DNA of 64,000 nt from Raja brachyura (lineage: Eukaryota). The notes under the pieces are model-generated. The model did no database searches. It saw nothing but the letters and a program-made list of their open reading frames with translations, and was not told the DNA's origin. Of the stretch, positions 1-64,000 are shown piece by piece. Position 1 is the first letter of the stretch; every line of letters begins with the position of its first letter. The stretch spans positions 23,498,001-23,562,000 of the forward strand of contig OY740802.1 in assembly GCA_963514005.1 (NCBI GenBank), written 5' to 3'. The position numbers and the translations under genes are program-made.

Positions 1-262
1 GTATTTACATGTGTGCCACTTTCAGGAAGCTGTGGACTTGGATTTAAGATCCCTCTGCACATCAATGCTGTTAATTGCATTCTTTCCCCTTACTTCCAGC
101 CTCCCACTTGCTAAGATCCACATCTCCATCTACTATTTCTCTACCCACATCTGCAACTGATCTATATCCTGCTATATCCTTTGGCAGCCTTCCTCACTGT
201 CCACAACTCTGTTAATGTTGGTGTCTTCTGCAATCCTACTACCCAACCCATTTGCATTTACG
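1..262 (-). mobile_element. CR1-type LINE fragment (degraded RT region)
   Basis: Matches other CR1 fragments in this window (e.g. ~19030-19290: atcaatgctgtta...ccatttctctgcccat...tcctcactgtc). Confidence 0.75.
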
Positions 263-264
263 TT

Positions 265-1538
265 TTAAAATAATATCTTTATTTATTAGCGGTACTGTAA
301 GTTACATCAGTGTACATCCCTTGTATTGTATTACAGTCATTGTACCCCTTAATTTTATTTTATTTTAAGGTTTTAGAAAAGAGAGAATAGAGAGAAAAAT
401 AGCAGCATAGAAAGTAGAAAAGTGAAAAAGAGATGTGAAAGTGCCAAAGCGTGGCAGAGGGAAAGGAAACCCTTGAAGAGTTAGAAACGGGAATTAAGAT
501 TTGGACCTGGAGAGGAAAAAAAAAGAAAAGAAAAAGGGAAAAATAGAGAAAGAAAAAAGAAAAGCCAGTTACTTTATTATAAACATCTCGCAAAAGGAAT
601 CTACCAACTCGACAGTTTTTCTTCCCCCTTTACCAAGACCCGACACCAGTACTTTTTTGAGGTATTCTTGCACCTTATCCTTGTAATAGATTTATAAATG
701 CAGACCACGTCTTATAGTAGCAGTCTGATTTTCCTGCTAGTCGGAGTCTCATATCTTCCAAGTGTAGTGTTTCGAACATAGATGAAATCCACATATTGAC
801 TGTGGGTACCGGAGACTTTTTCCAGAATTTTAAGATTAGCTTTTTTCCAGTTATTAAGCCATATTCAAATACAACTAAAATACAATTTGGGAAACAATCA
901 GTATTTTAAATATTTCCAAACCTGTGACTATCTGAAAAAATACGCACAAGATTATCACAATATGCCTCCAGACTTACTGGAAGAAGTAATGAATACAAAG
1001 GCAGAATCAGCAAACCTAATATCATATATATATAATATTATTCTAAATGCAGAAATACCAACAACAGATGGTATCAGGAGAGACTGGGAAAAAGAATTAA
1101 GTATAAAAATTCCCAAAGAAAGGTGGGAATAATATTTATTAAACGTGCATAAATGTAAATATTTATTAAACAGTGCAAATAAGAGTCTTTTGAAACACAT
1201 TTAATTCGGGGCAATCTTCCGATATATCCCGAAGATTATCCAGTCTGCTTCTGGGGTCAGTTTTATTTTAAATATTTTTGTGAAAATTTCAAAAATTTCA
1301 GTCCAAAATGTTTTCTATTTTTGTACAAAAGACAAATGAGTGTGCTATATTAGCTTCTTGACATTGACATTTATCACATATAGGAGAGACGTTGGGAAAA
1401 AGTTTACTTATTTTAGTTTTTGAATAGCATAATCTGTGTAAGATTTTAAATTGTATTAAGGTGTGTCTTACATTAATTGAACATTTATGCACGTTTAATA
1501 AATATTATTCCCACCTTTCTTTGGGAATTTTTATACTT
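265..1538 (-). mobile_element. L1-clade LINE 3' fragment (ORF2 C-terminus plus 3'UTR), internally rearranged
   Basis: Minus strand encodes QFKILHRLCYSK...SPICDKCQ...HSFVFC (Cys/His-rich L1 C-terminal domain) and FEYGLITGKKLILKFWKK...WSAFINLLQG*. Segment 872-1156 is an upstream ORF2 piece in + orientation (YFKYFQTCDYL...RRDWEKEL). Confidence 0.8.
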
Positions 1539-1540
1539 CT

Positions 1541-1632
1541 CAGACCCTTCTCTCGACCCGAAACGTCGCCTATCTCCTTCGCTCCTTAGATGCTGCTGCA
1601 CCCGCTGAGTTTCTCCAGCTTTTTGTGTAACC
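1541..1632 (+). mobile_element. Penelope-like pseudo-LTR fragment with partial hammerhead motif
   Basis: tctcgacccgaaacgtc...ctccagctttttgtgtaacc; 1551-1632 is identical to 47797-47878. Confidence 0.75.
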
Positions 1633-1984
1633 CTCTGATCATGGTTGATCTGTTCATAACCTCAACATGTTTTCATCTATCCACTAACATATCAAATATC
1701 TATCTACTTCTGTCTTAATAATATCCTAAAAAATATCTTCCTCCAAGGGAGGTGGAAGCAAAGATCCAAAAAGTGCAAAAGTGGTCTTGTAGGTCTTAGA
1801 TATATTTTTAAATAGTGATCTCTGGTTCAACAAGAGGAAACATGTTCTCTCAGTCACTACATGATTCCATGACTCTGACTGCTCAAAATATGTTGATTCA
1901 GCGGTCCCTGCATTAGATTCTGATGGGGCTTGATAGTTTGAATACCTGAAGGATATTTTCTTGGTGACACATTTAGAACATTCA

Positions 1985-2166
1985 GGGCGACACGGTAGCG
2001 CAGTGGTAGAGTTGCTGCATTACAGAGCCAGAGACCTGGGCTTGATACTGACTATGGATGCTATCTGTATGGAGTTTGTATGGGTTTGTTTTCTCTGAGA
2101 TCTTCGGTATCCTCTCACACTCCAAAGACGTACAGGTTTGTAGGTTAATTGGCTTGGTGTAATTAT
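1985..2166 (+). mobile_element. HE1/V-type tRNA-derived SINE, 3'-truncated at the DIRS insertion
   Basis: A-box-like tagcgcagtggtag, degraded B box, V-domain ggagtttgta...ctctcacactccaaagacg. Confidence 0.8.
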
Positions 2167-2465
2167 AAATAGTAAGATTAAATGAGAACTAACCAGTTTG
2201 AAGTTTGATCTTTATTTTATGAGGAGTTACGATGAGGGATTACGTGAAGACCCCGCCAGCACGCATGCGCGACATTCTTCAAAGCAGCGGTGTGAAATCA
2301 CAGATGACAGAGTTGTCTAAGATAGTAAGATAGGACAACCAGCATACCAGTTGACCTTTATAATAGAGAGTTTGGGAGCGGAGGGTATGTAATCCCTCAC
2401 CATAACTCCTCATAAAATAAAGATCAATCTTCAAACTGGTAAGTTCTCATTTAATCTTAGTATTT
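2167..2465. repeat. ~79-bp inverted repeat pair (2167-2245 / 2387-2465): DIRS right-ITR end and internal complementary region
   Basis: aaatagtaagattaaatgagaact...gagggattacgt is the near-perfect reverse complement of atgtaatccctc...ttaatcttagtattt. The element ends in TTT on the minus strand. Confidence 0.85.
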
Positions 2466-2679
2466 TACTTCGGAGTCACGTGAGTGACTACGTGAAGATT
2501 TCAAAGCTCTGTGATTTCATGCCCTGGAACGAGTCCATGCTCACACACTGCCATAATGACAAATGGAGGAAGTATGTTAACATATTTCAGACATGAAACT
2601 GTGCTGAAAAACAAGAGGGTAATAATTTAACAAATAACAATAATAATACCCCTACTTCGGGGAAATTATAATACAGAAG

Positions 2680-3642
2680 TTAATATTGTGTCTGCAAACA
2701 TCTCAGGCGTGGCCACGGGTTTATTATAGAACCGCTGAAAGGTTTTCTCATTAGCCAACCCGCCATTGCAAGGATGTGGTCCATAGGAATTTCCATCATC
2801 CTTGCCGCCGATGTAGATGCAGCTCTGGTGGACTGAGATTTAAAAACATCAGTGTCCACCCCCGCTGCACCCAAAACCATCCTTAGCCATCTTGAAATAG
2901 TTTGCACGGTGACTCTGTGATGAGGACGTTTGTGACTTATAAGCAGAGCCCTTTCCGTGTCCCTGAGACACTTGGTGACCTCCATGCAGTGTAAGAGGTG
3001 GGTCACTATGCATAGGCGGCTGTCTACGGGGTAAGCCTGGAAATCCAACGCGGCCAGATTATCCAGGCCTGTTTTGTTTGAGTAACCCCTGAATGAAGAA
3101 AGTTACCTTTTGTTGGTTATAACCATGGCGTCCATACTTAGCTTGTGTAGGGACTGGACCCGTTGTGCCGTCATGAGTGCCATCAGCATTACCATTTTGT
3201 ATGTCAATTTGGCTAGGGAAAGAGACGTTACTGGTGCCCACCCTCGGAGCATGGTTAACACAATGCCAATATCGCAGGTCTGGGAATATCTCAGCCTGGG
3301 GGGATTTGAGTTAAAAATACCCCTCATAAGTTTAGACACCAAGGGGTGAGGCCCAACTGCAAGATCTAAACCTAGTCCGAGATATGAGGATAGGGCACTC
3401 CTGGCACAGTTGATGGCACTGTAACTTAAACCTTCATCAAAATGAAGGCTTGCCAGGAACTCCAGCACTTCCGTAAAGGTGGCTGTGTCATATGTGGTGT
3501 TTGTCTTGTTACAAAACACCTCCCATTTCTTGACGTAAGTGAGGTATTGTTTCCTGGTGGACTCCCAGCATGATGCCATGAGGATATTCATTGTTCTGTC
3601 TGAGAGTCCAAAATCCAGAAGTGGCCTTTTAAAACCCTGCAA
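2680..3642 (-). pseudogene. DIRS tyrosine recombinase (frameshifted)
   Basis: GLSYSAINCARSALS, TAQRVQSL (catalytic R), QTISRWLR, FKSQSTRAAS (HSTR box with H>Q), AMAGW. Confidence 0.88.
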
Positions 3643-4440
3643 ACCAATAGGTTCATCCGGTCATGGCACGGGTGACTCTCCCCTGTCACAGGATGTACCA
3701 GTAAACTAGGACGTTTGGGTATTGGAATGTATGGTTCTGAGACCATGTGCAGTACCACAGGGAACCATGGCTGAGTAGGCCAGTCGGGTACAACCAGAAT
3801 ACCCGATGCGGAGTCTTGTTGAATTTTCTGCAAGACCCGACTGATGAGGCAGAAGGGGGGAAATGCATAGAAAAACAAATCCCCCCAGTGTAGCGAGAAA
3901 GCGTCCATCGCTACTGCCCCAGGGTTTGGTTCCCATGCAACATATGGTGGTATTTGGAGATTGAGTCTGGATGCAATAAGGTTGATATCTGGTGTTCCAT
4001 ACCGATCTACAATATCGGCAAACACTTTGTGGTCCAACATCCATTCGGTGTTGTCATTAAACTTGCGTGACCTGGTGTCCGCCACTGTATTTAGCTTACC
4101 CGGAAGGTAAGTGGCTGATATCCAAATGTTCCTTTCTAAGCACCAGTGCCAGATTGTATTGACCAATTCATCACAAGATATCGACTTAATTCCACCCATA
4201 TGATTGATGTAAGCCACCACGGTGGTATTATCAATTTGTAGGCGTACATGCAGATGGTGCATGTCCGAACAGTAAGCCCGGAGTCCATGAAATGCTCCCA
4301 GCATTTCTAGATGATTAATTCCCGCTGGCGTCAGTTTGTAGTATAACCGAGGGGTTTGTGATTGTAATGGGATTGGAGCAATGTCGAGCATTGTCTATCC
4401 ACCATTCTAATTCCAATTTTGCTTTTGCTGGTAATTGCAT
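3588..4440 (-). pseudogene. DIRS RNase H plus N6-adenine methyltransferase-like domain
   Basis: LQTDASG (frameshifted) then INHLEM...IDNTTVVAYINHMGG...YLPGKLNTVADTRSR; then EWML...DAFSLHW...YAFPPF...VVPDWPTQPWFP. Confidence 0.88.
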
Positions 4441-5306
4441 TGGCCTGTCAAAATGGCCAGCATGGTGTTTGAGTGCTGAAATTTTTGCTCATTGTAGGTT
4501 TTGGTAATGCAAAGGCCCAAATTGTGTGGCAGGAAAGGCAGCCACAAGCTTCCCAATTACCCTGGCTACTTGCCGAATAGATGGTTTACTGATGCCAGCA
4601 AGGCTGTTACATGCTTCGATTAAGTCTGACGCTTTGTTCGGTGGCAAAGTGACAGACATATGAATAGAGTCAATCGTGAATCCCAAATAGTCCATAGTGG
4701 TAGAAGACATTAATTTGGATTTGTCTGGATGGATGATAAACCCCAGTTTTTGAAATAAGTGCTCAGTGGCTGAGACAGCCAATTTGGCCAACTCCAAGGT
4801 TTTCCCCACAATTAAAATGTCATCGAGGTATGCCATAACAATATGTTTTTGTTTTCTGAGACATGCTAAAGCTAGTTTCAATAATTTGGTAAACAGTCTG
4901 GGTGCTGATGTAAATCCATTAGGCAGCGCTTTATATTGCAAGAGCTACCCCATCCAGGCAAATTTCAAATATCTGCAATGATCTTTGTCTATTGGTACTG
5001 AATAGTATGCATCTTTTAGATCGATGCATGCCATGGAGTATCTCTGGAAACTAGTTGTTTGGCAGTAACAAAAGTTTCCATTTTGAAGTGGGCGTACTGC
5101 ATGAAAGTATTCAGTTGTGTCAAATAATGATGCGGCATCCACCGTCTTTTTTATTTTTGGTGAAGATGTTCAATACAAACTCATGAGATTCATTTTTGGT
5201 TTTCTCAATTACCCCTTTCGTATGTAGTCTTAAGAGTTCAGCATGACCTTCTATCATTTCTTTCTGTGAAGGTACAAACTTTCGACTAGGTGCATGCTGA
5301 ACAGGA
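4441..5306 (-). pseudogene. DIRS reverse transcriptase (frameshifted)
   Basis: KKDGGCRII, IDLKDAYYSVPI, LPNGFTSAPRLFTK, YLDDILI, DYLGFTIDS. Confidence 0.9.
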
Positions 5307-5310
5307 AGGG

Positions 5311-5357
5311 AGAGAAGGAATGGTTGACGTTTCGGGTCGAGACCCTTCTTCAGACTG
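5311..5357 (-). ncRNA. Minimal type-I hammerhead ribozyme motif in a Penelope pLTR fragment
   Basis: Minus strand reads CTGAAGA-AGGGTCTCGACCC-GAAACGTC, i.e. CUGANGA, stem II, GAAA-CG-UC. Confidence 0.6.
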
Positions 5358-7104
5358 TAAACTGAATTTGTGTCCTTAAATGTTACCATTGTGTTATTTG
5401 AATTCACACTCATTGAGTAGTTAGTCTAGACCTCTGAATTACCAGCCCAGGACTGTACTGACGTAACCTTGCGATGGTTCATTATTCATTATTTCATTAA
5501 TTCATTATTTTATACAAGGACTAATTTTGAGTCACAAACTACCTTAAGATGATGCATTTGTAGCCCTATAAAGAATTTAACAGAATATTGTGCTCAGGTT
5601 GCTAAACTGCTCAAACCTCACGGTTTGCCAGAGCCACAAAGCAGCCAACATGACGTCGAAACAGAATGAATATTCATTCTGCATAGTCACCTCCAGTACG
5701 TTTTATTAATTTCTATGGATAATTTTACATACTAGAAATGTAAGCAACATTTTGTACTTTAAAATTTAACAGAATACTAATGTATGTACTAAACACAGAG
5801 AAATCAAAAAAGCTAATGTGTGTATATCTTGGGGATTAAGGGCCAGTCATACAGAGTATTGGCAAGAATAATAACTGACCTAATCATAAACTACAACAAG
5901 CCCAGTGTTAATTCGTGGCAACTGCTCTTTCCACAGAAAGGCGTACACAGCACCTGTTCAACAACTGCTAGTTTTAAAGGGATCTGTCAGCTGGTTCTGT
6001 TTCTGGCCAGGGTAAATCTGTCAGAGATACTTCCAAGGGAATTACTTTGATCAAACTGTAACCAGATTTTAGCATGACCAACTTCTGAAACAGGGGTGAA
6101 AGAAGTTTGTTTTCATGTCTGAAGCGGTAATTTATTGCTTGTGAATAAGATTGTAATGCTGCTTTAACAAAATACAAATTGCAAATCTATTCCCTTTTTG
6201 AAATAAATACAGAAAAGTCTGGAAATTCTCAGCAGGTTAGGTAGAATCCATGGAAAGGGAAAAGAGTTAATGTTTCAGGATTTTTTTACTTTTTATCAGA
6301 ACTGAGAATCCTGAGAGAGGAAATGTTAGGACGCAAAGAATGCAGGGAGGATAGAGCAGAGTAAAGAAGGGAAGGTCTGTGATAGGGTAGGAGGTAGAAG
6401 AAATTAAATGGCAAAAGTGGTGACAGTGCAGTTAAAAAAAGGTGAACATTTCTATTTTTTAGATTTGATGTTGCAAGCCAGGCCAGCACTAACTTCCCAT
6501 CCCTAATTGGCCTTGATAAGGCATTGATCAGCTGTGTTCCTGATCTGCTGCAATCCTTCTGGTGAAGGTACCACTGTGCATTTCTGCAGAGATGCTGTCT
6601 GACCCACTGTGCTGCTCCAGCAGTTTGTATATATCTCTCCTTTAAACATTGCCCCTCTCACCTTAAAGCTATCATTAATTTCATTCATAATCGTTGAAAA
6701 CATTAGCGATGCAGTGGTGCTGGTTTCCAATGGGAACGGTGAGGGACAAATCACACATCTCTGTCCTCCAGTTCCTGCAGACTTCCGCCGCTGGAAGTAT
6801 AGGATTTTGGTGTGTGTGCTTTACCATCATTCCTTACAATGCTATATATGACAATCATTCCAACTTCAACTGGTGTGGATGGCCGTTGACTCGCTAGAAG
6901 CTCATCCGCCCTTTGACAGGTCTTGTTTTTGGTCCTGCTGGGGGTCCACAGCCCCCTCCTCACCTAGCAAACCAGGTGGGGGAGACGGTTTAGTCGCCGA
7001 CTATCCGACCATGAAGCAGGTAGCACAGGATTACATGGTACCCGTGGTGGGGGGAACTTCCCCTGACCTGACCTGAGAGCTATCCCTTTAGGATCTTGGC
7101 CCCA

Positions 7105-7530
7105 ACTGCATCTGGCAAGACCCTTAACAGCATTGATGTAGCAAGAGGACCCAAGGCCATAATTCCCTGAAAGTGAAGCAACACAAGTAGACATAGTGGT
7201 AAAGAAAGTGTATAGTATGCTTGTCTTCATTTTTGGGGCATTGAGTATAAATGTAAGGAACTCATGATGCAGCTTTATAAGACATTAGTCAGGCCACATA
7301 TTCTTAAATGAAGTTCTGGTCACCCCATTACAGGAAGGATGTGGAGGTTTTGCAGAAGGTTTACTAGAATTATGCCTGGATTAGGCAGTACGAGTTACAG
7401 AGAGAGATTGGACAGACTTGGATGGTTTTCTCAAGAATGCCAAAGGTTGAGGTGAAAACTGATTTAACTATATAAAATTATGGGCTACTTGGGCCGAAGG
7501 GCTTGTTCCTGTACTGTATGACTCTATGAC
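7105..7530 (+). mobile_element. CR1 LINE 3' fragment
   Basis: Degraded LYKTLVRPH..QFWSPHYRKDV-type C-terminal coding region and gggccgaagggcttgtt tail. Confidence 0.75.
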
Positions 7531-8739
7531 AATTTGAAGTGTCTCAATACATCTGCAGCAATCCTTCAATTTCATCTGGCTGGTGTGATCAGTTTTTAAT
7601 ATAGATTAATATTGTGTGAGTGGCCGTTTCATTATGATTTGGCCAATTCTCCTGAATTACCCTGGAATATGGAAGTAAAATTAATAAAAGCAAATGGAAA
7701 CATCTCTCCTCTTAACCTCCTCCCCGCCCAATCACCCTCTGTGACTTTTGTTAATAACCAAAGAAGTAATGCTGGCATGTTGTTGAACACATGTGAAGAT
7801 TTAATTGTGGTATTCATTCTGGCATATCACCATACAGTCTAACAAGAAACAGGGCCATGTGGTCAACACTCTGATGTGCATTGTTTGCATCTAAATCCAG
7901 ATATCTGTCTGAATAGAATATACCCTTGTGAAATGAACTTCTTGCAAAATTGTTTAACAGCTGCAATTCTGAAGGTTTTAATGGGGCCAAAACACTTGTT
8001 AAGAATTTATTTGCCTCCTGCAGTGTTGAATCAAACACCGTAACATGTCAATTTCTGTTCTACTGATTTAAAAAAAACATTAAAGACATTACTTCCTCTT
8101 CGATTACCCTGCTGATTACATGTTATGGTATTAATTAGCATTTACCGATTCATCTCCAAAATCCAAATATTTATTTGAGTTTGACTCTGGAGATATTCCT
8201 ATTCAAGTCAGTTGCAGTTCCTGAAAAACAACATTGAATGCTGTACGTTACAGAAAGTGCCTTTGTTGATGGGCATATTAAATGTTGAGATCAAATAGGT
8301 GTAGTAGTTATTTGGATCTTGTGTTGATTTTGAGTTCATGATATTTACTGCTTGGTTCCAATGTGTATTTGGACAAAACCATTAGTTTTCCTACCCCAGC
8401 CAAATAACTGAATGATTTTTCATGCTGAACCTGGAATGGGTGGTAGTTATTTAAATCAGCTGCCCTTTTTGATCCAAAAACTTGTCCAGGTAGCAATGCT
8501 GGAGAGACTGCCTTTACAGTGCTACTGGGAATCAATTTTCACCATCACAATAGGAGAGAGAGATACCAAGTGAATACAGGCTAGGAAAACTAATTAATAG
8601 GTGTTTTAATCAGTGAATTCAGATCAGATTTACAGACAAAGTTGTTCAGGAGCTCAGTGGGAATCTATATATAGTCTACATCGTATCTATGTGGAAATTA
8701 TTGTACGAAAACAATTTGTATTTCAATCATTTCAAGAGT

Positions 8740-8980
8740 TTTATTGTTATATGTCCTGAAATGGAACAATGAAATTCCAGGCCATGATGCAACCAGTCAA
8801 TATGCTCTCTATTGTAAACAAGTAGTAGTTCAAGAGAGTATTCGTCGACATACCACATTTCCTCAATCTTCTAAGTAGAGATGTTGAAGGTAGACAAAAT
8901 GTGCTGGATCAAGGACAGATCGTCAGAGATATGCACGCCCAGGAATTTGAATTTTTTTACACTCTCCGCAACTGCCTTAT
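8740..8980 (-). mobile_element. Rex1/Babar-type LINE fragments
   Basis: Reverse-complement gacatataacaataaa tail; FKFLGVHISDDLS-type motif on the minus strand. Confidence 0.6.
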
Positions 8981-9116
8981 AGATAGTTGGTGGAATGTAA
9001 TGACATTATTTATTTATTATTGAAACAAATGACATTCTGACAAATAAAATAAAACCCCCCTGGGGATCTGTAATTATATATTTGTATAACAAATAACACT
9101 GCAATTAATTCATTGC

Positions 9117-9780
9117 TAATTGAATGAATGAATAAGTTAATTGGCCAAGTATGTTCACATACAAGGAATTTGCCTTGGTGTTCCGCTCGCAAGTGACAAT
9201 TAAGAGTGACACATAAAACATTAAACATTAATAATAACACTTTATCTATTAAAAATGTGAATTAAATAAAATACCAGAGCAAAAAGAGGCTACAGATTTT
9301 TAGTTATTGAATAGAGCTAATACGCGTGGAAATAAATTGTTTTTATGTTGGGCTGTGGCAGCTTTGATAGTCCGGAGTTGCCTTCCAGACGGAAGTGATT
9401 AAAAAAGTTTGTCTCCAGGGTGAGAGGGGTCAGAGATTATCTTACCCGCTCGCTTCCTGGCCCTTGCAGTGTACAGTTCATCAATGGAGGGAAGGTTGAA
9501 ACCAACAACCTTCCAAGCTGATCGGACAATTTGCTGCAGCCTCCGGGTGTCGTGCTTGGTGGCTGAGCCAAACCAGACCATGATGGAGAAGGTGACGACA
9601 GACTCTACGATGGCCGTATAAAATTGGACCATCATTGCCTGTGGCAGATTGTGTTTCCTCAGCTTCTGCAGGAAGTACATCCTCTGTTGTGCCTTTTTGA
9701 CTGTGGAGTTGATGGTAGCCCCCCATTTAAGGTCCTTGGAGATGATGGTTCCCAGGAACTTAAAAGACTCCACATATCTA
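9117..9780 (-). mobile_element. Rex1/Babar-type LINE 3' portion
   Basis: ORF 9399-9824 contains VESFKFLGTIISKDLKW...KKAQQRMYFL...FYTAIVESV...DPSHPG; (ATTC)n tail on the minus strand; same family as 55615-56122. Confidence 0.85.
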
Positions 9781-9927
9781 ACATATTGATACAATGTTAT
9801 CATATAACATGGAGTATTGACCACATTTCACTGTTGTTAGATTGATCAGTACACTGATGTCATGAGTCTTTTAGATGCTGCACATTATATGACTGCATAC
9901 GGAACTCCAAATGCATTCACCTTCTAC

Positions 9928-10065
9928 ATCTGTCGGAAGGAACTGCAGATGCTGGTTTCAACCGAAGACAGACACAAAAAGCTGGAATAACTCAGCGGGA
10001 CATGCAGCATTTCTGGAGAGAAGGAATGGGTGACGTTTTGGGTCGAGACCCTTCGTCAGACTTCA
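9928..10065 (-). mobile_element. Penelope pLTR fragment with hammerhead-like motif
   Basis: aggaactgcagatgctgg...gggtcgagacccttcgtcagac. Confidence 0.7.
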
Positions 10066-10566
10066 GTACTAACCAGTACTAACTGGCATGGGATGGGAAG
10101 GCTATTGAGAACATTTTGAAAGATGCAAGGTAATTATTTTTCATTTTGACAATATATCAGTGTATTTATATTTTAGAGGTTGAAGATCTGTGTCTGAAGT
10201 TGAACATGTTTACATTTGTATATTCTGAGTGGATTGGTGTGAAATTACTAATATTTACACCTAGTCAGCTCTCTGAACCATCTCCAACCAACCCCAATTT
10301 CCCTGTTGCTTTCAACTCCTTTGGCCACTCATCTCCCATCCCCTAAGTCCCCATTTCTCCTTTCCTCTCTTTACCTGAAGCCCCTTTCTCTCCATTTCTC
10401 TCTAGCCTTTGTCACTTACTCCACACATTTGGCAATCATCCCCCCCCACCTCCCCAACTGTATCCACCTAAAACTTGCAAAGTTTTTTCCTGCCTCCACT
10501 TCTCTTTCCAGCTTTCTCCTCTTCTCCAATTGGTCTGAAGAAGGGTCCCAACCCAAAATGTCTCCT

Positions 10567-12014
10567 GTCATAGTCATACAGTACAGAAAAAGGCCTTACT
10601 TGTCCCTGCAGACTAAAATGCATCATCTAAGGTAGTCCCATTTGCTTACGTTTCAATCCTATCCTTCTAAACGTTTCCCATCCAGACACTTGTCCAAATG
10701 CCTTTCAAATGCTGTTATAGTAGCTGCCTCAATCACCTCCTCAGGCAGCTCATTCCACATACCCATCACCCTCTGAGTGAAAAAGTTGCCTCTTGGGTTC
10801 CTCTCACCTTAAACCCATGTCCTCTGTTTGTTCACCCAATTTTGTGCAAGAGACTCTGTGCATTTATCCTATCCATACCCCTCATGATTGTATGCACCTC
10901 TGTAAGATCACCCGATGTCCTCCTGCACTGCAAGGAATAAAGTCCTGACCTGCCAACCTTTTCCTGTAGCTCAGGCCCCCAAGTCCCAGCAACATCTGGT
11001 AAATCTCTGCACTCTTTCCAACTTAATGACAAACATCTTATGGCAGGGTGACCAAAACTGCACACAATACTTCAAATTCGGCTTCACCAAACTGCGATAT
11101 AACATCACAACCTCAATCAATCAATCAATAAATATTTATTTATATAGCACATTTAAATCAACTCGCGCTGAAGCCAAAGTGCTGTACATAGAAGAATTTG
11201 GGTTTCCATACATCCATACAAAATAAAAAAAGAAAAACACAACACAATATAGAATTTACCATGAACGTCCCCCCACGGCGGAATCAACACAGAAGGCAAT
11301 AAAAAGTTCAGTCCTCTTCCTCTGTGTGCAACCGTGGTCGGGGCCTATTTGAGGCCTCCGCAGTCGCCGCAGCGGAGGCCCGATGTTTCAGGCTCTCTCG
11401 CCGGGATGATGGAGCTCCATCTTCGGAGAGAACACTCTTAGTGGCTTGGAGTTCAGAATCGGTCGCTTCCTACCGGAGACCGTGGCTCCTGAGGTCCACA
11501 GGCCACGCTGGGCGGAGAATCACACTGGCGATCTTGGCGAGAGATCCCAGAACTCCACGATGTTAAAGTCAGCGCCGCTCAATACCCTGACTGATGAATG
11601 CCAATGTGCCAAAAGCATCTTTACCACTCAGTCTACCTGGGATAGACGCATCTTTAGGGAAATATATTCCTTTACTCCTTGATCCATTTGCGCTACTCCA
11701 CAGGGACCTACCATTCACTGTGAAAGTTCTGCCCTAGTTTGAGTTACCAAAATATAACACCTCACACCTATCTGAAGTAAATTCAATGATCAAGATCCTG
11801 CTATAATTTTTGATAACATTCTTCATTGTCTATGATACCACCTACTGGTCCTCTACAAACTCCCTACTCATGCCTTGTACATTCTTATCCAAATTGTTGA
11901 TATAAACCACAAACAGCAATAGGCTCAGTAGTAATCCCTGAGGCACTAATCACAATTTACCAGTCTGAAAAAATGATCTTCAACCTCCACCCTTTGCTGC
12001 CTTCCATGAAGAAA
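10567..12014 (-). mobile_element. CR1 LINE 3' fragment interrupted by a retroposon at 11118-11577
   Basis: GLYSLQCRRTSGDLTEVHTIMRGMDR; the CR1 resumes at ctcaataccctgactgatg. Confidence 0.8.
11118..11577 (-). mobile_element. Non-autonomous CpG-rich retroposon with L2-like 3' tail
   Basis: Flanked by ctcaat (11112-11117 / 11578-11583). Minus-strand tail is gtacagcactttgg...gtgctatataaataaa followed by (TTGA)n. Confidence 0.65.
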
Positions 12015-13613
12015 CAATGGCTTGCAAAAGTATTCATACCCCTTGAACTTTTCCACATTTTGTCATGTTACAAGCACAAACGTAAATGTATTTTATTGGG
12101 ATTTTATGTGATAGACCAACACAAAGTGGTGCATAATTGTGAATTGGAAGGAAAATGATACATGGTTTCCAAATTTCATTACAAATAAAAAACTGAAAAG
12201 TGTGGCGTGCAAAATTATTCAGCCCCCCTGAGTCAATACTTTGTAGAACCACCTTTTGCTGCAATTACAGTTGCAAGTCTTTTGTGGTATGTCTCTCCCA
12301 GCTTGGCACATCTAGAGACTGAAATTTTGCCCATTCTTCTTTGCAAAATAGCTCAAGCTCAGTCAGTTTGGATGGAGAGCGTCTGTGAACAGCAATTGGA
12401 TTTAGATCTGGACTGTGACTGGGCCATTCTAACACATGAATATGCTTTGATCTAAACCATTCCATTGTAGCTCTGGCTATATGTTTAGGGTCGTTGTGCT
12501 GCTGGAAGGTGATCCTCCGCCCCAGTCTCAAGTCCTTTGCAGACTCTAACAGATTTTCTTCCAAGATTACCCTGTATTTGGCTCCATCCATCTTCCCATC
12601 AACTCTGACCAGCTTCCCTGTCCCTGCTGAAGAAAACCATCCCCACAGCACGATGCTGCCACCACCATCTTTCACAGTGGGGATGGTGTGTTCAGGGTGA
12701 TGTGCAGTGTTAGTTTTCCGCCACACATAGCGTTTTGCATTTAGGCCAAAAACTTCAATTTTGGTCTCATCAGACCAGAGCACCTTCTTCCACATGTTTG
12801 CTGTGTCCCCCACATGGCTTGTGGCAAACTGCAAATGGGACTTCTTATGGCTTTGTTTCAACAATGGCTTTCTTCTTGCCACTCTTCCATAAAGGCCCGA
12901 TTTGTGGAGTGCACGACTAATAGTTGTCCTGTGGACAGATTCTCCCACCTGAGCTGTGGATCTCTGCAGCTCCTCCAGAGTTACCATGGGCCTCTTGGAT
13001 GCTTCTCTGATCAATGCTCTCCTTGCCCGGCCTGTCAGTATAGGTGGACGGCCATGTCATGTTAGGTTTGCATTGTGCCATACTCTTTCCATTTTCGGAT
13101 GATGGATTGAACAGTGCTCTCTGAGATGTTCAAAGCTTGGGATATTTTTTTATAACCTAACCCTGCTTTAAACGTCTCCACAACTTTATCCCTGACCTGT
13201 CTGGTGCATTCCTTGGGCTTCATGATGCCCAAGGAACATTGTTTGTTCACTAATGTTCTCTAACAAACCTCTGAGGCCTTCACAGAATAGCTGTATTTAT
13301 ACTGAGATTAGATTACACACAAGTGGACTCTATTTACTAATTAGGTGACTTCTGAAGGCAATTGGTTGCACTGGATTTTATTTAGGGGTATCAGAGTAAA
13401 GGGGGCTGAATACTTTTGCACGCCACACTTTTCAGTTTTTTATTTGTAAAAAAATTTGAAAACCATGTATCATTTTCCTTCCACTTCACACTTATGCACC
13501 ACTTTGTGTTGGTCTATCACATAAAATCCCAATAAAATACATTTATGTTTGTGGTTGTAACGTGACAAAATGTGGAAAAGTTCAAGGGGTATGAATACTT
13601 TTGCAAGCCACTG
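12015..13613 (-). mobile_element. Tc1-family DNA transposon, full length, ~215-bp TIRs
   Basis: TIRs ca[a/g]tggcttgcaaaagtattcatacccc... at ~12015-12227 and ~13401-13613; TA on the right flank; transposase inside. Confidence 0.95.
12233..13223 (-). pseudogene. Tc1 transposase pseudogene (DD34E family)
   Basis: MKPKE..RQVRDKVVE...GLGYKKISQAL (HTH), ARRKPLL, WSDETK, FQQHNDPKH (D>H), SPDLNPI with the catalytic E segment deleted; frameshifts. Confidence 0.92.
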
Positions 13614-16496
13614 TATATGGGATTAACAGTGACTTAGTTGTATAGATTCAGAATTGGCTTCCTCATAGAAGACAGAGGGTTGTGGTTAGATAACAATATT
13701 CACACTGGAGGTTTATGACCTTTGGAAGATCTACAGTTGAAGAATGCTTAATGCATTCATATCATACTTAACTATATTTATCATAATAATGAGCCAAATA
13801 GCACCTCTGTTGTAATTTTTCACTGACACCATAATTGAATGATTCCTAAATAATACTTTATTTAGGATATCCTTCCCCCTTTCCTAGATTTGTTGTTATG
13901 TTATACAGTATTTCCTCAGATGCATGTGCAGATCATGGTGGATCAATCTTCATTGCACTTTTTTGTTTCTCGTACAGAACTAATTCTGCATAGCTTTAAA
14001 GGACTTCCATTTCTGGAAGTTTTATACATGGAGTCAGTAGCATGGTGCACTTTGATATATGTGCAAATGTGCCAAAGGTATTTTTATATGGATTGAATGC
14101 ACTAATTCCACTAGAAGGACATTTCCCTATCTCAGTCAAGCTGTTGGATGTACAATACATGTGCTTTCTATTGGATTTAGAGTGAACATTTACCTCCAAG
14201 TCAGTTTAAGAGCAGAATGTTCCATGAACAAAGATAATAAAATGGCAAAAACACTAAGAGTCACATCTTGAAATATGAAAGGTTCTCAAATCTCAAATCT
14301 TAATACTGAAACACTTTTCATTTATTTAGATTTTATTGAGAGGAAAAGGTTGGGTGCAATTTATTGAATCTTGTTGAGCTCTTCAGACTGGCTTGTCACT
14401 GCCTATGAGTTGTCACTGCTTCTGGGTGGTGAGCTACTATGGGAATAAAATAAAGTGACCACCCACAAGAAAATATGCAGCATCAGAAACCTCTGCAGAG
14501 CCACATCTGATGGAACTGATTACTTTTCATTTATCCAACCAAAAGTAAAACCATTCTCCTTTCCTGGCTACTTTTGTTAGTGTTTTGAAAAATAGGGATG
14601 CAAAATTAAACACCATTTTGAAAAGACCAGCAAAGGGTAAACAGGAAAATATCTCAGCATTGTAAAAAACGATTTAGAGTGTCATTATTCATCATGCAAG
14701 TTAAAGTTCTGTAGTGGGCACACAATAAAACAAAGGTCGGATACATATAAATCAGGGAATGAAAACAGATTTTTATTGCTTAGTTTTAATTTGCATATTT
14801 TCTATGGTGGCAAATTTCCAAGTTTAAACACACATCATTACGTTAGCTAAACCAAACTGATTTTGATTTTATTCCTTTCTATCTCTTATTTGTTTCTGTG
14901 TTTTCTTGGAGGAGAACTTCAATGTAAAAGTACATGAGGAAATAATGGACTTTCCCCGTGATTCGATGCTCTGGTCTAAGGAAAGCATTTACATTCTGAA
15001 CAAGTTGCTTTCAAGTGTCTTTGAATGGAACAGAATGTTGTTTGCAATTGGTCAAATGGAAGATGTCATGGTCTGACTGAAGATGGTGATATTGTTTTTA
15101 ATTTCTTCCATTCATCTTGTTTCCTTCTGAATATTGGGTGATATATGTATTGTTGCCTCGCTTATTCAAATCTTTATTGTGGAAGCACAACAAATGTCAA
15201 GACAAGAATACATTGTGTTAATGGGCTTGTACAGCAGCAACAAGTGAGAATTTCATTGCTCCATTGCCGGAACATTCAACAATTAAACTCTCTTGATTTG
15301 AACACTGAATTCAAGATACTCTTTCAAAAACAAAGTTGTTGTGGCAGAGTGCTCTTGGAAAAATATTTTACTTCTGGAGAAACTGGAGAACTCGTGCAAA
15401 AAAAGGCAAATCATCCCAGATTTTGAGAGTCAGCTCATCCCACAATGTAATTGCAGAGCCAGGCATTTTCACACACTTAATGGGATCAGGTGACATGAAT
15501 ATCAATCAAGAGGTATTTCATAATGGGATATTTGAAGGCCTGGTGCTTGCAGCACAATCGAGCAATTATAAAAAGAATATTAACATCAAAACAAATCATA
15601 GATACAGGTCTACGACAGATTAAAGTAATTTCATCTATATTATGGAAGAGTGCATCATCACCCTATATTTTTTATATTTCCCACAAATAACCTTCTTTTA
15701 TGGATGTGTTAATAAATACCTTTTTACAGATATTGACCCATTTAAGACTACCAGACTATTTGCTGACTGGATAGTTGACAAAAGTAGATGATACACCTCC
15801 TTTTAATATTCAAACTTAAAACATCACTGGTTTTCAGTTTTTTTTATAGTTCACATTCTGGAGGGAATGCGAATGTGAGGTAACATAAACATAGTCTATA
15901 GTAATAGATGAGTGATTGATGGTCAGCAAGTACTGGTGAGCTGAAGTGCTTGTTTCCATGCTATATCTTTCAATTTAAGTCACTCAATCAGTCTGTTCAT
16001 TACACATCACAATGTGAGACAAACTGATCATGTGTTTTAACATGAATGTAGCACCATGGCAGTTTCATGGAATGCTATATTTGAGTGATGTTTCGCAAGC
16101 TCTCGATGATCTACTTTTACTTAGTATTATTATATTCAAGAACAATATGGATACGATTGTTAAGGTGATGTCAGCATTTTCTATTAATATTCATCTCGAG
16201 GAAATAGATATATCAAACAACAGGGAGAATTGCAGAAAACTATTAGTCTTCGGAGATGGTCCCGATGTGCCAAATATATCAATTAATGAGAAAAGCGAAG
16301 CAAATTTGGGAGTAAGTGTAGGGAAAGAAATAAAGAATATGTTGTAACGTCTGAAATGGAATAGAAATACCGAGGTGGCTTTCTGTGCAAATCTGTTAGT
16401 CATTAAAGAGTTCAAGCAGACATTAAAAAGTGAGCTAGACTCCCCCCCCCCCCGACTTGATTGAAAATAAAACAATGAGGTCAATGAGGGAAAATA

Positions 16497-16812
16497 GGGC
16501 GGCACAATAGAGTTGGGCATCTGTTGAGTTTCAGCCTTACAGCACCAGAGACCCAGGTTCGATCCTGACTATGGGTGCTGTCTGCAAGGAGTTTGTATGT
16601 TCTCCCTGTGACAGCATGGGTTTCTCTGGGTGCTCCAGTTATCTCCCACATTCTTTAGATGTGCAGGATTGCATGTTAATTGGCTTCTGTAAAATTGTCC
16701 CTAATGTGCAGGATAGAACTACTACGTACAGGTGATCTTTGGTCGGCACGGACGACGTGGGCTGAAGGGCCTGTTTTCACGCTGTATCTCCAAAACTAAA
16801 ACTTAAACTAAA
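16497..16812 (+). mobile_element. HE1/V-type SINE
   Basis: B box ggttcgatcc, V-domain, CR1-like tail gggctgaagggcctg, (aaact)n end. Confidence 0.85.
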
Positions 16813-17336
16813 ATTGCATCATCACTCACTCTGTTCCCCAGTTTAAAATCCTAGTGCTTTCAATAATAAATCTCCCACATCAAAAGCGGATAAAGTCTCA
16901 CAGGCACAGTGAGTTATTGCTTTTCTTTTGTGAGTCCGAAGGATCCATGGCACAGGGGAGCTGCAGATGTGTGTGAGTTGTTATGACAATCTTTCAAATG
17001 AGTAGAAGAATGTCTGGATGTTGAAGACACGAATGAGTTATTCTGTCTGTTTTATGGGTGCACAATTATTTTTCTCTCTGGGATGCGACATTGTACTGGC
17101 AAGCTTTCCGCACTTGAAAATGAATCAACCTGTACTGCATTCTCCACATCTAGGAGAAGCCAATTTCAGTGAGGTGACCATGTGTAGAAATGCTCAGGTA
17201 TGTATGTTGTAGTCGTACTATGAGGAAAACTGGAAAATTAGTTTCAAGGCATAAATGGAAACAATAATTTATTTTAAACTAGAACTGGAAATTAACTTTT
17301 GTGTGTATATGTGAGTATGTGTGCACACACACTGAA

Positions 17337-18389
17337 TAGCAATGTTACAACATTTTGAGATTTTAAAAATCAAGTCTGTAATTTATCCCATCAGATAAAG
17401 CACAAAAAAAAGTTTAATTTGACACCTAATTCACTTTCATATTTTCAGTATTAATAAAGCTATGTAATTTCATACTCGGAAATTAGCATCTTGTTCCCTA
17501 TTGCTTTTCCATTGACTTAACACAAAAGTTGTGATCGAGGACAGTCAAATGCCCATAACTTTCTTAAAAAGTAAGAGAACTGAAAGAAATTTTCAGTTAT
17601 TGTAGATTGAAGCATTCTGAAACAAATATAAAACAATCTTATATGGATGACCTGAAATTAAAGCATTAATTTAGCTACAATTGGGTTAGTTACCCAATTG
17701 TAGCTAATTACAAAATTCAATTACTAGATCTAAACATCTATGCATTTCTTAAGAAAATAATAACATTTTTTAAAAAGCCGAGGTGTCCAAATAACATTCA
17801 CACAATAATTCACGATATAACATGATTTTAAAACCTCATTGTTATGAATTTATAGGCCAAATTGAAGGAATTTAGTGTTTAATGCCCGTAAATTAATGGC
17901 CATTTAAATCAGCTTGTGAGTGGGATTTTATGGAACACGATGGATTGGAACGTTGTGGTTGCAGTGAATTTAAACCCCATATCGGCAGGAAAAATACTGC
18001 CGGTTTGTATGGGGAATAAATCACCGCTTCGCAACATGAAATGTTGAAGAAGGTCATCTAAACAAGCAAGTTTATATGAAAAAATAAACAGCTTTCATTT
18101 ACCTGTCCCCTACGTAAATTCCGTCCCCATTGTGGACGTTCACAGCATTAGAAGCTAATTTTTATTTTACTCCAGCGCTGAAATAGTCGGCCGATTTTAA
18201 AAAAAATGTCACTTACTGGTAGTCGGACTGAATCTCCTGAAAAAGCTCGCACTCCAAGAAAATATAATTCCGGAAGGCATTGGAAAACCACATTTTAACC
18301 CCGCACCCCCCCTCAAGGGCGCCAAAGTCGCGCACACAGCCAGTGACAGAACTGCAGCGCCGCTGAAGGTAAGTTTTGTAACATACCTG
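17337..18389. mobile_element. Non-autonomous TIR DNA transposon (1053 bp) inserted in a Rex-type 3'UTR
   Basis: Imperfect TIRs tagcaatgttacaaca / ttttgtaacatacctg; flanking direct repeat cactgaa (17330-17336, 18390-18396); no ORF. Confidence 0.8.
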
Positions 18390-19029
18390 CACTGAACTGT
18401 TTTTTTCTCGTTTATTATATTGTTTACTGTGTACTATGTTTACATATTCTGTTGTGCTGCAGGTAAGAATTTCATTATTCTATCTGGGACATATGACAAT
18501 AAAACACTCCTCACTCTTGAATAACATGGCAGGCAATAGAGCATAATCCCAAACATCTTAATTTTGCAATTTAAGAGTGCGAACAATATGGAAAAAAAAC
18601 TTTCAAAAGCATTAAAGCTACTGTGGTACAGCATTCATGACAATGACAGAGAATGGCTTCAAAACGATGAAAGGGAAGTTTTCTGGTGATGGAGAGGCAG
18701 AGGCTGGGTTTATTCATAAATTGTTGGAGGAGTTCTCAATCGTATAAGGTGAACAGACATCAATTAATGGAGGTAATCATTCAAAAAGACAAATGGAGCT
18801 AAATATAGCCATTCAAGATCACTGCCTAGAAACTTGGTGAGGTAGCAGTGCCTTTAGGAGTAGACACGGGAACTGCAGATGCTGGTTTACAAAAAAGAGC
18901 ACAACCTGCTGGAGTAACTCAGTGGGTCAGGTGGCATCTTGGGAAGACATGCACAGTTGACATTTTGGGTTGGATCCCGTCTTCAGATTGATAGTGGTGG
19001 ATGGAGATGAGAAACCACATCAATTTGAT

Positions 19030-20230
19030 GTGTGAGGGTTTGCACATCAATGCTGTTAAGAGTCTTGCCATTTAATGTACACTCTGCCCTTCCATTCAAC
19101 CTCCCAAAATGCAATACCTCACACTTGGATTAAACTCCATCTGCCATTTCTCTGCCCATTTCTGTACCCGATCTATATCTTGCTGTATCTTCAGACTGCA
19201 TTCCTCACTGTCTGCAACTCCTCCAATTTTGCTGTTGTTAGCAAACTTACTCATCAATCTATCCGTTTTGTCCAAGTCATTTATATATATCGCAAACCTC
19301 CAGCCAAAATATTGTTCTTCCACAACAACCCTCTGACGAATCCATATGACCAAGTCACCGTGAATCCCATGCCTCTTAATCTTTTGGTTCATGCTATTAT
19401 GAGGGACCTAATCAGAAACCTTACTGAAATCTATGTATACAACATTCACTACCCTACCTTCAACAATTTCCTTCATCACCTCCTCAAAACACTCAAGAAA
19501 GTTAGGAAGGCACGGCCTACCGCGTTCAGAGCCATGCTGGATATCCCTAATTAGCCCATTCTCTTCCAAATGGGGGTAACTTGATGAATCTTGATGAATT
19601 CTCTCCAATAGGTTCCCGACCACTGACGTGAGGCTCACCGGCCTATAGTTCCCTGGATTCTCTCTACTTCCTTTCTTTAACAAAGGAACAACCAGTCCTC
19701 TGAGACCTTGCTTGTGGATTTAGGAGAAACAAAGATCCTCATTAAGGTATCTTCTCTCTTGCCTCCCTCAATAACCTGGGACAGATCTCATCAGGCCATG
19801 GATACATACACCTTGATGCTCTCAACAACCTCAGCACCACCTCCTTTTCGATCTTAAACTGCCCTCGCATACTTGAATTCACCCCTGTACTTGCTGTCCC
19901 CCAAGTTGTTCTCCTCAGTGAATACAGATGTAAAGTACTTGCTTGGTACCTCACCTACATCAACAAACTTCAAGCAAAGATTCTCTCCTATATCCCTGAA
20001 CTGTCCTACCTTCTCCCTGGTCACCCTCTTGCTTTCAGCATGCATACAAAAAGCCTTGGGATTTTCCTTAATCCGGTTCCAATGACATTTCCATAGCCCC
20101 TTTTAGCCTTTCTAATCACCTGATTGAGTTCTTTCCCACTAGCTTGATATTTCTCATATGCCCCATCTGATGCCACCATCTTAAACCAGGATAACTTCTT
20201 CTTTCTTCTTGACCAACATTACAACTTCCT
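19030..20230 (-). mobile_element. CR1 LINE RT-region fragment
   Basis: KKGSRENPGNYRPVSLTSVVG...QHG..GRPCL.NFLECFE...VVYIDFSK; SKFANNSKIGG...WQMEFN. Confidence 0.9.
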
Positions 20231-20236
20231 TGGACA

Positions 20237-20532
20237 GGGTGGCATGGTGGCAAAGCGGTAGACCTACTGCCGTACAACACCAAAGACCTGGATTCGATCC
20301 TGACTACAGGCGCTTGTCTGTACGGAGTTTAGACATTTTCCCCGTGACTCGCGTGGGTTTTCTCCGAGATCTTCAGTTTCCTCCCACACTCCAAAGACTT
20401 ACAGAATTAGCTTAGTATAAATAGAAAATCGTCCCTAATGTGCTAATGTCCCCAAGGTGTTAATATGCGGGGATCGTTGGTCGGTCTGGGTTCGGTGGGC
20501 TGAAAGGCCTGTTTCAGCGCTGCATCTGTAAA
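20237..20532 (+). mobile_element. HE1/V-type SINE
   Basis: tRNA-like head (gattcgatcc), V-domain, CR1-like tail. Confidence 0.8.
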
Positions 20533-20786
20533 CAGCATTTGGGGTTTTATTAAAGTTCAGCAAAATCAGTTATTTTAAGTTACTGAAAAAATGCCTAGTT
20601 TCATTTAACAGCTTCAACTTCCTGCTTATTTTAAATAAGCCTTTCTGCAGACAATAGAATTTCATAAAATCGTATTTTAACCTACAATATTCAAACAGCA
20701 ACATTTATAATTGGAATTCAATTAACACCGATTCAAGGTGTATATATTTCAACTCATATGATAATCTATTTCTAAAGTACAGGTTA

Positions 20787-21052
20787 GGGGCGGCATGGTG
20801 GCGCAGCAGTTGAGTTGCTGCATACAGTGGTCCAGGTTCGATTCTGACTATGTGTGCTGTCTGTATGGAGTTTGTACATTCTCCCTATGATCACGTCAGT
20901 TTTTTACGGGAACTCCGGTTTCCTCCCACATACCAAAGACTGGTTTGTAGATTAATTGGCTTCAGTAAAAATGGTAAATTGTCACTGGTCTGTAGGATGC
21001 GGACTCGGTGGGCTGAAAAGCCTGTTTCCACACAGTATCTCAAACTGAAACT
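20787..21052 (+). mobile_element. HE1/V-type SINE
   Basis: tggcgcagcag A box, ggttcgattc B box, V-domain. Confidence 0.8.
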
Positions 21053-21684
21053 AAAAAAGTAATTTATATCTAGTATACCTAATGTTATTAGAAAATGATT
21101 TTTTAACAACATAATCATATTTTCTAGCTGTAAACCTGAACTTGGCAAAAAAGTTATGTAAAACATCCAATCCAAACAAGGTATCTTGCATTATTTATTA
21201 TTTTCGTGTATAATCAATAATAATCACCATGCTTTGGTTCATATTCAGTGCCCACCTGAATCTGTTTTCATTTTGAGAGTTGCATTGCAAAAGAAAAGCA
21301 ATTTCACAATCTCAGGGCATGTAAGTTATATCAAATACTTTCTCTTTTAAGTGTTAAAAGAGAAAGTGCCTCAAATTTATCCTGAGTTATCCACCCCTCC
21401 TGCTCTGTTGTATGCAGCTGTTCAAACGCATCATGCATTCACTGGCTTGAATTAATTTAAAGTTATTGTAGTTCATTAAGAATAAAACATTCCACGCATT
21501 TTCTGACCCAGTAAATTGATTTCCCATAACGTACTGTATCCTTAAACATTTTCTAATTGAAGACTTAGGTATTTTAAGTAGACATTAAGTGGGTGGGCGG
21601 GGGGGAGGATGGGGGCGGTGGGGCGGTGGTGAGTAGCTTCCAGGAAGGGGATGACAAATTAGGTTCACACCTGATCCCACCATC

Positions 21685-23250
21685 CCATTATATTATACAA
21701 TGAGAAGCATAGATAGGGTAGACAGGTGGAACCTTTTTCCCTCTGGGTTGATATGTCCAACACTAGAGGGCACTAGAGGGCACAGCTACAAGGGCAGGTT
21801 TTGTACACCGAGTGTGGTGGGGACTGGAATGCATTGCCTGGGGTGGTGGGAGAGGCAGATAACATAGTGATGTTAAAGATGCTTTTAGATAGGGACATGG
21901 AAGTGCTGGGAATAGAGGTACATGGATCATGTTCAGACATATGAGATCAGTTTAACTAGGCATCATGTTTGGCACGAACATTGTGGGCCGAAGGACACAT
22001 GCCTGTGCTCTACTATTCTACGTTCTATATGACAATAAAGTACCATTCAACCAAAAATGTTATTGGAACTGAAGGGCTTAATTTCTGAGGTGTGATTGGA
22101 GAAATTTGACTGTTTTCCCTGGAGCAAAGGAGGCAGAGGGACCTTACAGAGATTTATAAAATGATGAATGGCATAGATAAGATAAATAGTTACAGTTTTT
22201 TTCCCAGGGTAGTGGTCTGAATTAGTTGGTACAGATTTGAGGCAAGAGGGATAAGATTTATAGGGGACCAGAAGGATTCACCTCACAGAAGGTGGTGTGT
22301 ATATGAGGAGACAGAGGTAGTGATAGAGTTGAGTACAATTACATTGTTTAAAAAATATTGGCACAGGTACATGGCTTTAGATTTTAGAGATACGGCGTGG
22401 AAACAGGACCTTTGGCCCACTGACGCCGTACAAATCTGTGATTACCCCGTACACTAACACCGTCCTCTACACTAGGGGTAAATTACAATATTTACCGAAG
22501 CGAATTAACCTACAAACGTACATCCTTGGAGTGTGGGAGCACCCAGAGAAGACCCATGCAGTCATAGGGACAATGTACAAACTCCGTACCGACAGCTAGT
22601 AGTCAGGACCTAACCCGAGTCTCTGGCGCTGTAAGGTCGAATCTCTACCGCTAAGCCACTGTGCCGCCAGCTCAGAAGAGAGATATGGGCCCAATAATGC
22701 AAATTAGACTAGCTCAGGTAGGCAACTTGGCTGAAATGGGCTGAACGACCTGTTACTGCACTACATTACAATATGACCCTTAAGGACAATGAGGGGAAAT
22801 TACACATGGACGCAGAGGAAATGGGCAATAATCGTAATTCACCAACAAGAAAGTTATGGATGATGGCGAGATCAAGGGCAGGTCGATATTAAGAAGAAGG
22901 TGGTGTTGGGTGTCTTGAAAAAATAATAGGATGGGTTAGTCCCCGGCACCTGATGGAGGTTATCCTTGGATACTGAGAGAGACAAGGGAGGATATTGCTG
23001 ATTCCTTGAGAGAGATCCTTGTGTCCTCTTTTTGCCACAGGCAAAGTTCCAGAACAGTAGTCAAATTTAGTCAAAGAAATGCAACACGGATAATCCAGGA
23101 AATTATAGGATGGTGAGCCGATACGAGAAGCAGATATGATAGCCACGATAAAGGGGCATTTCAACAGACAATGGACCGACACTAGGTGGAGGGATGTAGA
23201 CCATGTGCAGGCAGATGGGTTAAGTTAGACTGGCATCGATGTCAGCACTA
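21685..23250 (+). mobile_element. Cluster of degraded CR1 fragments (with a SINE inserted at 22378-22668)
   Basis: CR1 C-terminal and 3'UTR motifs, plus PG.DG.YP.IL.E-type pre-RT sequence. Confidence 0.65.
22378..22668 (-). mobile_element. HE1/V-type SINE
   Basis: Reverse complement of the SINE family above. Confidence 0.8.
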
Positions 23251-24097
23251 TTAATTACTGCAGAACAGGCTCTTATTATTTAAAATAAAAATATTTTAAA
23301 ATTGAAACTCAGAGCTTGGCTTAAAACCAGGTCACTGTGCTCCACTGTTTAGAAAGTTGCCAAATTGACATGAAAGTCACCTTATCAGGAAAATTATCCC
23401 TTTACACTATAATACAATATGTCACATGAACCGAGACACAACAGCACACCCCAGAGTCTTTGAGAAAGGACAGGATGGACCCAGATCCTGTAAGATCAAA
23501 GGGAATACATGGACACATTCCAATTTTCAAACTTTGTAATAACAACAAACATTTTCCAACATTCCACTGCCATTTGATATTTTCCTTTAATCTAACAGCA
23601 AAATAAAATAACTGGTATATCAATCACACATTTCAGGAATGTTGTTGTTCGGATGTCATGTGAAGGAGTACCAACTTATGTGAGTTTAACCAGTGGTGAC
23701 CTAATATCTGTCAATATGTTACCAGTTTTCCTCACCTGCTCTGCATATAGTGTGTTTGTAATTCTACACTGGTGCCTTCGCCAAAGTGATAAAGTACTTT
23801 GCATTGACCTCAAGCAATCATGCAAAGATGCCATTCTGTTTTATATTTTTATTTAATGTAAAACACTAATCCATTTTCTTTAAGTCTTGCTTTATATCTG
23901 GTTGGGAAAATAAAATATTGCAGATGCTGGAAATCTGAAAAGACACGATAAATGGTGGAAAAATATGGAAATTATATATGAAAATTATATATGGAAGTAG
24001 AACGTCAAATCTTTCAGTCTTCTCCAGCAACTTTGGGTAGATACTCTATAATCCATATTTTTTGTAACTTAATCCCATCATTCCCAGCCACCAGTTT

Positions 24098-24392
24098 ATA
24101 GATACAGTATGGAAACAGGCCCATCCACTCATTAAGTCCATGTTCACACTAATTTTGTTATCCCACTTTCTCATCAACTCCTTACATACTCTGGGCAATT
24201 TATAAAGGCCAATTAACCTATAAACCTTCATGTCTTTGGGATGTGCGAGGAAACGGGAACATCTGGAGAAAGCCCACGCTGTCATGGGGGGAACATGTGA
24301 CTCCACACAAACAGCACCCGAGGTCAAGATCGAACCTGGTCTCTGAAGCTGTGAGGCAGCAGCTCTACCATCTGCACCACTGTGCCACTGTC
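24098..24392 (-). mobile_element. HE1/V-type SINE
   Basis: Reverse-complement B box gatcgaacc and V-domain. Confidence 0.8.
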
Positions 24393-24409
24393 GCTATGCA
24401 GTTGTCATG

Positions 24410-25180
24410 TTGTTTAAAGTCTTTCCCCTCTCACCTTAAACCTATGTTGTCTGCTTCCCGATTCCTCTACCATGGGTAAAATACTCTGTGCATTTACCTT
24501 ATCAATCCCCCTCATGACATCTCTAAGATCAACCCTCAGCCTCCTGCGCTCCAAGGAACAAATTCCAAGCAAGCCCAATTTCTCCCCATAATTGAGGCCC
24601 TCGAGCCCTGACAACATTGTCGTACATCTCCTTTGCACTCTTTCTAGCTTAACAACATCTTTCCTATAACAGGATGACCAAAACTGAGCACAATACTCCA
24701 AATACCGCCTCACCAATGGCTTGTACAACAGTGACATAATGTCCCAACTTCTATACTCAATACCGGCTGAACAATGCCAATGGACAAAAGCCTTCCTTAC
24801 TACTCTATCTATTCACTGTGAAGGTCCTGCCCTGGTTTGACTTTCCAAAATGCAAAGTCATTTATCTGCATTAGATTCCATCATCCATTCCTCAGACCAC
24901 TTGCCCAGCTGATCAAGATCCTGCTGTTCACTTTGATAATCATCTTTACTGTCTACATTACCACTTACTTTAGGGACATCTGAAAGCTTACTAATCATGC
25001 TTAATCATCCAAATCGCTGATATGAACCACAAACAGCTATGGGCCCATCACTGCCCCCTGAGGCACATTACCAATCACAGTCTTCCATTACGAAAAACAA
25101 CCCTCCACCATCACCCTCTACCTCCTTCAACAAAGCTGATTCTGTATCCAGTCAATTAGCTCTCCCTGGATCCAATGTGA
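24410..25180 (-). mobile_element. CR1 LINE 3' fragment
   Basis: LYKPLVRRYLEYCAQFWS..YRKDVVKLERVQRR...LERRRLR. Confidence 0.85.
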
Positions 25181-25479
25181 TTTTATCGTATCTATGCCCG
25201 TTTAAATATTCTTCATGCCCGTCACTTTTGCATCACGCATATATTGTGATTCCAAGATACATTGCAACAGTGCTCCAAGGCTGCTTTGAAAATGCCTTCC
25301 AAACCATTGGTTTCTAACATGAGGGCAGCAATAGAATAAAGCAGAAAGTTCTGGAAATACTCAAGAGATTGAGCAGCATCTGTGGAAAGAGAATCAACTT
25401 TAATGTTTCAGGATAAAATAGAATCACTTTGGCAAACCTAACCTCACCCTGTCAGGGATTTAATTAATGAATTATTAAG

Positions 25480-26062
25480 AAAGCTCATCAGCGCCTCTAC
25501 TTCCTGAGAAGATTACGGAGAGTTGGTCTGTCAAGGAGGACTCTCTCTAACTTCTACAGGTGTACAGTAGAGAGCTTGCTGACTGGTTGCATTGTGGCTT
25601 GGTTCGGCAACTTGAGCGTCCTGGAGAGGAAAAGACTCCAAAAAGTAGTAAACACTGCCCAGTCCATCATCGGCTCTGATCTTCCTTCCATCGAGGGGAT
25701 TTATCACAGTCGCTGCCTCAAAAAGGCTGGCAGCATCATCAAGGACCCACACCACGCTAGCCACACACTCATCTCCCTGCTACCTTCGGGTAGAAGGTAC
25801 AGGAGCCTGAAGACTGCAACAACCCGGTTTAGGAATAGCTACTTCCCCACAGCCATCAGGCTATTAAACCTGGTTCGGAACTCTGAACATTAATATCCCT
25901 CCATCTGTTATTTGCACTTTATTAATTTATTAAGTCATGGGTGTATTTATGTATAGAATTGTAGTCAATGCCTTCTATGTTCTGTTGTGCTATGCAAAGA
26001 AAGATTTTCATTGTCCTGTCAGGGACACATGACAATAAACTCTTTTGACTTTCACTTTGACT
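25480..26062 (+). mobile_element. Rex1/Babar-type LINE 3' portion
   Basis: LTGCIVAWFGN...KDPHH...LLPSGRRYRSL...RFRNSYFP.AIRLLN; catgacaataaa tail. Confidence 0.88.
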
Positions 26063-26146
26063 CAATTAATTGACCAGCACATCTCAAGAGGCTTTGGAGA
26101 ACATTGGGGAAGTCAACTGAAGCCCACACTCTCACAGGAAGTGTGT

Positions 26147-26914
26147 AGGAAGGGACTGCTGATGCTGGTTTAAACCAAAGATAGACACAAAAAGCTGGAG
26201 TAACTCAACGGGGCAGGCAGTATCTCTGGAGAAAAGGAATGGTTGACGTTTCGGGTCAAGACCCTTCACTCCAGAGATGCTGCCTGTCCCGCTGAGTTAC
26301 TCCAGCTTTTTGTGTCTATCTTCAGTTTCAACCAGCATCTGCAGTTCCTTCCTGATTAGGGAGCCAGTCTGAAGGAGGGTCTTGACCTGAAACGTCACAC
26401 ATTCTGTCTCTCCAGGGATGCTGCCTGTCCCGCTGAGTTACTCCAGGTTTTTGGCTCTTTCGTCTGTCACAGGAAATGTTGAGATTAGTTGAGGAGATTT
26501 CACGGAGTGAGGTCCAGCGCAAATTGGAGGGACAGCATCTCACATTTCGCTTGGGCAGATTACACCCAACGGTATGAACATTGACGCATCTAACTTCAAG
26601 TAACCCTTACTTTCCCTCTCTCTCTCCATCCCACCCCCTTCTCAGTTCTCCGACCTGTATTACTGTCTCTGACTACATTTTATCTCTGTTTGCTTTGTTG
26701 TTACCTTCTCCCAGCTAACAATGATCTATTCTACATTTTACTTGTACTTTATTCCCTTTGTCCTGTTTTTACATCTTACACTTCCTTATCTATGTGATCT
26801 CCCTCTCCCCTGACATCAGTCGGAAGACGGGTCTCGACCCGAAATGTCACCCATTCCTTCTCTCCAGAGATGCTGCCTGTCCCGCTGAGTTACTCCAGCA
26901 TTTTGTGTCTATCT
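26147..26914 (+). mobile_element. Penelope-like insertion: inverted and direct pLTR copies plus GIY-YIG C-terminal remnant
   Basis: Flanking duplication aagtgtgt (26139-26146 / 26915-26922); QRKLEGQHLTFRLG...SNFK* remnant; four pLTR copies. Confidence 0.85.
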
Positions 26915-27693
26915 AAGTGTGTGAGTGGACAACTGAGCCACTCAGAGACACTAAACTTGTAGAAATGACGTCTTTATTCATCAGGACAAGCAGACATTCT
27001 CTTGGAGACCTTCTCTGTAGAATCTCCCCAAAGTGAAAGCATGTACATTTTTTATAAGAACAAAGATAACCTCTGGTGCTCCAATACAATTTTAATTGCT
27101 ACAATGACATTGCTTACTTCACTATTTTGAGCCAGACAAATGGTTCCATTGAATTAGATATTTACAATGAAAGCACACCGTAAATAACATGACACCTGTG
27201 AATGTTCATACAAAGTAATTCACGTGTACAGTCCAAAAGCTTCCGAGGTGAGAGAACTCAGATTGCCAAAATTAGTGTTGTGAGGGTGGACTCTCTGACT
27301 ACACCAATGCCGTTTTATAAAAAAAAGCCTGTTTCCCTTGCCTGTGATCATGTTTCATGGGCCAAGTGACAGAAAAGTCTGTCTGGAAGACACAATGGTG
27401 CAAAATAATTTAAGCTGAAGATATTTAATATAGGCCACTCAACAATCCCTCTGTCTTAAATGTGGCTGATACATACAAGGATATGTTATGGTCATGTCAG
27501 TGAACAGCACTGTCGGATTACACAACTGCCCTGATTACAAATTGATTACTACTTACAATGTACATTAGAAGAGGTATTTTGAAGCCTGGATCTTTTCTTT
27601 ATTAATGCATGCTATATCAACTTTATTCTATAACTCCTGAATCAACCCTAAGAAGGACAGTGTGTAAATTTCACACAGCCAACTCTGCAAGTC

Positions 27694-28381
27694 ACTGGGT
27701 GGCGCCCGTAATGGCTTCCTCGCCAACAGTCTGTCTCTTCCTTTTCTTTCTTTGTTGTTTTTAGTATGTGTTAAATATATGTTTTAGTGTTCTATAACTT
27801 GTTTTATGGGGGGGTGGGGTTTTGGGGAAACTTTTTGAAATCTCTTACCTCGACGGAGAGCCGATTTTTTTCAGTATCGTATCTCCGTCCGCTCTGCGAC
27901 CTAACATCGTGGAGTTGGCGGTCTCTGCTGTGGACGAACTTTGGGAGCTCCAACGGCGGGAGCCTGCAGGATTTAACATCGTGGAGCTGGCGGTCCCTGT
28001 CGAGGATCGACTTTGGAGCTCCAACTGCGGGAACCTACGGACTTTAACGTCGTGGAGCTCACGGTCCCTGGTTAGGGACCGACTTCGGGAGCTCCAGGCC
28101 GCAAGTGGTTCAACGTCCCCGACACGGGAGCTTCGATCGCCCCGACTGCGGATGGTTCGACTGCCCTGACCGCGGGAGAATAAAGAGGGAAGATGATTAC
28201 ACTATTATTGCCTTTCATCACAGTGAGGAATGTGGGGAATATGCTTTGGTGGATGTTTATGTTAACTTTTATGTAGTTGTGTATCTTGTTGCTGTTTTTA
28301 GATTGGCTGTATGGTAAATCGAATATCACTGCACCTTAATTGGTACACGTGACAATAAATGACCTTTGAACCTTTGAACTT
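27694..28381 (+). mobile_element. Non-autonomous CpG-rich retroposon with ~72-bp internal tandem units and Rex-like tail
   Basis: taac[a/g]tcgtggag at 27902, 27974 and 28045; tail cacgtgacaataaa...cctttgaacctttgaa. Confidence 0.7.
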
Positions 28382-28779
28382 AAGTCCATGGAGCTGTGAC
28401 AATGTGAAACTCATGCCACTGAGTAACTCATTGCAGACCAAAATTGCTAGAAGTAATGTACAACTCCACCATTTAACTCTAACATTCATGGTAAACGAAG
28501 ATCCATCTGTGGACACTAATTCAACAATTTATTGCCAATCTTCAATAACATTGTTAAATTAATGATGTCCAGTCCCACACATGGTTTGCATTTGTAACGT
28601 GCATGAGGGCAATGAAGAACTCAGAGATAGTGTGGCATAAATTACATTGTTTGTATGGAATGACACACTGAGTTCAACATATTTTAATGCAGACAAAGGC
28701 TACATCCGGACATTAAAAACAATAATTTTCATTTATGTAATCAGTGGTAAAACTGGATCTCTGATGCACTAATTAAAGG

Positions 28780-29480
28780 TTAAGTTGAGTCTACTGTCAT
28801 ATTCCATAATTACAGCAATGTATATGTACAATGAAATTGCAGCAGCATCACAGGCGCATACATCGCAGACAGCACACAACAACATAATTTATATATAAAT
28901 TGCAAAAATTCTACAAGACGGTTAAAAGAAAAAGATTGTGCAAATACAAGATATCAATGCAAATAACAATTAGAAAACAAGTATGTAGTAGTTCTGGGGT
29001 GCTTTGTAGTGTTCTGTTGTTGTGGTAGGATGAGATGATGTGCATGTTGGTACAACAACCTGATGGTTGCAGAAAGGTAGCTGTTCCTGAACTTGATGGT
29101 GTGGGGCAGGCGTCTGTTTGTACCTCCTGCCTAATGGTGGCACGGTTGCATCGAGAAGAAGGCATAGACTGAATGTGTGGAACCTTGATACATGCCTGCT
29201 TCCTGATGATTTCTATGATGGGGAGGCTGTACCAGGCTGAATCCACCACTTTCTGCAGCTTGTTGCCTTCCTGTGTTTCAGAATTGCCATAACAGGCCAG
29301 GTTGCGACTGGCTAGTCATTAGAGTATTCAGTGAAGTGCCAAATTTCTAAGAAATAAGAGATGCTGGCACACTTTCTTGGCGCTCATCTGTGCCCTGGGC
29401 CCATAACAGGCCAGCGATGTTAACAGCCAGAAATTGGAATCTGCTAACTCTCTCCACTGCAAACCCACCATTGAAAACTG
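28780..29480 (-). mobile_element. Degraded Rex1/Babar-type LINE
   Basis: tagctgttcctgaac..., AKKVCQHLLFLRNL (degraded KKAQQRLYFLR). Confidence 0.6.
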
Positions 29481-29519
29481 CCATTTGGTATCCCAACTTC
29501 CCCTTTCTGAGACATTGGG

Positions 29520-30275
29520 ACATAAAGTCATAGCACAGACACAGGCCCTTCAGCCCAACTCATCCATGCCGACTGAGTTGCCTCAACTAAGCAAGTTCTG
29601 TTTGCCCACATTTGCCTGATATCCATCTCAACCTTTCCTATCCATGTACCTGTCCAAGTGTTTTTAAAATGCTGTTATAGTACTTGCCACAACTATCTCC
29701 TCTGACAGCTCATTTCATATACCCACTACAATTTGAATGAGAAAGTTATAGCTCAGATCCTATTAAATCTTGCCCCTCCCACATTAAACCTATGGTCCTG
29801 TGGTTTTTGATTCCTCTAGCCTAGATAAAAGACTCTGCATTCACCCTATCTATTCCCTCATCATTTTATGCACTTCTATAAGATCACCCCCTTCATTCAT
29901 GTGGTTCAAGGAATAAAGTCCTAGTTAATATAAACCACAAACAACGATGGGCTGATCACCGAGGCACATCAATATTCACCGGCCTCCAGTCCAAAAAACA
30001 ATCTTCCACCATCACCCTCTGCTTCCTTCCATGAAGCTATTTTGTTATCCATTCAGCTGGCTCTTCCATGTAATCTTTCAGGGCAGCCTACTGTGCAGAA
30101 CCATATCAAATGTCTTGCTGAAATCCACATAGGTAATGTCTACAGCTCTGCCATCAACCTTTTTAGTTTACAGTATCTGGTAAATCTTCCCTGCACCCTT
30201 TCCAAAGCCTCCACATGTTTCCTGTAACGGGGCAACCAGAACTACACACAATACTCCATATGCGGCTGGACCAAT
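29520..30275 (-). mobile_element. CR1 3' fragments
   Basis: Reverse-complement CR1 3'UTR and RT pieces (aaatgtcttgctgaaatccacat). Confidence 0.7.
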
Positions 30276-31799
30276 AAAGCCGCAGAAATGCCGAGCATCT
30301 TCGGCAACTTCAGATTTCCAGCATTTCCAGTTCAATTGTCATTTTGGAAGACATTATGCGTTTTGTGCAATAGATTATATTTTAGTGTTGTATGTGGTTA
30401 GTGATTAGTCCTAAACAAGCCTGTGGACTGTGCCATTATTTCACGCCTTAGAATTAAGTTAATGTCCACCCACAATCCATTTGTTCCTTGAACTGATTTT
30501 CTACATGAGTGTACAATTTCTTTTTGACCCAGTGTAGTATTCTAACATAATTTATACCAAAGGCTAAGTGTGTTCGCAATTATTTCAGGTAAAAATTCCA
30601 TGAACCAAATTGGATAAAGAAAGAAGTTTTGGAACTTTAACATTGCTACAACCTGCTGCAAGGTTTCCAGGTACAGTATAGTTCAGTTCTCTTCTACATG
30701 TTACATTCAAATACATTTTTAAAGAATGCATTGTGACTTCTGTTGAACATTAAAAATCCTGAGTTCCTTCAAAAACACATTATTGATTCTTTGCAAAGCC
30801 TCCAGTTGCAGTGTTATCCACACAGAAGGAATGGCCTTTCCTTTGCTCAATCCATCTTTGTGGTTTCCTAAAGGAAATCAATCAGGTAAGTCAATCAGTC
30901 CAGGGAAGTGTAGGGACAAATGTAGGGAGGTGTGATGATCAAACTGGTATCAGCCACAAATAGAAGGCTGAATTGGAGGCTAAAGTGAGATCTGCTGGGG
31001 GAAGTTGTGGTAGTTAGAATAGAAAATATAACTGATTTGGGGCCATGACCAGGAGTTGGGGGATGGGGTAGTCAAGTCAGGGAACGGAATGCTTTACTGG
31101 GGGTTGTGGATCCATGATTCTGGGTTTAGTTTAGTTTAGTTCTCTGTATATCTCTAATGCTGCTTGACTTGCTGGAAGTTTGCAGAATAGTCAGACATTT
31201 TAATTTTCAATTGTTCATGCATTCTGAACTTTTGGTTTCATCCGCAACTGTAACAATGTTGATTGGGCAATCCCAGATGAAAACAGTGAATGTTCCAGGG
31301 GATATAGCATTCCAAAGATGGGGATGAACTCTCATTTTTTACCCGACCAAGCCTGAATAGAATTGCCAAGGGCCCATATGTGCTGGAACAATGTGGAATT
31401 TGTGTTTGACTTTAATTAATTTGTGTTGAGTGTGCTGGTGCTGTAATTGTTAGCACCAGATTTTCTATCTTTTTTTTATCAGGAATTATATAACTACCCA
31501 AGGGTGCATCTGCTCTGTGTGAAACTAGTAGTGAACCATTTTCATGCTATCTAAAAACTGCAGATGCTGGAAATTTTAAAGAAACATAGAAAATGATGAA
31601 AACACCCAGATGGCCAGGCAGTGGAAAATATGGACAGAAAATATTGAGTTAATATTTCAGGCAAAAGGATTTTCTGTTTTTATTTCACTAACACTCAGAA
31701 TCAGGTAATGGTTTGCCTGTGATCTCTCTGCAGGGGAGAAATGTGAATTCATGATGGAATAGCATTAGTGAAGATAGATCTGTTGATAGATAATGGTTC

Positions 31800-32370
31800 A
31801 GATCACACTAGCAGCTTTCCAGCACTTCCAGAAACCGCTAACCAGCTGTAAACTGCACATCTGTGCATTCCATAGCAAACCACCAACATCTGTACTGTGC
31901 AAGCATGGAAGTACGGAATGCACATTGCAGCTGTCCAAAGGCAGACAATCACATTTCCATTTCATCTCTTGCCAGAGGAGCTTTGATGGGGCTGCACGCT
32001 TTATCATGGTGCAGGGTGGCATTGATAACATGCATGTTGTGCGGATTACATATGAACTCAGCCACGTACCTGGAACTGAAAGGTATTCCAACTTCCTCAG
32101 CATCCAGTTGTGTCGTAATCATAGGCAATTGCTTATGAAGAGGAATGCCAAGTGCATTGGCAGTCACCAGTGAATCCAAGGATCTTCTGCAACTAACTGA
32201 GGTTATGTGCCAGATAAAATTCATCCTTCACCCATCAGCTTTACACCAGCATAGCATGCACATTTAGCACAGCTGAATGTATTGCATCAAACGGTAAAAC
32301 ACCTGTCAATGGCTTTACAGTTAGAATGCTGTCAGATTGCATTAGTTTCTGAGTGGATAAATTGGTATGT
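31800..32370 (+). pseudogene. Highly degraded PIF/Harbinger (HARBI1-like) transposase remnant
   Basis: VQGGIDNMHV resembles GAIDCTH; FLSIQLCRNHRQLLMKRNAKCIGSH resembles S.N.Q.VCDH....VNA..PGS.HD; downstream AH...NVLHQT resembles AH..TR.VIE.T. Several frameshifts. Confidence 0.55.
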
Positions 32371-32849
32371 GATGAATTAAAATAGTTAGACTTGGACACG
32401 TATCCTGGGAAAAAGGGAAAGGATGCCAGGCCGCAGGTGCCCAGTAATAAACAGAAATGTGCAAAAAATTACGGAATCTCCTGAGGCAGTATTGCACCTG
32501 AATGGATGAAATTTCATTAACGGATTTGGTAAAAAGCAGCTTCTGCATGTAACGCAGTCATAATTATCAATAATTTCTCTTTTCGCAGTGTTCTGTTAAA
32601 CTGCAAAGGGATTGGGATGCAATGACCCTTCTGTCAATGTGAATTAGTCCATGTGTTTTTCAAATACTGTGGCAGTATCTGGGGAATAAACTTGGTCTAC
32701 ACAGGAAATACAATAGTGTTAACTGGGTACTTGAATCTGTTTCTGCAGCTTACCTCGGACAACAATTCTGTTCATTGTAAGTGGTGCTCAGTGCAAAACA
32801 TCATTGAAGATAAACTTAAATCAGCCTCTTTTCCAATAATACTTTTAAC

Positions 32850-33400
32850 AAGTCAAAAGCAGGGAGGTTTTGCTCCAACTTTGCAAAACATTGGTCAGGT
32901 CTCAGCTGGAGTATTGCATACAGCTCTGGTCATCACACTTTCAGAAAGATGTGATAGTGCTGGAGAGTGTGCGTAGAACATAAAAGAGTACAGCACAAGA
33001 ACAGGCCTTTTGGCTAACAATATCTGTGCTGAACATGTTGCCAATACTATCTCTTATCTACCTGCATATAATCCATATCCCTCCATTACCTGCATATCCA
33101 TATGCCTAGCCAAAGCCCTCTTAAATGTATCTGCCTCAACTACCAACCCTGACAGCACATTCCAGGCACACACCACCCTCTGTGTAAAAAAATGTTGTCC
33201 TGTACATCTCTCTTCAACTTTGCCCCTCTCACCTTAAAGCAATGCCCTCTAGTATTTGATTGTTCCATCCTTGGAAAAGAGGTGCTGACAGTCTACCCTA
33301 TCTATCTAGCCTATCTATACTTCTCATAATTTTATTTACTTCTACCAGGTCTCCCCACAACCTCCAGTGAAAACAATCTTAATCTGTCCAACCTCTCAGT
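32850..33400. mobile_element. Two CR1 fragments in opposite orientation
   Basis: + strand LVR.QLEYC.Q.W piece (32850-32975); - strand CR1 3' end (32975-33400). Confidence 0.65.
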
Positions 33401-33454
33401 CATCTCATAAAATATTAAATGAGTGGCAATAATTGGAATAATCTGTCCTAGATC

Positions 33455-34695
33455 TGTCATGAGGACGATGGCCCCAAAAGCTGCAAGCAGTGATAGAGGG
33501 GGGGATCTAGATGGAAGGGGGTAGAGGGGAAATGGGTGTGCATGATAGTGAGAGAAATTGGTGTGGGTGAGGGGGCAATGGAAAGAGATGGAGGGAGCAA
33601 TGAATTGGAGAATTCAATGTTCATAACATTGAGTTGTAAACTATCCAAGCAAAATATATGCTGTTCCTCCATGGTGGATTCACAAGAGATTCAGCAGACC
33701 TTGGTGGACCTAGCGCTAGTGATCAGCAAAATGGACACCGAATCTATGCTTGGTCTCATCGATGTAAATGAGGCCACATTGGGAACACCAAATGCAATAG
33801 GTTAGAGGACGTGCATGTGAATCTAAGTCTCACCTGGAAGGGTTGCTGGGGACCTTGGGTGGCGGTAATGAAGGAGGTGTGGGGCATGTTTAGTTTAGTT
33901 TAGTTTAGAGATACAACACGGAAACAGGCCCTTCGGCCCACTGAGTCCGCGCCGACCAGTGATCCCTGCACATTAATGCTATCCTATACACAGGGACAAG
34001 TTACACTTATACCAGGTCAATTAACCTACAAACCTGTACGTCTTTGGAGTGTGGGAGGTAACCGAAGATCTCGGAGAAAACCCACGCGGTCACGGGGAGA
34101 CTCCATACAGACAAGCACCCATAATCGGGATTGAACACAGGTCTCTGGCGCTGCAAGCGTTGTAAGGCAGCAATTCTACCGCTGCACTACCATGCCACCC
34201 TAAGTGCCTATAGGGCCACCTGTGCTCCCGGTGTTGCATCTCCTGTAAGATCAAGAAAGACGAGTGAAGTGTGAGAGAGTCCAAGTCAATTTGAGGGCAG
34301 GGTGAAATTTGATTAAATTTCTTGATTTCTTGATCTCTCACTCTCCATCAGGGGACAGACTATCGACTGACATCTACTATAAGGCCACTGACATCCACTT
34401 TTATCTTGACTACACTTTGTCGCACCCTTCCAATTGAAAGACTACTATTCCAGTGCTATCATGAATGGATCTCTCATCCGTGTCTCCACTGCGGCCCCTA
34501 GTTGTGCTCTCGCTCCTCCTCCCCACAGATGGAACAAGGATAGAGTTTCTCTAGCCCTTACCTTTCACCCCACCAGCCTCCACATTCAACACATCATTCT
34601 CCATCATTTCCAACAGCAGTAACATGATCCCACCACTAAACACACTTTCCCGTCCCCACCCCTTTCTGCTTTCCATAGAGACCACTCCCACCGCA
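33455..34695. mobile_element. Penelope-like fragments (GIY-YIG end on -, RT C-terminal piece on +), split by a SINE
   Basis: EEQHIFCLDSLQLNVMNIEFSN on the - strand; GDRLSTDIYYK.TD.H.YLDY and DRVSLALTFHPTSLHIQHIILHHF on the + strand. Confidence 0.75.
33888..34200 (-). mobile_element. HE1/V-type SINE
   Basis: (tttag)n tail, V-domain and tRNA-like head in reverse complement. Confidence 0.85.
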
Positions 34696-35093
34696 ACGGT
34701 ACACTTGACAATAAACTAAATTCAAACTCAAGCTCGTCTGCTTTGGACAGTCTCTGAAAATGATCAAATGCAAAACTCTCCACAGAACTACGTTTATATC
34801 CAAGGTATTGAAGCTCCAAAAACATCTACTGGGTGGGGTATAGTTTGCAGTCGTTGAGATCTGATTTTCCATTTCTGAAGGATTGCGGAACAAAAAAGTG
34901 AATTTTGAGTTATAATATGCTAAGAATAAAAACATTTCATAGATGAATAAAAATGTCATAGATAGAATTTTTGGGAGATTATTTTGGGAGAGTTTCAAAT
35001 TAAATCAAACCAAATGGTATTGTAATATCAGTGTTTTGTTTTCTGCTGCTGTCTGAAGAAGTAAGCAGAAAGAACCTGCATTATCTTTATATA

Positions 35094-35241
35094 NNNNNNN
35101 NNNNNNNNNNNNNNNNNNNNNNNNNNNNNNNNNNNNNNNNNNNNNNNNNNNNNNNNNNNNNNNNNNNNNNNNNNNNNNNNNNNNNNNNNNNNNNNNNNNN
35201 NNNNNNNNNNNNNNNNNNNNNNNNNNNNNNNNNNNNNNNNN
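35094..35241. other. Assembly gap (N run)
   Basis: Run of N. Confidence 1.
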
Positions 35242-35729
35242 TTCCAAACGCTGAGGCACAGCCTTCCCATTTTCACACATCCTACTCACATTTTTCCTGT
35301 GGAGGCGATAAACATCTTTCCGTCGCATTTCCACCTATATTTCTGAAGTTATTGATCCTTGAAGTTTAAAAAGTGACGTCACAATGCACTCACAAGGCAG
35401 GATGGGACACTCTAGGAGGGAGGGGCATAGCCCGGGGCCTGGGCCTGGGCTGGAGCCGAGCCTGGTGCTGGAGCTGGAGTGAGGCCAAGCCCGGGGCTTG
35501 GGATGGGGCCGTGACCAAGAAAGAAGCCGCTGTTGGAACCAAGGACGGGTCTGGGTCTGGGGTCAGGGATGAGCCCGGAGATGAAGTCGGGGCCTGCACT
35601 GGAGCCCAGACCGCCGCTGAGTTGACAGCTGCAGTCTACAGCCATGGACGGGCCAAGTACGAGAACCAGGCCGAGTTCCAGGCCCTGGCGCCTCTCTATG
35701 AGCTGGTAGGTGCTCGGGCAAGGAATGGG

Positions 35730-36020
35730 AGTGAGGGGAGGAGGATGAGGGAAAGAGGAGAGGGTAGGTAGGGTTGTTGCCATGTCCCCCCCACTCTACC
35801 CCTCTCCCTCTACCCCCTCCCTCTCTCTCTCTACCCACCTCCCTCTCTACCCCCCTCCCTCTATACCCCCCTCCCTCTCTGCCACTCTCCCTCTCTACCC
35901 CCCTCCCTCTACTCACCCTCTCTACCACATCCCCCTTCCTCTCTACCCCCCCTCCCTCTCTAGGGATTGAAGAGGGAGGGTGAAGAGGAGGAGGAGGAGG
36001 GAGTGTTGGTGGATGAGGAG
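35730..36020. repeat. Polypurine/polypyrimidine low-complexity tract with ccctctctac-like units
   Basis: Pyrimidine-rich 35785-35960, flanked by purine-rich tracts. Confidence 0.9.
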
Positions 36021-36779
36021 AAATGCGCAGTTGGGTGAGTGGTGCAATATTGCGTTAGGGGAACAGGTTGTGTTGGGGGAACGGGTGAGTGGTGGAATCA
36101 TGCATTGGGGGAGCAGACCCAATGGGTCTGCACTGGTTCTAGTAAATCATAAAATTATATGCATTAAAAACATCTTTCGCAACCTCAGAACGTCCTCTAA
36201 GACAATGAACCCTTTTGAGGTGCAGCCATGCAATAATCCAGCAAATATGGCAGCTTTATTTTGTAATTTTTCCCAGCTGTAAAGAAATAAATGATCAGAT
36301 TTCTTATGATGTCACTTGAGGGATCATTACTGGGAAAAAAATCTCCTGCTCAAACTTGAAACACTGTCAAAGGCTTCTCTTTGACTATCTGATGGGCTAG
36401 TTCATACAATCATTTAAGATCACACCAAAAAATATTTCTAGTAATGCTCTCACTTGGTAATAAATTGAAGTCCCAGCAAAGATTCTGTGGCTTCACAGAC
36501 TTCCCACTCGGAGACATCGTGTGACCACCAAGCCAAGCCTGACATGTGAGCTTCTGTATGTTATTCAGGCTGACCTGTGACTTTAACTGCTTTGCTGGCC
36601 AGTAAGTGGATGCATTTCCCTTCATTTTATTTTCCGAAGCTTTGCTTTATGGATAAATGCCAAACCAGGAACATATTATTATGAGCTGTTTTATCCCTTT
36701 TTTTTGCTGGATAAATCCCAGAACTTTACTTTCAATTACTATGCGCAAAATTTAACTTGGGATCACAAGAATGGCAATT

Positions 36780-37388
36780 TTCCTTCATTATGTCTAGGAC
36801 ATTATTTCAGCGGATGCCCAAAGTTGGAACTAGATAGTGGAAGAACATTAGAATGGTTATATTGGTAATGTTAGTACAATATTACTCCGGAGGAGGTGCT
36901 AAAAGTCCTAACGCCTGTGAAGGCAGACGGATCTCCTGGGCCTGATTAGATATCCCAGGACACTGTGAGAATCTAGAGAAGAAATTGAAGGTGCCCTGAC
37001 TAAGATTTATGACTCGTCATTAAATATACAGATGAGGTGCAAGAAGACTGGAGGTTGGCAAAGGTTATGCCTCTATTTAAGGGCTACAGGCAAAACAGCT
37101 GTGGCTGGACTGGTGCTAGCGAACATTGTGAGGGATGATATACATGCATTTAGATGGACAAGGGCTGATTAGTGAGTCAGCACAGTTTTGTTCGTGGGAG
37201 GTCATGTCTCATAAACTTGATTGTTTTTTGATGTGACATAAATGGTTGATGAGGGGAGTGCTGTAGATGTTGTATATATGGATTTCAGCAAGACTTTTGA
37301 CAAGGTTCTGCATGGTAGGCTGCTCTGGAAGGTTAGATCACATGGCTATCCAAGTAGAGATAGCTGACTGGATAGAAAATTGGCTTAT
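36780..37388 (+). mobile_element. CR1 LINE RT-region fragment
   Basis: Degraded SPGPD, EDWR.A.V.PLFK, GRSCL.NLI, AVDVVYMDFSKTFDKV. Confidence 0.8.
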
Positions 37389-37494
37389 TATTTCATTTTC
37401 ATTTGTTATATATAGTTAATACCTTTTAACATCACAAGATAACTGAAAGCATTTCACGGGAGCATTGTCAAATATGCACATGAAGTGATATGGG

Positions 37495-38460
37495 TAAGGA
37501 TTGGAGGATGGGATAAGGATAGAAGAGGCATAGAATGTGAAGCCAGAGGAACAAATATAGGTGAAAGGGACAGGGGGAAGGTATACAGTGGGTTGAAAGC
37601 TACCCAAGAGAAATATGAGGTGCTGTTCCTCCAGTTAGTCACGCAGCAAAAACAGAGAGGTGTTTTTCCCTCAGGCCATCAGGACTGTAAACTCTGATCT
37701 CACCAGGGTGTAAATGCAGTTGTGTCTTCTTTTTTTAATGTAAATACTGTTTCTGTTCTGTTCAGTTTTTATTTTTGCACAATCCTGCTAGCATTGCCAC
37801 TTTCATTTCACTGTACATCTTGTATGTGACACATAAAGTTGACTTGACTTGACCTGTGTGCAAAGGTCATTGCGGGAATAGGAAGGTGAGTTCAAGGGGT
37901 TAGCAGCCGAAAGATCCAACAGGCCTTAGCAGACCAAGCGTAAGCAAAACAATTGCCGAGTCTACACTTGGCCACACCGATGAGTGCAACAGATGTTGTT
38001 AGAGGAGGTACACATGAACGTCTGTTTCACCTGGAAGGATTGCAGGGGTCCCTGCATCGATGTGAGCAAAAGTGTATAGGGTCAGGTGTTACATCTACCA
38101 TTTATGCAGGGGAAATTACCTGAAGAGGGGATGGTTTGGGTGGGAAGGGGTGAATGAACCATAGAGTTGTAGAAGGACTATTCTCAGCGGAAAGTGGAAT
38201 GGAGTGGGGATGGGAAGATGTGACATGAGATCACGTTTAATGTGACGGAAATGTCAGGGGATGATGTGTTGGATGTGAAGGCTTGTGGTGTGAAAGGTAA
38301 GGACCAGGAAAACTCTATCTTTGTTCCATCTGTGGGGAGGGGGTGTGAGAGCAGAACTACAGGACCTGGTTGAGGGACCCGTCTATGAAGCAGAGGAATA
38401 TCTTGGATGTCCTCTTCCCATCCCCACTCCACCCCTTTTTGCTTTCCGCAGACACCAGCA
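37495..38460 (-). mobile_element. Penelope-like element fragment (with a Rex-type tail inserted at ~37645-37852)
   Basis: aaatatgaggtgctgttcctcc GIY-YIG end; reverse-complement V.LVLTFH-type region. Confidence 0.65.
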
Positions 38461-38469
38461 GTCACATCT

Positions 38470-38972
38470 TTTCCTTTCAGTTACAGTCATATTGCCCGGA
38501 AACGAGCCGTCAGCCTAACTTGTCCATGTTAGATGCCCATCCAAGTTAGTCCCATTCCCCTGTATTTGGCCCATACGCCTATTCATGTAGCTGTCCAAAT
38601 GAGTTTTAAATGTTGGTATTGTACCAATACTCAAATACTTCCTTTAGCTCCTTGTTCCATATACCCAGCATATTCTGTGTGCACAAATTGATCCAGGTTC
38701 CTTTCCCATCTCACCTTAAACTTATGCCCTCTGGTAAACTGCTTTTACCCTATCTATTCGCATGATTTTATATACCACTATAAAGTCACACCTCAGCCTC
38801 CTGAACTCCAAGGAATAAAGTCCTAGCCTGCTCAAGCTCTCCCTATAGCTCAGCCCCTCGAGTCCTGGCAACATCCTTGTAAATCTTCTCTGTACTCTCT
38901 CCAGCTTAATGGCTTATTTCCTGTAGCAGGATGACCAAAATTGAATGTAATACTCCAAGTGTGTCTTGTACA
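38470..38972 (-). mobile_element. CR1 3' fragment
   Basis: Reverse-complement C-terminal CR1 motifs. Confidence 0.75.
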
Positions 38973-40404
38973 ATCATTTACTGATGTGAGATCTGAGCTG
39001 GACTAAATTAGCCCCTCTTCAACTTGCATGTTCAACTGAAATGCTATACAAGTTTCTCATAACTGATTTCGACATAACATGCACAAGTTATTGGCATATA
39101 GTTTCATAGTCAACCAACTGAAGAATGAACCTATGTAGATTATAGTTAATCATGAGATAGTCAGCTCATGGTTTCTAACATTTCAACCTGACTTAATGTA
39201 ATCTTGCATTTAAGATACCATCTCAAATACGCAGAAATGTAGGTTACTTTTTAGCTGCAGCCATAAAGCTGTTGAATATTTCTTGGCAAAGTTATAGTAA
39301 ACAGCCCTGCTGGTATTTTGGCATGTCTCACTTCATTGTGATCAAGTTGAAAACGTATAGGCTTAATTTTGCTTCGTGACAAAGTAGGTGAAATTTAAGA
39401 CTTTGCCTAATTGTAGTTTATTTTACTGATTGGTGCCAGGATCTCGTAAGATGGCAGTCTATGAAACATTAATTTCAGGCTGAACAGAAGTGGAAAGGGA
39501 CTGTGGAAAGAATAACTTGGCAATTCCACATTCAGCAGCGAAGATTGAACTGCTGATCAGCAGAGAATTTTGCATTTCTAGTTGAGACATTCAGGTGCAA
39601 CAGTGACCCCACTGAGAGTAAAACATTGGGGTGAAACAGCACAATGTGATTCCTTTGTGCATTATTTTGTGTCCTTTTAATTCAGAGAATTGTGGTGAAT
39701 GTTTTGAGATTTCTTTCGCACCAAGTTTGAGCTTCTCATGTGCAGGTCAGCTGAGAAAATCTGTTCCAGACTAAAATCCTATTTGGAATTCTTCATCTAT
39801 AACTTTACTAGGTGGATACACTAATTGCATTTCCTGGAAACGGAGTAAAAAACAACTGAAGATATCTGCAAGGATGTACTGCACTTAAAGGGAAACTGGA
39901 TGTTTATACAATAACCATTAGATTTTGCTTTGCTATCTGTTTCATTATTTTGTTCCTGGCAGCCGCACCTCATGGAAGTAGATACGACTGAGCTGGAACT
40001 AGGAATGATAGTGGCATTTAAGAATTGTTTTAGATCGTCACATATGCAGGGAATGGAGGAATATACTGTAGATCACATGCAGGCAGATTAACTTGGCATC
40101 ATGTTTGGCATGGACATTGTGGGCCAAAGGGCCTGTTCCTGAGCTTTACTGTTCGTCAGATCCACCAATTGCAGTTATTCTAGCATTGAGGATAATAATG
40201 CTGTCCAAGTGGTGGTAATTGGACAATATCTTCTGTGGCAACCATAAGAAATGATAGGATCCAAAGCTCGGTATTTCATTACGTTTTTGCTGCTAAAGTA
40301 GAATTCTTTCTGCAATATCTATGGTATTTTAGCGGTGCAGAGGCAACGACCAGTTTATTTAAACAGATTTTATTACGAAATCGATTTATGGTCAACAGGT
40401 CTAC

Positions 40405-40555
40405 ACTCATGCGACTGGCTACCACGGTGGTCAGTCGATCAACTGCCGCGCGAAAGTGAAACCGCGCAAAAACAGCAGCCCCTCCCGAGTCACATGACCG
40501 GGGCTTCCGAACGCTGGGTTCGATACCTGCGTGCGCCAGCAGGCGCCGCTACAGT
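40405..40555. promoter_or_regulatory. Small CpG-rich motif cluster: candidate promoter/enhancer
   Basis: GAAAGTGAAAC (IRF/ISRE-like, 40452-40462), GTCACATGAC (E-box, 40489-40498), CTTCCG (ETS core), GGTTCGATACC (B-box-like, 40517-40527); many CpGs in CpG-poor surroundings. Confidence 0.4.
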
Positions 40556-41309
40556 ATTGAAATTCATATTTGTTGAATAGTGCACAAATAAAACATGAGA
40601 AAGTAATCTTCAGAGGAGTTGAAAACAGAAAAACTTGCAAAACAAATGTTCACTTTCCACTATGGTTTATTGACTTGCTGTGGGCAAGATGTTAAGCCTT
40701 AGGCCTGGTTATGCCTGTTGACAACAGTGGTAGCATTTTCAATGGAGAAATTGAAACTAATTTATTCCAAGTTTTGTGGTTTCATACACTGCTGTAATTC
40801 CACGTGGTGACATTTATCTTGACAAATTGGAAAATATCATATCTGCAGACGTCACTTGACAGAAAATGTGTGGGCCAGAAAGTCTTTCAGTAATCAAACT
40901 GTGAGCCGAACTGTAACCATCTAAATACCGTAGCATTATCATCCCTGCAGTTTTGACTCATAATAAATAAATGCACAGCATTTTTAATTACTGTTTATTT
41001 TTCAGATATGTGCAATCTCATTTTCTCTAAATGATTAAAATTGAAATTGTGGAGATTCAATTACTTTATTTGTTTCACCAGCAAGATTCTCTAGATCCAA
41101 TCATGTACTGGGCCAAGAGAGAATATTATTTTAGCTGTCCCGTCCGCTTCCCCCGCCCCCACATTCTACCATCCAGTCAGTGGATTTCACTCTGGAGTGT
41201 CACTTTGCCATTTGCCATTCCATCTGATGGCCAATAATGGTGTGATTAATATGTCCTCAGAAGCCAGATTAAAAGCATTGTCTGTTCACACCAATCACAC
41301 TGAATTAAA

Positions 41310-41745
41310 TTGGCGGCACAGTGGCTCAGCCGATGGAGCTGCATCACAATGCCAGAGACCTGGGTTCCATCCTGACCTCGAATGCTGACTGTGTAGAGTT
41401 TGATATTTGAAATATGATATGTTTCCAATTGTTCAAGATAATTATTACAATATGCAATTGCAGCAATGTTTGGAACTGTAAAACTTGGAGTGAATTAGTT
41501 TCAATTTCACCACTGAAAGAGCTACTACTGCTCTCCCTGTAACTGCGTGGGTTTTCTTTGGGTGTTCTGGCTTCCTCCCACATCCCAAAGATGTGAGGGT
41601 TCACATGTTAATTGGCCTCTAGTGTGTATGGAGTGGACCAGAAAGTGAAATAACGTGGAAGTTGCGTGAACGGGTGATTGATAGTGGATGTATTTGCAGT
41701 GGGCAGACGGGCCTGTTTCCATGCTGTATTTTTCAATCAATCAAT
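41310..41745 (+). mobile_element. HE1/V-type SINE interrupted by ~127 bp of AT-rich sequence
   Basis: Head at 41310-41402; V-domain resumes at ~41530. Confidence 0.7.
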
Positions 41746-42591
41746 TAAAACTGGCTGAACAATGCCTCAAATTTGTTGAAAACATCAAGGCTTGTAAAAG
41801 ATTTTTAGATTGTTCTCTTATCAACACGATTTGTAAAGTGTGCTTTAGAAGATGCTGCTCATATCGGTAGTGCGTCTTTTGAAAATGTGAGTATTTCACT
41901 CTCTCTCCATTCTCAATGGGAACCTCATCACATTCATATGTTCCTGGTGAAGGACTTTCTGATCCAATAATGTAAAGTCAATAAATCATCCTTGGTTTAT
42001 GGTACATTTTTCTTGTATTCTTGTTTGTACTGACAGCTCTGAAAAGTAAGGGAGGCAGGCGTGTTGCCTTGGAAACCTCCACCAGAATAAAAGCAGTTCA
42101 CAACCTGTCCATGCAGATTATATTTTTGAAATCTGTTCCAAATTTATGATTCCCAGATTTAAAAAATGTGTAGGTTTCCCATTTGATCTTGCTTTCTGAT
42201 TCATTAGAATATAAAGTAAATGAAAGAGAAGCCTGTTTATTAAGTTTCAAAGTGCTTCGTATTTAATGACTTTCATGCTATGATTTGTGAAAACTTGTGC
42301 AGTCTGGACTGAACTGTTTGCTCAATTGATGCATTGTGAAACACATGCCAATAAAATTCCCTTTATTTCATTAACATTATAATATATAATTATATTATAT
42401 ACTATACTATTTTTTTCTGGTTTCCACACTTATTTTCATAGCATGAGCAAATGATAAAATTTCCCATTGAGATCTGTTGCATCTGCATTTATAACATCAG
42501 CATTAAACTGGCAATAATTCAAAAATGATAATTGAGTAGATGTAAACAGCTAATCAATATACTTATGTGAAACTTATTGAAGATATCATAC

Positions 42592-42694
42592 CTTTTCAGG
42601 GGAAGATAGAAAGCGAGATTCACAGAAGGAGGGAATACATCTAATAGTGGAGTGATGCTGGAGGGAGATGATGGATAATCTTTCAAAGAAAGAC
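42592..42694 (-). other. Possible isolated internal exon (103 nt), unidentified
   Basis: Minus strand: ...tctctcactggacctacag acceptor and AAG|gtatga donor; two frames are open. Confidence 0.2.
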
Positions 42695-42914
42695 CTGTAG
42701 GTCCAGTGAGAGATAATACAGCCTGGGTTGGCTCGGTAAATTTGTCCGAAAAGCAAGTTGATAAGCATGTATGAATAATTTAATAATGCAGGTAAAAAGA
42801 ATAAATAACCTAACCAAAATTGGAAGGATGAAAAGTTTACCATGCACTCTCTCTCTCCTTTGACAACCCCGCTCACCACCACATCTAAACTTTCCAAAAG
42901 CACAAGACACATAA

Positions 42915-43350
42915 AACCTAGAACATAGAACAGTACATCACAGGAACATACAGCTACAGCTCACAATGTTTGTGCCGAACATGATGCCAAGTGAAATTGA
43001 TCTCATCTGCCAGAACATGATCCATATTCCCTGCACTTCCATGTGCCTATCCAATAGCCACTTAAATGCCACTATTGAATCTGCCTCCACCCCGGGCAAT
43101 GCTTTCCAGGCTCCCACCCTTCTCTGTGTAAAATAAAATTGTGCTGCACATTTCTATTAAACCTTCCCACTCCCACCTTCTATGCCCTCCAGTATTGGAC
43201 ATATCCACCCTGGAAAAAAGGTTATGACTGTCTACCCTATCCATGCCTCTCATAATTTTATATACCGATCAAGTCACCCCACAACCTCTGACATTCCAGT
43301 GAAAGCGATCCAACTCTATCAAATATCATTAGCTGACACCCTCTCATCCA
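42915..43350 (-). mobile_element. CR1 3' fragment
   Basis: MRGMDRVDSHNLFSRV..SNTGGH; (ttcta)n-type tail. Confidence 0.75.
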
Positions 43351-43654
43351 GGTATGAAACTGCTGAGCAAATGACGGAGAAGGAAAAGAGTGACATTGAA
43401 TGACATGCACCTCTTTCTCACCACAAATGGCTCAACTTTTAATGAATTAACCATAGTGCATGATACAAGTTGACTGTAATTTTACTCCACATTCTTGGCA
43501 GATCTCTTTCATTTGGCTACAAAAGATTAGATTTAATTTGCATTGTGCTGTAATAACACTGCTTGAAGGTTATCTAAATCCCCAGACGAGCTTATTTTGC
43601 ACTCTCATTCAGTATATAATAGCCTCAGAATTCATTTCCTTTCATCAAGTGTTC

Positions 43655-43787
43655 NNNNNNNNNNNNNNNNNNNNNNNNNNNNNNNNNNNNNNNNNNNNNN
43701 NNNNNNNNNNNNNNNNNNNNNNNNNNNNNNNNNNNNNNNNNNNNNNNNNNNNNNNNNNNNNNNNNNNNNNNNNNNNNNNNNNNNNNN
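43655..43787. other. Assembly gap (N run)
   Basis: Run of N. Confidence 1.
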
Positions 43788-44594
43788 AAAGATGCTCATC
43801 AAACACCCGTCCAACGGCTTATGATAGTTGAAGCCCATGTGTTTGTGATTTGCTGACATTTGGTATCCCAGTTACTTATGTTACTTAATTATGTCCTTCA
43901 TGGACAAGCAGGGAGGCCTGTTTCTTGTTGATGGATCATACAAAATACGTGGATGCAGGGTAATATAATTCCTTAAAATTAGCATACCACAGACCAAATA
44001 ATCGTATTTATTTTTATGTGATTATTAAGCATTGTTTAATTGCAATCAGTTAATAAACATTGGCATTGTCTTGTTTGAATGTTTAATACAAAATTCCAGT
44101 TCAGAACTGGCAGGTTAATGAGCGTCAATTGCAACTTTTGACCTACTGCCAATTTGATTGATGAAAGGGGAAAGCACTGGATGTGTGTAATCTACTGTTA
44201 TAATTCTGTTCCATGCCTCTGAAAGTTTCCTGTGCACAATCCATAAACAGAAATGCTATAAAGCACGATTCGTGCATGCTTATTTCATTTTCCCCCTATA
44301 AATGATTCTTTAATACCTTTTATTGTGTGTGAAGTTAGTTAAGGCACCATTCTTGCAACTTTGAAGCTTACATAACACGGAGCAACAGAAACTAAAATTC
44401 TGATGTGTGTATTTTATGTATCAGATGGCAGATAATTTTTCTTTGAGCTCAGTGTTGTTTCTTTCCCACCTTATTTCACTGTGAGGAAAATCATTATCTT
44501 TAGCTTTTACTGACAGCTTTTAATGTACCTCTCATACTTTATATTTGTCTTTAGTGATTCCAAATGCCTTGCTTGCCTCTGTATATATGTATAT

Positions 44595-46625
44595 AGAGAG
44601 TCATAGAGTCATACAGCGTGGAAACAGGCCATTCTCCCCATCTTACCCATTGAACAAACATGGTCCATCTACACAAGTCCCACCTACACAAATCTATCCT
44701 ATCCATGTACTGTATCTGTCTAAATAGTTCTTAAACGTTATGATAATATTTGTCTCAACTAGCTCCTCTGGCAGCTCATTCCAAACACCCACCGCATTTG
44801 TGTAAAAAACATACCCCTCGGGTTCCTATTCCCCCCCTCACCTTCAACATATGTCCTCTAGCTCTCGATTCCCCTGCTCTGCGAAAACGATGCTGTGCAA
44901 TGACCTAATCTATTCCTTTCATGATTTTGTACCTCTTTTAGATCACCCCTCATTCTCTCGCATTCCAAGGAATAAAGTCCTAGCCTGTTCAACCTTTCCT
45001 TATAGCCCTTCTAGTCCTGACAACATCCTTGTAAGTCTTCTCTGCATCCTTTTCAAACTGACAACATAATTCTTATACTGTAACAGGGTGACCAAAGAGA
45101 ACACAATACTCTAATTGTGGCCTCACCAACGTCTTATGCTGCAACATGACCTCCCAACGTCTATACGCAATACTCTAACTGATGAAGACCAATGTGCCTA
45201 AAGCCTTCTTGACTACCCTATCTACTTGTGATGGCACTTTCAAAGAACTATGTACCTGCACTCCTAGATCCCCCTGCTCTACACTACAACCCTCCCGAGA
45301 GCCTTGCCGTTCACTGTGCAGGTCCTATTCTGGTTACACTTTCCAAAATGCAACATCTGACACTTCTCTGTATTAAACTCCATCAACCATTCCTCAGCCC
45401 ACCTGGCCAATCAATCAAGATCCTGCTGCATTTTTTTACAAGCATCATCACTATCTACAATACCACCCACTTTAGTGTTATCTGCAAACTTGTTAATCAT
45501 GCCATGTACATTCTCAACCAAATTATTGATATAGATGACAAACAACAATGGGCCCAACATCGAACCCTGAGGCACATCACTCCACAGGCCTCCAGTCCGA
45601 AAAAATACCTTCCCACCACCTCTGCTACCTTACATGAAGCCAATTTTTTATCCATTCAGCTATCTCTCCTTGGATCCCATGCATTTTAACCTTCCAGAGC
45701 AGCCTACATTGCAAAAACTTGTCGAATGCCTTGCTGAAGTCCATATATACAATGCCTACAGCTCTGCCCTTATTAACCTTTTTGATCACATCTTCAAAAA
45801 ACTCAATCAGGTTCGTGAGGCATGACCTCCCATGTAGAAAACCATGCTGACTATTCCTAATCCCTTGTCCATCTAAATGAATGCATGTTGAATGGGGAGT
45901 GTTCCCAGTGAGTGCGGCCATGCCCTCCAGCAGTCCTGCCTCACCCACTGCAGACGTTGGACCTGCCCAGTAGGCTCGGCTTGCCCGCCGCGGACGTCGA
46001 CAGGGCCGGCACCACGAGAGCAAGGAGGGACCAGCAAGCAACCACTGAGAGCGAGCAGGGTTGTCGAGGAGCGAGGTGAGCTGTTGAGGAACGAGATATG
46101 CCATCGAGGAGCGAGGAAGGTCGGTGCGGAGCAAGGAAAGCTGTCAGAGAGTAAGCAAGGCTATCGGGGGCTCCTGGCGGTGGGCGGCCGAGGACGGGCC
46201 ACATGAGTGCCAGAGGTCGAACGGGCCATGTGAGTGCCGGAGGTCAATTGATGACGCACTGCCGAGAGAACAAAGTGGGGCCCGGCATAGTGGGGTGCTG
46301 AGAACAAAGTGGGACCAGGTGTGGTCGGGCCGACGAGAAGAAGGAGGGACCATTGGGTCTACATTGAACACTTGGTAACTTTGTCGGTGACCTATACGTG
46401 TCGTCTCTTTGCATACATTGTGTATGGTATGCAAAACATAGAATTTCACTGTGATATGTCACATGTGATAATAAAGTATCAATCAATCTCAGAATACCCT
46501 CTAGTAACCTTCCGACCACAGATGTTAGGCTTATTGGCCTGTCGTTCCAAGGCTTTTCCCTGCAGCCCTTTTTGAATAGAGGCACAACATTTGCCATCCT
46601 TCAGTCTTCTAGTACCTCACCTGTA
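44595..46625 (-). mobile_element. CR1 LINE RT-to-3' fragment, interrupted at ~45878-46487
   Basis: ANVVPLFKKG.REKP.N.RPISLTSVVG; SQHGFLHGRSCLTNLIEFFE...VYMDFSKAFDK. Confidence 0.9.
45878..46487 (+). mobile_element. GC-rich non-autonomous retroposon with Rex-like tail
   Basis: Splits the CR1 reading frame; ends gaatttcactgtg...cacatgtgataataaagtatcaatcaatc. Confidence 0.65.
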
Positions 46626-47670
46626 TTTAACAACAACTCATAACTTTAAACCCGGACACCTGCAATTTCCTCTCTAGCTTCCCAATATGAGTCCATGATT
46701 TATGCAACTCTCGCTTGTCATCTTCACTCTTGCTCTGTTGGAGAACTTGCAGTAAAGTGAGGATTATTCTTCCAAAATAGAATAATGTTACACCATAGTC
46801 AATTAATGTCAATGTTTTCAATGGTACAACACAGCTCCATTTGGGTAGGTTAGGCATATTTGTGGTTGGAGATGAGGCAAAGATAGGACTTTAAAGGATT
46901 GATGGACAAACAAATAACAGAGGGAGTCACACAATTAGGGTAAACAGTACTTTTGGCACCTACTTTCTTTTCTTTTGTTCAACACTGATAAGAGGATGCT
47001 CTGCCATTACTGATGACACAGAAACAGATCTACACCTCCCTTCCTCCTTTTGACACTTACTCCAAATGAGTTTCATTCAACTGTGGGCAGCTGATCCCAA
47101 AGTCAGGGCATAATAGAATAATCATTGTGATTTTACTCTTGTGTAAAATCAGTCACTGTACCATTATATTTTTTCATATTTATTTCTCAGATTTATCATT
47201 AGATTACAAATTTAGAAATTTGGTGAAATTTGTTGTCACAGCTTTCAGAATCAGACTTGAGAATACTAATCAAAGCAGGGATGACATTTTAATGATGTTC
47301 CAATACTAAGTTGATCCAAACATTATGTATTAGTTTCTAAGTGTAATATACTCATTTTATGATTCAGAATAAAATGAGCCATTTAGAACAATTTGCCTTA
47401 ATTGTATGGAACAGCGTGGAAACTGGCCATTTGGTCCAACTTGCCAACATGTCCCAGCTAGACACAAAATACTGGAGTAACTCAGCGGGACAGGCAGCAT
47501 CCCTGGAGAGAAGAAATGGGTGATGTTTCGGGTCAAAACCCTTCCTCACCCCTGATGTCAGGGGTGAGGGAGAAACATAGATTCTGAAGTGATCATATAA
47601 GGAAGCGTGAAGTGTGAAAACAGGACAAAAGGAATGGAGATCAAGGAAAAAGTAGAATAGATCATTGTTA

Positions 47671-47878
47671 AAGAAGGAACTGCAGATGCTGGAGAATCGA
47701 GGGTTACACAAAAAGCTGGAGAAACTCAGTGGGTGCAGCAGCATCTAAGGAGCAAAGGAGATAGGCGATGTTTCGGGTCGAGACCCTGAAGAAGGGTCTC
47801 GACCCGAAACGTCGCCTATCTCCTTCGCTCCTTAGATGCTGCTGCACCCGCTGAGTTTCTCCAGCTTTTTGTGTAACC
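47671..47878. mobile_element. Fold-back Penelope pLTR cassette with hammerhead motif
   Basis: ~86-bp inverted arms (47702-47787 / 47793-47878); 14-bp TSD atagatcattgtta; HHR core at 47786-47813. Confidence 0.85.
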
Positions 47879-47944
47879 ATAGATCATTGTTAGTTGGGAG
47901 GAGCTAACAACAAGGCAGAGATAAAATGTAGTTGGAGACAGTAA

Positions 47945-48523
47945 AGGGCCTGTCCTACAAGCATGCAACTCTATGCGATGAACGCGATCAAACTAGAAGC
48001 GGGGGCCGCGCGGAGGTCGGGTGATCCCCTGTACAGGGCCGTTCCCACCAGCATGCGCCTGCATGTGGCAAGCGCAACCAAACCGGCAGCAGGGGCCGCG
48101 CGGAGGTCAGGTGAGTGGCGCAACGCGACGCAAAGTGAGGCGAACTTGGAGCGAAGTCTAAGGTAAGTTTGCCAGGACAGAGAGGGGCACACAGAGAGGG
48201 GCACACAGGCACACACACACAGAGGGCCACAGAGCCATACACATAGAGGGTCACGAAAGCACCTACAGATAGGTTCACGGAGGCACAATGTCGGGGCGGT
48301 GTGTAATGCGTCGAGGCGACTGCGAGCCGACAAGCCGTTGCCGCGCGGAATTTTTGAACATAGTCAGTTTTTCGGAGCCCCGCGCGATGTCGAGACGAAC
48401 TCCGCACAATTCCGCACGACTCCGGCGATCGAAGTGGGACTGGCCCCACGACGCCGGACGGCTCAAACGACCACGTTAGGTCGCGCTAATTGCATAGAGT
48501 TGCATGCTTGTAGGACAGGCCCT
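47945..48523. mobile_element. PIF/Harbinger MITE (579 bp)
   Basis: Perfect 32-bp TIR AGGGCCTGTCCTACAAGCATGCAACTCTATGC; TAA TSD on both sides; removing it restores the host Penelope sequence. Confidence 0.92.
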
Positions 48524-48771
48524 TAAGGCTGGTCGGAGAACTGGGAAGGGGGAGGGATGGAGAGAGAGGGAATGCAAGGGTTACTTGAAGTTAGAGAAGT
48601 CAATGTTAATACTACTGGGGTGTAAGCTGCCCAAGCAAAATATGAGGTGCTGTTCCTCCAATTTGTGCTGGGTCTCACTCTGACAATGGAGGGGGCCCAG
48701 GACAGAAAGCTCAGTGTGGGAATGTGAGGGGGAGTTAAAGTGTTCAGCAACCGGGACATCAGGTAGGTTTA

Positions 48772-49257
48772 CATAGAAACATAAAAACATAGAAAATAGG
48801 CGTAGGAGCAGGCCTTTCGGCCCTTCGAGCCTGCACCGCCATTCAATATGATTATGGCTGATCATCCAACTCAGTATCCCGTACCTGCCTTCTCTCCATA
48901 ACCCCTGATCCCTTTAGCCACAAGGGCCACATCTAACTCCCTCTTAAATATAGCCAATGAACTGGCCTCAACTACCTTCTGTGGCAGATAATTCCAGAGA
49001 CTCACCACTCTCTGTGTGAAAAATGTTTTTCTCATCTCGGTCCTAAAAGATTTCCCCCTTATCCTTAAACTGTGACCCCTTGTCCTGGACTTCCCTAACA
49101 TCGGGAACAATCTTCCTGCATCTAGCTTGTCCAACCCCTTAAGAATTTTGTACGTTTCTATAAGATCCCCCCTCAATCTTCTAAATTCTAGCGAGTACGA
49201 GCCGAGTCTATCCAGTCTTTCTTCATATGAAAGTCCTGCCATCCCAGGAATCAGTTT
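48772..49257 (-). mobile_element. Young 5'-truncated CR1 LINE
   Basis: Intact ORF2 C-terminus MAGLSYEERL...RRLRGDLIETYKI...RTRGHSL...GYGEKAGTGY*; (tttctatg)n tail; near-TSD ggtag(g)ttta. Confidence 0.92.
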
Positions 49258-49914
49258 GGTAGTTTAGGTGGACTGAGCAGAGGTGTTCAGCGAAACGATC
49301 GCCGAGCCTGCGCTTGATCTCGCCGATATATAGGAGTCCACACTTGGAACAGCGGACCCTGTAGATGATGTTGGAGGAGGTGCAAGTGAACCTCTGCCTC
49401 ACCTGAAAAGACTGTCGGGGTCTTCAGACGGAGTCAAGGCGGGAGGTATAGGGACAGGTTTTGCATCTCCTGTAGTTGCAGGGGAAAGTACCTGCCCCAG
49501 CTACACTAGTCCCACCTCCCCGCGTTTGATCCATATCCCTCCAAACCTGTCCTATCCATGTACTTGTCTAACTGTGTATTAAACATTGGGATAGTACCTG
49601 CCTCAGCTACCTCCTCTGGCAGCTTGTTCCATACCCCCGCCACCCTTTGTGTGAAAAAGTTACCCTTCAGATTCCTTCTTCAAGATGATCATTTTTGAAT
49701 GATGTCTATAGCGTGATCTTTCCGCCAGAGTCATTTATCCTTTATGTTTGGCCTATGATCAATCCTTTCTCTTGGGGCATGTGTTCCATATTACTGCAAA
49801 CAATGTTTTTCGTATTAATGTATTTTAAAGGCCAAATATTATTAAACGATCATTTTAATAGGAGAGTGAATGTGAAAAACAAACTTGTGTTTCTAATCTA
49901 TTGTATTCATGAGA

Positions 49915-50780
49915 ACAATATTCTCAATTTATGAAGCACCATTAATGCGGAGAGACATTCCAATGCACTTCACAAAAACACAATCAAAGATTGGCCCTGA
50001 CCCAACACACAAGCTCTATTCAGCTGGGCCTCAAAGGAGGGGAGAGCATTGAAGAGGTTCAGAGAGGTAACACTATAACACTATATTCTGCACTCTGGTA
50101 TTCCTCTCTTCTCTGTTTGTTCTTGTGTGTGGCTTGATGTATACTCATGTATAGTAATATAATTTGCCCGGATAGTTTGTAAACAGGTTTTTTCACTATA
50201 TCATGGTACATGTGACAATAATAAACCAATATCAATAGCAGGAGATTCTGGAATTTACAGATTATGCAGCTGGAGTCATGACTGCTGATGGTGTGACAAA
50301 GCGCATTTGGTGGAGAGAGGGGGATTGTGAAGGTTATACAAGAGCCGACATCATAGAAATTTAGGTTTGTAACAGTAAAATAGACAATAGGAGCAGGAGT
50401 AGGGCATTCGACCCTTCGGGCCAGCACTGCCATTCAATGTGATCATGACTGATCATCCCCAATCAGTACCCCGTTCCTGCCTTCTCCCCATATCCCCTGA
50501 CTCTGCTATCTTTAAGTGCCCTATCTACCTCTCTCTTGAAAGTATCTAAGTAAATAAATTACAGATTACAGGGATGGGCAGAGCCATGGAGGAATCTGAA
50601 TCAAAGAATATAAATGTTGAAATAGGAGCATTATAGGACCACGAGCCACTCAATAATTCAGTATCTAAATATCTTCGAATGAGAAGATTATGTTGACTTT
50701 AGATCATAGGCTAAATGTAACAGATGGTCTAGAAACACACTGATTATAATTTCCAAGAGTTATGTTGATTATGTAGAGTC
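49915..50780 (-). mobile_element. Ancient L2-like LINE 3' remnant, interrupted by Rex-type (~50060-50232) and CR1 (~50375-50550) tails
   Basis: cattccaatgcacttcac-type 3' end and gagccatggaggaatctgaa L2-like motif. Confidence 0.45.
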
Positions 50781-51564
50781 TGTGATCTGGATTCAGTGAG
50801 AGCGCCTGATTATTTGGTGCAATGGAAACTGGAAGGAATGGAAACTAGGTAACATTCAGAGGCCACGTGGGATCAGAGAGGAATTTGTTAAAAAGCAGAC
50901 GTGGAAAGAGAACTGGAATTCAGCACAAATCATTCAAAACAGGTTTGAATTGTTTAAGCAATTGTTCAAATATGAGCTGTGTAACTATCATTGAAGGAAA
51001 ATGTGATGGAACGGTCCCAAGAACACGAGAATGGATCAGACAATGAAACCTTCTGTAACATTATGCTTTTTATTATGTCCCTTTCTCTTCTATGCTCTAC
51101 TCTTCTCTTTATTAATTATCAGTTGCCCACAAATCGCCTGTGTTTCCATCATTCTACCACTTCCAGTACATAACACCATAACAAGGAATAGTAAGTGTGG
51201 TAGCCTCCTTGTGTCATTATTCTTGCAGATGGTTTAAAACTTCCAGTCCAAAGTTTGAAGTTCGAAAGCATTTTTTCTTTCTAAGAGACTTTATAATGAA
51301 TACATAAAACATTCTGGGGGTAAGGTTTAGATTTCCTATTTTAAAATCCTTTGTTCTCCTCCAACAAAGAGGTAATTGAAGTGTGGAGAAAGAGGAAAAA
51401 AAAGATGGAAAGCAAAACATTGCATTGGATTTCATTGGCAATATGTTACAGAGTATACCTAAAATGATTATGAATCAGCTGACTATTCTTGAGGGACCGA
51501 CAGAATGAGGTGAAAGCAATCCTCAATATCTTGTAAGAAATCATTCCAAATAAGAGTTGGAGAA

Positions 51565-52235
51565 TGATTGTCATATAGCATGGAAAAGGCCCGTCAGCCC
51601 AACCTGCCCATGCCGACCATCCCAATCGACACTAGTCCCACCTGCCTGCGTCTGACCCTTATCCCTCTAAACCTTGCTTCTGTTTCTTAACTCCCCTATT
51701 CTGGATAAAATATTCTGTGCATTCACCCAATCTATTCCCCTCATGATCTTATACACCTCCATAAGATCACCGCTCATTGTCCTGCCGTCCAAGAAATAGA
51801 GTCCCAGCCTGCCAATCTCTCCCAATATTTCAGGCCCTCAAGTCCTGGCAACATCCTCATAAATCTTCTCTGCACCTTCCCAGTTTAACAATATCCTTCC
51901 TATAGCAAAGTGATCAAAACTCCTCATCTCAACATCTACATTCAATATCCTGACTGATGAAGGCCAAAGTTCTATCAACCTGAGATGCCATTTTCAGGGA
52001 ACTATGTACCTGCACTCTTAGATCCTGCTGCTCTACACCACTCCCCAGGGTCCTTACCATTCACAGTGAATGTCTTGCTCTGCTTTGACTTCTCAAGATG
52101 CAACACCTCGCATTTATCTGCGCTCATTTCCATTAACCATTCCTCAGCCGACTTGCACATCTGATCAAGATCCTGATGTAATTTTTGATAATTATCTTTG
52201 CTACCTACTATACCTCCCACTTTGGTATCAATTTG
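51565..52235 (-). mobile_element. CR1 3' fragment
   Basis: DTKVGGIV.S...YQKL.QDLDQ...A.EWLME...DKCEVLH. Confidence 0.8.
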
Positions 52236-52238
52236 ATA

Positions 52239-52280
52239 TTCTTCTTCATCTTCTTCTTCTTCTTCTTCTTCTTCTTCTTC
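52239..52280. repeat. (TTC)n microsatellite
   Basis: About 14 TTC units with one interruption. Confidence 0.95.
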
Positions 52281-53755
52281 CATTCATTCATTAGTGCTTG
52301 CAATAATAATAAATCATGGTTCTCATCAAGGAGCATGAACATATTGAATGTATTCCTGATACTTATACACAGTGCCCAATCTTTCTATCCTAAAATCTAG
52401 CTATCTCTTGTCCCCAATTTCTACTTCTGTGTGGTGTTCCCAGAATACAGGAGATTAACTTTTCTTTGTTTCCTTTGAATTGAGATTTTCTATTGTTGGG
52501 TGGCCGAATTCTGTGTCATTTTTGTTTTTAATTTTGAACAATTTCTTTCACACTGATGTTCATGTTGGGGAGCTTTTAGTGGATAGTGACAGGCAAACTT
52601 TACCACATCAATAAGCAAGAGGATTTAATTTCATACCCAGATGGCTGTGAAGAGAATATACAATTTATTTGGGTATTTTCAGATCTTCCCTGACTGGATA
52701 GCACTTGAGGCACTGGAATTCTCATTAACCCCAGCAACAAAAATTGGGATGTAAGTTTATTTTAAGGAGGTTTTGTACCTAACCTTTTTTACTGGAGGAA
52801 CCTAGTGGGTCAGGCAGCATTTGTGAAGGGAATGGACAGACAATATTTTGTGTCGTAACCCTTCTGAAGACTGAAAGATGATGGGGGGAGAAAGTTGGAG
52901 AGGAGGCGGGGGTAGGAAAAACCTGGCCAGTGATTGGTGGATGTGGGAGGGGGGGCTGTGATTGCTGATGCGTTGAGTATGTGAAAAGGTGATAAATGGG
53001 TGTCAGATAAGGAGAGAAATGAAAATGTGAAATGTGAAGCCAGAGGGAGGGATATGGGTGGAAGGGGACGGGGGAACGGGGAAGAGAGGGTATAAAAGGG
53101 AAATGTGTGACTCAGGGTTGAGAGATGAGTGTATGAAGGAGGAGAGAAGAGTATGGTAACTGCGGGAGTAGGATTCTGTATCCTAATATGCAGAAGCTAC
53201 TATTTGTCAAATAGCCCCAAAAAAAGCCTACAATTTTTTTAATCTGCATGTGGTTCCAATTTCAAATCCTAATCAAGTGCCCCAGAAATATGTGCAGGAA
53301 TTGATGGTGGGACAAAGCGCCTGTTTCCGCGCTGTATCTCTAAACCGAACTAAACTTTTAGTTATTCCCTGAAACTTTACCCGTCTCTTTCAACCAATAT
53401 CACCACCATTTCTATTATTTATGCATATATCTCTGATATTTAATCTAAACTAAATTTGAATTGCCTGCTGAGTATTTGCAGCATTTTCTGTTTTTGTTCC
53501 AAAATGATGTCTTATCCTGACCCAAAACATAAAAGGATATCCGTAATACCTGCATCCAAGAAGAGCAAAGTGACATGCCTCAATGAATACTAATCAGTGG
53601 CACTCATGCTGCACTGATGAAATTTGAGTGGCTGTTGGCACTCATCAACTCCTGCTTAGTAAAGTCAGATTCACTACAATAAGCGAGTTCGGTATTTCGA
53701 TAAACGCAAGGAATCATGGGATTTGTCAAAGGTCATTTGGGATAAAGAAATAAGA

Positions 53756-54137
53756 ACATTCTTGCTATTGAGGGAGTGCAGCGTAGGTTTACAAGGTTAA
53801 TCCCGGGATGGAGGGACTGTCATATGCTGAGAGAATGGAGCGGCTGGGCTTGTATACTCTGGAATTTAGAAGGATGAGAGGATATCTTATTGAAACATAT
53901 AAGATTATTAAAGGTTTGGACGCACTAGAGGCAGGAAACAGGTTCCTGATGTTGGGGGAATCCAGAACCAGGGGCCACAGTTTAAGAATAAGGGGCAAGC
54001 CATTTAGAACGGAGATGAGGAAACACTTTTTCACATTGAGAGTTGTGAGTCTGTGGAATTCTCTGCCTCAGAGGGCCGGTTCCCTGGATACTTTCAAGAG
54101 GGAGCTAGATAGGGCTCTTAAAGATAGCGGAGTCAGT
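53756..54137 (+). mobile_element. CR1 ORF2 C-terminal fragment
   Basis: EGVQRRFTRLIPGMEGLSYAERMERLGLYTLEFRRMRG...RTRGHSLRIRG. Confidence 0.9.
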
Positions 54138-54570
54138 GGACTCTGAATGTAGTTCAGTGCTTATTTGAGGTTGCAGTTTTTAATAACCAAATGGCTGTAG
54201 GGAAGAAGCTGTTCCTGAGCCTGGACGTTACCGTTTTCAGTTACAATTCACAATACAATTGGTTCATCGACTCACTCATTAGCAGACCACCGTCAGCTGT
54301 GTGCTCAGTCCCCTGCTCTACTCTCTCTATGCTACACTGTAGCTGCACACAGCTCCAGTTGCATCTTCAAATTCACCAATGATATCACCGTTGTTGAATT
54401 AATAATGGGTAAGGATGAGTAAGAGTACAGGCAGGAGATTGGTAATCAAATTAAATAGTGCAGGAACAACTACCATGCTCTCAACTTGATTGCTGATTGC
54501 TGACTTCAGACAGGGAAAACTGAGGATCCCTGAACCTTTTCTCATCAACAAGACAGTGGTGGAGAAAGTC

Positions 54571-54878
54571 AATAGCTCAGTGGCGCAGCTGGTAGAGTTG
54601 CTGCCTCACCACACCAAAGACCCGGGTTTGATTCTTGGGTGCTGTTTGTGTGGAGTTTGAATGTTCTCTCTGTGACCACATGGATTTCCTCCAGTTGCTC
54701 CAGATTCCTCCCATATCCCAAATACGTGGGTTTGTAAGTTAATTGGCTTCTGTAAATTGTTCCTAGCGTGTAAGGAGTAGATGAGATAGTAGAATAACAC
54801 AGAGCTAGTGTGAATGAGTGATCAATGGTCTGCATGGATTTGGTGTGGTGAAGGGCTTGTTTCCTTACTAAACTAAAT
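54571..54878 (+). mobile_element. HE1/V-type SINE
   Basis: tggcgcagctggtag A box and V-domain. Confidence 0.8.
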
Positions 54879-55004
54879 AGCTACAGGTTCTTGGGCATGC
54901 ACTTCTTTGAAAATCTGTTCTGTGTCCAGCACATTGATGCAATGACAAAGAAAGCACATCAGCAACTCTACTTCCTTAGAGGTTATCTGTCACTGAATAA
55001 TCTA

Positions 55005-55310
55005 GTTTAAGTTTAAAGGTAAAGCATGGAAACCAGTCCATACTGATCATTCATCACCCGTTCATACTAGTTTTATATTATTCCACTTTCTCATCTACTC
55101 CCTGCATATTGGGGGTAATTTACAGAGGCCAATTAACCTACAAACTTGTACATCTTTTTGATGTGGTAGGGAACTGGAACACCTGGAAGAAACTCACGAA
55201 GTCAAAGGACGAACGTACAAACTCCACACAGACAGCACTTGAGGTCAGGATCGAACCCATGTCTTTGGCGTGTTAGACAGCAGCTCTACCAGCTGTGCCA
55301 TTGTGCCACC
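55005..55310 (-). mobile_element. HE1/V-type SINE
   Basis: Reverse-complement B box ggatcgaaccc. Confidence 0.8.
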
Positions 55311-55614
55311 TGATTACACTATTGCAAAAGTGGAATAGAGAGCATACCTACGGGCTGCATCATGTTCTGGTTCAGTAACTCGAATGCCCAAGAATGAAGA
55401 AAACTGCAGAAAGGGGTATACATTGCCTGGTCCATCACAGGTGGTGAATCCCCACCACTGAATGGTTCTACAGGATGCGCTACGTCAAAAAGGCAGCTAA
55501 GATCATCAAAGGTCCACATCACCCTGGGCACACTGCTGCCATCAGAGAGAAGCCTGAGAACTGTGACCTCCAGGTTCTAGAATTGCTTCTTCCCAGTAAC
55601 ATCACGCTCTTGAA

Positions 55615-56122
55615 TAAATGAATGAATGAATGAGTAAGTTTATTGGCCAAGTATTCCAATACAAGGAATTTGCCTTGGTGCTCCGCCTGCAAGTGACTAC
55701 GACATACAGTGACAGTTAGGAATGGCACATAAAACATTAAACATTAATCATAAAACATTATTGATTGAACATGTGAATTAAATTAAATACCAGAGCAAAA
55801 GGAGGCTACAGATTTTTGGTTATTGAGTAGAGCTACTACTTGTGGAAAAAAGCTGTTTTTATGTCTGGCTGTGGCAGCTTTGACAGTCCGGAATCGCCTC
55901 CCAGAGGGAAATGATTCAAAGAGTTTGTGGCCAGGGTGAGAGGGTTCAGAGATGATCTTGCCCGCTCGCTTCCTGGCCCTTGCATTGTACAGTTCATCAA
56001 TGGAGGGAAGGTTGCAGCCAATAATCTTCTCAGCTGATCGGACGATTCGCTGCAGCCTCCAGGTGTCGTGCTTGGTGGCTGAACCAAACCAGACCATGAT
56101 GGAGAAGGTGAGGACAGACTCT
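55615..56122 (-). mobile_element. Rex1/Babar-type LINE 3' end
   Basis: MVWFGSATKHD...PSHPGHKLFESFPSGRRFR...SFFPQ; closely similar to 9117-9610. Confidence 0.85.
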
Positions 56123-56829
56123 ACTGAACCACACTACACAATCCATACCATAATTCTACCTCAGCAAAATCTACAATGAACTGTGTTTTTGGTTGCACCA
56201 TGTACTTTGGTTTGGCACTATCATGTAGACAGAGCAGTCATTTATAGATGTGATTTATTGTGTTATTAATTATTGTATATTTCTTATTGCATTAATGGGC
56301 ATGAAAAGCTGCAGCACGTAAGTATTTCATTGTCCATTCCCGGTTCATGTGACAATTAAACATGCTTGACTCTTGAGGAGGAATCGTTGCTACAGTAACA
56401 TGGTACCCGCGGCATAAGTCTAAATATTTCACAATTAGATCAAACTGTTCCACCTGAGCAATTGTCCTGGCATTTATCTCAGACATCAGGACTAAATTTC
56501 TGCCCTAAAGTGATTGGAATGAGACATGCATTTGGCAAACTGTTGACTCACAGGCAAGAGTGCACATATGGTTATATATTACCCATGAAGTCCCACACAA
56601 TATCAAACTTTTTCATAAATACAGCTTCACAATTCATGGTCTGCCATAGTCAAGAAATGTGAGTTAATCCCTCTGGTTGCTTTTTGAATAGTGCACAAGA
56701 AAATGAGATCAAAATTTAGCAACCAGGCTACATAATCACCACATCAAAATGAACTCAAATTACATCAATAAAATAATGCTCTTTCTACATTGTGTTTATT
56801 CCTATGGACATTATTGTACAAAGTATATT

Positions 56830-58243
56830 TAAGAGTCATAGAGTCATACAGCACGGAACCAGACCCTTTGGCCCACTCGTTCCGGATGCTCCTTCTAAAT
56901 GAGCCCCATTTACCTGAGTTTGGTTCACATCCCTCTAAACCTTTCCGATCCATGGACCTGTCCAAATGTCTTTTAAATGTAGTTATTGTACCTGTTTCAA
57001 CTATTTCCTCGGTCAGCTTGTTTCTTTTACCCACCACCCACACACTAGAAATGTTTCCCTTGGGTTATTATTAAATCTTTCCCCTCTCACCTCAAACCTA
57101 TCTCATCTCTTTTATTATTCCTCTACCCTGGGTAAAAGACTCTGTGCATTCACACTATCTATTCCTCTCATGATTTTATACACCTCTATAAGATCACCAC
57201 TTCACGGAATAAAGTCCCAGCCTCCCAAACCTCTCCTTATAGTTCAGCTCTTCTTGTCCGAGCAACATGCTCATAAATATAAGATAGACACAAAAAGCTG
57301 GAGTAACACAGCGGGACAGGCAGCATCTCTGGAGAGAAGGAATGGGTGACATTTCGGGTCGAGACCCTTCTTCAGACCCGACCCGAATATAGATAAATGT
57401 GAGATTATCCACTTTGGTGGCAAAAACAAGGGGGCAGATTATTATCTCAATGGGGTTAGGTTAGTTATGGGGGAGGTGCAGCGAGACCTGGGCGTCCTTG
57501 TACACCAGTCACTGAAAGTTGGCTTACAGGTACAGCAGGCAGTGAAGAAAGCTAATGGAATATTGGCCTTCATAACAAGAGTATAGGAGTAAAGAGGAGT
57601 ATAGGCATTTCAGTATAGGAGTAAAGAGGTTCTTCTGCAGTTGTATGGGGCTCTGGTGAGACCACATCTGGAGTATTGTGTCCAGTTTTGGTCTCCTAAT
57701 TTGATGAAGGACATCCTTGTGATTGAGGCAGTGCAGCGTAGGTTCACGAGATTTTTAGAATAAAGAGGAGGTCATTTAAGAGTGAGGTGAGAAAAAACTT
57801 TTTCACCCAGAGAGTTGTGAATTTATGGAATTCCCTGCCACAGAGGGCAATGGAGGCCAAGTCACTGGATAGATTTAAGAGATAGAGTAGGGGCTCGTGG
57901 AATCAAGGGATATGGGGAGAAGGCAGGTATGGGTTATTGATAGGGGACATGATCACAATGAATGGCGGTGCTGGCTCAAAGGGCCAAATGGCCTCCTCCT
58001 GCACCTATTTTCTATGTTCTATGTTTATATGACAAAACTTCACCCATTTCTTCATTCCAGCGATGCTGCTTGTACCGCTGAGTTACTCTAGCTTTTTGTG
58101 TCTATCTTCGGTTTAAACCAGCAACTGCAGTTCCTTCTTACATATACTCAGCACTCTTTCCAGCTTAATGATATCCTTCCTATAGCAGAATGACCAAAAC
58201 TAAACACAGTACTCCAAATATGGCTTCACCAGTATCTTGTACT
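56830..58243. mobile_element. Nested block: CR1(-) containing a fold-back Penelope cassette (~57279-58142), which contains CR1(+) (57387-58030)
   Basis: Inverted pLTR arms at ~57279-57377 and ~58035-58142 separated by CR1 sequence (DKCEIIHFG...[15 protein letters not shown]). Confidence 0.8.
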
Positions 58244-58955
58244 TAAAACTATTCCATTCATCCAATCACAATTTATCTGTCAGTTGTGTGTAAACCTCAG
58301 CCCATCTGGCTGGGCTGAACATACTGAAATGTGACCAAATAAACCACTCTTCTTCTGACTGTAATTCGATTGCTTTACCGACCTCCAAACCACCCCCCAC
58401 TGATAGTAATTGTCCACCTCTGTGAATGTGTGATGATTGCATGATTTCTCCCTGATTAGTCAACTTGGCTGCCTTCGTCTTACTGATTGGCCACCCATGT
58501 CATATTTCCACTTGCAGTGTGGCCCCAGGCTGTTAGCGTTTGATGTGAACAGCTTGTCTCAGATGGTGTGGTTTCTCAATCTGCTGTTCTGTTCCAAATT
58601 GTAAATAAATCTTCAAGCAAATTCCAGACTTTTTCAGCTGTGCTTCCTATATCAATTTTCTTTACTATTTAACCATTTGGGAGTTGGGGAAATAATTCCA
58701 CATTATTCACCACTGCACCCATATGGACCGGATGTGGGCAAATGGAATTAGTGTAGCTGGACAAAAGGCTGGGTATGGACATGTTGGGTCGAAGGGCCTG
58801 TTTTCGTGATATCTGATTCTCTGAATCTATCAGAGAAGTTACCATGCACTGTATTCATGGAGAAATTATTCATCAACTATTATTTCAGTAAGGAACGAGT
58901 GGAATCTCAGGCACGGTGATTTATCGGTAACATTATCAAAGATGGGGCATTTTGA

Positions 58956-59277
58956 ACGGCACAATGACGTAGCGGTAAAGCTACTGCCTTACAGCGCCAG
59001 AGACCCAGATTCAATAGTTGCTTGTCTGTACGGAGTTTGTACATTTTCCCCGTGACCCGCGTGGGTTTTCTCTCTGAAATCTTCGGTTTCCTCTCACACT
59101 CCAAAAGAGGTACAGGTTTGTACGTTAAACAAACTTTGGTATAAATGTAAAATTGTCCCTGGTGTGTGTAGGGTAATGTTGGTGTGTGGGGATCTCTGGT
59201 CGGCGCGGACTCAGTGGGCTGAAGGGCCTGTTTCCACACTGTATCTCTAAACTAAACTAAACGTAACAAAACTAAAC
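58956..59277 (+). mobile_element. HE1/V-type SINE
   Basis: V-domain and (aaact)n tail. Confidence 0.85.
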
Positions 59278-59454
59278 ACCGTGTTTTGCCAGCTTTGCTG
59301 CATTCATTAACGCACCTCTGAATAACATGCACATTTTAAGAACAAGAAAGGTAGCCATAACTCTTGATCCTCCTTATGATGAAAACTTTACTTAAGCCCA
59401 GCATGAACACCAATCTTAGCCATCTAAAATAAATATCTGCAAAGACTCCCAACT

Positions 59455-59970
59455 CCTCAAGAACACAGGAATGGGTCCATCCGACCACAATGTTTATGCC
59501 AAACATGATGCTGAGTTAAATTGATTTCATCTGCCTGTACATGATCCACACCCCTTTATTCCCTGCACCTCCATGTGCCTATCTTAAAGCCTCAAAAACT
59601 TCCATCACCAGTCCTGGCAAAGCACTCCAGGCCCCCACTATTCTCTGTGTAAAAAACTTGCCTCATACATCTCTATTAAACTTTCCACCTCTAGCCTTAT
59701 AGCTGTGGCCTCTAGTGTTGGATATTTCTACCCTGGGAAAAAGGTTCTGACTTTGCCTATCTATGCCTCTCATAATTTTATATGCATCTATCAAGTCTCA
59801 CCTCAACCTCTGATGTTCCAAAGAAAATAATTCAACTCTATCCAACCTCACCCTGCAGCTGGAACCTTCTAATACTGACAGCATCTATGATACATCTTAC
59901 AGACCAGTAAACCTCTTCTGCACCCTCTCCAAAGCCTCCACATCCTTCCTGTTATGGGGCAACCAGAACG
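59455..59970 (-). mobile_element. CR1 3' fragment
   Basis: Similar to 42915-43350. Confidence 0.7.
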
Positions 59971-60849
59971 TCAGTGGCAAAAATGGCCCAAAGGATTTGA
60001 TCCTGGGCAACAGGGATGCCTGGTCACTCACACCTGCAATCACACTGGGTAAATGGATATACACAACCACATAAGCACCAGGATTGTGGTGGAAAAATGG
60101 TTTAGATCTTCTAAAATTTTTATTGCAAGATTATCTTGCTTGCAGAACTTTGGGACCACTTTGTATTTCATGCCTAAGAGATATAAATGATATAAATGAT
60201 ACTTCTTGCATATAAAAGTATGAAAGGCATAGATAGTAGGGTCGAAAGGCAGAAACTTTTTCCCAGGATGGGTAAATCACATACTAGGAGGCATAGATTT
60301 AATGTGAGAGGGGCAAAGTTTAAAGGAGATGTGCGGGACAACTTATTTATACAGAGGATGTAAACTGCAAAGTATTGGCATCTACACTAAATTGAGTCCA
60401 GTCCCCTCAGAAACTGAGCAGTCTCACTGTATCAGAGCTTTTCTGTGTGGTCATATAACTGAGTGCTGTTTCAACTACATTTTGGCTAATTTCACAATTC
60501 TTTGTTTATTCAAAACACAATAATGGTTTAGATCATCAAAAAATGATTAGATATAATGAAATCCACTGTCCAGACATACATTTCAACCAAAGCAATGTTT
60601 CTAGGGTAACCACTACAAGACTGGTTCATAAATAACCAAAATTCATTTCAATTCAACTGATTTCCTTCAATTCATTGGGGAAAACAGTGAAACTGCACAA
60701 TTTATGGAAGATGGCTGTTGGCAGTTTTAGTTTTTCCATTTATGTAAATCCCAAAGTAACTGTCAGGTTTACAATAACTGTGAATGCTTATAATTTTGTA
60801 ATTACGAAAATGTCTTGACAATTGAGAAGAAATTAAATTTCTGTTGCAT

Positions 60850-61340
60850 TAAAGAGGTATATTGTAAGTTGGTCTTTGCGTTGTTGCACTCACTTCACTT
60901 TGGTGAGCTCATTCCCCGCAAACTGCCAAAAGCACTTTTATGTTGTTCTGGATGGCTGTGCTGACGCTATCTCAGTGGCTGAGCTGTGCAGTCCCCCAAG
61001 GTACCAGAGAACTACATGTCCAACAGATTCTGACTCACTGCTCCTTCATCACATTCTGGACATCAGTCAAACCTAAAGTTTGGATAGTGTCAAAGTGGAC
61101 TTTGTACCTCTTGAAAATGGCAAGGATTCTCTTTGTGAGGCGGGGAGGCTGCATGGGCTTGGATATTGTTGATTGTGATTTAATGTTTCCATAGAAATAA
61201 CACATCCCAATAACTCCCTTGTGAATGTAAACAATGTGCCACACATCTGCCACAAGTGCTAGTGGGGTGTTACTTGAAATTGAAGAATTCAATGTTCATA
61301 CAAACTCCACAAACAGAGTTTCAGGTGCTATTCTCCCAAT
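60850..61340 (-). mobile_element. Highly degraded RTE-clade LINE RT remnant
   Basis: Minus-strand collinear motifs resembling ADD.AL, TINI.K, E.V...YLG, SAFGSL, TKVK....PTLQY. Confidence 0.45.
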
Positions 61341-62099
61341 CTATCTCACTGTGGCAATGAAGGAGGCCGAGGACAGAGGATCAGTATGGGAACTGGAACC
61401 TCTTTGTCCACCTGCAAAGGCTGTTAGTGTCCCTGGATGGAAGTGAGCGAGCAAGTGTAGGGACAGATGTTACATTGCCTGCCACTGCAACATTGAATTC
61501 TACAATTTCAAGGAGCATCCTCCCTACTTACCCCTTTCCTCTGACCCCCCCCCCCCCGGTACCCACAATCTCCCACCACCCCGTTGCCCTGCTCCTTTTT
61601 CATTGCACTCTTTGTCTTCACTCCTTATCTGACACATTTTTTTCTCCTTTCCCCCTCTAGCCTTTGTCACTGTTTCCACCCATTTACCAATCACCCCTGC
61701 CACCTGTAATCCCTATCACTTGCCAAATTTTGCCTCACCCCACCCTCTCTTTTCTAGCTTGGTCCCCCCCCCCCCCCCGCTACAGATGTTACCTGACCTG
61801 CTGAGTACTCCAGTGCTTTGTTTTTTTGTTTTTGTTTTTTTGTTCAAGTTTCCAGTATGTGCAGTTTCTTTTATATCCACCAAAAGAGATAATCATGGAA
61901 ATATTGAATGCATTACTTTCCAAAATTCAATAGATTATAGAACAGTTCCTCTATACTGGAAATGTAACCCAATTGAAAAAGGAAAAAGAATGCAAGGAAC
62001 TAAAGACTGGTTAGCCTGATCATGGAAAATTGCTATTGTCTGTTAATAAGGTTTTATAATAAAACATGTACAAAATATCAATAGGTTCAGACACAAATT

Positions 62100-63140
62100 A
62101 ACATGAATTTAGCAAAGGGAAATTGTGTTATGCAGTTACTTTGTACGTGGAAGGTTAGGTCTTACAAACATGATGGAGATTTTTGAGGAGGTGACAAAGG
62201 TGATCGAAGAGGCTAGTGCAGTGGATGTTATCTGCATGGCCATTTGATACAGTCCTTCATCGACGGCTGATCCTGAAGATTAAGATGCACGGTATTCACA
62301 GTGACTTGATTGTTTGGATTCAGAATTGGCATATTCGGAGCAGACTGAGTGTTGTGTTGGAATGGTATTATTCTGGCTGGAGATCTGTAACCCGTGGCTT
62401 CTGTAAATTGTAAATAGCCCCTTTGCAATATGAGTATTTTGTTAGGAAAGTTGGAGTATTATTAAATGAGGAGTAATTGGGAAATGTTGAAGTATGAAGG
62501 GACTTGGTTGACCTTATACAGTAGTCACTGATAGCAAACATGGTGGGGCATGCAATAAGCAATGCAAGCAACTGGTAGTTTAGTTTTCATTGCCAGAGGA
62601 GGAGTAATTGTTCAGGGCCCGAGACAACATCTGGAGTATTGTGAGGGGGTCTCATTGAAACAAACAACATTCCGAAGAAGGATCCCGATCCAAAATGTCT
62701 CCTATCCAATTTTTCCATAGATGCTGGCTAATCTGCTGACTTACACCAGCACTTCATGTTTTATTCAATTCAAGAATCTGCAGTCCCTTGTGTCTGACTG
62801 GGCCCAATAAATAGAAGGAGGTGTTGGGGGGGGGGGTCTTTGTTTCTCGTGACTGTAGCATAGAACAAGGGGGTCATGGTCCTATGAAATGGGGTGGGAC
62901 ATTAAGAACTACAATTAAAAATGTCTTCTCTCTGGGAATAGTAATCCTATGGTTTGTCTATTACAAAAGACTGCTGAGATCTATCTGCTGAATATAGTCA
63001 AGAAAATCAATACATCTCTCACACACAAAGGCACTGAGTAGAGTGCATGAGAATGTGGCAATTAGAACAGCAATTAGAACGAGCTACAACAGCATGGCTG
63101 GCTTGAAGGCCAAATGGCCTGTTCCTACTCATATTTTTAA
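62100..63140 (+). mobile_element. Degraded CR1 fragments
   Basis: GRLGLTNMMEIFEEVTKVI...FDTVLHRRLI.KIKMHGI. Confidence 0.7.
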
Positions 63141-63792
63141 TGTCCATTTCCTATTTTCTAGCTTTCAGCATCTTTTAACCTTTATGGAAATCTTTAATCA
63201 ATTGAGATCAATAGATTTGTCCAATAAGCTCTATACTCCAGAACTATGTCCGAGTATACTACCCAACCAATATTAAACAGGTTTGGCTTAAAATTAACGT
63301 CCCAGAATTGTTTTTCCCTTTCATCGTTGCTTTGTTTTATTGGGCTCCCTGGATTACACAAGACTGGATTTACGGAAATTGGATTTTATGCAAATTCTCC
63401 CATAGAACTGCAACCAAACAATGTTTCTGTGAATACTAACTTGTCATTACTTGATCATGGATGTTTGTCCATAATCTTCCAACTTCAAAGTAGCTTTGAT
63501 TAATTTCTGTCAAAAGTATCTGTACCGGCACATCCAAATGGCTTAATTAAAAATAAATATCTTGCAAGAATTTTCTTGCCTCTGCCCGGTGCTCTAGGCC
63601 TTTTATGACTATATCTAAAGCAATCGACTGCAAATGAGTGAGCATCTATTATTATTTCTGTCATTCATTTGTTTCCTCTTTACGGAAACACTGAAATTGT
63701 TTGTTTCCAATTCGCATTGAAATCATTTGCAGTAATATCTCAGGAACAAAACCTTTGCATAACCCACAAATTGCTGCTTTACATTTCTCTTG

Positions 63793-64000
63793 GGCAGAGT
63801 GGCACAGCAGACACTGCTACTCCTTTACAGTCCAGTAGCTTGTGTTTCATTCTGGATCGAATTTCCATTTTCTCCCTGTGACCTCGTACTTACAATACGA
63901 TACGATACGATATGATACGATGGAACTTTATTTATCCCAGGAGGGAAATTGATCTGCCAGCCGTCATAAAATACAAGATACATGAAACATGGAATTAAAG
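63793..64000. mobile_element. SINE head remnant (+), then a Rex-type 3' end (-) with (TACGA)n repeat
   Basis: gggcagagtggcacag...; tacgatacgatacga...actttatttatcccaggagggaaatt. Confidence 0.6.

Follow-up and report, generated by a model that had tools for sequence, protein, structure and literature searches.

A probably non-autonomous Helitron family that spreads a coding-like stretch ending at a splice-donor motif

According to the accessible text of the Helraiser experiments, the 3′ hairpin of a Helitron acts as a terminator that can be bypassed, such read-through takes neighbouring host sequence along into the element, and integration occurs at AT dinucleotides within AT-rich DNA (PMC4778049). 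Among the described systems that resemble the locus considered here, HelibatN3 of Myotis bats is, in the available parts of its sources, a non-autonomous Helitron1 that holds a first exon, its donor and a partial first intron, exists in about a thousand copies, has TC and hairpin/CTAG ends and targets A|T (PMC4224331, PMC4778049). Heli1Xen1 of Xenopus laevis comprises Helitron1 insertions with CDS fragments that stem mostly from gene 5′ ends (17 of the 19 captured) and show a bias toward the element's own orientation, again as far as the accessible part of the source goes (PMC12001565). Non-autonomous Helitron1/HLE1 elements, in the portion of the source at hand, have a 3′ hairpin followed by CTRR, insert at A|T junctions, are non-coding, and occur in many copies with a mosaic interior (PMC11417382). 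Among cartilaginous fish, the whale shark is listed as having Helitrons in the accessible part of one paper (PMC8455134); a literature search whose scope left subscription papers mostly outside, and Repbase/Dfam and supplements likewise, turned up no account of gene capture by Helitrons in this group, and the available portions of PMC6817897, PMC10468316, bioRxiv 10.64898/2026.10.27.761883 and bioRxiv 10.1101/2025.06.08.657570 contained nothing on it. Repeat libraries and supplements may hold the family described below.

The locus is a member of a high-copy repeat family whose 3′ end is of Helitron1 type, likely a non-autonomous Helitron, and its whole interior, including a stretch of 31 open codons, is repeat sequence. 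It lies in the 64-kb stretch of DNA that was analysed as a whole (the window), and is laid out as follows, with the hairpin, the CTAG|T end, the open codons, the GTAGGT motif and a run of N near the 5′ end all found where the original prediction had placed them.

35084..35093, plus strand: after an A (A|TC at 35083|35084), the putative 5′ terminus TC, read from the sequence, truncated by the gap, its link to the interior being presumed
35094..35241, no strand: assembly gap of 148 N, probably spanning the TG-repeat part of the element's 5′ region
35242..35371, plus strand: 5′ module common to most of the family, GC 0.41
35372..35612, plus strand: GC-rich low-complexity stretch of Gly/Ala/Glu type, with many indel variants among copies
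35613..35705, plus strand: 31 open codons with codon-position bias, a family sequence and likely the end of a captured exon
35706..35711, plus strand: splice-donor-like motif GTAGGT, phase 0 in the window copy
35706..35785, plus strand: G-rich stretch resembling an intron start in composition
35786..35962, plus strand: degenerate C/T tandem tract of period 16 (10.8 copies, 71% matches)
36031..36112, plus strand: G-rich subterminal module that includes a short 18-bp tandem (36050-36086), with length variants among copies
36113..36131, plus strand: 3′ hairpin with an 8-bp stem and a 3-nt loop, from sequence and DNA folding
36139..36142, plus strand: CTAG 3′ terminus, 7 nt past the hairpin, followed by T (36143) and marked by a depth drop

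A stem of at least 6 bp stands just upstream of 5 of the 63 CTAGT sites on both strands of the window, and the stem before the CTAG at 36139 is the longest and most GC-rich of these five candidates; DNA folding of the hairpin gave z = -2.28, with equally stable structures in 5 of 200 shuffles. Part of 35242-36142 is present in 20 public runs with 10 organism labels from 12 studies, and contigs from four of these runs were placed on 34800-36450 at 80% likeness (8,380 contigs for run X2 and 12,015 for X13). Across the CTAG, depth falls about 350-fold in both runs, from 50,375 to 146 in X2 and from 146,612 to 414 in X13, while 68 X13 and 8 X20 contigs extend past 36144 into dissimilar AT-rich flanks (agreement among them 0.45 in X13). 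The sharp drop together with contigs running into mixed flanks indicates that CTAG is a genuine recurring repeat terminus, so that the predicted Helitron-type 3′ end is borne out by the public contigs, and AT-rich flanks of mixed sequence at a recurring end agree with the preference of Helraiser for AT-rich targets in the accessible text (PMC4778049). Within the window there is no second copy of this 3′ end (best match 21 of 31), self-BLAST gave no inverted match between the element ends with most of the 5′ end inside the gap, Rfam had no matches, and the hairpin-end pattern had 0 matches in metagenome contigs and 0 in viral contigs.

Depth also tells how the interior is distributed. The flanks are each covered by a single contig, at a depth of about 10 in X2 and about 20 in X13, and relative to them the interior stands at 120-4,900x in X2 and 210-7,600x in X13, differing by module; contig depth summed in this way does not equal copy number, so these ratios give an order of magnitude. 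The bin at 35248-35303 reaches about 2,300x (X2) and 3,600x (X13) the flanks, the segment 35584-35751 about 300-950x and 580-1,400x, respectively, and the 31 codons themselves about 300-1,200x. At three variable positions within these codons (35645, 35648 and 35693) the majority letter is carried by 78-100 contigs per run, and at 35692 by 76 and 87 contigs, compared with one contig for each flank. Amplification in so many variant contigs shows that the stretch is a family sequence spread with the element and makes a resident exon unlikely, and the part of the original prediction that had the family spreading a coding-like stretch is thereby supported. The family is mosaic, its subfamilies breaking at 35372 and 35754 and its subterminal tandem varying too; loose ends behind 35754 in 52 X2 and 75 X13 contigs mark the point where most copies leave the window copy. 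The coding-like stretch is likely present in every copy of this particular subfamily. Several variants within 35577-35705 look frame-preserving, though they are few; four X2 contigs jump back by 33 nt, from 35609 to 35577, and one X13 contig has a deletion from 35639. Run X1 contributed only 13 contigs, tiling the locus at a depth of about 2; it has half of the sampled words, and runs from the same sample and study (X21, X22) have none.

How might such a stretch have come to lie inside a Helitron? The reading we favor, to which we give an even chance, is that a Helitron ancestor took up, from a host gene, the last part of a GC-rich first coding exon together with the donor and the intron start. 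By the mechanism published for Helitrons, a RepHel transposase from an autonomous element would nick at the 5′ TC and copy one strand; copying might sometimes pass the old 3′ hairpin into adjoining host DNA and end at a new hairpin/CTAG, which would fix the piece of host DNA inside the element, and later rounds of transposition would amplify it. No RepHel domain was found by Pfam among the window frames. The sense orientation of the stretch and its 5′-end-type character match the capture bias reported for Xenopus laevis in the available part of the source (PMC12001565). The window copy itself looks like a decaying passenger, having no in-frame start and residues that differ from those of most copies. 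A more ambitious version, in which the captured first exon amounted to 30-70 codons with a putative working donor, the roughly one thousand copies predate species splits, and some intronic copies splice into host genes, would make the family a mobile cassette of exon and donor comparable in scale to HelibatN3, and is in our judgment unlikely.

Whether the 31 codons were ever coding is the question on which the strongest alternative turns. According to this alternative, the element is a non-autonomous Helitron, but the codons are GC-rich non-coding DNA or a degenerate short-period repeat, and the apparent frame is a chance maximum; we regard it as a serious possibility, about half as probable as capture. 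The original prediction had called the stretch coding-like and GC3-rich, and GC at the three codon positions is 0.71/0.42/0.74, with 23 of the 31 third positions G or C. A combined codon score (G at the first position, A and not G at the second, G or C and not A at the third), devised after the sequence had been seen, ranks the stretch first of 27,230 open 93-nt windows (of 126,884) with a value of 1.39, and the bias is strong in only one of the six frames. Dinucleotide shuffles reached this score in their best of six frames in 1 of 5,000 trials and in 0 of 3,000 in a repeat run, and none of 3,000 reached the score of the 73 codons at 35487-35705, which speaks against a never-coding origin. 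Plain measures separate the stretch less sharply, chi-square being matched by 142 of 5,000 shuffles and GC3 minus GC2 by 38 of 3,000. The predicted bias is the strongest in the window by the combined score, with 33 GC-rich tiles having been available to choose from. The 15 different residues among the 31 codons are no more varied than in shuffles (1,145 of 3,000), but together with a balanced G/C skew they set the stretch apart from the surrounding tracts. The low-complexity tracts adjoining the stretch fit a non-coding origin, and so does a GC-rich 71-bp tandem elsewhere in the window, which looks non-coding and nevertheless scores 1.26. This tandem (27902-28096, 2.7 copies) has the second-best codon score in the window. 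Upstream, the predicted G/A/E-rich low-complexity sequence is indeed in frame, since 26 of the 42 codons at 35487-35612 have G at position 1 in the same frame as the 31 codons; its combined score was reached by 42 of 3,000 shuffles. No in-frame ATG precedes the 31 codons in the window copy, a further point for the never-coding alternative, and a pattern search found no acceptor-like pyrimidine tract upstream of them. Compared with the listed majority letters, three of the four affected codons of the window copy change the residue (His/Gln, Pro/Leu, Glu/Asp), although four codons, from among the majority letters listed, say little about selection.

The boundary at the donor motif bears on the same question. 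GTAGGT follows the 31 codons directly, but the motif is common, occurring 28 times in the window, with a second one close by at 35764, and this frequency counts in favor of a never-coding stretch. On the other side stands the switch in composition at the GT, where G skew goes from 0.00 to 0.78 and G-runs per 100 nt from 1.1 in the 31 codons to 7.5 beyond them. Such G-rich composition is the usual look of a GC-rich vertebrate intron start, but most modules of the element are G- or C-skewed. The predicted phase of the donor is not a fixed property of the family. An extra G behind 35704 occurs in 26 X2 contigs (13% of depth) and 21 X13 contigs (12%), as well as in one X13 joint and in the closest X1 contig, where the depth of 2 leaves room for an error; it would place the donor in phase 1 in those copies. 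The motif stands at its predicted site, and phase 0 applies to the window copy but not to every copy. None of the 20 runs is listed as RNA. Run X20, which we guess to be RNA, spans the element from end to end but reaches into neither of its flanks, and among its listed joints and loose ends none falls at the GT; contigs of this kind cannot show splicing levels, and the result weighs neither for nor against use of the donor.

Searches for a donor gene were blank. A word-indexed search of 5.8 billion proteins, restricted to those of 73-2,000 residues, gave 6 candidates and 0 hits, a profile scan gave 0 among 1.84 billion representatives at E 0.001, and PDB sequences, Pfam and NCBIfam (six frames) contained no homologue of the 31 codons. 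Atlas recognition values of 2,120 and 1,358 lay under the 2,300 mark, and searches of metagenome and viral contigs by protein gave 597 and 38 pattern matches, respectively, with none confirmed. A Pfam match to DUF6255 was discarded, being weak (E 0.15) and located outside the 31 codons. A control search with a LINE frame from the window retrieved 226 proteins, of which the 120 listed came from ENA (112), EukProt (4), JGI (3) and Logan (1), with an NCBI or UniRef origin in none of these 120; annotated vertebrate proteomes thus seem thinly represented in the protein database. Because of this, and because the query is short and decayed, the blank carries little weight, and it neither proves nor refutes capture. 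Of the proposed captured host exon, then, the spread of a coding-like stretch stands, whereas a host homologue appeared in none of the protein searches, and the latter is again what a never-coding stretch would predict.

The missing homologue would equally be accounted for if the codons were a remnant of a transposon gene, whether from an accessory gene carried by the autonomous Helitron (an OTU-type protease, for example) or from another element, left after internal deletion. A single-sequence structure model predicts two helices in a helix-loop-helix (pLDDT 69), a fold compatible with this idea, and the second helix has what we take to be a resemblance to an OTU-family motif. Autonomous Helitrons give rise to the non-autonomous kind, and several domains, OTU among them, lie upstream of RepHel in Helitron1, according to the accessible part of the source (PMC11417382). 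The remnant reading nevertheless found no support in Pfam, PDB or Foldseek, although the 0 Foldseek matches are uninformative for a model of 41 residues. Transposon frames in the window score 0.06-1.00 against 1.39 for the stretch, though these frames are decayed and GC-poorer, and a donor motif and an intron-like tail come next, which also speaks against a remnant. We therefore consider this explanation improbable, less so than those that follow.

A further alternative accepts the 3′ end as that of a true Helitron but gives the element other limits, either because the TC at 35084 is there by chance or because the interior is a composite of separate insertions. Only 10 bases lie between the putative TC and the gap, too short to place other copies, and ATC followed by eight A/T letters occurs at 39 sites in the window. 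No contig among those listed from the four runs spans the gap at 35094-35241; one X2 contig from the left flank reaches 46 letters into it, and an X13 left-flank contig diverges from the window at 35059, 31 of its letters staying unplaced. Depth differences of up to 40-fold between modules might likewise be read as a sign of separate insertions, and an empty insertion site was seen in none of runs X1, X2 and X13. The insertion is present in X1 and X2, where contigs bridge the 3′ junction, but these two runs are nearly identical to the window and are possibly not independent of it; in X13, one contig that differs at 20 of 336 letters includes the element's final 28 bases, slightly under the 31-letter threshold of the tool. 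Against other limits, single-copy depth holds on the left as far as 35093, high depth continues unbroken from 35242 to 36143, and the family's leftward overhang, with a median of 33-67 letters, fits inside the 148 N. Loose ends before 35242 start with TG-repeat-like letters in 55 (X2), 65 (X13) and 1 (X1) contigs, and such overhangs would explain the assembly gap. The bases flanking the proposed ends are A and T. Taken together, other limits seem to us a slim prospect, and of the predicted pair of Helitron-type ends the CTAG end holds, while the TC end stays unlinked across the gap among its many similar sites.

Least of all do we credit that a resident gene has the 31 codons as one of its exons, a reading to which the codon bias, the donor motif and the insertion at this site in X1 and X2 lend something, but which has hardly any probability left given the very many variant contigs carrying the stretch, the residue changes in three of the four codons that differ from the listed majority letters, the lack of an acceptor-like pyrimidine tract or in-frame ATG upstream, and the lack of any host-gene Pfam domain in 375 window frames of at least 55 residues, a length that short exons would escape. 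Later exonization of the window copy is possible.

Other features of the window are of a repetitive kind. A decayed DIRS/Ngaro-like retroelement occupies 2683-5425 on the minus strand, with RVT_1 at 4492-4944 (E 4e-15) and a match to a tyrosine-recombinase N-terminal domain at 3106-3660 (E 2e-7), and a fragmented Tc1/mariner transposase (HTH_SB, HTH_Tnp_Tc3_2, DDE_3; longest frame 263 residues) lies at 12268-13259, also on the minus strand. Pieces of LINE reverse transcriptase, presumably of CR1/L2 type, are found on the minus strand at 48874-49263 and 45414-46143, the former with relatives up to 97% identical in ENA-assembly proteins among the matches listed. Two Pfam matches to ALKBH8_N (9402-9827, minus strand, E 8e-15; 25471-25890, plus strand, E 2e-9) lie in frames that resemble each other and 55786-56133, so they are probably repeat-derived rather than an ALKBH8 gene. 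A match to the AP205 coat protein (62998-63273, plus strand, E 5.6e-5) fell below the curated cut-off and was set aside as probably due to chance among 375 frames. A second assembly gap, 133 N at 43655-43787, has no Helitron-type start in its flanks.

If capture of an exon end from a host gene is the correct reading and the donor gene is found, this would be the third vertebrate lineage, after bats and Xenopus in the literature consulted, with a Helitron-amplified host exon, and among the few high-copy cases. Insertions common to related species would then date the capture, and hundreds of dispersed donor sites would make transcript rewiring testable in slowly evolving genomes. Repeats of this kind mislead gene prediction as well, and masking is advisable. 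Capture of a first exon with its donor has already been described in bats and Xenopus, so the novelty here would concern the lineage and the family and not the mechanism. Compared with HelibatN3, whose donor gene is NUBPL, whose captured segment includes the promoter and only six codons, and for which exon trapping was shown in cells in the accessible parts of the sources (PMC4224331, PMC4778049), our family has 31-73 coding-looking codons. Compared with non-autonomous HLE1 elements, its 3′ end is observed and its 5′ TC is putative. Finally, whereas Heli1Xen1 has, in the available part of the source, 19 fragments in 64 insertions, with as many as 17 copies in the example it cites (PMC12001565), the family described here carries one stretch whose depth exceeds that of the flanks by a factor of several hundred to about a thousand.
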